Shown one piece after another: positions 1 through 61,843 of a stretch of 61,843 nucleotides of DNA. This DNA comes from Octopus bimaculoides. Taxonomy: Eukaryota. Location of the stretch: NCBI RefSeq assembly GCF_001194135.2, contig NC_068999.1, positions 35,499,878 to 35,561,720 of the forward strand, written 5' to 3'. The notes under the pieces are model-generated. The model made no database searches. It worked only from the letters and a program-made list of their open reading frames with translations, and had not been told where the DNA came from. Position 1 is the first letter of the stretch; every line of letters starts with the position of its first letter. The translations under genes and the position numbers were made by a program.

Positions 1-37
<37 letters not shown>

Positions 38-1169
38 CATGCGTACATATATATACATGGATACATATTTATTTATATATTATATATGTATATATTATAT
101 ATATGTATATGTGTATATTTGTGTGTATGGATGTTTGTGTGTGTGTGTGTGTGTGTCTACAGACACGCACAACAATATAAATATATATGTAGTTTTCATG
201 AATATGATAAATTCTTACCTCAAGCTGAAACATACACTTACACACACATTCTCTCACACACACACACTCTTATACATGTAGGTGTGTGTGTGTGTGCATA
301 CATATATACACCCACATAGAGAGAGACAAATAAGTATATACATTATGCATATATATATGTATATGTATATATATAAATATATATATACATACATATATAT
401 ATAGATATATATATATANNNNNNNNNNNNNNNNNNNNNNNNNNNNNNNNNNNNNNNNNNNNNNNNNNNNNNNNNNNNNNNNNNNNNNNNNNNNNNNNNNN
501 NNNNNNNNNNNNNNNNNNNNNNNNNNNNNNNNNNNNNNNNNNNNNNNNNNNNNNNNNNNNNNNNNNNNNNNNNNNNNNNNNNNNNNNNNNNNNNNNNNNN
601 NNNNNNNNNNNNNNNNNNNNNNNNNNNNNNNNNNNNNNNNNNNNNNNNNNNNNNNNNNNNNNNNNNNNNNNNNNNNNNNNNNNNNNNNNNNNNNNNNNNN
701 NNNNNNNNNNNNNNNNNNNNNNNNNNNNNNNNNNNNNNNNNNNNNNNNNNNNNNNNNNNNNNNNNNNNNNNNNNNNNNNNNNNNNNNNNNNNNNNNNNNN
801 NNNNNNNNNNNNNNNNNNNNNNNNNNNNNNNNNNNNNNNNNNNNNNNNNNNNNNNNNNNNNNNNNNNNNNNNNNNNNNNNNNNNNNNNNNNNNNNNNNNN
901 NNNNNNNNNNNNNNNNNNNNNNNNNNNNNNNNNNNNNNNNNNNNNNNNNNNNNNNNNNNNNNNNNNNNNNNNNNNACACACACAAATACATATACATACA
1001 TGCACACACACACATACACGCATATATACATGAATATATATACATGTATTTTTTTTTCTTTTTTCCTTTAGCTGACCAATGCTCTGAGTTCAAATTCCAC
1101 CGAGGTCTACTTTGCTTTTCATCCATTCATTCCTCTCTCCCAAAATTTCAGGACCCTATAGTAGAAAGG

Positions 1170-1219
<50 letters not shown>

Positions 1220-1242
1220 CATTATTATTATTATTATTATTA

Positions 1243-1445
1243 AGCTGGCAGAATTGTTAGCACGCTGGATGAAATGTTTAGCAGTATTTCGTCCTCCTTT
1301 AAGTTTTGAGTGCAAATTCCACCGAGGCCGACTTTGCTTTCACCCTTTCGGGGTCGATAAATTAAGTACCAGTTCAACACTGGGGTCGATAAAATTCATC
1401 CATCCCCTCCCTCAAAATGACTGCCCTTGTGGCAAAATTTAAAGC
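1243..1445 (+). mobile_element. SINE family B copy
   Basis: Collinear with 48353-48520 and inserted after (ATT)n. Confidence 0.85.
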
Positions 1446-1698
1446 CGTTATTATTATCATTATGTTTATTTTTTCTTCTTTCTTCAAATTTTCTTCCATT
1501 TCTCGCCGAGTGCTTTCCGTACACCTAGGGCAGAGAAGCTCCTTGTATGCATTCCCAGTTTATACACACAAATTCACAGGTAAAATATGTATTTTAAAAA
1601 AATTAATAAATAAATAAATTCATGAATGGATGTTGTTTTCACAGCGATAATGCTCTTCTCAGTACATGAGTCGTTCCAATTAACACGATTTTTTGCAC

Positions 1699-1789
<91 letters not shown>

Positions 1790-3274
1790 TTTAAAATCAG
1801 TGATCTTGCAGAATGTATAGCATGCCAGATAATATAATTAGATTCATTTCTTCTGGCTTTATGTTCGGGGTTCAAATGCTGCCAAAGTCGAATTATCCTT
1901 TCATCCTTTCGGGGCCGATAGAATAAGTACCAGTTGAGCACTTAGTTCGATGTAATCGAGTAGCTCCATCTCTCCTAAAATTTCAGGCCTTGTGCCAATA
2001 GTTGTTAAAATTATTATCATTATTTAAACTGCCGACACTTTCATTCGTGTGTTTTTAATAAATCCTATGTAATGAATGAAATGTTATTTTAATCTCATTT
2101 TTCTTTTCTGATATTTATTTATTCAGAAAATCAATTTTGTTTGTACGCAACTCCCAGAGTTCGCCAACCAGGTTAATGAAAGAAAAGTTTGGTAAGGACG
2201 AGAGAAAGTTTTGAAGAACTGTCGGAGAATTGATGGCGTGGTAATGGTGCGTTGAAGAGTTTACTTCATGAGAATAGGGCGACAATTTATCATGTCATGG
2301 TTGTCATGTTTGTGGTTCTCGTGAAAACTGTGATGAAATAGCGGAGATAAAGATGTCAGGCTATATAATGAATGATATGTGAAGGATACAGTTAACACTC
2401 ACACCCACACATAAATACAGGTTAATATGTGAACAGCTATATGCGTATACATATATAGCATATAGTATATAGTGTGTGTGTGTATATATATATATATACG
2501 TGTGTATGTTGTGCGTATGTGTGCGTGCATGTGTGTGTGAATATGTGTATCTCTATGTATACATGTATATGTTTATATAGGTAGAGATGGAGAGATGACA
2601 GAAAAAAATATATCTGCGTGTATACATATATCCATATATGTGTGTATGCATGTGTTTGTGCGAGAGCGTATATATACATATANNNNNNNNNNNNNNNNNN
2701 NNNNNNNNNNNNNNNNNNNNNNNNNNNNNNNNNNNNNNNNNNNNNNNNNNNNNNNNNNNNNNNNNNNNNNNNNNNNNNNNNNNNNNNNNNNNNNNNNNNN
2801 NNNNNNNNNNNNNNNNNNNNNNNNNNNNNNNNNNNNNNNNNNNNNNNNNNNNNNNNNNNNNNGTGGGATATAGAATATGGAATATATAATATAATATAAA
2901 TGGTAAAATGAAATGAAGTATTGAACGTCTTAGTGAATATATATATATATGGCCTCATTACAGGTTCACTTCAGTGTTTGCAACGCCTCTCTCGAAGGAG
3001 AGCGGCAAGATCTAAGGCTAAGATATGATATTTACTTACCCAGACAACGTAAGAGGGAATATGGCTACTATAGACCGGATACGTATTAATCCCTTAAATG
3101 ATCTATAAAGAACTTCCATAACTTAGAAGTTGTCTAGCTGGATCACGAGAAAACATTTTCTAGCATAACGAGTACTCTTTGTCTTCTACGAGGAAAAGAA
3201 CAACCTGCCAATATAGATTCTGCAAGCAGGTGAGATTTTCTTTTAACAAGGTGAACATAAAAGTGCAGAATATT

Positions 3275-3705
3275 TGCGTGGTAAAAAGCCTGCTTCCCAA
3301 TGACATGGTTCCGCATCTAGTCTCACTGTTTGGTATCTTGGGCAAGTGTCTTCTACTATAGCCTGGGGCTGACCAAAGTCTTGTGAGTGTATATGGTAGA
3401 TGAAAATCGAAAAAAGCCCGTCATATATAGATATGTGTATGTGTGTGTGCGTGTGTATTTGTGTATGTGTATGTGTGCGTGTGTATGTGTCTCTGTCCCC
3501 AAAACTGCTTGACAATCGGCGCTGGTTTGTTTACATCCTCGTAACGTAGTGGTTCGGCAAAAGAGACCGATAGTATAGGTGCCAGACTTAAGAAAAAAAT
3601 GTACTGGGAGCGATCCATTCGACAAAATTTCTTCAAGACACTGCCCCAGCATTGCCGCAGTCTGTTGAATGGAATAGATAAAAGAGTAACGATAAAAGAT
3701 ATCAG
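3275..3705 (+). mobile_element. SINE family A copy
   Basis: Collinear with 35935-36340. Confidence 0.85.
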
Positions 3706-3769
3706 TTAGAGAGCAATAAATGGATATCTTAAAGAGATTTTTTTAAATGGTTATCACATCTCACAGCAT

Positions 3770-3900
3770 GCAATAAGCGTACAATTCACAATATCTTTGC
3801 TGTGCCTATCCTAACTCCGAGAGGTGGCCTACTGAACTACTCTCTACAAGAAATGAATAAGTTGAAGGGAATAAAACTCAAAAGAATCAACTACGTTCCA
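3770..3900 (+). mobile_element. Possible R4/Dong-like LINE remnant
   Basis: IHNIFAVPILT..LLNYSLQEMNKL resembles AINTFAVPVLTY..INW..E..LD. Confidence 0.35.
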
Positions 3901-4454
3901 TAAAAAGTTTAAAATCAATTGAAATGCATACAACTTATATTTCTGCCGCGGGAAAATTAAGTATGGTCTTAATTTATATTAACTCTACATAGTTGTAGTG
4001 AAGCAATATCTATATTACAAGCAAGAATTTCTGCAAGTGTCTCCTTACATTTACAAGAAGTCATCGTACTATATGAAAAAGAAACATAACATATGAAATC
4101 ACGACAGCAAATTCTATGCAAAGTAATAATAACGACGATATATGAGTGTTCGTATACGACTAACACAAATGATTTGTTTATACTGATCAAATATGTACAG
4201 CAATCAAATGTCTGAGTTGTGCATTAGCTCACTCTCTTCATCAAATCGACGTTGCTTAAGCACGTGCACGGTGTACTAAGCGTCAGGTGTCGAAGAGATC
4301 GCAGAGTTTAATCTGTGATGAAGTGCATTGCTCAAGAACACAGTGCACCACCTGGTCTAAGGATTAAAACAGCGATCTCGCGATCGTGCGCGCAACGTCC
4401 TAACCATTAGGTCAAGAGACTTCGCGTATGTAACGTAATAATAACAATAATAAT

Positions 4455-4797
<343 letters not shown>

Positions 4798-4869
4798 GAC
4801 ACCTTGTCCACGGACAAACGAACCAGTAAACACGACTGAAAACAATTCCTCCGCCTTCGCTAAGGCGGA

Positions 4870-5435
4870 GGTAATAATAACAACACTGCCCTGATGCAGT
4901 ATCAGGCACTGGCTCTCGTGGCTTCTGATCTTGACTGATTGGAAATGTTATAACGTACATTGTTTTGTCTAGGTATAAAAGAAGGGCTACAGCCTGTTGA
5001 ATGAATTCTGCTCATAACCAGATTTGCTTGTCGTTGGTTTGACCTTCACCAGTTGAACATGTCCTTTGGTGGCTGACGATATGTGCATCTCTGATCACGA
5101 GCAGAAGTAGTGGGGGAGCATCATAGTCATGTGTTATGAGGAATTGTTTGGAGTTTGAATAATTCACCCCTGGAAACATGGTTGTTTCGTTCAACATCCT
5201 TAAACAACCCTTATTCATAGACCTTTTGAGCGGAATGGGCTACTCGGCCTGAAGAGAATTTTAACTGGGTCCCACTTGCAAAGTCATGCGCTGTTTATCT
5301 TGATATGAGATTACCATGTCACGCACATATGATTGCGATGCATGTGCCTGGTATACTCTTATCAGACGGGTATTGATGATGGATATACTGGGCTTCGTAT
5401 ATTTTACCCCAGTGTCACTTTGATGGCATGCATTG

Positions 5436-5522
<87 letters not shown>

Positions 5523-5530
5523 AATAATAA
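4870..5530 (+). repeat. Unclassified interspersed repeat
   Basis: 5010-5170 is homologous to 13915-14070. Flanked by (TAA)n tracts. Confidence 0.65.
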
Positions 5531-5968
5531 TAATAATGATTATAAATGTGAAGAAATCAATGAAAGTTTTATATAGGGGTACTTCAAACAAAATTACAAA
5601 CTGTAGAGTGACTAATCCACGCTAAAATACCAACATTGAGGACCGACAAGTTTATAAATTCTCGCTTTCAAATGTTTTCTCCAAGCAATCCAGGGACGGG
5701 AAAACATACGTCAGTAACCCTTCATGAAATGGCCAAAACCATTTGCTGACAATAGCTGTACCGTAGGTCAGCAAAACAACAATTGAAACTGCTGGTTATA
5801 TTATTTCTGGTTATGAATGAATATCCAACTGGTTATACTTTTCCGAGTGGGCCACGATGTATAAATCAGAAGAGTCCAACAGGAAAGAATGACATCATCC
5901 AGAAAAGACGAACATATGACAGATTATTTAAAAGAATATTCAAGAAAATCTACATAGAAAATATATAG

Positions 5969-6190
5969 TATTGGGTTGTCCGGAAAGTTCGTGCCGATTT
6001 TCCAAAAGGTTCTTCTCACTCAACTCATGTGATACCCAAACATCGTAGCGATTTCTGTACCCAAGCTTTACCAGGTGCTCATGAACGACAGATTTTGATA
6101 GGTTGAGGCTTTCTGCTACAAATCCTTTGCAAAGTACAATTTGTTGACCGTCTGACCAGAGGGAATCCAGTGGATGTAGATGAATCCCTT
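5969..6190 (-). mobile_element. Mariner remnant with one TIR
   Basis: TA-TTGGGTTGTCCGGAAAGTTCGTGCCGATTT TIR-like end. The minus strand encodes SKSVVHEHLVKLGYRNRYDVWVSHELSEKNLL. Confidence 0.75.
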
Positions 6191-6632
6191 ACTGTCGATA
6201 GAGGGGATCATCGTGAGCTTCCAGTTTTTGTTTGTTTGTCTTTTTCTTTCTGCTTTGCTTGGACTCTTGTGGCAGCGAAAAAATTATGCTCGACTTATGC
6301 AAGTAAATCCATAAGGAGTAGGAATAAGTCATAAGATTCTGTAGCGTTTTCACCCGGATTAACAAAACTTTATTGCACAGCGAATTTCCAAATTTTCTTC
6401 GCATCTTGGCTGTATTCTGCAAACTGGTCAGCTGTGACAAGCAGTGTTTAGCAGGTTATGTTCAAAGTGCTGTTACAGTCGTTTCTTTCAATCTGGAATA
6501 ACAAAAATTGGCAGATCAGCTCATTAGATGTGTAGTAATGATTTACTAAAATTACAATAATATAGGATAGATATAGCTGCTTCTCCTAAAAAAAGAAGAG
6601 TCTCAAAACTTCTGGAAATGCATCTCATATAT

Positions 6633-6681
<49 letters not shown>

Positions 6682-7122
6682 TACATATGTGTACGTGTAT
6701 ACGTGTGTATGTGTGTATGTGTGTGTGCGTGTGTGCGTGAATGTGTGTGTGCATGTATGTGTGTGTGTTTGTGTGTGGTGTAAACAGCGTATTTAGGTGT
6801 ACATAACACGCGCTCGTGAAAGTTTCTTGGAGCGTAGCATTTATATGTTTAATGCCTATTGTTACTTACATACCATGAATTAACCCTGCTGCCTAGGAAT
6901 TTAAATACCATTCTTCAGCAGAAAATGATTGTATCAAAATTCCTGGACACCAGGGTGATGACATTGTACCGATGTAACATATAACATCATGTTGTATGTA
7001 TATGTGTGTGTGTGTATTTGTGTGTGTGTGTGTGTGTATGTGTGTGTGTGTATCATAAAGGTATATTATATTCGAGCGCATGTATATATAGATACACACG
7101 CAGGCATAGTTTNNNNNNNNNN

Positions 7123-7185
<63 letters not shown>

Positions 7186-7560
7186 CATACTCTTCTATTG
7201 AAGGATAGATCTCTGCATAATAGTTTGTGGACTTGTACCACGCTTGAAGCAGACAGGCACGCATGTGTACACTCACACAACAAACATATATATCTTACAG
7301 ACATCTGCACAATTTGCGTGACTCACAAACATTAATCCACCCGGGGCTAAAATAGAGATAGAAAAAACACTTCTAGAAGTTGTCGCTCCTTGTATGATCG
7401 AACCCGAAACCAAGTCATTGAGAAAGTAGCTTCTTAACGATTCTACTGCGTTTTCTCCTCCGTAAAAAGGAACGTTCGTGAATGTGTGTGTGTGTGTGTC
7501 TCTNNNNNNNNNNNNNNNNNNNNNNNNNNNNNNNNNNNNNNNNNNNNNNNNNNNNNNNNN

Positions 7561-7603
<43 letters not shown>

Positions 7604-8286
7604 TCATTTATCAAATATGACGGCACGGGTATATATCAAGCTTGAAGGATTGTTTGGCAACACGAGGCATGTTATATAAATCTACCGAAACATTGTGCTT
7701 CCACGGCATGAAACCATTTGTAACTCATATTTAAATACTGTGTATATAAAATTATACGTGTGCGTATATCTATATACATATACATGAATATTTGTATATA
7801 ATGTATATATAGTATATGTATATGTATATCACTGGTGTATCTATATATACATGCGCGCGAATGTAATATACATTTATGATATACATCATACACACAGACA
7901 CACCCATACACAGACACACACATATACATATATATACATTCATACATACGAACATATATACATATAGATATATGCTTATGCATATATATGCATGAGTGTA
8001 TTTACACATATATGTATATGTGTTTATTATTTGTATATATGTATTTATTATGTATATACATATATGTGTATATATTTTTAACGGTATATATTATATACCA
8101 TATACACAAACACATCTAATTCTGTTTCTATCTACCTGTTCTCAAAACAGTGTATTAATAACTATATCGAATATATACAAACACATTATCTGTTTATTCT
8201 GCATCTAAAAAACATTAGTTTATTAATTGTCTCAATTAATTGATGGATCACACAATCATATAAACAATTTACAAATTACCTTAATA

Positions 8287-8344
<58 letters not shown>

Positions 8345-9187
8345 CGCGTGCGTGTGTGTGTGTGTCTGTGTCTGTGTGTGTGTGTGTGTGTGTATTCATG
8401 TACGAATATACGTGGGGTGTGCTTAGGAACGTATATATGTGCGTGCTTTTATGTACGCATATACATGTGCGAGTCCTTGTGTATGTACGTGTACAAATAT
8501 GCCTGTGTGTATGTGTGTGTGTTAGTGTTTATGTGTGTGTGTGTGTGTGTGTGTGTGAGTGTGTGTGTGTGTGTGAGTGTGTTGTCGTGATTTAATTAAG
8601 TTACAGATATTACATACGTTGCATGTATTGTTGTACGTCATGTGAAACAATGGAGACGACTCAGCTGGAATGAAGCCGGTTTCTCCTCTCTGAACTATGT
8701 AGTGTTTGTAGAATTGACTACAACACAATTAACAACAGATGTAAATATGAAATATTAAGGTTAGTTACTCACGGCCACCATCTGCATGAAAATGTAACAC
8801 TGGAGTACGACTGAAAATAGTTAGTGAAAATTATCAGTAATTTTTAATTAAAATAGAAACTTAATTCAATGATGTGTGGAGAAAATTTGTTCAAAAGCTA
8901 ATTAGATCTCTAATTAGAATACTGTGGTTTAATATAAATTTTGTTCACACCTTCATGGATGTGAATATGAGTCAATAAATGAAACACAAGTTGTTTGGTA
9001 GACCTGCTGAAACTAGCAGCAATATCCTTCCTCAAATCGCACAACGCCATCTCTAAACTGGAAAAAAAAAACACATTTGATGATTTAGTCCAAGATAAAA
9101 AGGACTGAATACAAATGACAGGATGGAATTTCCATCCGCCAAATCCATTCAGAAGGCTTTGGCCGCTCGAGGCTATAGTAAAAGACC

Positions 9188-9261
9188 TACGGGCATACGG
9201 CGTTGTGGTTAAGGGCGCGGGCTAGTAACACCAAGATTCCGAGTTCGATTCCAGGCAGTGA

Positions 9262-9298
<37 letters not shown>

Positions 9299-9406
9299 CA
9301 TCAAAAAATACCTAATAAAGGCTGGAGGGTATATCAGCCGAAACGTTGTGTTAACAATAAACAAGATGAGGACAAATATCCGTCGAATGTAAATAATGTA
9401 AATTAT
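9188..9406 (+). mobile_element. tRNA-headed SINE carrying a hammerhead-type motif
   Basis: A/B boxes (TGGTTAAGG, GTTCGATTCC), an (AAT)n linker, a segment homologous to 16012-16105 and an AATGTA-repeat tail. TSD GTAAAAGACC at 9178-9187 and 9407-9416. Inserted in a family-A SINE. Confidence 0.75.
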
Positions 9407-9990
9407 GTAAAAGACCCTTGCCCAAGGAACCACGCAGTGGGAATGAACCCGGAACCATGTGGTTTGGGAAACAAGCTTCTTGCCACACTGTCACGCCTGG
9501 GAATGTGTTACGCACATATATATTATTAATACAAACACACAGACACACACACACAACACACAACACACACACACACAACACACAACACACACACACACAC
9601 GCACACACATACACACACATACTTTCACATATATACCCATATTTTCTTTTATTCCTTGACTAGTTTTTAAACATTGGACTGCGGCCTTCATGGAGTTCCC
9701 TTTCTAACTATCTATCTATCTATTTATCTATCTACTATCTATCTTTTTTTCTGTTTGTCCGTCGGTCTTTGTGTCTGAGTTTCTCCCCCATGACCGCTTG
9801 ACAACCGATTTTCGGCAATAGAGATCGATAGAATAATTATCAGGCTTAAAAATAAAGAATAAGTATTGGGGTTTCGATTCATTCGTCTAAAAAATTCAAG
9901 TCGGTGCCCCAGAATGGCTGCAGTCTAATGAGTGAAATGTGTAAAAGATTAAAGATACATAGTTGTGGATATATGTATGTAGATAGATAC

Positions 9991-10028
<38 letters not shown>

Positions 10029-10459
10029 TAACAGACAGACTAACAGATAGACTGACAGACAGACAGATATTGTACACATATTTATTCACAAGTATGTTCA
10101 ACAGGATTGCATTTCTGAACAACGTTCCCGTTTCATACGTCCTTTGAGTCGTACATGTGCGTGGATTATTAGTGGTTGTTTTCTCCTTCTTCCTTCCTCC
10201 CTTTGGATTTCCCTGTTTTTCCTGTTTCCGAAGGAGAGCTATGCTCCAAACAACTACTCTTTTCCTTCTCCAAGCGTCAGAGTGTGTACATGCGTGTACA
10301 TATGCGTGCGTGTACGCACATACACTAATGATTACGCACTTATACAAATGTTTACCCATGTAGCTAGGAATACGAAGTGCCATTCCCATTCGATTTCTGT
10401 GCTCGTAATTGCTTTAAACTTTCGGGTAATTGTCTGAAAATATAATTCAACCACACACA

Positions 10460-10515
<56 letters not shown>

Positions 10516-10696
10516 ACACACACACATACACACACATACAACACACACACACATACACACACATACAACACACACACACACACGCACGCACACTTATACG
10601 CACAGAATAACGTCCGTATGGTATATAAATGACATACATATATAGCTAAACTGATTGATGATAAGAAAATGAGACAACAATCGTAAGAACTTCATT

Positions 10697-10777
10697 AGCT
10701 TACAGCTGTTTCTGATATAAGATGCAGTGGACTCATAGACGAGCGCTTTAGCTATACATAATAGCTTCATCAGAGCC
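10697..10777 (-). ncRNA. Hammerhead ribozyme-like motif with long domain II
   Basis: Minus strand reads GGCU-CUGAUGA-AGCUAU...(about 55 nt)...GAA-ACAGCUGU-A-AGCU, with an 8-nt palindromic helix III and a 4-bp helix I. The base of helix II is imperfect. Confidence 0.45.
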
Positions 10778-11070
10778 TCGAATAGGAAGTGAAGTTTATT
10801 TGATAGATAGATCGGTAGATAGATCGGTAGATAGATCGGTAGATAGATCGGNNNNNNNNNNTCGGTAGATAGATCGGTAGATAGATCGGTAGATAGATCG
10901 GTAGATAGATATAGATAAATTGATAGAAATGCATCTATCAATACCTATATTTGTATATCGATATGCCTATCTCTATATATCTATGTCATTATCTCTCTCG
11001 CCCCCTCTATTTCTCCTCTCTCCCTCTTTCTCTCGCTCTTTCTCTCCCTCTCTCTCTCCCTCTCCCCCCC

Positions 11071-11108
<38 letters not shown>

Positions 11109-11784
11109 GAGTTAATATAAGGATAAGCAAGTTGGGCAAGTCGTGATATGTATATATACATACATATACATATATGTGTATGTGTGTGTGTATGCATCTA
11201 TACATGCATACATACATACATACACACATACATATATATATATATGATAGTTTGGATTTTAACTACTCCTTCTTGCGGTTTAGGTGTCAGATTATGGCCA
11301 TCTTTTATGTGTTTAAACGTACAATGTATTTATAATGAATAATACATAGTCTAATGACTACTTTTTCTACACGCTAGGCCACGGTGGTAAAAAAATTTTC
11401 TAAATAATATTTTACTACCCTGAAATTTATATATATATACACTGGTTTGTATCTGTCGAAACCAATGTGAGTGCTCAATATAGAGGTATGTTTTTATTGC
11501 AACTGTAAAGCAGATTGCCTTGCGTTGTGTGTGTCTTAGCTTGTTTGTTTCCATCGATACTTCCAACCGCTTCTTGGCAACAGTATTGCCTTAGCGGTTC
11601 GGCATATGAGAACCGATAGAATTAGTATCATACTTCAAAAAATAAATTCTGGAATTGACTTGTTCGACCAAAAGAGAAACGGAACAGCTAAAAGCCTACA
11701 GTAAAATTGAAGTAAACACCGTTCAGATAGTAATGGAATGTAATCACCCGAAGGCTAGCATTATAACGCTATAAACTATAACGC

Positions 11785-12140
11785 TATACACACGGTTATT
11801 TCGTTACTATGATACTTCAGTATGTCGTCCACATAGTTATTTCGTTGCGATAGTGCTGGAATGAGTTATCTACATGACTGTTTCGTTGCGATAACACTGG
11901 AATTATCTACACGGCAAGTTTTTTTGTATTTGAACTGGGATGTGTTATATAAACTGCTAGTTCATTGCAATAGAGCTATTATGTTCTATTAAGTAGCCGG
12001 GTAGACAACACACTACAATTGCTGTAGAATGTGTTATCCACACAGCTATTTCGATTCAAAATTAGTGGAATATGTTATTTAGATGTTTCTATCTTGGGTA
12101 GTGAAATATGTCCACAAGATTATTTTGTGGCAATTGTAGA
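11785..12140 (+). repeat. Degenerate minisatellite, unit about 40 bp
   Basis: Recurrent TATCCACACAG.TATTTCGTTGC.ATA..GCTGGAAT units. Confidence 0.65.
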
Positions 12141-12359
12141 GAAGCATTAGGCGGTGGGCTAGCGGAATCGTTAACACACGGACCAAAGCATAGCGGCATT
12201 TCGTCCATCCTTACGTTCTGAGTTCACACTCCTCCGAGGTTGACTTTGCACTTTCAGTCTTCCGAGGTCGATAAAATAAGTACCAGTTGAGCACTGTGGT
12301 CTATGTAACCGCCTTAGCACCTTCTCCGAAACTGCTGGCCTTGTGCCAANNNNNNNNNN

Positions 12360-12417
<58 letters not shown>

Positions 12418-12839
12418 GTAATGATAACTCTATCCTGAAATAATTTATTCAGAAGGTAATCGATTTATCCTCTCATCGAAATTGCTGGCCTTGTGCCAAA
12501 ATTTGAAACCAATATTTCAACAATATTCTGGAAATGTAACAACAAACGTCACTGTAATATAATTACAATATAACTACAATATATGTAAGATATAACTATA
12601 ACATAACTATAATGTAACGATAATGTAACTTCAGGTACAATGCTCATATAGTGGGAGAACCTGGTTGGAAGACACACATTCACCAATTTGGGGCCACCCT
12701 CGACGTTATTCGTTCATTAGATCTTCTAAAGAAATTTACGATTGCTCAGACGCATATGTGATATACATTTGTGGTATATACATACATAGATATATATCTG
12801 TGTGTGTATATATATATATGAGTATATATATGTATATAT

Positions 12840-12912
<73 letters not shown>

Positions 12913-12923
12913 GGTATGTATGA

Positions 12924-12955
<32 letters not shown>

Positions 12956-14299
12956 ATACATACATACATATACATATATGTGTATATACATCTGTACATA
13001 TATGTGTGCGTGTGTGTTTGTATGCGCATATGTGTGTATGTGTGCTTATGTGTTTGTGGTGTTTGTTTTTATTTGTATGTATGCATGTATGCATGTATGC
13101 ATGTATTTATGTATGTATGTAAAGTGCGAAACACGTCATTCCACGCTGTGCTGACAGACCGTGCTTTGTATTGGGTCTTCGTTCGTTGAATCATGTAATT
13201 CGTTTTGTAATGTGATGGAGGGCACGTGTTGGGAACATCAGAACTTCACATGAGGAACCAGTTAAGGACTTTTAATGGCAACAATGTGCAGCTTTATGTA
13301 AGGGAACACACACACACACACACACAACAAGAACAACGAACAACTGCGCACGACTGAGCGAGTCTCTGGGCAGTCGCTTGACTTTGTAGAAATCACAACC
13401 CCCATCCCTTAAATCACACGGTTATTGCTGTCTATAAAAAAGGAAGAATGTTTTGAAAAATGTTATTCTAAAATAAGTCGGGTGTATGTGAAAGACAGGC
13501 TGGTTACGATAGAGAAGGTATTTGATATTGGTTTAGTTCTGAGAGATCGGGGCTATCCTAAGTTTAAAGAGTAACAATGGCAGGAATATCAAAACCTATC
13601 CGCATTCATATGTAAAGAGAAACAAACAGATATAATAGCAGCTACAACAATCTAAGATCGACAACAACAACATAGTGTTATTATTATGACACTATGTAAA
13701 TGAATTTTTATTTATTTATTCATTTTATCTTTGGTCAGTAAGTGTTATTTCTTATTTGTTTCTATCTAGAAATCAAAAGAAATGAAAACTATTCCCTTCG
13801 AACTTTGCTTTTGTGACCTGGACCTAAATGTTTTTAAACCGACCTCTTTTCCATTACATTTCAAACATATTCAGCATTGAGTTGCTGAAGCAGAAATATC
13901 ATTATGGCAAATATTCTGTTCGATGCCACAGATTTGCTTGTCAGTTGCTTGACCTTAACCACTTGAAAATGTCCCTTAGTGGCTGACAATATGTGCATCT
14001 CGGATGATGAGCAGGAGTAGTAGGGGAGCATCATAGCCATGTGTTGAGAGGGATTCTTTGGGTTTTGAACAAAAGTAACAAAAGCTAAGTTTGAAGAAAA
14101 TATTAGCAATTTTCCATACTTTCTAAGGGTAAGCAATTAGGAAATCACAGATGCTACTCAAGGACAAAAATCGTATTGCATAGTATAATCAATGACATAA
14201 AAAGAATAACAATAACAATTAATAATAAACAATGATAAAACAATAAAGTCAATCACATTAATAATTAATATCAACACCGTCATTATAATAATTATTTCT

Positions 14300-14735
14300 A
14301 CTACAGATGCAAGGCCAGAAATTTTGAGGAAGGGTGTTTGTTGATTACATCGACTTCAGTGCTCAACCGGTACTTATTTCATCGACCCCGTGAGGACAAA
14401 AAGAAAATCGACCTCGGCGGATTTTGAACTCACAACTCGAAGACGAACGAGATATTGCTAAGCATTTTGTCCAGCGTGCTAATGATTCCGCAAGCTCACC
14501 GCCTTAATAATAATAATAACGGTCTCAAATTTTGGCACAAGGCCAGCAAGCTCGGGGGACGGGATAAGTCGATCACATTGACCCCTGTACTCAACTGGTA
14601 CTTATTTTATCGACCCCGAAAGGATGAAAGGAAAAGTCGACATCAGCGGAATTTGAACTCAGAGCATAAAGACGGACGAAATGCCGCGAAGAATTTTGCC
14701 CCGCATGCTAACAATTCTGCCAGCTCTCCACCTTC
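14300..14735 (-). mobile_element. Two tandem SINE family B copies
   Basis: Two reverse-complement copies of 48353-48520 separated by (TAA)n. Confidence 0.85.
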
Positions 14736-14898
14736 ATAATAATATTAATAATAATAATAATATTCTCTAGAACAATACTCTGTGCAAAACCAAATATATG
14801 GCAAACTTGTCATAATATCAACTTGAACTTGTTATCTCTTGAGGTCTTTGGGGGAAGACTTGGAGTCGACTGGTACAAGTACAAAGCAAAAGCCAACC

Positions 14899-14972
<74 letters not shown>

Positions 14973-15029
14973 GTTGTGGCAGTAGTAGTAGTAGTAGTAG
15001 TAATGATGATGATGATGATGATTTCATTT

Positions 15030-15725
15030 ATTTGCCACAAGGGCAAAGGCTGAAGGGGACAATACAAAGACAAACATAAAGTGTGGAGGTTTACATATAA
15101 TGAAATTATAAAAAAAATTTAAAGAAAGTATACACGGTATACACTGAAAAAGAAGGGACATATGAATAGCATACAAAGGTAAAAAGAAAGGGGGAGAGGA
15201 TGATAGAGATGTAGCCCTCCTGATACAGGAACGCCTCTAGGCATAATCGAGGAACACCACTGTCCGAGATTTCCCTGAAACCCCAGGAGCAAGTGCCCTT
15301 TCCAGTTCCTTCTCTCCGACTTACAGGTCTACACTTTGAGAGGTACCATCCACTCTTGCCATTTTCGCAACTTTCACTCACCTTTCAGTAAACTCACTCG
15401 AGGGCAGCACTTCCCTCCCCACTCTCAATTTCCTTTTCAAGTGAAACTTGAAGAAGTCAATGAGAACTCTGCCAAAAAGGAATGTATCTGTCCTCATGCC
15501 TTTCGGCCTTGTCCACTAAGCAACCTCTTTCGCTACACCTACCAGGCAAGGGAAAACTGCCTTGCTTGCCCGATTGAAAGAGGACGGCAGTGCAATCATC
15601 ACGACAGATTCGGCCGACAGACGGATCCGTCTCACACGTGACAGCAGTTGTTCAACATAACCCCACAAGTCAACAGTGCCCGGAAAATGAACGAGGACGT
15701 GCAGAACGGTTTCGTCACTCAGACA
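15030..15725 (-). mobile_element. 3' fragment of the same Tx1-like LINE family
   Basis: CCGACAGACGGATCCGTCTCACACGTGACAGC matches 19170-19205 and encodes RRIRLSAESVV. The 3' end runs into (ATC)n/(ATT)n tracts. Confidence 0.75.
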
Positions 15726-15744
15726 AGTCCGTCTGAATAATTTC

Positions 15745-15885
15745 TTTTATTTGCTACCAGAGAGAAGGATGAGGGGGACAATACAAAGACAGACATAAAG
15801 TGGGGGGTGGTTACATATGATGGGAAACAATAGTATACACGGTATACATTAAAAGAAAGGAAGTATACATAGTATACGGAACTAG
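15745..15885 (-). mobile_element. Second Tx1-like 3' UTR copy, in tandem
   Basis: GGGGACAATACAAAGACA.ACATAAAGTG...GTATACACGGTATACA repeats the segment at about 15030-15170. Confidence 0.65.
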
Positions 15886-15969
15886 AAGAAGAAGAAGAAG
15901 AAGAAGAAGAAGAAGAAGAAGAAGAAGAAGAAGAAGAAGAAGAAGAAGAAGAAGAAGAAGAAGAAGAAC

Positions 15970-16140
15970 ACCTTAGGAATGAGAACCAGGTTCGAAATTT
16001 CCCCAAGACATCTGATGAAGGCTGGAGGGTATATCAGCCGAAACATTGTGTTAACAACAAACAAGATCAGGACAAATATCCGTCAAATGTAAATAATGTA
16101 AATAATGTACATAATTCCTCATCTCTTAAATACAGAAGTA
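15970..16140 (+). mobile_element. Headless copy of the HHR-bearing repeat (Penelope-related, inferred)
   Basis: Near-identical to 9315-9406 (GGCTGGAGGGTATATCAGCCGAAAC...GACAAATATCCGTC). Preceded by (GAA)n rather than a tRNA head. Confidence 0.65.
16007..16052 (+). ncRNA. Minimal hammerhead ribozyme motif, probably inactivated
   Basis: GACAU-CUGAUGA-A-GGCUG-(10 nt)-CAGCC-GAA-ACAU-U-GUGUU. Helix III ACGU is mutated to ACAU relative to the copy at 9340. Confidence 0.6.
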
Positions 16141-16220
16141 TATATATACCAGAGTAAGTACATAAATGTGAAACAAAGTGGAAGAAAATAGTGCTCAAAT
16201 CCCGGAGGTAGAGTAACATG

Positions 16221-16345
16221 CTTTATTAATAAAGCTGCAAAGACATCCCAAAAGCTATAAGTCAGAGCTTCATATTCCCGATGAATGGGAACGTGAAACT
16301 CAGAGGAATAGATTTTGTGATGTCTTTGTAGCTTTATTAATAAAG
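16221..16345. repeat. Diverged inverted repeat homologous to 30813-30950
   Basis: Arms 16221-16279 and 16287-16345. Shares the upstream GAGGTAGAGTAA..TGCTTTATT and the CCGATGA..GGGAACGTGAAACTCAGAG core. Confidence 0.8.
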
Positions 16346-16825
16346 TGTATATATGCATAAAAGCTGCACACTGTGTGGACTTTTAAGCTACCTCTTGCCA
16401 CCTAAAACTAAAGAGAGCTAGATAGCTTAACTATAAACGTCTATAATGGCTATTTTCCCCAGTAGTGTCTGATCAGACGTCAAGGACGGGTGAGAATTAA
16501 TTATGTAATGCAATCATTCTATTATCTCTGTCCCAAGTTGAATTTAAACTGTTGGCCAATTTATCCCAACATTATTATCTCGACGTAAAATTAACGAAGT
16601 GACTGTCATTTTGCTTCACCTTGATCTCTGGCGTCATCTGACAAACACCAACGAAGATGGCTAGAAATAGCAACGCAAATGGTTTAAAATTAGGTCCTAA
16701 TACTGGATGTTCAAGAACCAAATGTATCTCGGATAATTCTGATTCCAAAATGTATAATATGCCTATGTAGACCAAATGTAAATTGAGTTTCAGGTGTCCC
16801 AGATAGATAGAATTTCGCTTTTATG

Positions 16826-16859
<34 letters not shown>

Positions 16860-17335
16860 TACTGCGATGTTTTTCTTTGTTTTGTTAAGCTGCGTCGATT
16901 TTACACTTCTGTAAATAGTAATAATAGCATTTCATAAGAGATCACTACGCAATGACTAAAGAAAATAGTCTAATAATGGGGTATATAAGCTCTCGACGGA
17001 AAAAAGTGGGTTTACCCGAACGCATGAGACTCGAACCCACACCTCCTTGTTTTCGCGGCAATCGTGACAAAATTACGCTAGCGCATAACCTGCTTCATTC
17101 CGTCGGATTTAAGAACTATAATTCGTAGTGTTGTTTTTAGAAACAAACTTTCATGTGCTTGTGCTGCGATATCTTTTTGTTAAGTAGCATCGATTTTTAC
17201 AGTTCTAATAATAGTATTTTATAAGCTTATAGCTTATAAGCAATCACCGCGCAATAACTAAAGAAAATAGTGTAATAATGGGGCATATAAGCCCTCGGCG
17301 GAAAAAAAGTAGGTTTTCCCGTACGCGTGATATAT
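16860..17335 (-). repeat. About 300-bp tandem unit (1.6 copies) containing a tRNA-like Pol III module
   Basis: 16860-17030 repeats at about 17161-17330. The minus strand has TAGCGTAATT, GGTTCGAGTC and a T6 run. Confidence 0.6.
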
Positions 17336-17510
17336 CGTTTACATGTACAAAACACAAAAGACGGAGACAGGTGAGAAAACAACAAAGATGAATTAGTTTG
17401 ACGCTCAGGAAATATGGAAAAGTAATTCACATTTCGAGCCTATTGTCTTTAACGGAAAGGAATGCGGAAAGAAAATGGACGGAGGTAAAATAAAAAGAAG
17501 GACCGAGAGA

Positions 17511-17800
17511 AAAAAATGACGTGTTTGGATGAACGATTTTACATGCATACATATACTTATGGGACGGGCTTCCATTCAGTTTCCGTCTCCAAATTCACAC
17601 TCCCGAAAGAAAAAAATGACGTGTCTGGATTAACGATTTTATATGCATACATATACTTATGGGACGGGCTTCCATTCAGTTTCCGTCTCCAAATTCACTC
17701 TCCCGAAAGAAAAAAATGACGTGTCTGGATTAACGATTTTATATGCATACATAGACTTATGGCACGGGCTTCCATTCAGTTTCCGTCTCCAAATTCACTC
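17511..17800 (+). repeat. Triplicated unit of about 98 bp within a SINE A copy
   Basis: AAAAAATGACGTGT..GGCTTCCATTCAGTTTCCGTCTCCAAATTCAC occurs three times. Confidence 0.9.
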
Positions 17801-18602
17801 TCAGTCCTGGGATATAGTACAAGACACTTGCCTTAATAACCGTTCAAGTGGGGCTGAACACGAAGACAAACTGCTGCAAAGCGATCTTTCTAGCCACACA
17901 GCCACGCGTACGACTACCAACTAAATTGCTTCTGGCAGAATGTAGTCGACAAATTGTTATAAATTCTTCATTTAAATTCGGGTATTGAAGCCACAGACTT
18001 CTAATGCACTCATTTTCGCAATAAATACCAATGTCTTGGTTCCAACAGATTTTATTAAAACAATGTAATTTACTCCAGTCTAAAGTTATTGTTAGCCCAA
18101 ACTCCATTTAACATTTCGCTGTCTGATACCCATTAAATATGCTTGGTATATGCGTGCACTGCACGACCATAAGTGCATAAGGCTGTTGTTAATGTTGCTC
18201 TTTAGTTAGTAACATAATGAGAAGAGTGTAGGAACAGTCTCACCTGTGATGATAACACACAGGAGTCTTGTTAATCAACATAACTTTGTAGTGTTATCTT
18301 TGTTCAGTATCAACGGGTAACGAACTGTTGCCGGACCAGGTGAACAAACATTGCTCTCCCTCACTTCTTCTCCCTCCCTTTCACTTTTCTCTTTCTCTCT
18401 CTTTCCCTCTCTCTCCCCCTCTCTCTCTTCTTGAAGTACAATACATATACATGTATGTATGTATGTATTATGTATAGGTGTGTGCGTGTCTCTTTACATA
18501 TAAGCATATATGTACACATACACATATATACATTTATTTACACACACGCACACAAACTCGCACGCATATATATATATGTGTGTGTGTGTGTGTGTATACA
18601 TG

Positions 18603-18658
<56 letters not shown>

Positions 18659-18785
18659 NNNNNNNNNNNNNNNNNNNNNNNNNNNNNNNNNNNNNNNNNN
18701 NNNNNNNNNNNNNNNNNNNNNNNNNNNNNNNNNNNNNNNNNNNNNNNNNNNNNNNNNNNNNNNNNNNNNNNNNNNNNNNNNNNNN

Positions 18786-18839
<54 letters not shown>

Positions 18840-18999
18840 GAGACGGTACAAGACAATGCAATGTGGAGTTACATAAAAGGCGTGTAAAAAGTAAAATCTT
18901 GAAAGATCTTAAATTTAACATCAATATTCTTACCACATTCACCCACAATTCAAAACAATTGATGGGAGGCATCACTTCCCACCCTACCCTCATTTCCGT

Positions 19000-20930
19000 T
19001 TACAAGTGAAAGTTTAAACAGTTGATGAAGGCTTGACCAAAGAAGAAAGGTCTGTCTTCAGCCCTTTCTGTCTGGTCCGCAACCTCTTTCGGGATGCCAG
19101 ACAAGAAAATGTTGCCTGCCTCTCTCTCTGCCAAAGGAAGGTAGTGGGATGATATTCACTATGGACTCAGCCGACAACCGGATCCGTCCTTCACGCGACA
19201 GCACGTGTTCGACATCAACCCACGAGTGAGAATGCTCGGGTGCTGGACGAGAGCGTGCAGAACAGTTTCGTCGCCTTGCGCGCATCTCGGGCAAGCCCGA
19301 CTGATAGCACTTCCATGCCTGTAGAATGTATCCTGAAATGGTAATGTCCCTCGGTATCACTGTTAGGCCAAGGATTTATGGAACATATTCATAGGCTCCA
19401 GCCCGAAAGTGTTCCAGAACAGTTGATTCTCGTCGACCCCGGGAACGTCGTCGCTAATCCCGAGGGGAACTTTCACCGATTGCATCGTCCGACGGACAGA
19501 GTAATGTGAGTATCTGATGACACTCTAGGTGTCAGGACACTGTTGATCAAAAGCTGCAGTTCATTCAAATAGACAACCTGTGGATGAGTGAGTCTGGAAA
19601 AAGCGACTACACCCACTCACCGACACGGAAGAGCTGGAGACATCGTAGCCTCAGCGCATGTCTATGTATAGTATCTACGCATTCCCAAACCGCTATTCAG
19701 CAGGTGTTGACAGCGAATGGAGCGCATGACCAGCGGAACGCGTTCAGCTCACAGAAAGCGGAAGAGTATGCACTCCAGTTTGGTCAAACATGAACCGAGG
19801 CACAATGGGCAGACAGCAATATATGACGGATGTAATGTAAGGATTTGTCACCTCTGCCCGAATTTTCAGAGATAGCTCTCTTTCGGCTCAATTTCTGGCC
19901 GACATTTGCCACCCTGATCGTTATCTCTTCCCAGTTTTCCGTCTGGAGACCCAGACCAAACCAGACTCCGAGAAATTTAACCGGTCCCTCCTTCCAGCGT
20001 CCCATGACGTTATTGAACGGTATGGACCTGCCTCTCCAAGTGCCGAACTGTATGCCCAGTAACTTCTAATTTTTGCTCCTGTCACTACCTCGTATTCTTT
20101 TAGATCGGTGCTGATTGTGTCTTGTTCGACACTGTGACCTCGTCTACGGTGACCTCGTCTACAAATGCCGATACGATTTTCCCACACCAGTTCGCGTGGA
20201 ATGTCCCCCAACGCGTCTAGTTTCTAAGGGCTTTAGAACCAGTATATACAGAAGTAATGACGTGTTGGGGGACACCCTTGGCGGACTGAGTGCGTGATGC
20301 TGAATGGCACCAATATAAAACCATTCACCCGAACTACCGAACAGATGTCGCTGTACATTGCGTCGATACTGCCACGAAAAAGGGATCCAAAACTAGACGC
20401 TGTGATAACGGCCGCCAAATATTGGTAGTTGACCCGATCATCATCGATACGACCTAAAAGTTCCGATGCAGTCCGTTCATGTCCACTCCTGCACATTCGG
20501 AAAGTCCAGTCGGCACCTATCAGCGGAAACGTTTGAGTAGATTTAGAGGATTTTTCACCTCACTCTTCTAACAGCAATTTAAACATGCTTCCAAGATCTT
20601 GTCTCAATCACATATTAGCACACAAAGTCGAGGCGTTCCTAGAAAAACCTCCAGACGTCCGAAGGCACCCTCGTCGCTACAGTTCACATCTAGGACCACC
20701 AATTTATCTATTGGGTTCAGGAAGATGGCCCTTATCATGAGAACCAGCCCTCTCCAGAACAACACTGCAGTTCCATCCCCATACCCACTCCCCGAGAAAT
20801 AAGTAAACCTTGCGTACACTGGAAATGGGCATGAAAGCTCGTTGATTTGAGGTCATTGAGCAGATGGCGTTGTTGCAAGGCGACCCTAGGTCACGTGCAT
20901 TTACACTGCCTGTTCTGAGCAAGTCTATGT
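19000..20930 (-). mobile_element. Decayed, internally deleted Tx1/L1-like LINE ORF2
   Basis: Frame-shifted APE endonuclease pieces (SVNARDL, GTAVLF, KLVVLDV), RT motifs (SVRQGCP, AFVDEVTV for YADD, KFLGVWFG, NWEE) and a C-terminal RIRLSAESIV segment. Confidence 0.85.
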
Positions 20931-21754
20931 TAAATAATAAGAAATTATGAAAATAATAATATCAACATCAAATCGGATAGATTTCAATTTGTGTTTTGTG
21001 TTCTAATCGTTTGCATCACGTCTTGACTATTGCGATGTTTGTTCTACAGATTCAAATTCGTCAACTGCTTTGTTAGCGTTGACATTTTTTTTTTTTTTTG
21101 AGATCGTTATGTAAACGGTATTAAAATCGCTTGCGACAGGATTAATGAGTCTACAGCTGGGTGAGATTCTAAAATTTTCATTTGTAATGCTCTAGTGTGA
21201 TAAAAACATTGTTACATACATAGATACACACACACAAACACGCACGCATATAAACATCAAATACATACAGACATATATATGTACATTTATATTTTTTTGT
21301 TATCTTCATACTGACCAGAGTCCCTGATTTTTAAAAATTATATATAACGCATAAACAGAGCCTGAAAAATTGCTTTAAAATACATGGCATATTTTATAAA
21401 TATGCCTGTTCTAGTACCATAGTAGCATGATACTATTGGCAGCTCTTCGGTTGTGTTTTTAAATTGATATATATATAATATAACGACATGTGAAATTTTG
21501 TCTAGGTGAATCTAGCCGAAAAAACCTAATCAAATTTACGTTAACAAATGTAATTTGGAAAGTTCGAAATCTAGGTCCTAGATTATCCACATCTGGGTTG
21601 TCCATTTATTTAATGTTCTTCCTACAGGTAAGAGAAAATTTTTCATGTTCGCCACCTGCAAACATCTTTGCCAGTATATTTATACAGTGAAGCGTGGTAT
21701 ATTATCAACTACTATTTCCAGTAAATATTGGTGCATTGTTGTACCACTATCTTA

Positions 21755-21796
<42 letters not shown>

Positions 21797-22029
21797 TGTG
21801 TGCGTGTGTGTGTGTGTGCATGTACGTGCGTGCGTGTACATGCGTGTGTGNNNNNNNNNNNNNNNNNNNNNNNNNNNNNNNNNNNNNNNNNNNNNNNNNN
21901 NNNNNNNNNNNNNNNNNNNNNNNNNNNNNNNNNNNNNNNNNNNNNNNNNNNNNNNNNNNNNNNNNNNNNNNNNNNNNNNNNNNNNNNNNNNNNNNNNTGT
22001 GTGTGTGTGTGTGTGTGCGCGTGTGTGTG

Positions 22030-22300
22030 AAGGCGCATGGCTCAGTGGTTAAGAGCGTCGAGCTTACGATCGTGAGGTTGTAAGTTCGAATACCGAACCG
22101 GGCTGCGAGTTGTGTTCTTGAGCAAGACACTTTATTTCACGTTGCTCCAGTTCACTCAGCTGTAGAAATAAGTTACAACGGCACAGGTGCGTGGAGAGGG
22201 GAGGCTGGTATGCATGGACGACTGCTGGTCTTCCATAAACAACCTTGCCCGGACTTGTGACTGGGAGGGTAACCTTCTAGATGCAATCCCATGGTCAGTC
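22030..22300 (+). mobile_element. tRNA-derived SINE family C
   Basis: A box TGGCTCAGTGG and B box GTTCGAATACC. The body GTGTTCTTGAGCAAGACACTTTATTTCA is shared with 34585-34810. Confidence 0.8.
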
Positions 22301-22436
22301 TATATATATATATCAGCGCGGCACCGAGTCAGGTCCATGGCGTCCAGTTTTATTACCTTTTCGATTATAACTCCTCGACGAACGGGAACATGAAAATCTG
22401 AGTAGTAGTTTTGGTGATGGTTTAACAGTTTTAATA

Positions 22437-22503
<67 letters not shown>

Positions 22504-22839
22504 TATCCTTTCTTATACCCACTTACATTTTTACAGATACCTTTTTTCGATTTTTTATCTTTTTTTTTCCGTCGAATTTTTTAACTTTTCAATTGTATTA
22601 ATTTTTTTATAATAGTATTAATTTCTGTTTCATCCCTTAATTTTTTCATTTATCTTATTTGTTTTTTTATTTATCTTATTTGTTTTTTTTTAATTTTTTT
22701 ACTTTTTTTATTTCATTATTTTTTCATTTCATATATGTTATTTTTTGTATTTTTATTCACTTTTTGTTTTTACCTCTTGTACCCTTTTCCCCTTCTTTTC
22801 CCATTTTTTTATCGATCTTATTTTATATTTTAATTTATT

Positions 22840-23520
22840 TCTGTATACACTCACACATACATACACACACGTACATACGCACACACACACATGCGCATAC
22901 ACGTGCACACACACACGCACGCACATAGGAACGCACATATACCTCTACACACAACCCAACGCACACATACGCACACACATGGACACATACAAGCACACAC
23001 ATGCATACACACGAGCACACATAAACGCACGCGCAAACATGAATACACATATACGTCACATATACCTCTCACACACGCCACACACACAAACAACAGGCAC
23101 ATACATGCACACAATCACACACACATACACGCACGCACGTACATACAACTACCCGCACATACACACACGCACACACGCATACATACACACACACGCACGC
23201 GTATACACGCTCAAGAACGCACATATACCTCTACACATACAATCCAACGCGCGCGCGCGCACATATACACACGCACGCACATACACGCACACGCACACGC
23301 ACGCATACACATGCACCAAACACACACATATAAACACACACATACACGCACGCACATGCAGTCACGTAACACAACTCCACGCACAACACCACGCACACAC
23401 ATACACACACGCATATACACACGCGTACACACACACTCGCACACACACTCACACACAGTACACACAAAATGCACACACACAACATATACATACATGCACA
23501 CACATACTTCAAACTGCCAG
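22840..23520 (+). repeat. Degenerate (CA)n-rich tract
   Basis: About 700 bp of ACAC/GCAC/ATAC units; source of the H/T-rich pseudo-ORFs. Confidence 0.9.
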
Positions 23521-23913
23521 TCAAGCACCTTTCTACTGACCATTCCTCTACACACACGTGAAGAAACACACAACCACACAAAAAGACCACCACTCTTGCT
23601 ACCATGCTACTGAATTCTTCCTACAACATTAAGCGACACAAAGTTCACTCACACATACACGTATAAACAACCAACATCACACACACACCATACACGCAAC
23701 ACATACGCACACATGCTATTACACACACACACATAGACTTGCGTACAAGCACATACCCACACATACCTCCTTCTCTTACACTCTCCTGTCTTAGAAAGAA
23801 CTTTTTCTTCACGCATTTCCTTCCGATCATTTCAAAATGTAACCGGATGTGAATCGTTGGCGATTTTTTTTTTTTTTCCATCCTTCTTTCTCTTGGACTT
23901 TCCTCTGTCTCCT

Positions 23914-23948
23914 GTTTCTGAAGAAAAGCTTTGCTCGAAACGTAAAAC
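23914..23948 (+). ncRNA. Minimal hammerhead ribozyme motif
   Basis: GUUU-CUGAAGA-A-AAGC-UUU-GCUC-GAA-ACGU-A-AAAC. Helix III is the palindrome ACGU; the closing pair of helix II is an A.C mismatch. Confidence 0.6.
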
Positions 23949-24592
23949 CACCTTTTTTTCCATACCCTGAGCATCTGCTAATACTTTTACATGTACCACG
24001 TCCCCGTGTTGTTTTATTGTTTTTTCTGTTTGTTCNNNNNNNNNNNNNNNNNNNNNNNNNNNNNNNNNNNNNNNNNNNNNNNNNNNNNNNNNNNNNNNNN
24101 NNNNNNNNNNNNNNNNNNNNNNNNNNNNNNNNNNNNNNNNNNNNNNNNNNNNNNNNNNNNNNNNNNNNNNNNNNNNNNNNNNNNNNNNNNNNNNNNNNNN
24201 NNNNNNNNNNNNNNNNNNNNNNNNNNNNNNNNNNNNNNNNNNNNNNNNNNNNNNNNNNNNNNNNNNNNNNNNNNNNNNNNNNNNNNNNNNNNNNNNNNNN
24301 NNNNNNNNNNNNNNNNNNNNNNNNNNNNNNNNNNNNATGTTTGACTTTTGTTTTGCATTTGTACAAGTTGGATCCAAGTCTCACCCAGAGACCTTAAGAG
24401 ACAACAAGTTAGAAGTTCATGTAGGTGTTATGCCTAGGGTACCATATATTTGGATTTGTACAGTTTTGTTCTAGTGAATGTTTAAGAAACCATAAGAAAA
24501 TTATGTGTTTGTTTTAAAATTTGAGATCACATAGACAGTATTTTACGTAGGATATGGGCAGTTCTCATGAGCACTATCTTTTGAACTTCAGC

Positions 24593-24664
<72 letters not shown>

Positions 24665-25176
24665 AATGAAAAGGTTGCAAGGCACAACGAAAGTTTTAGA
24701 AAAAATAAAGAAGTAAATGAACCGGCGAGTGTGTTAATTAAAAAGGCACAATAAGAGAATGACTCTCCCAGACACAACAATCACTCCACACGCCAGCTCA
24801 ACTTAACTTGTCCATATTAGTCAAAAGACACCTGTTGTTATTCTCATGTTGTATGTATTTGTAATCGTGTAACATTTTCTCCGTTTTCTCGTTTTTTTTC
24901 TTTTATCTGTATTATCGCTCACATTCGCTTACTTTCTTCCCAAAATTTAATGCTCTTAGCTTAGATTTTTGGGGCCGACCAATTTTGAACAATCTCAAGT
25001 GTAATAGGCCGAAACTGTAATGATAAATGAAAACTTGAGTGATGAATAGAAGGCAGCGATTTATCCGTCCTAGTTTTTTCCTGTCCGTCTTTGAATCGTT
25101 TATCTGTCCGTATGTTTTTATTTTCGTCTGTTACGTTCTTATTCCGACTTTTAGATTTATATACATATTTATATAC

Positions 25177-25217
<41 letters not shown>

Positions 25218-25513
25218 CGTATATACATGGACATTGATATTGATGTTTATCTAATAATCCTTTTATTCTCTAACTTGCTTCAGTTATTTTTAGTCGAAGA
25301 AATCGCCCCCTCGACTTAATTGTAAGCTCGGTGCTTGTTCTACCGGCCTCTTTGGCCGAACTGCTAAGTTACTGAGACGTAAACACACCAACATCGTTTG
25401 TCAAGTGATGGTGGATGGAGAAACACAGACAGAAACACACACACACACACATAATATATATATATAAAACTTACTGTATAAAGGTAACGCGTGCGTTCGT
25501 TCTGTCGTAATGC

Positions 25514-26015
25514 AAACAATATATGAGTATATGCATATATATGTACATGTATGTATATACGTTCATCTACATGTACATATAGATACATAACTAGGTACAT
25601 GACGTGGCAAAAGAACAAGGACAAAATGGTAAACAAGGTGCAACAAACAAGCAGGCCACATAAGACATACACACTTCACGTCTGGCTGTACAGCCTTTTT
25701 GTTTGTTTATTTCACCGTTTCGTTTTTCTGTCTTGTTTTCCGTTCACCACGACCCTCCACGAAAACAATTTAATTTGTGTTCGTGGGAAGAACCATTTTA
25801 ACGATGCGTACTGCCTTAATTCTTCGAAACGCCGGAGTTTTAATGGTGGCAGCTGATGAAGGGGATGTTTCTATGTGGCCTGCTTGTTTGTTGCAACTTG
25901 TTTACCATTTTGTCCTTGTTCTTTTGCCACGTCATGTACCCAGTTATGTATCTATATGTACATGTAGATGAACGTATATACATACATGTACATATATATG
26001 CATATACTCATATTG

Positions 26016-26018
<3 letters not shown>
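25514..26018. repeat. Fold-back element with about 148-bp inverted arms and about 210-bp spacer
   Basis: 25514-25662 is nearly the reverse complement of 25872-26018. CTGATGA lies at 25853-25859, next to the right arm. Confidence 0.85.
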
Positions 26019-26095
<77 letters not shown>

Positions 26096-26486
26096 CATGA
26101 CGAGCTTCTTTTAGTTTCTGTCTAGACACATACACTTATACTGTGTGTGTATATACACACACACACACGCACTCTGTCTCTGTCTCTCTCTCACTTTCTC
26201 TTTCTCTCTCACAGGCGTACACATGTTCAATAGGTACATTAAGCGAATCTTAGAGAATCATTTCTCTACCGAAATGTTTTCAACATGAAAGAGTACCGAT
26301 CATACACGTTATAAGAGAGACAGTCAGTCAGACAAACAGACATATAGATGCATACACTGAAGGCGCAACAACAAGAGAGAGATAGAGGGAGGGGAAGAAA
26401 GACAGACTGATAGCTTCATACATTGAAAGCGTGACCAGAGAGAGAGAGAGAGAGAGAAAGGGAGGGAAAATGGACAGACATAAAGG

Positions 26487-26556
<70 letters not shown>

Positions 26557-26957
26557 TATAGATAGATAGATAGATAGATAGACTGAGAGTTCGACAACGA
26601 GGGAGAGACAGAGAGACAGGATGACAGAGAGACAGGATGACAAAGAGACAGGATGACAGAGAGACAGGTTGACAGAGAGGCAGAGAGAGAAAGCAGGGCA
26701 ATGGCGAATAATGACAAACGACTATTGCCAAATGAGGAAATCGTTTGTGAAGCTGGTCCAATAGATATTCTGCCAGAGGCAGCTGTTTGGTTTTGCGAAG
26801 ACATTTTACGAGTCACAATCTTTTTGCCTTGACCATTCATACAATCACGTCATTTTCTCCCAACAATTACTGTACGACACTTACAGAGCTACGTCGACTG
26901 CGGATGACTGTGTTATGCGTATTGTCGCATTGCATGTGTCTATGAGTGTAAGTGCAT

Positions 26958-26995
<38 letters not shown>

Positions 26996-27472
26996 TATAT
27001 GTATCTGAGTGAGTGTAAATATATGTATGTGTGGGTGTGTGTGTGAGAGAGACAGAGAATGTCATTATGTATTGGATGTGTATGTAAGTGTATGTGTATG
27101 TGTGTTAGTGCTTGTGGCCTTGACTGACTCAATGTATGGTGTGTATGTGCACGCGTGTGTGTATATATGTGTGTATGTGTGTGTGTGCATGTGTTTGTGG
27201 ATATGATCGTTTGTACCTGTGTCTCTATGAGTGTGTAGTAGTAGTAGTAGTAGTAGTTAGTGGTGATGGCCGTAATGGTGATGGCCGTAGTGGTAGTAGT
27301 AGTAGTGGTGGTGATGGCAGTGGTGGTGGTGGTGGTGACAGTTGAAAGGAAGAGTAGGGATAATAGAAAAGTTCTTGAACATTTTTTAAGAAGGCATGAA
27401 GGAAGAAGAAGAAGAAGAAGAAGAAGAAGAAGAAGAAGAAGAAGAAGAAGAAGAAGAAGAAGAAGACAACAG

Positions 27473-27504
<32 letters not shown>

Positions 27505-27855
27505 TTGGCAAGAACAAATACGATGAATGTAACAACAACGACAAGAATATGAATAAAAGAGTAACAACGGCAGCAACATCAGCAACAATAACAACAACAA
27601 AAGCAGAGCAGGAGGAGGAGGGGGGGGGAGAAGAAAAAGATGAAGACAGAAGAAGGTGTCATTTGATATTGTGTTTTACATCGCAAACGTCTGTGATTCG
27701 ACGAGGTTAGAGAATATATGAATATTGATAGATGACATGGCGTCTTTGTTAAGGGGCCAATGGTGGCAGGATGAGGACACTAATGTACGACAGGAACAAT
27801 GGTGATGGGAATGAGGAGAATGGTGGTGGTGGTGGTGGTGGGTATTGATAGTGAA

Positions 27856-27889
<34 letters not shown>

Positions 27890-28142
27890 GTGGTGATGAT
27901 GAAAATGGTGGTGCTGGTGCTGGTGGTGCTGGTGCTAGTGGTGATAGTGATGATGATGACGACGACGAAGGTACTGTTGTTGTTGGTGGTGGTCGGGATA
28001 ACGGCAATAATGTTACATATACACTGCATCTATGATTATAAATATGTACGTGTGAGTGTGTACGTATGTGTGAGTGTAGTGTGCGTGTGTATGCGTGCGC
28101 ATGTGAGAGAGAGTGTTTGTGTGTGTGTGTGTGTGTGTGTGT

Positions 28143-28180
<38 letters not shown>

Positions 28181-28204
28181 TTAGCAAGGGCTAANNNNNN
28201 NNNN

Positions 28205-28260
<56 letters not shown>

Positions 28261-28656
28261 TTAGCAAGGGCTAAACTATCTGCTCCCTGAAGAGGAAGGT
28301 TTGCCTTCACGACCCTTTCTAAGATTCTTCTAATGCTTGACAGAAGAAAGAAGGGAACAAAGCCCCTCCAGACCAGTGACCTAGCCTCCCAGCTTTTACA
28401 TTGGACTCCTCCAAAAGCGGTGGTGTCTAAACGGGAACGCATTAAGACTACCATCAAAAACACAGTTACAATACATCCGACAGGCTTCCACACAGTTTCC
28501 GTCAACCAAATTTCAATCAGAAGGGTTTAGTTGACCCGTGTCTGCTGTATAAGACCCTTGTGTCAACGTGCAGTATGGTGACAGTAACCAACCATTTCGA
28601 CCAGTTTTCAAGCGAACTTCTTAACAACGAAGCCAAGTCGTAATATGCTGCTGTTG

Positions 28657-28687
<31 letters not shown>

Positions 28688-29719
28688 AAACCGAGAAGAC
28701 TTCTGTTATGACCTTGTTTCTTTTGCCAACATGAAATAAGGAAATTAAGTGTAAGATGAAAATNNNNNNNNNNNNNNNNNNNNNNNNNNNNNNNNNNNNN
28801 NNNNNNNNNNNNNNNNNNNNNNNNNNNNNNNNNNNNNNNNNNNNNNNNNNNNNNNNNNNNNNNNNNNNNNNNNNNNNNNNNNNNNNNNNNNNNNNNNNNN
28901 NNNNNNNNNNNNNNGTCGTCGTCGTCGTCGTCGTTGTCATTGCTGCTGTAATCGTTGTAATCGTTGTTGTTGTTGTTTGGTCCATTTCGCAGCCCTGATC
29001 GAACAAGACATGATCAAAGCCGTTACAACCGTGACGAAATCATCTTTTTCGTTTTCTTTCTTTGTTTTTTTTTTCTTTTTTGTGGGGGTGGGGTTATCAG
29101 GATTATAGTAAGTGTCTGCTTTACATTTGATAAGGTGTGTTATTTAAAGAAGAGTTGGTTGTTATCTCTAGCAACCCAAGTGACTGTGTAGAAGCCTTAT
29201 CTCTGGCTGGTAGTTCAATTTTTGTTTGTTTAGAATTTGGTCAATCATTGTTGCGATGATCTGTAACAAAAAGCGTTCCGACCATGACCATATTTCAACG
29301 ACACATAAAGTTCTGTTTTTGGCTTGTGGTATTTCGTCCAGCTCTTTACTTTGTGTATACAAATCTCGCCGAATTTCTTTGTCATTCACTATTCCGGGGC
29401 CGATAAAACAATGTAACAGTCAAGAACTAGTGTTAACTTAATCGAGACATCCAGCCTTGTGCCTAAATTAGAAACAATGATTAATAAATAAAATAATAAT
29501 ATTCAAATATTAATTATACAGGCGCAGACGTAGCAATGTGTTAAGCAGTTTGCTTCTCAAACATACGTTGCCGGGTTCAGTCCCACCGCCTAGTATCTTT
29601 GACGAAATTCATATGAGTGGATTTGGGAGACGGAAAATGAAACAACCCTGTCAGTCAGTGATTGGTTGGTTGGTTGGATGGATGGATGGATGGATGGATG
29701 GATGGATGGATGAATGGAC

Positions 29720-30150
29720 CATACCCTTGAGAGTTCACACACTTTTGCCAGCAATTCTGCCTCTGCTGATAACATCTCTGGAAGACATTCAAATCCTTTT
29801 CCTTTCCAGCGTGGTTTTCAGTTTGGTGTGTTGTTCTTGACCAGAAAAGCATGAATTACGAGGTACATTCAAAATGTATCCAACTTCATTTTATCGCTGG
29901 CGTTCTCCGTATGTACAAATCCTCCATTAAAATGGAATGCACTGATCCTGTGCCCATTCCCACTTCGTGTGTAATTTCCTGGATTATTACACAACGCTCT
30001 TCCATGACTATTCCCCGAACCTTCTCAATCGGCACCTCGTTTCGGCTCGTGGATGGCCTACCAGAACGTGCCTCGCTCTCTACTGAGGTGTGGTCATGTT
30101 TGAATCGATTACACCACTCTTTGATCTGCGTTTTACTCATGGCATCATCG
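29720..30150 (-). mobile_element. Internally deleted mariner remnant
   Basis: HTH region MSKTQIKEWCNRFK..SVESEARSGRPSTSRNE joined to C-terminal [20 protein letters not shown]. Confidence 0.85.
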
Positions 30151-30257
30151 CCAAAGATCTGCTGAATCTTCTGGATAGTTTGAGCTTGAGTATCACTAAG
30201 TTTTTATCAAAACTTGATGCAATATATCTGCTCAGCGAGTAGCCTTTATCAATGTCC

Positions 30258-30294
30258 CTGAAGAGACCCAGACTGATGGGTTGAAACATATGTG
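30258..30294 (+). ncRNA. Degenerate hammerhead ribozyme motif
   Basis: CUGAAGA-GACCCA-GACUGA-UGGGUU-GAA-ACAUAUGU. Position 17 is G and no helix I partner is visible. Confidence 0.45.
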
Positions 30295-30812
30295 TTACCA
30301 AATAAAAGTCTAATACGAAATTCATCTTCTACTATTAACTAATACTATATATATATTGCTCTAGCATGGCCACAGTTAAATGACTGAAAAAAATAAAAGA
30401 ATAAGCGAATAAAAGAATATACATACGTGCACATATATAAAGCATAAAGTCAGTAAGTGTAAGAGGTAAAGCTAGAATTATTTTCCTATGTGATTACAGC
30501 CATTTCATAACCTTTATGTTGTATTAATATTATACACACGTTTCCATCAATCTTTGCTCATGTGTCCATGTGTTAGATACTAGTATTCAAACTAGTAGCT
30601 CCAGTTGTCTAAAGCAACTGGATTTGTTTTGTATATAAATACACTGTCTGCTTGTTTCTCTGAGATTGGTCAAGGATGTAGGTACCTATTATGACAACCC
30701 AATAAGTTTCAAAAATCTTATTAAAAGCTACTCACCATTTTTCCCAGTCTATGGAGAAATGTGCAACAAGGTGGAAAAAAGAGTACTCAAATACCAGAGG
30801 TAGAGTAATATG

Positions 30813-30950
30813 CTTTATTTAAAAGCAGCAGAAATATAACAAAAAAACCGTTACTCTGAGTTTCACGTTCCCGAAAACTGTCCGATGAACGGGAACGTGA
30901 AACTCAGAGTAACGGTTTTTTTGTTATATTTCTGCTGCTTTTAAATAAAG
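30813..30950. repeat. Perfect inverted repeat, 61-bp arms and 16-nt spacer
   Basis: 30813-30873 is the exact reverse complement of 30890-30950. The right arm abuts an N gap. Confidence 0.9.
30874..30919 (+). ncRNA. Type I minimal hammerhead ribozyme with CCGAUGA (U4C) core
   Basis: Helix I AAAACUGU/ACGGUUUU; core CCGAUGA; helix II ACG-GGAA-CGU; GAA; helix III ACUC-A-GAGU; GUA cleavage triplet, with a predicted cut after 30911. Confidence 0.7.
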
Positions 30951-31548
30951 NNNNNNNNNNNNNNNNNNNNNNNNNNNNNNNNNNNNNNNNNNNNNNNNNN
31001 NNNNNNNNNNNNNNNNNNNNNNNNNNNNNNNNNNNNNNNNNNNNNNNNNNNNNNNNNNNNNNNNNNNNNNNNNNNNNNNNNNNNNNNNNNNNNNNNNNNN
31101 NNNNNNNNNNNNNNNNNNNNNNNNNNNNNNNNNNNNNNNNNNNNNNNNNNNNNNNNNNNNNNNNNNNNNNNNNNNNNNNNNNNNNNNNNNNNNNNNNNNN
31201 NNNNNNNNNNNNNNNNNNNNNNNNNNNNNNNNNNNNNNNNNNNNNNNNNNNNNNNNNNNNNNNNNNNNNNNNNNNNNNNNNNNNNNNNNNNNNNNNNNNN
31301 NNNNNNNNNNNNNNNNNNNNNNNNNNNNNNNNNNNNNNNNNNNNNNNNNNNNNNNNNNNNNNNNNNNNNNNNNNNNNNNNNNNNNNNNNNNNNNNNNNNN
31401 NNNNNNNNNNNNNNNNNNNNNNNNNNNNNNNNNNNNNNNNNNNNNNNNNNNNNNNNNNNNNNNNNNNNNNNNNNNNNNNNNNNNNNNNNNNNNNNNNNNN
31501 NNNNNNNNNNNNNNNNNNNNNNNNNNNNNNNNNNNNNNNNNNNNNNNN

Positions 31549-31624
<76 letters not shown>

Positions 31625-32064
31625 TGTCATTGGGTGAAGAAGGAAGTGTGGGTGGTGAAAAAGGAAGAAAGGAAAAGAATGGAATGAAGGAAGGAAAATA
31701 AAATAAAATAATAAAATTAAAGAAGGGCTTAAAGGGGGATTAGAGGATAAATACAATAGGGTGGTTCTTCCACGCTGTAACAGAAATTATGCATCTATAC
31801 ATGTTTCTATATACATTCATGTGTGTGTGTAACCTCTGTCAAAATTCTTCAGTCATAACTTGCCTATTGACTGCGTGAGCACACAAGCGAAACTCCAGAG
31901 CAACACGAGACCGACTCGACTAAAATAAATATGCTATTAATATCTACTGTGGTACTGAGTACTATTGCTTCCGACAGTCATCACAAAATGTTGATGATAA
32001 AAGACAAACATAAATATATATACATACATTCAAATGTACATATGTCTTTGTCTATCAAATATAA

Positions 32065-32095
<31 letters not shown>

Positions 32096-33096
32096 CCCAC
32101 AAACACACATACATACACACACAATAAGCTTCCGCGGAGTTTCAAAAATACGGTGTGTCCAAAGTGTTGTTTAACTTGATGCTACACTAGAAAAATCATG
32201 GCCAGAGTACTGCACAGTGGGATCGAAATCGAATTTTTTAACGACATGCAGCCTTGCCTGCAGTTAATATCTTTTGAACTAACAATGGAAGAAGCTTCCG
32301 TGCGGTCGCCTGGCCTTCTGAAAATAATCATACAGTTTACCTTCTTTAGTATATAAAAAATTCAAGGTCATATTTGTACAACCACAATATCATCAGCAGG
32401 CACCCCTCACATGTTGACCTTTGATTTCCTTTATCTGCAGGCCCCTTAGCTTAATACGATTACACCCTTTCATGCACTGATTCAATGAGTTAATCTGGTT
32501 GAATAACGGATAGGAATAGTATGATAACCGTGCATTTCGAATTCACGACCTTCAGGTTACACATATTAGCACCTTAACCACACAGCCACAGTAAAACAAA
32601 AGCATAATAAACCCATTATCAGTTCTAGGTGTGTCAGGGACTCTATTCTTATGAAGAAACAACAGCCCGTGTTGCGTAATTATAGCACGGATTATTACAA
32701 AGTCATCAACACATTATTATATGGTGAGTATATACAAAACTTAGTGAATGCATGAGTATTACTGATTTCTATCTTTCATTGATGAGGATATAACACCGAA
32801 ACCTGTGCAGAATCTCAATATAGTTCATTAATATTGAGTTGGCAGTATCGTTAACCAGGAAAAATGCTTAGCGGCATTTCGTTCGTCTTTATGTTTTGAG
32901 TTCAAATTACGCCGAGGTCAACTTTGCTTTTTATCCTTTTGGGGTTAATAAAATAAGTACCAATTGAGCACTAGCATGCTACAGTTTCCCCGTATCAGCT
33001 TTTTGTCTGTCTTCATGCTCAGGTGTGAATATAAAGCCTTAAATGCTACTGTTCATAGATAACCCAAGTTATAAGAAAAGAGGGAGCAACAGTATG

Positions 33097-33513
33097 TCTA
33101 CAATAATGTATAATAATAAACGCGAAATTCTGTTTGTCCGTCTGAACCCCTGTATCTCAGTCTACATTTGCTCTACATCGACACATTATACCTTTTTGGA
33201 ATCAGGATGATCCCGGGACTGGAGATCTACCCTTTATTTCGTTCTTGAATGTCCAGCTTGGGATTAGGTCTGAATGAGGATTTGTTATATGTTAACAGCT
33301 GAAAATTCAAATTTTAAGAGAACTCCAAAAATTTGTGAGCTTACAAGTATTTTCCTTTAAACTGAATTTAAAGTAATACCATATTGGTAGGGTACCGATA
33401 AATGCTTTATTATTATTGCTCTCTTTAGTTTTCGACCGCAGATCCAATTAACCCTCCACGGGAGCTAGCTTAAAAGTCAGTCCAAACGGAGTTCGGTTTG
33501 TAATATCTGCTAG
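33097..33513 (+). mobile_element. Probable non-autonomous Helitron
   Basis: 5' TCTAC..ATAATAATAAA start and a 3' hairpin CAAAC..GTTTG about 10 nt before the terminal CTAG. Confidence 0.45.
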
Positions 33514-33527
33514 CATTGGTAGATCAA

Positions 33528-33795
33528 TGATAACAACGTTTCACCAATCTTTCTTTGAGGAAATAACTTTGCCAGGACATAAAGAAAATCCTTATATTTT
33601 TAACGGTAATTTCAATGCTATATTCATGCAGTTTTTCTACAAAGACAGAGGAAAATTAAGTTGATAACAACGTTTCACCAATCTTTCTTTGAGGAAATAA
33701 CTTTGCCAGGACATAAAGAAAATCCTTATATTTTTAACGGTAATTTCAATGCTATATTCATGCAGTTTTTCTACAAAGACAGAGGCAAATTAAGT
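33528..33795 (+). repeat. Near-perfect 134-bp tandem duplication
   Basis: TGATAACAACGTTTCACC...AAATTAAGT begins at 33528 and again at 33662. Confidence 0.9.
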
Positions 33796-33949
33796 TGAAT
33801 TTATACTCTAGCACACTCACCTACCCACCTGCCTATGCCTTTCGCTTCGTTTCTCTCTTTATTCTATCATGCTCACCTTGTACTTTGACCGCATACATCT
33901 TTGTCTTCTTTTGTCTGTCTGTCTGTCTCTCTTTCTTTCTTTCTTTCTT

Positions 33950-33994
<45 letters not shown>

Positions 33995-34004
33995 NNNNNN
34001 NNNN

Positions 34005-34051
<47 letters not shown>

Positions 34052-34584
34052 GATAGACAATCATTTGTTCACCTCTTCAGCAAGACCTCTGCCCACCTTC
34101 CTCTCGCATACTTTCACACCCTTCAATATAAGGCGGACGTAAAAAATGTCCTTTCTTTTTTTTACTGAATCGCCCATTTTCGTGTACGGAGATTTTGATT
34201 CTGCAAAAAAAAAAAAAAAAACGCATTATCCCTCCACCCCACTCCAATTCTTCAATTTTCACGTATTGATGGTGGTGATGATGATAATATCCGTCACTTG
34301 AGTGTGTTTTTAAATTAGTGCCCATTTGTTGTGTGCAAGATTTGAATGGTCTTTTAAATATAGTCACCCGAGTGTATGTTTTCCTTCAAAAAGAAGCCTT
34401 CACACAAGCTACGATACATCTTAAATACTCAGATAGAATTAATGATTATTCTTCCAAACATTTAGAGCGAAAATATCTTCGTTTTCATATGTGAGACCAA
34501 TCGTTTGGAACGAAAATATTATCTTCGCTTTCAGATGTGAGACTTAATCATTTCAGAACAACAATATTAATAATGATTATACGG

Positions 34585-34815
34585 TGTGTTGTGTTCTTGA
34601 GCAAGACACTTTATTTCATGTTGCTCCAGTTCACTCAGCTGTAGAAATGAGTTGCGACGTTACTGGTGCCTTTCTCTTGGATAACATCAATGGTGTAGAG
34701 AGGAGATGTTGGTATGCATGGGCGACTGCTGATCTACCATAAACAACCTTGCCCGGACTTGTGTCCCAGAGGAGAACTTTCTAATAGGAATCCCATGGTC
34801 AATGAATGACCGAAC
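34585..34815 (+). mobile_element. SINE family C, headless copy
   Basis: Collinear with 22110-22300. Confidence 0.75.
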
Positions 34816-35079
34816 GGTGTCTTATACGATTTCAAAATACAATCTAATAGTATAGTTTGAAATTAAGGCAACATGCAAATGTAGATAATATTTGAAAGGA
34901 AGCAAGAAATGAATGTTCAATGCAGTACATAGAAGCTGATCCCTGTCTAGTAACTACGTTTGGTTGTATTCTTTATGACACAAGATACGTTTTAAGATAT
35001 ATGTGTCTAGAAATTTGTTGCGTGTTTAATATTAGATTAGGTTCAAATACATCAGTATATGAAAAAACAATTCCATTTG

Positions 35080-35520
35080 TTTTCCTTCTGTATGAATGTC
35101 AGAGCTGGACTCTTACAGCTGACATGGAGCGAAGAATCCAGGCATTTGGGCACAAGTGCTTAATAAGGTTATTACATATCCCGTACATGGAGCACAAAAC
35201 AAACAGCAGGTCGACAAATACACTGGCAGACAGGAACTACTCCTTGCGCAGGTAAACAGAAGGCAACTTGCCTGGTACAGTCATGTATCCTGCCACAATA
35301 CCCAGTCCAAAACCATTCTTCATGGCATTGGTGAAGGAGGCTGAAAGAGAGGCAGAGAGAGAGAGAAAAAATGCTGGTTTGACAACATTAAGGACTGAAC
35401 TGATTACAACATAATGAACTTACTACGCAGGACAGAGAACAGAGACGAGTCGCCACGGTTAACTACTAAAGCGTCTGGAGTGGCACCCCAACAACTGGCT
35501 GCATCAGTTAAGAAATCTTG
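35080..35520 (+). mobile_element. RTE-like LINE 3' fragment
   Basis: LYECQSWTLTADMERRIQAFGHKC..EHKTN, RRQLAWYSHV, SKTILHG and CWFDNIKD match the RTE C-terminal pattern. Confidence 0.85.
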
Positions 35521-35934
35521 ATGGCGATGACATCAGTTCTGTATTTAATCAAAGATTAGCTTTAAAATACACTTTTGTCTTTCATCCAACATTAATTTTA
35601 ACATACATGTGTTCTTCGCTTAATGCATTGCTTAACCCAAGCTTGATTTTAGCATGTATGCTGTGTTATGTGTTTAAGCCATGATTAGTTTTCACATAAT
35701 TTTTTCATATGTCAAATCTTAGGTAACTTTTAAAATGCATATCTTATGTGTGTATTTTACATCAGTTTTAACATAGATGTATTCTGTATGTTTAATCTAT
35801 ATTTGCGTCTTCCAAACTCACCCTCAGACAGAATAAAAGGCTCGGTACAAAGAGATTTTTTTTGTTCTTATGTATAAATGTGCAGATTTTTCACATTTAA
35901 ATGCATAAAATTTGTTTTAAATGTTTTATGTGAA

Positions 35935-36340
35935 GGCACTGGAATGGCTGTGTGGTAAGTAGCTTGCTTACCAACCATATGGTTCCGGGTTCATTCCCAC
36001 TGCGTGGCAACTCGGGCGAGTGTCTTCTGCTATAGCCTCGGGCCGACTAAAGCCTTGTGAGTGGATTTGGTAGACGGAAACTGAAAGAAGCCTGTCGTAT
36101 ATATGTATATATGTGTGTGTGTGTATATGCTTGTGTGTCTGTGTTTGTCCTCCAAACATCGCTTGACAACCGATCGTAGTGTGTTTACGTCCCCGTAACT
36201 TAGCGGTTCGGCAAAAGAGACCGATAGAATAAGTACTAGACTTCCAAAGAATAAGTCCTGGGGTCAATTTGCTCGACTAAAGGCGGTGCTCCAGCATGGC
36301 TGCAGTCAAATGAGTGAAACAAGTAAAAGAGTAAAAGAAG
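35935..36340 (+). mobile_element. tRNA-derived SINE family A, full-length
   Basis: A/B boxes TGGTAAG and GGTTCATTCCC, an internal (TA/TG)n and a tail CTCCAGCATGG..GTAAAAGA. Other copies at about 3275-3705+, 9120-9495-, 17560-17915-, 29520-29655+, 42430-42570+, 45790-46007-, 47675-48080+, 52151-52287+, 53025-53462+, 55428-55890+ and 58807-59230+. Confidence 0.9.
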
Positions 36341-37047
36341 CAACACAACACTAAATTGACAATTATGCAAGTTAAAGAGAAAATAAATTGAATTTTTTAA
36401 ATATCCCAATTGTTTAAAAACAGCTTATCAAGGTGTGAATCATTCGATAAAACATTAATAAACATCGGNNNNNNNNNNNNNNNNNNNNNNNNNNNNNNNN
36501 NNNNNNNNNNNNNNNNNNNNNNNTGAGGGTATGTGGAGGGGAGGGGAGGGGGGGGAAGAGGATGGGGAAAAGAAGAGGAGGGGAGGAGAAGAGAAGGGGA
36601 AGAAGAAGAGAAGGGGAAGAAGAAGAGAAGGGGAGAAGAAGAGAAAGGGAAGAAGAAGAGGGGAGGAAAGAAGAGGAGGTAGATGAGGGTGAGGAAAAGG
36701 AAGACGAGGCGGGGAAGAGGAGGGGATGAAGGGGAGGAGAGGAGGAAGATGAGGCAACGCCTCATCACTTACTGTCTGCCTAAGAGACAGCAAATAGCAG
36801 CCAAATATCTCTACTGTCTTAAAAAAAGATCATACAGGATAATGTAGTCCTTGATACACAGTGCCTGAAAAACTACGGAATGGTTATGACTGAAATGCTT
36901 TAACTTCGCCCTGAATAACATAAAATAGCACAAAGGAAACAAACCTTTGTCTCGTAATTGGGACAGATATTATTTGAACTGTCCCAGACAGCCGAATATA
37001 TCTGGCCAGCAAGAAATTCAGCTTTGGCACCAGTTTATGATAGAAAA

Positions 37048-37085
37048 TATAACAGTGAGTTATCTGCCCGTGACCAGTCACGTGA
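37048..37085 (+). promoter_or_regulatory. Putative Pol II core promoter of the kinase
   Basis: TATAA at 37048-37052, CAGT initiator-like motif at 37075-37078 (27 nt later) and an overlapping GTCACGTGA E-box at 37077-37085. The ATG follows at 37114. Confidence 0.45.
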
Positions 37086-37113
37086 TTTAAACAAAAGTGA
37101 GCTGCTCAGAAAG

Positions 37114-38196
37114 ATGGCCAAGATTCAAAGATTAGCGGCGAAAGTGTATACGCATGCAAAATTGTTTCCACCTGGTGAGGTTTTAAGATCAAATGATGGA
37201 CATACAGAATTTTTGCTTGGAAAACTAGTCGGAACCGGCGGTTTTGGTTTAATTTACGATGTCATACGCGTTGAGAGTGAAACAGATGAGGAATATGTTG
37301 CTAAAATCGAACCAATCGCTAATGGCCCTCTCTTTAACGAATTTCATATATTGCAAAAACTTGGTCATCGGAAAACTATGGCTGATTATGCAAGAAATAA
37401 AGATTTGACACGTCATCTTGCGATACCGCAATTTGTAGCGGGAGGAATCCACGATTTCCAAGGGAAGAAATATCGATTCATAATTCTACCGAAATTCGGA
37501 GATGATCTGCGTAAAATATTTCAACGCTATGGATTTTTTCCGAATAAACGTTCAGTATATCTTATCGCAATTCAAATGCTAGACGCTCTAGAATATATCC
37601 ATCAACACGGCTATGTTCACGCTGATATAAAGGCGGGTAATATCTTGTTAGAAAGTAACAAATCAGTTAAAATTAAAAAAACAACTAAAGGATATTACCC
37701 GGTGATAGACAGGTTGTATCTGATAGATTATGGCTTGGCTGCGAAATATATCCAGAATAATAAACATAAGCCTTATTGTGAAGCTAGCAGAAAGGCTCAC
37801 CAAGGAACGTTGTTTTATACCAGCATAGATGCTCATAAAGGAGTAGCACAATCTCGAAGAGGGGACTTACAGAATCTAGGATTCTGTCTTCTTGAATGGC
37901 TTACGGGTAGTTTGCCTTGGAGAAAAAAAACAATTAAAGACAAAGTGAAAAAAAGCAAAGAGTTATTGATGTCCAGACTTTCCCGAGTTTCTGATGAATA
38001 TTTAAAAACCTATTTCAAATATGTTACCACTATGCGCTACGAAGAAAAACCAAATTATGAAGAATTGCGACTTTTATTCAATAAGGCTGTGAAGGGTATC
38101 GACATAACTGAAAAGAATGCAAGTACTATTTCCGAGAGAAAACGGAAACAATCACCTCTAAATCCAGTTTCAAAAAGAGCTAAGTATGATTGTTAA
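37114..38196 (+). CDS. Intronless VRK-family (vaccinia-related kinase / poxvirus B1-like, CK1 group) Ser/Thr kinase, 360 aa
   Basis: Uninterrupted ORF with Gly-loop GTGGFG, VAKIEPxxNGPLFNE, catalytic HADIKAGN, VRK-type DYG, HQGTLFYTSIDAH, SRRGDL, LPW and EKPNYEEL. The first ATG is at 37114 in a good Kozak context (AAGATGG); the track start at 36958 is a TTG. Orthology to VRK1 is not established. Confidence 0.92.
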   Translation: MAKIQRLAAKVYTHAKLFPPGEVLRSNDGHTEFLLGKLVGTGGFGLIYDVIRVESETDEEYVAKIEPIANGPLFNEFHILQKLGHRKTMADYARNKDLTRHLAIPQFVAGGIHDFQGKKYRFIILPKFGDDLRKIFQRYGFFPNKRSVYLIAIQMLDALEYIHQHGYVHADIKAGNILLESNKSVKIKKTTKGYYPVIDRLYLIDYGLAAKYIQNNKHKPYCEASRKAHQGTLFYTSIDAHKGVAQSRRGDLQNLGFCLLEWLTGSLPWRKKTIKDKVKKSKELLMSRLSRVSDEYLKTYFKYVTTMRYEEKPNYEELRLLFNKAVKGIDITEKNASTISERKRKQSPLNPVSKRAKYDC

Positions 38197-39849
38197 GTCC
38201 AAGTGATACAGAAAGTGTCTCGTAATATAAAAGAAAGAGAGAGAGAGAGAGAGCGAGAAAGTGTGTGTGTATGAGAGAGAGAGAGAAAGCGGGGAGAGAG
38301 ATACAGACAGACAAACAAAGAGACTGAGACACACACAGAGATAGAAAGGTTGGGAACGAAAAGCCACTGATCTCCTTGAAACTTCAACGAAATATAATTC
38401 AAATGGCAGAAAATAATAAGCGCAATAAATATGTAACAAACGAAGGTTTTTAAAATTACAGAGAGGACATAAATATTTCTTTTTTTTTTTTTTNNNNNNN
38501 NNNNNNNNNNNNNNNNNNNNNNNNNNNNNNNNNNNNNNNNNNNNNNNNNNNNNNNNNNNNNNNNNNNNNNNNNNNNNNNNNNNNNNNNNNNNNNNNNNNN
38601 NNNNNNNNNNNNNNNNNNNNNNNNNNNNNNNNNNNNNNNNNNNNNNNNNNNNNNNNNNNNNNNNNNNNNNNNNNNNNNNNNNNNNNNNNNNNNNNNNNNN
38701 NNNNNNNNNNNNNNNNNNNNNNNNNNNNNNNNNNNNNNNNNNNNNNNNNNNNNNNNNNNNNNNNNNNNNNNNNNNNNNNNNNNNNNNNNNNNNNNNNNNN
38801 NNNNNNNNNNNNNNNNNNNNNNNNNNNNNNNNNNNNNNNNNNNNNNNNNNNNNNNNNNNNNNNNNNNNNNNNNNNNNNNNNNNNNNNNNNNNNNNNNNNN
38901 NNNNNNNNNNNNNNNNNNNNNNNNNNNNNNNNNNNNNNNNNNNNNNNNNNNNNNATATATATATATATATATATACTCGTATATATAAATATATGTATGG
39001 TGGTTGTCTACTCCTTAAACAGAGTTTGACCACCTCCTGCACCTACACCTTAGCCCTTTCATGGCGTCTGATGTGGCTTTTTAAACCAGACAGTGTTTTG
39101 AAAAAAACACCCACACAGATTGCACCTCTGATTTGCACTACCAATACCTGCAAGTAAGTTCTGCTCATTGTGGATCCTAACATGTCTTTTAAGACCCCCA
39201 TTGGATATGTATATTCACATACTCACATATGTGTATGTATATATAATGTGTGTAAGTAAGTGTTTGTACATACAGAGAGCGTGTTTTCTTTCAAGGATAT
39301 ATTGATGGCTCGGTGTAATCTTTTTTCTTTATTGAAGATATTTGTTATAATTCCTTATTAGTCCATTGCTTAATTTCGAACAGTAGTATTCCTACGTCCA
39401 TTAGTTTTTCAAGACCTTTTCGTCCTCATCTTCTCAATGAAATGATTATAGTGGCGCGTCATTGCAGCGTTTTGTAGTAGACATCAAGGATTCATGGGAA
39501 TGATGTTACAACTGCCAATGACAGATTTTAAAATTTTTAACGGTTAACTTCAGGTTAAATTCAGAGGTTTTTTTGGGGGTTTTTGTCGCACATCCTACAT
39601 GTGTATGCTGGTTTGGGTCTGCATTTGGCTATGAATAAGGCTTCTATAGTTAGTCGTATTTTCTTTGTAATTTTATATCGGATAATAATTTTTTTCTAAA
39701 TAGTTTTGTCTCATATTCTTCGTAACATTTGTTGCTGTGAGATAAGCTTTAAGTTTAATGAATATGAAGAGACTGCAACCACAAAAAAAGGGGGGGATTT
39801 AGGTAAAACTTCTGAAGCCCAGTCTGGTGAGTAGCGTTGTATGATTGTA

Positions 39850-40285
39850 AAACATATACCCCGTAGGTTGCTGACACCAGGGGATTGAGGTATTTGTGGC
39901 GATGTGCTCCAGGCGAGCGTTGAAAATCAGTTGGGTGGTCCTCAAAACAAAAGATTCAGACTTGAAGGAGGTGGGAGAATGGAGCGAAAGTTGGTGACGA
40001 TAATCAAATGACGAAAACTGCAATGTTTTGACCACTTTATCAGTCCTCAGGTCAAATGTACTCACATGCTCGGGAGACGGATGGACGGTAAATGGGTTTG
40101 CGAGTGACGAAAATGTTAATGAAGCTATGAGATCAAGGACTGGACAGAGGACGCTTTGCCAGAACGTATGGCTGCAGCGCGAGTACTCAGCGTATGATGG
40201 GGAGCGGTGTTTATTTCTGAGGCCCCGAAATTCAGCCATAAGCGTGGGCATAATCAATCATTCAACCAGTCAGTCAGTCAATCAA
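39850..40285 (+). mobile_element. Decayed RTE-like LINE 3' fragment
   Basis: LVTIIK*RKLQCFDHF and EIKDWT motifs, followed by an (ATCA/GTCA)n tail. Confidence 0.6.
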
Positions 40286-40844
40286 TAATGTACTGTAATG
40301 GTTCCTTAATATAAATGTATTTTCAACTGACAAGAAAGAGTCACATTTATGCATCCGATGTAAGAATTTCAGTCATAATGCTTACACAGAAACCTGTATA
40401 TTAGATCAGTTCATTCAGAAGATAAAGCCGAGAAGGTCTTGAAGTATTAATGGATTTAGAAGGCTTACTTTTCGAAATTAAACATAAAATATTCATAAGG
40501 AAATATGTTGTAAATGGATTTAGGGACGTTATTGCTCAAAACATTAGTTAGTGTCCGTGTTGTTAATGTTGGTGTTGGTGTTGGTGGGCCCTTCAACTGC
40601 TAAGAGAGTCTTAGGCGTGTCGTCATGATATATGGTGTATCTTGAGAATTTTAAAACAAATGTGTGTATGTGTGAGTGAGTTAGTGTGTGTGGGGGTGTA
40701 AGGTTGTGTGAGTACGAGTGTGTGTGAGAATATTGATAAATTGTTTTAGGTTGGAAATAAATGTCCCGTCACATATATTGATGGGAAAGAAACAAATATT
40801 TCTTTGGTATTAAGTGATATATTTAATTAAGATATTTCCCCTCA

Positions 40845-40940
40845 TTATTGATAACATGATCCCATCTATCTGGCAAATTATTATTGATAACATGATCCCA
40901 TTATTATCGATAACATGATCCCATCTATTTGGCAAATTAC
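40845..40940 (+). repeat. Short tandem repeat, 3 units
   Basis: GATAACATGATCCCAT occurs three times. Confidence 0.85.
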
Positions 40941-41039
40941 TGATCCCTTAGACATAAAATTCTTCAGGTTTTGAAACAAAGAATCACACAATATCCTTTT
41001 TAAATTTTTCTCAATTAGTAAATTGTTTTCTCTCTAAAT

Positions 41040-41425
41040 GTTGTTGTTGTTGGCACTCCGTCGCTTACGACGTCGAGGGTTCCAGGTGATCCGATCAACG
41101 GAACAGCCTGCTCGTGAAATTAACGTGCAAGTGGCTGAGCACTCCACAGACANNNNNNNNNNAGTTCTCGGGGATATTCAGCGTGACGCAGTGTGACAAG
41201 GCTGACCCTTTGAATTACAGGCACAACAGAAACAGGAAGTAAGAGTGAGAGAACGTTGTGGTGAAAGAGTACAGCAGGGTTCACCACCATCCCCTGCCGG
41301 AGCCTCGTGGAGCTTTAGGTGTTTTCGCTCAATAAACACTCACAGCGCCCGGTCTGGGAATCGAAACCGCGATCTTATGACCACGTGTCCGCTGCCCTAA
41401 CCACTGGGCCATTGCGCCTCCACCT
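41040..41425 (-). mobile_element. tRNA-derived SINE family D
   Basis: Minus-strand head TGGCCCAGTGGTTAGG..GGTTTCGATTCCCAG. A homologue lies at 51457-51755 (+). Confidence 0.8.
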
Positions 41426-42102
41426 CTCTAAATAATCTTGTAATGATCTGAAAAGATGACAGATGGCGGAAGGTCAGGAGTGTAAGGAAGATGAGACAAA
41501 GCTTCCACATTTAGTGCTATAATCTTTCCCTGAGTACCTTGACAAACTTCTGATTTTGCATTCTTGTGTAAGAACACCCCTTTACAACTGATTAATCATA
41601 GGCGCTTTCTCTGCAATTTTTTGCGTGGTGCTTACAGTTGAGGACAATACATCTCCACATTTGTTATTTCATTTTCGTTTAACACTTCTTGATAAAGACA
41701 TCCTTCATATTCCACTAAACACAGAGCTTAACTTTTTCGTGTGTATTCCTTGTTTGAAGGATGAGTTCTCTTTTTTCATTGGGTGCTAACCATTGTCGTT
41801 TACGTTGGATATCTTTATAGAGAATCTACCTTTCATCACTTGTAAAGATTTTACTCAGGAAAGGATTGATAGTAAGTCAACTTACTCTTCAATGACAAGC
41901 GGAGGGCAACTCTTTAGGAAGCAATCGATGACGAGAGACTCACAAATCAAGTTTAGAAACTCTTCCTACTATATGAAGGTGTTTTATGATCTAAGTGTAA
42001 CTTGGATTGCAATTTTTTGTTAATTTTCCTGCAGCTTGCTTTAGGCTTTTCTCAACTACATTTTTCAGAAGCTCAAAATTGACAGAACTTGCTTATCTAG
42101 AT

Positions 42103-42388
42103 CAGAGGTTCCCAACGTGGGCAGTACTGTCCGTTTGGAGGCGGTGGAAAGATCCAGAGGGGCGTTGAAGAAAAGTGGGATGATAATGGGTTGGCCAAAA
42201 TGGGGTGAAATGTGTAAAAAATAAATATTAATTAGGTTAACTTGGTTTAAGTTTTATATGTAAAATACAGTTGTTTTGAGTTTGCTGCAGAAAGTGGTCT
42301 ATGTTTGTGGTGAGGAAGAGGAGGGGCGCTAGGAATGTGGCCTGGGTGTCAAGGGAGCGGCTGCCTGAAAAAAGTTTGGAAACTATTG
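42103..42388. mobile_element. hAT-Charlie-like MITE
   Basis: Ends CAGAGGTTCCCAAC and GTTTGGAAACTATTG. Flanks ATCTAGAT and ATCTTGTT form an imperfect 8-bp TSD resembling the NTCTAGAN target. Confidence 0.6.
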
Positions 42389-42574
42389 ATCTTGTTCAAT
42401 GGGAACATGCTAGACGAAAAGTTGTCGATCGAAATTTGCAAGCTTGCTTCTTTAGCACATAGTTCCGGGTTCAGTCCCACTGCGTGGCATTTTGAGCGAG
42501 TGTCTTCTACGGGCCGACCAAAGCTTTGTGAGAGGATTTGGTAGATGGAAACTGAAAGAGGTCCGTCTTATATC

Positions 42575-44275
42575 CACTGACCAAAGACCGATGATGACAG
42601 TTCTATTCCTTCATTAATTTATTTTTAGCAAAACTGCATAAATTTATTTTACATTTTACAGTTTATGTAGAATTGTTTCTCTTTCGAATGATATAGGCGT
42701 TATATATCTTTCTATAATTTGAATAATTTTAATGCGCAATTAATTGAAATGATTCAGAATTGTCGGCAAAATAAGTTTAAAACCGTACCAACATNNNNNN
42801 NNNNNNNNNNNNNNNNNNNNNNNNNNNNNNNNNNNNNNNNNNNNNNNNNNNNNNNNNNNNNNNNNNNNNNNNNNNNNNNNNNNNNNNNNNNNNNNNNNNN
42901 NNNNNNNNNNNNNNNNNNNNNNNNNNNNNNNNNNNNNNNNNNNNNNNNNNNNNNNNNNNNNNNNNNNNNNNNNNNNNNNNNNNNNNNNNNNNNNNNNNNN
43001 NNNNNNNNNNNNNNNNNNNNNNNNNNNNNNNNNNNNNNNNNNNNNNNNNNNNNNNNNNNNNNNNNNNNNNNNNNNNNNNNNNNNNNNNNNNNNNNNNNNN
43101 NNNNNNNNNNNNNNNNNNNNNNNNNNNNNNNNNNNNNNNNNNNNNNNNNNNNNNNNNNTATTGCGCTCAAAATATTGCAAAACTATCCTAGCCTTATGCA
43201 AAACTATCCTAGCCTTATGAACAGGGCAATTATCCTGCTGGAGGATAGATCCCGGTGGCATCTGATTATTTAAATATGGCGGCACATTTTCATTTACTAA
43301 TTGCAGATAGCCCACACTTTTCAGTCTGCCACCAACCTTAACAATTGGACCAACACCTAAGCTGCTGAACGCGGCCCACACCATTAACCCCGCCCCCACT
43401 TGCACCGTTTTCTTGACACACTTAAGATGGAATTCTTCAGTTGGACGGCATCTATCATAAGTCTTACCGTGTGATCCAAATATGCAGAAGCAGGATTCGT
43501 CGCTTCAGAGAACTTTTGACCAGTCTTCGGCCGTCCAGTCAATATGGCTTTTAACAAACTTGATCCGTTTCCGCCGATTCGTCTCAGAGATTATTGGTTT
43601 CTTTCGAGCGATCTGGCTGAACAATCCAAATTCTTTTAGGCGGTTTCTGACAGTTTGGCGATGTAAAGCTGTCAGTCCTATCAGATAATTGATCGCAAAT
43701 GTCCACTGCTGTTAGCATTCGGTTGCCTTCAGACAGCATATGAATTCGCCGATCCATGTATACTGTTGGTTTTGTCGGAGTGCCCGTTCTTTGCCGATCT
43801 TCGTATTGGCCAGTGGTTTGGTAGAGCTTCCATGCTTAAACAAAGCCATTTTGCTGCATCCTAATTGCTTGCTAATGTTCATGAAGGACACATTTTACTA
43901 ATGAAGCAACACGATCTTTAATCTAGTAACTGGTCTGATACTACGACGCTTCCCCATAACGAATTAATGTGTAACAATGCTCGATTATTAAACAAAACAG
44001 TGCAGTACGATCAGCCATATGACCACTCATTTGCTTTATTAATTTGCATAATTTTGGTACGGTCTTAAACTTATTTTGCCGACAATTTCTAATTATTTGA
44101 ATTAATTGCGCATTAAAATTATTCAGTTTGTAGAAAGATATATAACGCCCATATCATTCGAAAGAGAAAAAAATCTCTACATAAACTGTAAATGTTTTCT
44201 ACGGTTTTGTTAAAAATATAAGAATAAAGGAATAGAACTGTCATCATCGGTCTTAAGCTTATTTTGGCCTCTGTG
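42575..44275 (-). mobile_element. Tc1-family DNA transposon with about 200-bp terminal inverted repeats (TIRs) and a disrupted transposase
   Basis: TIRs at about 42584-42791 and 44054-44254. Transposase motifs WSKVL*SDES, MVWAAFS and LQQDNCPVHKA, with stops and frameshifts. Internal N gap. Confidence 0.9.
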
Positions 44276-44281
44276 TGTGCG

Positions 44282-44321
<40 letters not shown>

Positions 44322-46170
44322 NNNNNNNNNNNNNNNNNNNNNNNNNNNNNNNNNNNNNNNNNNNNNNNNNNNNNNNNNNNNNNNNNNNNNNNNNNNNNNN
44401 NNNNNNNNNNNNNNNNNNNNNNNNNNNNNNNNNNNNNNNNNNNNNNNNNNNNNNNNNNNNNNNNNNNNNNNNNNNNNNNNNNNNNNNNNNNNNNNNNNNN
44501 NNNNNNNNNNNNNNNNNNNNNNNNNNNNNNNNNNNNNNNNNNNNNNNNNNNNNNNNNNNNNNNNNNNNNNNNNNNNNNNNNNNNNNNNNNNNNNNNNNNN
44601 NNNNNNNNNNNNNNNNNNNNNNNNNNNNNNNNNNNNNNNNNNNNNNNNNNNNNNNNNNNNNNNNNNNNNNNNNNNNNNNNNNNNNNNNNNNNNNNNNNNN
44701 NNNNNNNNNNNNNNNNNNNNNNNNNNNNNNNNNNNNNNNNNNNNNNNNNNNNNNNNNNNNNNNNNNNNNNNNNNNNNNNNNNNNNNNNNNNNNNNNNNNN
44801 NNNNNNNNNNNNNNNNNNNNNNNNNNNNNNNNNNNNNNNNNNNNNNNNNNNNNNNNNNNNNNNNNNNNNNNNNNNNNNNNNNNNNNNNNNNNNNNNNNNN
44901 NNNNNNNNNNNNNNNNNNNNNNNNNNNNNNNNNNNNNNNNNNNNNNNNNNNNNNNNNNNNNNNNNNNNNNNNNNNNNNNNNNNNNNNNNNNNNNNNNNNN
45001 NNNNNNNNNNNNNNNNNNNNNNNNNNNNNNNNNNNNNNNNNNNNNNNNNNNNNNNNNNNNNNNNNNNNNNNNNNNNNNNNNNNNNNNNNNNNNNNNNNNN
45101 NNNNNNNNNNNNNNNNNNNNNNNNNNNNNNNNNNNNNNNNGTGTGTGTGTGTGTGTGTGGAGAGAGAGAGAGGGGAGTATGAAGACATTTTAAAATTTCT
45201 GAGCGAGAAGTAGTAACAGTACTACAGAGTAAAATCTCTTTCGTTTTATATATATATATATAACTACAAATAATATTTTCATAAACAAATCCGAAAGGCT
45301 TTACAAGTTATGGAGAGAAAGCTACTTTGGACGACTCAATATAATTACCTACGAAGCCGTTCGGGTTTGTTGATAAAAGTATTATTTATGTAGAACTGAG
45401 ACAGTTTAAGTATATATTAACTAAATTTGATTGAAATTGATCGGTGAGGATTTGACCAATTAGATTACACAGCAAGGAGCTGTGTAAGCGTCGATGTGTG
45501 AGTTCGATTCCACCTGAAGTTAGCTTATCATTTTTCAGTCAATTGTTTATATTTAAAAAATTGTCGCTTCAAATCGGAGGATAAATATCACAACGATATA
45601 TATTATACAGTTATTGTTATATATATAAATAATCTTTTATGTTTTTGTCATTAGGCCATGTTAAGAAGCAGTCTTGAAGAATTATAGTCGAATAAATCTA
45701 TCCCGGTTGTTTTAGTTTTTTTTAAGTCCGTTACTTATTCTTCCGGACTCTTTTCCTGAATCTCTGTTACATGGAGGTAATCACACCAACATCAGTTGTG
45801 AAGTAGTGGGTGGAGCAAATACAGACACCAAGATGCACATACACATATATACGATGAGCTTCTTTCAGTTTCCGTCTGCCAAATCCAATCACAAGGCTTT
45901 GGTACACCCGAGGCTAAAGCAGAAAACACTTGCCCATGGTATCATGCATTGGAACTGAATCTGGAACCATGTGTTTGGGAAGCAACTTTCTTACCACAGA
46001 GCCACGCTAGCAAGGACATAGTGTTGCGTGTCTTTGCTAGCAATTGATATTAACATAATACTGCCAGGAATGTGTTTGATATACAAATTGCTCTTGCCAA
46101 TAGCGTAACACCTCTAAAGTTTGTGGGTATTTAAGCAATGCGTTCGGGGAAAGTTGATGGCATGGACATG

Positions 46171-46209
46171 GTACTGATGAAAGAGTAATAACTCTTGAAA
46201 TATGTATAT
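46171..46209 (+). ncRNA. Minimal hammerhead ribozyme motif
   Basis: CUGAUGA (46174-80), perfect helix II AAGAGU-AAUA-ACUCUU, GAA, near-palindromic AUAUGU, A17, 3-bp helix I GUA/UAU. Confidence 0.6.
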
Positions 46210-46974
46210 ACTCACATTAACAATGTTCGATCGCATTTTTAACATAGACGTAGTTGTATAGGAACGTCGTAACTTTCAGTGCTGGCTCTAATTTGTATAT
46301 AAAATCTATAGAGATAAACTCATATATATATCATACACTCATATATATATACGAGCAGATGGTGTTTAAACCATTAAGCATAGTCGGTGATATGTCTTGC
46401 AGCGGGCCTTGCTCGGTATGCGGCATTGATAAATCAAAACAGTGACGAAATATCGATGTCTGTCGCTCTTAGAAGAAACCAATGGGAGTTATCTCACTTG
46501 CTTATGGCGTTTCTAACACCAGGCGCATGAAAGATATATTCTCTTACGCCTGAATTAACCATGAACTAACAATACACGTCTTGTGTATGTGTTCCATTTT
46601 GTTTATATATATGTAGAAATATGTATGTAATGTATGTAATGTATGTATATATGTATGTATGCATGCATGCATGCATGTATGTATGTATGTATGTATGTAT
46701 GTTTGTATTTATGTGTGTATGTATGTATGTACGCATGCATTATGTATGCATGTATGTGTGTGTGTATATATATGTATGTATATATGTATGTATGTGTACG
46801 TATGTATGAATATATGCATGTATGTATGTGTATGTATGTTTGAATATATGCATGTATGTATGTGTATGTATGTATGAATATATGCATGTATGTATGTATG
46901 TATGTATGTATGTGTGTGTGTGTGTGTGTGTTCTATACATGGATACATACGGCAATAGATAGATAGATAGATAT

Positions 46975-47011
<37 letters not shown>

Positions 47012-47150
47012 CTGTGTACAAAGAATGAGCGGTTAGTTCTTTGAGTAGGTATCTGTAGATCGGCTGTTAATGATTCATGGCGTTACTCAGAGTTTTATAA
47101 AATGAAAGCATATGTTTAATCAATCAGATGTTCTCGTGAGTCATTAGCCA

Positions 47151-47182
<32 letters not shown>

Positions 47183-47317
47183 GCATGAGTAAACACACTC
47201 ACGCACACACACTCACAGTCACACACATACTCACGCACGCACTCAGACGCGTACACACGTTTCTGTGTAATGTTAACTTAGCATTCTCTATGCGCGCGTG
47301 TATGTGTGTGAAATGGG

Positions 47318-47417
<100 letters not shown>

Positions 47418-47674
47418 CTGTGCTGTGTTCTGCTGTTCGTTGTTCTCGTATAGGCGTCCCTGTCTTGGCCTCTTGTTCAAATGTTAAGCCAGTTCTGTTA
47501 GTGATCTTTTTGTTTGAATACCATTACGCTATGCCTTAATCTCAACCATTTGGCAGTATATATGTTAACATGTTTGTGTATGTGAGTTTGTGGGTTTATG
47601 TATGTATGGGATTCCTGTTTTGCAAGTGCATCTATTTCCGTTTTGTTTTTTAGTTTTTTTAAGTACATACACAT

Positions 47675-48080
47675 ATAGGTTGTGTGGTAAGAAGCTTGTT
47701 TTCCTACCACATGGCCCCGGGTACAATCCCACTGCGTGGTACCTCGGACCTCGTCTATAATCTTGGGCAGCAACTGAAAGAAGCCGTAGTTCATGTGTGT
47801 GTGTGCGCGCGCATGCGTATGTATATGCGTGTGCGTCTTTATGTTTGTTAGTGTGTGTGTGTGTCTTTGTGCTTGTCCCCCACAACCGCTTCACAACCGG
47901 TATTGGTGTATTTACGTCCCCGTAACTTCGTGGCTCGGTATAAGAGGCCGACAAAATAAATACCAGGCTCAAAGATTATACATAAATAACGGGGTCGATT
48001 CATTCAACTAAAAATTCTTCAAGGCAGTGCCCCAGTATGGCCGCAGTGTGATGACTGAAACGAGTAAACAATTAATAATA
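47675..48080 (+). mobile_element. SINE family A copy
   Basis: Collinear with 35935-36340. Confidence 0.85.
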
Positions 48081-48182
48081 AAAAGATGTGTGTGTATATA
48101 TGTATGTATAAAGAATAATTCATGTTCCATGCACTCGTGCTTCGTATTTTTTGTTGTACACGTACCATGACGTCCTGTGCCC

Positions 48183-48225
<43 letters not shown>

Positions 48226-48352
48226 CGTGTGTGTGTGTGTGTGTGTGTGTGTACTATGTGTGTTTGATTGATTTATGTTGATATCTAAAAGGCGAGACAT
48301 TTGAGACAGTTTTAGTTGTGGGAGGGGTGTTTATCTGGCAGAAATGTTTGTG

Positions 48353-48585
48353 CGGCGAGCTGGCAGAAACGTTAGCACGCCGGGCGAAATGCTTGTCGGT
48401 CTTTCGTCTGTCGCTACGTTCTGAGTTCAAATTCCGCCGAGGTCGACTTTGCCTTTCATCCTTTCGGGGTCGATAAATTAAGTACCAGTTATGCACTGGG
48501 GTCGATGTAATCGACTTAATTCCTTTGTCTGTCTTTGTTTGTCCCCTCTATGTTTAGCCCCTTGTGGGCAATAAAGAAATGAGAA
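48353..48585 (+). mobile_element. SINE family B, full-length
   Basis: GGCGAGCTGGCAGAA..GAGTTCAAATTCC..GGGGTCGATAAATTAAGTACCAGTT. Other copies at about 1060-1165+, 1243-1445+, 1810-2010+, 4455-4667-, 12150-12348+, 14300-14505-, 14520-14735- and 32835-32975+. Confidence 0.88.
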
Positions 48586-50204
48586 ATGTTTGTGCTTATG
48601 ACATTCGCAGGCACTCACTGACTGGTGAGACTGATTCCGTTAATATTCCGCTTAAAATGTTCCAAGGCGGCCGCTATTGGAAAATAGTGAGCAAGGAAGA
48701 AATCGAAATATCCTAGAGGAGAACGGCAGGGAAGAGCGCGCAATGTGAGGCAAAGAAGGAGAGATTGCATAATATGTAACAAGAAGAGAGACAGATATAC
48801 TGGGAATGTCGGTATGTAGCTAGCACATAACCAGCCAATTCTGGAAAGCAGAGGCCGTCGTAGTATTTGCTGAGAAGGCACACAGAGAGGACACATCACG
48901 TCTATGAGTTAGAGGCTGGAATCTGTTGGAAAATGGTTTCACGCGAATCAGGTGACTGACCTTTTTGAAGATGACATTGAGGATGTCTGTCGGTGCAAGA
49001 GTAGAGTAACACAGTCTCAGCTGTGGGATCACTACTCCGTCGTGGTTTCAAACGAGCACTATGAAAGGTTAATCGCTGTTGGGTATGATGTATTTTCTGA
49101 ATGAAGGCAATCTTTTAAAGTCTCTCTTTATTGTGTTGAAGTTGTATGCTCTGGACAGAAATTCGGTGATAGTAAAGTTTAACATTTGTAGAACTCATTA
49201 GTATTCTAGTTGCGAGCTGTTCAGAAAGGATCTATAATGTCTTCTAGATCAGTACTTCTCAACCACGGTCCACATAACCCATGGCGATCCACATACGACT
49301 TTTGGAGATCCACACTAGTATTTAAAGGGTGCATGAAGAAATTTTGCTTTAGATACATTTATTGCAAGAAACAGGTTTCTTTCTCTGTTTTACATTCGTA
49401 TTTGTCAGAAGCCTTTTCAGCGATTTCTGTTGTTTTTTCCATTTGATGAATTTATGTCTTTTCAGAATGTTCATACGAGAATGTTGTTCGTATGACACTT
49501 AGAAGGAGAACCACACTACATAAGGAACAATCCGTTTCCCGCCGTACTGACGGATTCCTTTGAGGGAACACATAGAGAGAAGTGCAGGTAATATCCAACC
49601 AAACTTCACAGCTTTCTCCATCTGCCAGTGCAAAGGAACAATTTCTGTAAAAGAATGTTTAAATAAAGAAAATTTATTTATCGAAAAATACAGAACACGC
49701 CTAAATATGAACACATAACCAACTTTGTTCTCAGTGTATATTACAATTCATGATCTCATACACGTCACTGTACATATTTCTTCTCACTACTTTAGCTTAT
49801 GAGTTTATGTAGATTTATTTATCTCCTCCCCAAAAGATGATGAATTACCTCCCCTGTCCCCAATAATAACGGTCAGCAATTACCTCCTCTTAGATTTTTC
49901 TACTTGTTGATTCATACACAAACTCCATGGATTAAAATCCTAAGAAAATACGAAATTACAATAATTTCAAAGTCATGATTATTGAAAGCGAAACCCGTCG
50001 ACAAACAATACTCTTTCGCTTATAAAAAATATCAGAGTATATTAAAACTATGTAAATCGTGTGCATTTTCCTTTCATTTTAGATATATATCTTTTGTATT
50101 ACAACTCACCAGGTGGGGATAATCGAAATACTCCTCCTCCCTTTTGCTACTATATGTGTGTATGTGTGTGTGTGCATGTGTGCGTGTGTGTTAAAAACAT
50201 AAAC

Positions 50205-50236
<32 letters not shown>

Positions 50237-50852
50237 TGTGTGTGTGTGTGTATGTGCGTGTGTGTGTGTAAGCATAAACAAACGGAACAAACGGGAAGCA
50301 CACACAGAATGTCACACTCACACACATGCACACACTACACTACATACGCACGCACACACAGACACACAGACACACACACACACACACACTTCCAAAATGG
50401 CTGGGTTAAATCGCGGGTGAAATACCTTAGATCATATATGCGCTAAATAACATCAGCAACATCAACAACAAAGGTCAGTCAAAAACATATGTAGCCACTT
50501 TCTGCTGTCAAATCAAGCAACAGGGGTTCGTGTACTCTTGACGGAACGATATACCTATAACGAATGGGANNNNNNNNNNGCGGAGGAGGAGGAGGAGGAG
50601 GAGGAGGTGGGGTGAGGGGATAGTAGTCACAGTTGTTTATATATCTTTAAGTAATTTATTTTATACCTCCCTCCCTACCTCAAATAATCTCAAATCTCTC
50701 CTTCTAATCTTTTGTTCATCCGAGGTTTGATGAGTAGAGAGAAAACCAAAGGTGCGTGTTTGTGCGTATATATTTGTGAGTATATATATATATATACATG
50801 TGTGTGTGTGTGCATGTGCGTGCCTGCAAATGTGTGTGTGTGTTTGTGTGTG

Positions 50853-50897
<45 letters not shown>

Positions 50898-51456
50898 TCT
50901 ACGGAATGTAATAAAGGTTTTAATTGGTGATTTGTGTCAAACTGGTACATAAACTCAGTTTTATACTAATTAATGCACTCCTAAACACCACAACATCGCC
51001 TTCAACTCCCCACACTGCCCCTCTCTTCACCGTATGCCCCATTCCACCTCTCCAACACCACCAACACCACCGCCTTCTTACCCCTCATCACCACAAGCTG
51101 TCCCCACTATCTTCCCACTATATTATCACCACTCTGCTACGTTCTCATTACAATACTAGCCCCGTCTCCACGACGATGACGACGACGAATCTCGCCACAA
51201 CCATCATCATTTCCACCTATCATTCCTTCACTCTTGATCTTTTCTTTTATTATTTCACATTTGTCTATTTCTTCACACTCGCTTTCTATCTATCTATCTA
51301 TCTATCTATCAGCAGAGAAGAAATTAAATTCTCGAACATGCGATAAAGCCATTTTACAGCAAATTTACAGATTCAGAAATTTATTATACTCAACTTTATA
51401 TTGATTAAATATTCTTAATTTGAAAAATAATTTTCATTCATTATTTTGTACAATCG

Positions 51457-51755
51457 TGGAGGTGCAATAGCTCAGTGGTTAGGGCAGCGAACTCACGGTC
51501 GGAGGATCGCGGTTTCGATTCCCAGATAGGACGTTATGTGTGTTTATTGAGCGAAAACACCTAAAGCTCCACGAGGCTCCGGCAGGAGGGGGCGACCCCT
51601 GTTGTACTCTTTCGCCTCAACTTTCTCTTCCTGTTTCTTGAGTGACGCTGCGATGGACTGGCGTCCCGTCCGGCTGGGGGGAACACATACGCCATAGAAA
51701 CCGGGAAACCGGGAAACGGGGCCCATGAGCCTGACTAGGTTTTAAAAGGGCGCAA
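51457..51755 (+). mobile_element. SINE family D copy
   Basis: Matches the reverse complement of 41260-41425 in the head and first part of the body. Confidence 0.8.
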
Positions 51756-53024
51756 AAAAAGATGTACAATCACTTTGAAACTGTGAGCAACAGAAATATG
51801 ACTGTATTATAATTATTGCACCTATTTTCACATTATCTGATATTACCTACAGTGGTAAAAGTAAACCATTGAAACTATGGTAACAGTAGAGTAGGAATGA
51901 GAGGCTAGATCTGATAGGTTTGAACATGGAACCGGTTGAATATTTGGGCCGGATATGGCCTCTTTTAAGGCTAAAGGATTGAAGCCATTCCAACCGTGAC
52001 CCTTCTGCGTCTCTGCACTAGCAAATGAGCTGCTTCCTGTATTTAAAAAGGTGAAATTGGTATGACAAAGGATTTAGCTATCGTTTTAGCAGTGTGAGTA
52101 CTCACATTGCATCGTCACTGTCACTTTATGGTTCCACACTCACATACATATAGGCGCAGGAGTGACTGTGTGGTAAGTAGCTTGCTTACCAACCACATGG
52201 TTCCGGGTTCAGTCCCACTGCGTGGCACCTTGGGCAAGTGTCTTCTACTATAGCCTCGGGCCGATCAAAGCCTTGTGAGTGGATTTANNNNNNNNNNNNN
52301 NNNNNNNNNNNNNNNNNNNNNNNNNNNNNNNNNNNNNNNNNNNNNNNNNNNNNNNNNNNNNNNNNNNNNNNNNNNNNNNNNNNNNNNNNNNNNNNNNNNN
52401 NNNNNNNNNNNNNNNNNNNNNNNNNNNNNNNNNNNNNNNNNNNNNNNNNNNNNNNNNNNNNNNNNNNNNNNNNNNNNNNNNNNNNNNNNNNNNNNNNNNN
52501 NNNNNNNNNNNNNNNNNNNNNNNNNNNNNNNNNNNNNNNNNNNNNNNNNNNNNNNNNNNNNNNNNNNNNNNNNNNNNNNNNNNNNNNNNNNNNNNNNNNN
52601 NNNNNNNNNNNNNNNNNNNNNNNNNNNNNNNNNNNNNNNNNNNNNNNNNNNNNNNNNNNNNNNNNNNNNNNNNNNNNNNNNNNNNNNNNNNNNNNNNNNN
52701 NNNNNNNNNNNNNNNNNNNNNNNNNNNNNNNNNNNNNNNNNNNNNNNNNNNNNNNNNNNNNNNNNNNNNNNNNNNNNNNNNNNNNNNNNNNNNNNNNNNN
52801 NNNNNNNNNNNNNNNNNNNNNNNNNNNNNNNNNNNNNNNNNNNNNNNNNNNNNNNNNNNNNNNNNNNNNNNNNNNNNNNNNNNNNNNNNNNNNNNNNNNN
52901 NNNNNNNNNNNNNNNNNNNNNNNNNNNNNNNNNNNNNNNNNNNNNNNNNNNNNNNNNNNNNNNNNNNNNNNNNNNNNNNNNNNNNNNNNNNNNNNNNNNN
53001 NNNNNNNNNNNNNNNNNNNNNNNN

Positions 53025-53179
53025 NGGCAGTGTGGTAAAACGTTTACTTCTTAACCACATGGTTCCGGGTTCAGTCCTACTGCATGGGCATCTTGGGCAA
53101 GTGTCTTCTATTATAACCTCGAGCCGACTTAAAACCTTGTGAGTGGATTTGGTGGACGGAAACTGAAAGAAGCCTATCG

Positions 53180-53241
<62 letters not shown>

Positions 53242-53462
53242 TGTGTGTGTGTGTGTCCGCCATCACTTGATAACCGATGCTGGTATGTTTATGTCCCTGT
53301 ATCATAACGGGTTGGCAAATAAACACCGATAGAGTAAATAAAGTACTAAGCTTACAAAGAATGAGTCCTGGGGTCGAATTCTTCGACTAAAAACTCTTCA
53401 AGGTGGTGCTCCAGCATGGCCGCAGTAAAAATGACTGAAACAAAAAAAAAACAATAAAAGAA
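53025..53462 (+). mobile_element. SINE family A copy
   Basis: Collinear with 35935-36340. Confidence 0.88.
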
Positions 53463-55427
53463 AAACACATACACAATCATACACAGTCATGCACATATAG
53501 TCACGCAGTCATACACACACACACGTACATACATATACACATAGTCACACAATCACCCACAAATAAACATTACACACACACACACGCGCAGAGTTACAAA
53601 CAGGCACATAGCCTCATGCACAGTCATACACATATATAGATAATTGTACACACAGCCGCACACATACCTGTTTAAAAAATGGCACAATTACAGTCACTCA
53701 CACACAGTGTTCTAGCAGTCACACTGAAAAACAACCATAAACACACTCTCTCGTTTATATGTCAACAGTGACACACACACACACATACACACACACACAC
53801 ACACACACAGAGTGAGTCTCACACAAGCACTTATTATTGTTGTCCCCTCAATTGCCGTTAACCCCCCCCCCTATTTATTTATTTATTGTTGTTTTTGTAC
53901 CAATGACTGCCCCTAACACGTGTTCGTCCTCCAGTGCCGTTTGTATTAAAGACGTGGGGCCGAGCTGGCAATGAGAGTTGGTCAGGTTCGAAGTAGGAGG
54001 TGTGTCGTGGCAATGAGGTGTTGGGGGGTGGGGGCTAGAAAGGGTGAGACCAANNNNNNNNNNNNNNNNNNNNNNNNNNNNNNNNNNNNNNNNNNNNNNN
54101 NNNNNNNNNNNNNNNNNNNNNNNNNNNNNNNNNNNNNNNNNNNNNNNNNNNNNNNNNNNNNNNNNNNNNNNNNNNNNNNNNNNNNNNNNNNNNNNNNNNN
54201 NNNNNNNNNNNNNNNNNNNNNNNNNNNNNNNNNNNNNNNNNNNNNNNNNNNNNNNNNNNNNNNNNNNNNNNNNNNNNNNNNNNNNNNNNNNNNNNNNNNN
54301 NNNNNNNNNNNNNNNNNNNNNNNNNNNNNNNNNNNNNNNNNNNNNNNNNNNNNNNNNNNNNNNNNNNNNNNNNNNNNNNNNNNNNNNNNNNNNNNNNNNN
54401 NNNNNNNNNNNNNNNNNNNNNNNNNNNNNNNNNNNNNNNNNNNNNNNNNNNNNNNNNNNNNNNNNNNNNNNNNNNNNNNNNNNNNNNNNNNNNNNNNNNN
54501 NNNNNNNNNNNNNNNNNNNNNNNNNNNNNNNNNNNNNNNNNNNNNNNNNNNNNNNNNNNNNNNNNNNNNNNNNNNNNNNNNNNNNNNNNNNNNNNNNNNN
54601 NNNNNNNNNNNNNNNNNNNNNNNNNNNNNNNNNNNNNNNNNNNNNNNNNNNNNNNNNNNNNNNNNNNNNNNNNNNNNNNNNNNNNNNNNNNNNNNNNNNN
54701 NNNNNNNNNNNNNNNNNNNNNNNNNNNNNCGGTGAGGTGGTGGTAATGATGATAGTGATGGTAGTGAGAATGGTGGTGGTGGTGGTGGTGGTGGTGGTTT
54801 TAGTGGTGGTGGTGGTGGTTGTGGTGGGGGTGTCAGTGGTGGTAGCTGTGCTTGTTGTAGTGGTTGTAGTGGTTGTGCGGGTAGACAAAGAGAGGTTAAC
54901 ACAGAGACAGCAGCAGAAATGCTTCTGTTCCATCCGTAATAACGATAGAGAAACAGTGAAGCAGGTTTCATCCTGGTGACTAAGCCTGCGAGAAATAGCA
55001 GCCAAACATCGTTGAAATTAAATGTACAAAATTCATCTGCTTTGGTGGGTGTTTTTTAAGGTAGCATATAATGCAATGAAATCCTGAATAAAAGAGGGGC
55101 TGGTCAAGGCTGGGATAACTTTAATCATATGTTTATCGATCAGGGTTGCCCTGGAGGTTACCCAACAACATCAAAAAGGATAGGGGCGATGAAGATTATG
55201 AGAAGCGTGATGGCAGTGTTCGTTGTGATGTTGAGGATGATGATGGTTGTATAATCGCAGTTATAATACAAGCGTACGTGTGTCGCCAAGAGGCTTTAAT
55301 CTTTGTACACTAGAGTACGTACGTACACACACACACATATATATATACATATCTGCATACATATACATACATACGCATACACACACATATACAAACGCGC
55401 GTGCGCGCGCATATATACATGTACATA

Positions 55428-55585
55428 GGCACAGGCGTGATTTGTTGTAAGAAGCTTGCTTTCCAACCACATGGTCTCCGGTTCAGTCCCACTGCATGGT
55501 ACCTTGAGCAAGAGTCTTCTGCTATACCTTCGGGCCGACCACAGCCTTTTGAGTTGATTTAATAGACGGAAACTAAAGAAGCCCG

Positions 55586-55625
<40 letters not shown>

Positions 55626-55890
55626 GACGGGCTTCTTAAGTGTGTGCATGTGTGTGTATGTGTGGGGGTTTTTGGTCTGTGTTTGTCTCCCACTCCGCTT
55701 GACAACCAATGCTAGTGTGGTTTCATCCCCGTAATATAGCGGTTCGGTAAGAGAAGGCTGATAGAAGAAGCACAAGGCTGGAAAAAAAAAAGTACTGAAG
55801 CCGATAGATTCTAACAAAGAAGATTTTTATAGGCAGTGCCCTAGCATGTTCATAGTTTAATAATTGAAATAAGTAAAAGATAAAAGAAAT
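55428..55890 (+). mobile_element. SINE family A copy
   Basis: Collinear with 35935-36340. Confidence 0.85.
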
Positions 55891-56641
55891 ATATAATGGA
55901 AATTAGCTAAGTGAAATAAAACGAGAGTGGCCAGTGGCATGTGTTTGGACAACAAAGTAGAATAAGAGTATATTAAATACAAGATTTATTGAAATTATCT
56001 CCCTTTCAAGCATCGTTAGAAACAATTGATTTGTGGTGGTTGATGTTCCGACACCAAATTCAAATGAGAGAATTTTCTTTATTAAGTTTCATCTGCACAA
56101 CAGTCGTCCGACCTAATATTCGGCCGATATAGCAGTTAGACATATACAAAAAAGAGTAGAACATATTGATGGCGTAGGAAATTTGCATGAAATTTGCATA
56201 TATGAAACATGACCAACATGATCTGAGAAAAATTGCTCTCAGTGGTCAGTCGCTTATATTAGAACGACACATATATATATATATATATATATANNNNNNN
56301 NNNNNNNNNNNNNNNNNNNNNNNNNNNNNNNNNNNNNNNNNNNNNNNNNNNNNNNNNNNNNNNNNNNNNNNNNNNNNNNNNNNNNNNNNNNNNNNNNNNN
56401 NNNNNNNNNNNNNNNNNNNNNNNNNNNNNNNNNNNNNNNNNNNNNNNNNNNNNNNNNNNNNNNNNNNNNNNNNNNNNNNNNNNNNNNNNNNNNNNNNNNN
56501 NNNNNNNNNNNNNNNNNNNNNNNNNNNNNNNNNNNNNNNNNNNNNNNNNNNNNNNNNNNNNNNNNNNNNNNNNNNNNNNNNNNNNNNNNNNNNNNNNNNN
56601 NNNNNNNNNNNNNNNNNNNNNNNNNNNNNNNNNNNNNNNNN

Positions 56642-56920
56642 GTATGTATGTACGTATGTATGTATGTATGTATGTATGTATGTAGGTATGTATGTACGTA
56701 CGTATGTATGTATGTATGTATGTATGTAGGTATGTATGTGTGTATGTATGTATGTATGTATGTATGTACGTATGTATGTATGAATGTATGTATGTAGGTA
56801 TGTATGTACGTATGTATGTATGTATGTATGTACGTATGTATGTATGTATGTATGTAGGTATGTATGTATGTATGTATGTATGTATGTATGTAGGTATGTA
56901 TTATGTATGTACGTACGTAT
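56642..56920 (+). repeat. (GTAT)n tetranucleotide microsatellite
   Basis: Directly visible. Confidence 0.95.
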
Positions 56921-57607
56921 ATGTGCATATTTGTATGTTTTGTTTTATGTATGTGTTCTCATGCATGTAGTTGCATAACTAGACATGCCCATATATACTT
57001 AAATGATAAACTTATAGAAAGTTTTACAAATTTTTACAGTTCCAGTGACGGCTTGAGCCTGTAGTCTTCAAATCAGCTTTCTCCTTTCTGGTTTTGAGAA
57101 TCCTAACTTCACAAGACTGGTATTTAGGTATTGTATATCCCAGGGCCCCAATAATGTATGAACGCATGAATGTATGCACGCATGTATACATGGTTGCATG
57201 TATGTATGTATGTATGTATGTATGTATGTATGTATGTGTTTGTATGTATGTATGTGACAATCATGACTATCCCATCTTTTGTGCATCTCAGGCAAGTAGT
57301 TCAATTTATTGTTTTCTAAGGCCGTATAATGTAACTTAAGGGAAATTAGGCAGCTATTTCTAGCAAAACGAGTGGCCATGTGTAAGTTTCATTGACGTCT
57401 TTTGTGGTATACTAAAATCTGGAAGTGAATGCGTCTGGAAGAAGTAGGATGGTTGAAGGGTCAGTGTGAAGTGGAACAGTCAAATATGTAAACAAAAACA
57501 CGTCAGTTGTACACGATTGATTAGGTCTGAAAATGACAACAGCAGCAACAGCAACAGCAGTGGCAATAGTAGTAGTAGTAGTAGTAGTAGTAGCAGCAGC
57601 AGCAGTA

Positions 57608-58290
57608 GTTCATGACTTCTTTCCAACGTTCCAGAAATTTGTCAATGCTCGACAGTAGAAATCACCGAGTCTTAACGGAAAGGAATCATCGAACCATGCT
57701 TTCAGAGCTTCGTCGTTGTGGAACAAAATGCTTCGCAGTCTTTTGGAAAGTGACCGAAAAAAGTGATCATCTGTAGGTGATACGGCATCAAGAGAATATG
57801 ACGAGGGCGGTAGAACTGCTTTTGAACAGCATTTTGGGTCAAATTAGTGAGGTAGGGGAAGAAACATGCCGTATCGTCGGTCGAGTCGAGTCGTTCCGGC
57901 TGGATTGCTTCGTTGGGCCGATGCATTTGCTGAACGCAAATCTCTGCATTGACCATGTTATTGTTTCCAAGCTTTTCATCCCTAATCTTGCCAAATGCAG
58001 ATCATTGTCTTGCATGAATGTAGCCCTGGCTTAACTCGAGGTGTTGCTTGCTTCTCAGGATTAAGTCATTCTTTCCTCTGTTCCACATTGACATAGACTG
58101 CATTGTTTCATCGCCAGTGACGATAGGGTAAAGAAATGTATGTGCCCACAAGTAGCCAAGTGTCGAACGAGGAAACTTGTGGTGATACAAGAGTCTTGGA
58201 GTTTATCGTTTACGCTCAGAGCATATGGCACCCATGCACCGAGTTTTGAAGCTTACCCTTCGGATGAAAGCGACAGGTGATCCTATCATG
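57608..58290 (-). mobile_element. Mariner transposase remnant
   Basis: KLGAWVPYAL (WVPHEL motif), IVTGDET, NAEICVQQMHR and a C-terminal GDFY...W segment. Frame-shifted. Confidence 0.85.
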
Positions 58291-58299
58291 TAAGCATCC

Positions 58300-58727
58300 A
58301 ATTTGCTGAGCCAATTCCATTTTGGCATGGTGCGAAACAACATAGATATGCTTGTTCAATCGATCCTCATTGAAATGAATTGGTCGGCTGACACGCGGAG
58401 AGAATATAAGGTCGAATTTTCTCCTCTTCTCTCATCGGGATTCAAAAACCTACGGCTATTAAATGCCATTCCAAAACATCTGGGGGATCTACATGGAGCA
58501 GAGGCAGATGTTTTCAAGAAACAACTCGACTTCCTGCTGTTCAAACTTGCAGATGAACCTAACGCACGGTAAGAAACTCAAAAGAGGGCAACAATGTCAA
58601 ATTCCTTCCTTCTCTAAAAGCGAACCGCAAAAGAATAGCCATGGAAAAAGTAGTGATACAAGCGGTACTCCAGCATGGCCACATCCTTTCAGCTGAAACC
58701 CATACATGAATAAAAGAATAAAAGAAT
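58300..58727 (+). mobile_element. CR1/L2-group LINE 3' end
   Basis: RLLNAIPKHL..DVFKKQLDFLL..DEP C-terminus, then a 3' UTR ending CTCCAGCATGGCC...(GAATAAAA)n. Confidence 0.7.
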
Positions 58728-58806
58728 ATGCAGTTCGTCTAAAAAGAAGTAAAATATATTCAAATTTCAAAATCGATAAAGATCTACAAAATAATTAAAA
58801 AAATAA

Positions 58807-58970
58807 AGGAGTGGCTGTGTGTGTGATAAGAAGCTTGCTTCCCAACCACATGGTCCCGGGTTCAGTCGCACTGCGTGGCAACTTGGGCAAATGACTTCTA
58901 CTATAGCCTTGGGCCGACCAAAGCCTTATGAGTGGATTTGGTCGACGGAAACTGAAAGTAGCCCATCGTA

Positions 58971-59016
<46 letters not shown>

Positions 59017-59230
59017 CACCATCGCTTGACAACCGATACTGGTGCGTTTACGTTCCCGCAACTTAGCGGCTCGGAAAAAGTAAACGATAGAATAAGTACC
59101 AGGTTTACAAAGAATAAGTCATGGGGGGGGGGGCGATTTCTTCGACTGAAATAAAGAAAGACCTTTCAAGGCAGTGCTCCAGCATGGCCATATTCAAATA
59201 ACTAATACAAATAAGAGAATAAAAGAACAA
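58807..59230 (+). mobile_element. SINE family A copy
   Basis: Collinear with 35935-36340. Confidence 0.88.
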
Positions 59231-59559
59231 AAGAATTAAACAGTACAATAAAATATATTCTGTGTGTAAATTGAAATAAGACTTGGAAAGAAACGAACCG
59301 ATTTATCTGACAACCCAACATAATCAAGCGCCATTTTAGCTTCAGCCACTTATATAGGTATGTGTATGTTTGTGGCTGTGTGTGTATGGTGTATGTGTGT
59401 TTTGTGCACAGTGCACTGCTGCATAAACAGTTGCATCTCCGTTTCAAGGGCATGTGTTACTTTATTCTTTCTTTCTTTCTTTCTTTTCTACCTTTTCTTC
59501 TTCAATGTTAACGTGACAGTTTTCTTGTTTAGCAGACATTGTTTACACACCATTTAACG

Positions 59560-60061
59560 CCGACAATCTCAGCAACTCCAACGCCATCACCACTACCAAC
59601 CGTCACCGCTACCAACGACGTCACTAACATTGCTAGCATCACCAGCACCAGCAGCAGCAGCAGTAGCATAGCCACCTCCACCACCACCACCACCACCACN
59701 NNNNNNNNNCACCAAATACAACCGTAAAAAAATCGACCCTGCCCCCCCGCCACCAACATCAGCACCATTTCTATAACCATCTTTATCATTATCATCACCT
59801 CTATCGTCATTACCAATATCCCGCCTCTGACACCACTTCCCCCCTCTCTCTCTCTACCTCTAACCTCACCTCTCTTCTTAAATCTCCTCTCACTCTGAAG
59901 TTTGCCATAAAGCTGACGTCCAGCTTCTTCTGCAGACGTCACAACTGTATTTGACATCACTTCCTTTCTTGTCCCAGCATTGGTTCTTCTTGGGCATCAC
60001 CACCACCACCACTACCATCACCATCATCATCACCACCACCACCACTGTCACCACCGCCACT

Positions 60062-60104
<43 letters not shown>

Positions 60105-61070
60105 CCATCGTCATCATCACCATCATCATCGTCGTCGTCGTCATCATCATCATCATCATCATCGTCGTCGTCGTCATCATCATCATCATCATCACCATCG
60201 TCATCATCATCATCATCATCATCACCATCGTCATCATCATCCTCACCATCATCACCACCATCATCATCATCATCGTTGTCGACGTCGTCGTCGTCGTCGT
60301 CATCATCATCATCATCATCATCACCACCACCATCATCGTCGTCATCATCATCATCATCATCCTCATCAACCACTACTATCATCATCTTTCATCGTCGTCG
60401 TCGCTGTCATCGTCATTATCATCGTCATTATCATCGTAACCACTACCACCATCATCGTTGTTACCACAAACACCTTCATTATCATTATCATTATCGTCTT
60501 GTCATCATCGTCATCGTCATCAGCACCTATACCCCTCGTCCGGTTCAATGATGTCGTTCATTCAAACGAGGCTAAATCTTGATTTGTCACTGATTTGACA
60601 GCTATCTCTACCAGGTTGTGGTGGTGGTGGTGATGACAGTAGTGGTGGTGGTGATGACAGTAGTGGTGGTGGTGATGACAGTAGTGGTGGTGGTGGTGGT
60701 GGTGGTGGTGGTGGNNNNNNNNNNNNNNNNNNNNNNNNNNNNNNNNNNNNNNNNNNNNNNNNNNNNNNNNNNNNNNNNNNNNNNNNNNNNNNNNNNNNNN
60801 NNNNNNNNNNNNNNNNNNNNNNNNNNNNNNNNNNNNNNNNNNNNNNNNNNNNNNNNNNNNNNNNNNNNNNNNNNNNNNNGTGGTGGTGATGACAGTAGTG
60901 GTGGTGGTGATGACAGTAGTGGTGGTGGTAGTGGTGGTGGTGGTGGTGGTAGCAGTAGTGGTGGCGGAGGCGGCGGCGACGGTTTCGGTGGTGGTGATAT
61001 TTGGGATTAAGACTTTTGATGACGGTCGTAGCTTTGTTGTTCCTTGCTATTGATCCTGTAACTACAATAC

Positions 61071-61120
<50 letters not shown>

Positions 61121-61397
61121 TCGATGATGATGATTATGACGACGGCTATGACGATGACGACGACGTCTCGAAGCTGTGGTTATAAAAACAACTCTCTGTT
61201 CCTCCTCGTATATCCACCACCGTGAACTTTGTCCGCCATGTCCTCTTCAGTCATCGTTCACCTGCGAACCTGCCATCGCCAAAGTGTTCTGTTTTGTTTA
61301 CTTCTTTCTCGTCTTCCTTTTCCTCCTCCTCCGCCTTCTCCACCTACTGCTTGTAATGAGGACGAACATCGTCGAATTTATTTTCATCATCATCATC

Positions 61398-61431
<34 letters not shown>

Positions 61432-61452
61432 TCACCACTACCACTACTACCA

Positions 61453-61483
<31 letters not shown>

Positions 61484-61704
61484 CAACAACATCATCATCA
61501 TTATCATCATCACCATCATCAACGTTGTCATCATCATCATCATCATCTCGACCATCCTCATCACCACTACCACCACCATCATCGTCATCATCATCGTCAT
61601 CTTCACCAAAAACTGCGGCAGCAGCAACAGCAACTTCGTCTCTTCATCCTTTATCCGTCTTCTTCTCCATCAATCACCACCACTTCTATCATCAACATCA
61701 TCAC

Positions 61705-61756
<52 letters not shown>

Positions 61757-61790
61757 GTCGTCGTCGTCGTCGTCATCATCATCTTTCACT
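59560..61790. repeat. Compound trinucleotide microsatellite field
   Basis: (CAC/CAT/CGT)n, (GGT)n, (GAT)n and (CAT)n blocks. Confidence 0.9.
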
Positions 61791-61843
61791 AACCACTTAA
61801 CGTCCTTATCTCTACAGTATTGCTTTGATTACATTCATTAGTT

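What the first reader, a model, noticed from the sequence alone, without database searches (positions are those of the whole stretch)
37114..38196. Isolated intronless, intact VRK/B1-like kinase: retrogene or virus-derived gene
Seen: the only long real ORF in the window, with all catalytic motifs intact and no introns. It sits in about 1.3 kb of unique sequence between repeats, whereas every TE ORF nearby is decayed, suggesting selection or recent arrival. Established: animal VRK1 genes are typically multi-exon, and VRK1 and poxvirus B1 both phosphorylate BAF, which binds foreign DNA and pre-integration complexes. By eye some stretches recall B1 (KIEPxANG, KRSVxLI, PNYxE) and others VRK1 (GPLF, YIH, TSIDAH). 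Inference: a retrocopy or an endogenised large-DNA-virus kinase, perhaps modulating BAF in a TE-rich genome.
Basis: partly seen in the sequence, partly recalled or inferred. Interest (0 to 1): 0.72.

Follow-up and report, generated by a model that had tools for sequence, protein, structure and literature searches.

The report
Intronless octopus VRK kinase gene
This is an intact, conserved octopus gene for a VRK-type nuclear protein kinase, one of a cephalopod-wide family of intronless VRK genes that most likely descends from the ordinary multi-exon molluscan VRK1 by an ancient retrocopy, not from a virus and not recently.

Summary
Window 37114-38196 (+) is a 360-codon ORF and the only real long ORF in 61.8 kb. 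It encodes a complete VRK-family kinase with all catalytic residues, and its AF2 model matches human VRK1/VRK2 (TM 0.86-0.90).

The gene is not a recent or isolated arrival:
- It is the syntenic orthologue of a 359-aa single-exon gene in O. vulgaris and O. sinensis, with an orthologue in Argonauta.
- It is under purifying selection (pN/pS 0.43, p=3.5e-4).
- Its 156-nt upstream block is more conserved than the CDS.

It belongs to a cephalopod-only family of at least three lineages. All 10 genes checked are single-exon. Bivalve and gastropod VRK1 have 9-11 or more coding exons. No long canonical cephalopod VRK1 turned up.

Evidence on origin favours a molluscan VRK1:
- Profile-search ranking, slow-reference and recoded ML placements, and N- and C-terminal segments absent from poxvirus kinases all point that way.
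- 20-state ML alone cannot reject a poxvirus affinity; that signal fits long-branch and compositional attraction.

Best reading: an old retrogene-derived VRK paralogue, fast-evolving, with a clade-specific 12-aa β-hairpin insertion. Modest interest.

The parts
37114..38196 (+). Complete single-exon CDS (360 aa plus stop) of a VRK-family Ser/Thr kinase, cephalopod clade A
   Evidence: ORF. Pfam Pkinase. PDB VRK2/VRK1 at 1e-65. 89% aa identity to the O. vulgaris/O. sinensis single-exon orthologue. pN/pS 0.43, Fisher p=3.5e-4. AF2 pLDDT 88. Foldseek top 50 are all human VRK1/2.
37231..37248 (+). Glycine-rich ATP loop GTGGFG (residues 40-45)
   Evidence: G40, G42, G43, F44 and G45 are invariant in the 10-member cephalopod alignment and nearly invariant in 60 VRKs.
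37303..37305 (+). Catalytic lysine K64 (VAK of β3); its partner, the αC glutamate E76, lies at 37339-37341
   Evidence: K64 and E76 are invariant in A1. E76 is invariant in A2.
37618..37641 (+). Catalytic loop HADIKAGN (residues 169-176; D171, K173, N176)
   Evidence: Aligns with HGDIKASN of human VRK1/2. H169, D171 and N176 are invariant in 60 VRKs.
37666..37701 (+). Clade-A-specific 12-residue basic insertion (VKIKKTTKGYYP, residues 185-196) between the catalytic loop and DYG
   Evidence: Present only in the window, O. vulgaris, the third Octopus-like species and Argonauta clade A. Absent from clade B, the third group and all other VRKs. Modelled as an extra β-hairpin, strands 185-190 and 193-198, pLDDT about 79-84.
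37726..37734 (+). DYG metal-binding motif (residues 205-207), the VRK variant of DFG
   Evidence: D205 and G207 are invariant. Aligns with DYG of human VRK1/2.
38137..38184 (+). C-terminal basic clusters RKRK...KRAK (residues 342-357), a bipartite-NLS-like tail
   Evidence: The RKRK and K[KR].K clusters are conserved in all four clade-A proteins. The region is disordered in the AF2 model. The nuclear-import role is inferred.
36958..37113 (+). Conserved proximal upstream block (putative core promoter / 5' UTR). It holds the palindromes GGGACAG...CTGTCCC (36960-36985) and GTGACCAGTCACGTGA with an E-box (37070-37085), and GAGTTATCTGCCCGTGAC (37057-37074)
   Evidence: 152/156 = 97.4% identical to O. 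vulgaris, against 93.0% for the CDS and 66-79% for the flanks. Conserved in the third species apart from a 19-nt indel that breaks the in-frame upstream extension. GAGTTATCTGCTCGTAAC and TCATGTGAT are recognisable upstream of the Argonauta orthologue. The function is inferred.
38197..38233 (+). Conserved 37 nt after the stop codon, ending in AATATAA (putative short 3' UTR)
   Evidence: 35/37 identical to O. vulgaris, and conserved in the third species.
38234..38345 (.). (GA)n/(GT)n microsatellite directly after AATATAA, at the same position in three Octopus-like species; a possible relic of a retrocopy poly(A) tail (weak)
   Evidence: Alignment A4. No comparable tract follows the other family members.
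36545..36754 (.). Purine-rich tandem repeat that bounds the unique interval upstream
   Evidence: TRF periods 17/33/50.

Best explanation
The ORF is a functional host gene for a catalytically competent VRK-family (CK1-group) Ser/Thr kinase. The window comes from an Octopus species close to O. vulgaris.

The gene is the 'clade A' member of a cephalopod-specific family of short (326-448 aa), entirely intronless VRK genes. The family has three lineages:
- clade A: a dispersed single copy, carrying a 12-aa β-hairpin insertion and evolving about twice as fast as clade B;
- clade B: inverted or tandem pairs in Octopus and Argonauta;
- a third group on unnamed, probably non-octopod cephalopod sequences.

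The family most likely arose when a processed mRNA of the ancestral multi-exon molluscan VRK1 was retrocopied in an early cephalopod. It then duplicated and, as far as the annotated octopod proteomes show, now stands in for a canonical VRK1.

Inferred mechanism:
- transcription from its own conserved 156-nt proximal region;
- nuclear import through the C-terminal RKRK...KRAK clusters;
- phosphorylation of chromatin and nuclear-envelope substrates of the VRK1 type, such as BAF and histones. Clade A would be a sub- or neo-functionalised paralogue.

Shown: gene integrity, orthology and synteny, purifying selection, family-wide absence of introns, VRK fold and motifs.
Inferred: the retroposition event, loss of the parent gene, nuclear localisation, substrates.
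For: Integrity and family membership.

Orthology and age:
- The same single-exon CDS is present in O. vulgaris and O. sinensis.
- More than 20 kb is collinear.
- Clade A includes Argonauta at 99% bootstrap.

Selection:
- pN/pS is 0.43 overall (p=3.5e-4) and 0.39 in the kinase core.
- dN/dS is 0.19 against Argonauta.
- The upstream block is 97.4% conserved.

Intron loss is family-wide. All 10 genes have a genomic span equal to the CDS. Mercenaria has at least 11 coding exons and Lottia 9, with matching 44- and 41-aa exons.

Monophyly of the cephalopod family: 82% with the CK1 outgroup and 98-100% without it.

Molluscan affinity:
- In the family-profile search, members score at least 522 bits. 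The next roughly 23 hits are all molluscan VRK1 (377-344 bits), ahead of any other phylum. No poxvirus reaches the top 120.
- ML placement on slow-evolving references puts 99.7% of likelihood weight on or inside molluscs (93% with sponge and placozoan added).
- The method is validated by fly, springtail and nematode controls.
- After Dayhoff-6 recoding, molluscs get 0.57 and poxviruses 0.04.

Cellular-type extra-core segments absent from poxvirus kinases.

No long cephalopod VRK1 appears among all 79 hits or the top 120.

A poly(A)-ended contig for a third-group member (L009) shows that at least that relative is transcribed.

Background on VRK1 and BAF: PMC3952857, PMC9175622.
Against: - With fast-evolving taxa in the reference tree, 20-state ML places the cephalopod clade with the fly and nematode VRKs, and the mollusc stem is 27-31 lnL worse.
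- With slow references plus poxviruses, it goes to the poxviruses (LWR 0.86). After full optimisation the mollusc stem is 7.8 +/- 10 lnL worse, which is not significant.
- The poxvirus clade itself lands near the mollusc stem in the slow-reference scan, so that position is not highly specific.
- Absence of a canonical cephalopod VRK1 rests on protein databases searched through a word index, not on a genome-wide tblastn. Several unnamed long-form hits could not be assigned to a taxon.
- No clear poly(A) tract or target-site duplication survives, only a (GA)n tract.
- There is no expression evidence for clade A itself. The short Logan contigs may be genomic.
- Substrates and localisation are untested.
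Confidence: 0.72

Rival explanations
1. Virus-derived gene. The whole cephalopod VRK family descends from a kinase captured from a poxvirus-like or other large DNA virus in an early cephalopod, and later replaced the host VRK1.
For: - 20-state NJ and ML group the cephalopod clade with poxvirus kinases once other long branches are removed: NJ 65-84% and ML LWR 0.86. The best fully optimised placement is inside the poxvirus clade.
- The proteins are short, like viral kinases.
- VRK-like kinases also exist in invertebrate iridoviruses and entomopoxviruses.
Against: - The preference is not significant (z=0.78) and disappears after Dayhoff-6 recoding (poxvirus LWR 0.04).
- Both groups are fast-evolving and FYMINK-enriched (0.34 and 0.43, against 0.30-0.31).
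- The same trees misplace bona fide fly and springtail orthologues.
- Cephalopod-poxvirus identity (36-42%) is no higher than canonical VRK1-poxvirus identity (41-48%).
- The N-terminal KG[HY]KxAExF segment and the post-kinase G..KLxIP plus basic tail are shared with cellular VRK1 and absent from poxvirus kinases.
- No viral genes flank any copy.
- IMG/VR scans return only Turkeypox virus, at 39% identity.
Confidence: 0.07
2. In-situ intron loss. The ancestral VRK1 lost all its introns at its original locus, for example by recombination with its own cDNA, rather than through a retrocopy at a new site followed by loss of the parent gene.
For: - No parental gene was found.
- No poly(A) tract or target-site duplications were seen.
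- An unrelated intronless long-form VRK1 (P0117) exists on an unidentified eukaryotic contig, so complete intron loss in VRK1 has happened more than once.
Against: - The neighbours of Lottia VRK1 (an SH2/SOCS-box gene and an 899-aa protein) are not those of the octopod copies (GH18, FKBP_C and a 1936-aa protein). This is weak evidence from 10-kb flanks only.
- Simultaneous loss of 9 or more introns is the classic retrocopy signature.
Confidence: 0.13
3. Young, lineage-private retrocopy or recent arrival.
For: It is the only intact ORF in a repeat-rich window.
Against: - It has a syntenic orthologue in O. vulgaris and O. sinensis, with flanks diverged to the neutral level.
- An orthologue is present in a third species and in Argonauta.
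- dS against Argonauta is saturated.
Confidence: 0.01
4. One coding exon of a larger spliced gene, or a gene with additional UTR exons.
For: Eukaryotic context. The frame is open for 156 nt upstream of the ATG. No transcript data are available for this species.
Against: - The protein aligns from Met1 with the N-termini of all family members and ends with the family's basic tail.
- A 19-nt indel in a sister species destroys the upstream frame.
- NCBI models in two species are this single CDS.
- UTR introns cannot be excluded.
Confidence: 0.05
5. Non-functional ORF preserved by chance (a pseudogene in waiting).
For: pN/pS is fairly high (0.4-0.5) and the C-terminal tail is not significantly constrained.
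Against: - The ORF is intact in four species spanning the Octopus-Argonauta split.
- pN/pS is significantly below 1.
- All catalytic residues are invariant.
- The upstream block is conserved.
Confidence: 0.02

Closest known systems
Metazoan VRK1 (vaccinia-related kinase 1; e.g. human VRK1 PDB 2LAV/3OP5, molluscan VRK1-like proteins)
   Same: - Kinase fold: Foldseek target-normalised TM 0.86-0.90.
- Motifs: G-loop, K64, E76, H.DIKA.N, DYG and TSIDAH.
- N-terminal KxxKxAExFxxGE segment and a C-terminal basic tail.
- 41-46% identity to molluscan VRK1 over the core.
   Different: - No introns, against 9-11 or more coding exons.
- Short tail: 45 residues after the PxY motif, against 145-319.
- No terminal QTSPG motif.
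- A 12-aa β-hairpin insertion before DYG.
- HAD in place of HGD in the catalytic loop.
- Much faster evolution and AT-biased amino-acid composition.
Human VRK2
   Same: It is the best single PDB sequence match (2.8e-65) and the best Foldseek hit.
   Different: VRK2 is a vertebrate-specific paralogue. The window protein's 45-residue tail is basic and not hydrophobic, whereas VRK2 has a C-terminal membrane anchor (own knowledge). The similar scores to VRK1 and VRK2 reflect shared ancestry, not orthology.
Poxvirus B1-type kinases (Yokapox, NY_014, Turkeypox, Wadden Sea poxvirus proteins retrieved here)
   Same: - VRK-type kinase core with DYG.
- About 36-41% identity.
- Foldseek E of 3e-29.
- Intronless and compact.
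   Different: - The viral proteins are about 300 aa, with 22-30 residues before the G-loop and 15-16 after the PxY motif.
- They lack the KG[HY]KxAExF segment, the KLxIP segment and the NLS-like tail.
- The window gene lies in syntenic host DNA.
Retrogene replacement / 'orphan' retrogenes (e.g. amphioxus SYCP1, PMC5803294; human orphan retrogenes, PMC3548309)
   Same: A single-exon copy of an otherwise multi-exon, conserved gene that persists under selection, while no intron-containing parent is detectable.
   Different: The event here is old and was followed by duplication into at least three lineages. Loss of the parent is not proven at genome level, and the classic hallmarks (poly(A), target-site duplications) are gone.

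Membership tests
VRK family (CK1-group protein kinases) | Protein-kinase domain that scores best against VRK1/2, not CK1 or other kinases | tested here: met
   Pfam Pkinase 4.4e-20. PDB: VRK2 2.8e-65 and VRK1 1.9e-64, against CK1 about 1e-27.
VRK family (CK1-group protein kinases) | Active-kinase residues: Gly loop, β3 Lys, αC Glu, catalytic Asp/Lys/Asn, and DYG (the VRK variant of DFG) | tested here: met
   G40-G45, K64, E76, H169/D171/K173/N176 and D205-Y206-G207 are all present and invariant in the cephalopod family.
VRK family (CK1-group protein kinases) | Three-dimensional fold of VRK1/2 | tested here: met
   AF2 pLDDT 88, pTM 0.86. The top 50 PDB matches are all human VRK1/VRK2, with target-normalised TM 0.86-0.90.
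VRK family (CK1-group protein kinases) | Phosphorylates BAF or histones; nuclear localisation | not testable with these tools
   Only an NLS-like RKRK...KRAK tail is visible. The substrates are inferred from VRK1 biology (PMC3952857).
Orthologue of canonical molluscan VRK1 | Phylogenetic placement within or sister to molluscan VRK1 | tested here: inconclusive
   Supported by the profile ranking, slow-reference ML (LWR 0.997) and Dayhoff-6 recoding. Contradicted by 20-state ML when other long branches are present. No alternative is rejected.
Orthologue of canonical molluscan VRK1 | Shared exon-intron structure and a long C-terminal tail ending in QTSPG | tested here: not met
   No introns, against 9-11 or more coding exons. 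The tail is 45 residues and lacks QTSPG.
Processed retrogene | Lacks all introns of the parental gene type | tested here: met
   Genomic span equals the CDS in all 10 family genes. Bivalve and gastropod VRK1 are multi-exon, with shared exon sizes.
Processed retrogene | Poly(A) remnant and target-site duplications | tested here: inconclusive
   Only a (GA)n tract follows AATATAA, 37 nt past the stop, conserved in three species. No comparable tract was found at other members. Target-site duplications were not searched, and none is expected at this age.
Processed retrogene | Intron-containing parent elsewhere in the genome, or demonstrable loss of it | tested here: inconclusive
   No long cephalopod VRK1 appears among the 79 hits or the top 120. 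No whole-genome nucleotide search was possible.
Poxvirus B1-type / endogenised viral kinase | Viral-type architecture (about 300 aa, minimal termini) and viral genomic neighbourhood | tested here: not met
   Cellular-type N- and C-terminal segments are present. The flanks are host DNA collinear between Octopus species, with only TE remnants. No viral genes lie next to any family member.
Poxvirus B1-type / endogenised viral kinase | Nests inside a viral clade in phylogeny | tested here: inconclusive
   20-state ML slightly prefers a poxvirus affinity (LWR 0.86), but the mollusc stem is only 7.8 +/- 10 lnL worse. Recoding removes the preference.

The most novel reading that the evidence does not exclude
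The whole cephalopod VRK family, including this gene, is not a descendant of molluscan VRK1. On this reading it is an ancient capture of a VRK/B1-type kinase from a large DNA virus, which then replaced the host's essential VRK1. That would be a virus-to-animal transfer of a core cell-cycle and nuclear-envelope kinase.
Probability: 0.07. Interest if true: 0.8.

Novelty: new member of a known kind. Interest (0 to 1): 0.3.

Why it matters
VRK1 is a conserved, usually essential regulator of BAF, chromatin and nuclear-envelope dynamics.

If cephalopods run this function entirely on intronless, fast-evolving retrogene descendants, that would be a clean case of retrogene replacement of a housekeeping kinase at the base of a major animal group. 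Subsequent paralogue diversification would add to the case; clade A carries a new β-hairpin next to the active site.

The case would bear on how cephalopod genomes were remodelled. It would also supply a natural VRK variant for structural comparison.

For the genome scan itself the message is more modest. This is an ordinary, already auto-annotated host gene ('VRK1-like' in O. vulgaris and O. sinensis). It is not an endogenous viral element or a young insertion.

The analysis also shows how long-branch and compositional attraction can mimic a viral affinity.

Tried and rejected
1. Exact-product look-up of the window protein found nothing on record, so there is no annotation or transcript for this species.
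2. The close-pattern IMG/VR scan found no viral relative. The profile scan found only the Turkeypox genome. tblastn against the phage collection gave only generic 25-32% kinase hits and is irrelevant.
3. Literature searches found nothing relevant: VRK1+cephalopod, vaccinia-related kinase+octopus, VRK+Octopus bimaculoides, VRK1+retrogene, and the SRR/ERZ accession numbers.
4. I tried to name the species behind P0002, P0008, P0191 and P0346, and behind the unassigned long-form hits. The cluster look-ups gave no names, apart from showing that P0413 is a coral protein. Shared-repeat blastn of the ENA contigs against octopod DNA found nothing outside the gene itself.
5. I used the Logan contigs L006-L008 as transcript evidence for clade A. 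They are collinear with the genome and break at microsatellites, so they may be genomic. This was rejected as expression evidence.
6. NJ and 20-state ML trees that include distant or fast taxa were rejected as a guide to deep origin, because the same trees tear the fly and springtail VRKs away from other arthropods.
7. AATAAA at about 38427 as a poly(A) signal is not conserved in O. vulgaris.
8. Micro-synteny between Lottia VRK1 and the octopod loci showed no shared neighbours. It is too limited to be decisive.
9. tRNA and Rfam scans of the window found nothing.
10. Pfam scans of ten TE-like ORFs gave only one domain above threshold.
11. The iridovirus VRK-like kinase seen in BFVD could not be added to the tree, because its sequence is not retrievable with these tools.
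Full report
**1. The observation**

Window 37114-38196 (+) is a 360-codon ORF (ATG to TAA). It is the only ORF of at least 150 aa in the 61.8-kb window that is not an assembly gap or microsatellite translation. At the window's 38.8% G+C, 360 stop-free codons have a chance of about 3e-11.

The product is a protein kinase (Pfam Pkinase 4.4e-20). Its best solved relatives are human VRK2 (2.8e-65) and VRK1 (1.9e-64), far ahead of VRK3 (6e-37) and CK1 (about 1e-27).

Every catalytic element is present: GTGGFG 40-45, K64, E76, HADIKAGN 169-176 and DYG 205-207. An AlphaFold2 model built on a 60-sequence alignment is confident (pLDDT 88, pTM 0.86). Its 50 best PDB matches are all human VRK1/VRK2, with target-normalised TM 0.86-0.90.

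The gene sits in about 1.5 kb of unique DNA. Upstream lie a gap, a purine-rich tandem repeat (36545-36754) and a ~400-bp interspersed repeat with at least 10 copies in the window. Downstream lie a (GA)n/(GT)n tract and a gap.

**2. Not isolated and not recent**

The closest database protein (P0001, 89% identity, 359 aa) is annotated 'VRK1-like' in O. vulgaris and O. sinensis. In both genomes it is encoded by one uninterrupted 1080-nt CDS. The window is collinear with O. vulgaris chromosome OX597832.1 from about 27.0 to 48.0 kb, at 73-90% nucleotide identity. It is therefore the syntenic orthologue in another, closely related Octopus species. A third species (Logan contigs, 82% aa identity) and Argonauta hians (P0003, 55%) also carry it. 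The four form a clade with 99% bootstrap.

Selection and conservation:
- Nei-Gojobori pN/pS is 0.43 against O. vulgaris (28 synonymous and 45 non-synonymous differences; Fisher p=3.5e-4).
- It is 0.39 in the kinase core and 0.60 (not significant) in the tail.
- dN/dS against Argonauta is 0.19, with saturated dS.
- The 156 nt directly upstream of the ATG are 97.4% identical to O. vulgaris. That is more conserved than the CDS (93.0%) or the flanks (66-79%).
- This block contains two palindromes, one with an E-box, that are partly recognisable in Argonauta.
- A 19-nt indel in the third species breaks the in-frame upstream extension, so ATG 37114 is the start.

**3. A cephalopod family of intronless VRK genes**

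Octopods have a second lineage, clade B. Its members are:
- O. sinensis: 356 and 326 aa, 5 kb apart on opposite strands;
- O. vulgaris: 326 aa, and at least 403 aa for a copy cut by the locus end, 9 kb apart;
- Argonauta: 448 and 360 aa, 2.5 kb apart and inverted.

A third group (P0191, P0008, P0346; 355-379 aa) comes from unnamed sequences. In all 10 genes examined the genomic span equals the CDS. One third-group contig ends in poly(A), so it is a transcript.

By contrast, Mercenaria VRK1 (535 aa) spans 25.9 kb with at least 11 coding exons. The Lottia VRK1 kinase region has 9 exons in 6.1 kb, with matching 44- and 41-aa exons.

The cephalopod family is monophyletic: 82% with the CK1 outgroup and 98-100% without it. 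Since the Octopus-Argonauta split, clade A has accumulated about twice as much change as clade B (0.25+0.33 against 0.16+0.14 substitutions per site). Clade A alone carries a 12-residue basic insertion (185-196), modelled as an extra β-hairpin between the catalytic loop and DYG.

No long, canonical VRK1 from any cephalopod appeared among all 79 hits of the single-sequence search or the top 120 of the family-profile search. Both searches did return the short forms from O. vulgaris, O. sinensis and Argonauta. A few unnamed long-form hits remain taxonomically unassigned.

**4. Cellular or viral origin**

Raw similarity gives no special link to viruses. Cephalopod-poxvirus identity is 36-42%, canonical VRK1-poxvirus is 41-48%, and cephalopod-mollusc is 40-46%, the highest.

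With the family profile, members score at least 522 bits. There is then a gap. The next roughly 23 hits are all molluscan VRK1 (377-344 bits), ahead of the first non-mollusc. No poxvirus kinase reaches the top 120.

IMG/VR scans return only the Turkeypox genome, at 39% identity.

Tree-based inference is treacherous here:
- NJ, and my own ML placement (Gonnet-derived Q plus Γ), put the family among other fast-evolving VRKs (fly and nematode). The poxvirus stem is 6.5-8 lnL worse and the mollusc stem 27-31 lnL worse.
- The same reference tree separates fly and springtail VRKs from crustacean and myriapod VRKs. It is a rate ladder, not a phylogeny.
- With slow-evolving bilaterian VRK1 references only, 99.7% of the likelihood weight falls on the mollusc stem or inside molluscs (93% with sponge and placozoan added).
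- The same procedure correctly sends fly, springtail and nematode VRKs to the arthropod branch (LWR 1.0, 0.93 and 0.85).
- Adding the four poxvirus kinases as the only other long branch pulls the family to them (LWR 0.86). After full optimisation the mollusc stem is only 7.8 +/- 10.0 lnL worse (z=0.78), and no alternative is rejected.
- Both groups are enriched in FYMINK residues (0.34 and 0.43, against 0.30-0.31). Dayhoff-6 recoding removes the attraction (molluscs 0.57, poxviruses 0.04), while the fly control stays correct.

Two characters outside the trimmed core point the same way:
- Cephalopod proteins keep the VRK1-type N-terminal KG[HY]KxAExFxxGE segment, with 37-41 residues before the Gly loop. 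Poxvirus kinases have 22-30 and lack it.
- They also keep a post-kinase G...KLxIP segment plus a basic tail, 41-147 residues after the PxY motif. Poxvirus kinases have 15-16.

Structure does not discriminate. Yokapox scores E of 3e-29 at 33% identity, against about 1e-31 at 34-38% for human VRK1/2.

I conclude that descent from molluscan VRK1 is the best-supported origin. A viral origin is unsupported but not formally excluded (about 7%).

**5. Mechanism**

Shown: an intact, conserved, selected, single-exon VRK-type kinase gene with its own conserved proximal upstream block.

Inferred:
- an ancient retrocopy of VRK1 mRNA, given simultaneous loss of 9 or more introns;
- later duplication;
- probable loss of the parent gene (retrogene replacement, as described for other genes in PMC5803294 and PMC3548309);
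- nuclear import through the RKRK...KRAK tail;
- VRK1-like substrates such as BAF (PMC3952857, PMC9175622). Clade A would be a faster-evolving, possibly specialised paralogue.

In-situ intron loss is a variant I cannot exclude. The limited 10-kb neighbourhoods show no shared neighbours between the Lottia and octopod loci.

**6. Novelty and verdict**

The gene is already auto-annotated as 'VRK1-like' in sister species. I found no paper on cephalopod VRKs.

It is a new member of a known kind, a retrogene-type VRK paralogue. The family-level pattern (all intronless, no canonical copy seen, clade-A insertion) is a modestly interesting evolutionary note, not a surprise for specialists. Interest is 0.3.

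Its interpretation is partly supported: the retrocopy reading holds, but the event is ancient and family-wide, and the viral and recent-arrival readings are not supported.

Noticed in passing
window 35945-36350 (copies e.g. at 3275-3689, 45716-46004, 47678-48068, 53026-53474, 55443-55797, 58820-59227): A ~400-bp interspersed repeat lies directly upstream of the gene. It has at least 10 copies in the window at 67-91% identity, and it also matches several places in the O. vulgaris locus. No tRNA-like or Rfam signature was found.
   Followed up: partly
window 29889-30203 (-): A short ORF fragment carries a Mos1-type transposase HTH domain (Pfam HTH_48, 9.5e-06), so it is a decayed mariner-like element. 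Nine other TE-looking ORFs gave no Pfam hit above the gathering threshold; the only other match, Transpos_assoc at 5943-6188(-), scored below it.
   Followed up: partly
window 36958-37113: The upstream block is more conserved than the coding sequence (97.4%). It holds two palindromes, GGGACAG..CTGTCCC and GTGACCAGTCACGTGA (E-box), and a GATA-like TTATCT. Parts are recognisable upstream of the Argonauta orthologue. It is a candidate promoter or 5'-UTR element of unknown factor specificity.
   Followed up: partly
window 38234-38345; L001 about 11115-11260: A (GA)n/(GT)n microsatellite sits at exactly the same position (after AATATAA, 37 nt past the stop codon) in three Octopus-like species. It has been positionally stable over a dS of about 0.14-0.21.
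   Followed up: partly
L016:3001-4494 (ENA assembly ERZ25072999, contig of 237,825 bp): A long-form VRK1 (P0117, 497 aa, with the terminal QTSPGL motif) is encoded by a single uninterrupted ORF on an unidentified eukaryotic contig. This looks like an independent case of an intronless VRK1, with no special affinity to the cephalopod family.
   Followed up: partly
L003:10001-11071 and 16092-17072; L004:10001-10981 and 19772-end; L014/L015:10001-11347 and about 13400-14900: Clade-B VRK genes occur as inverted or tandem pairs in O. sinensis, O. vulgaris and Argonauta. In Argonauta the same pair, with the same neighbours (a 1936-aa protein and an FKBP_C gene), appears on two contigs, so these are probably haplotigs or a recent segmental duplicate.
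   Followed up: no
phylogenetic scans (no window coordinates): When placed on slow-evolving VRK1 references, the chordopoxvirus kinase clade attaches near the mollusc/vertebrate junction (mollusc stem LWR 0.58, vertebrate VRK1 stem 0.20), not clearly with vertebrates. The origin of the poxvirus kinases is itself unresolved with these data.
   Followed up: no
window, whole: The window is a draft-quality scaffold with 24 N gaps totalling 5,825 bases and abundant microsatellites. Several apparent long ORFs are gap or microsatellite translations. No tRNA gene and no Rfam family reaches threshold anywhere in the window.
   Followed up: yes
window 42740-43405 (-), spanning the gap 42795-43158: By eye, the ORF flanking an assembly gap resembles the C-terminal part of a Tc1/mariner DDE transposase. 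Pfam gave no hit on the ungapped part, so this is unverified.
   Followed up: partly
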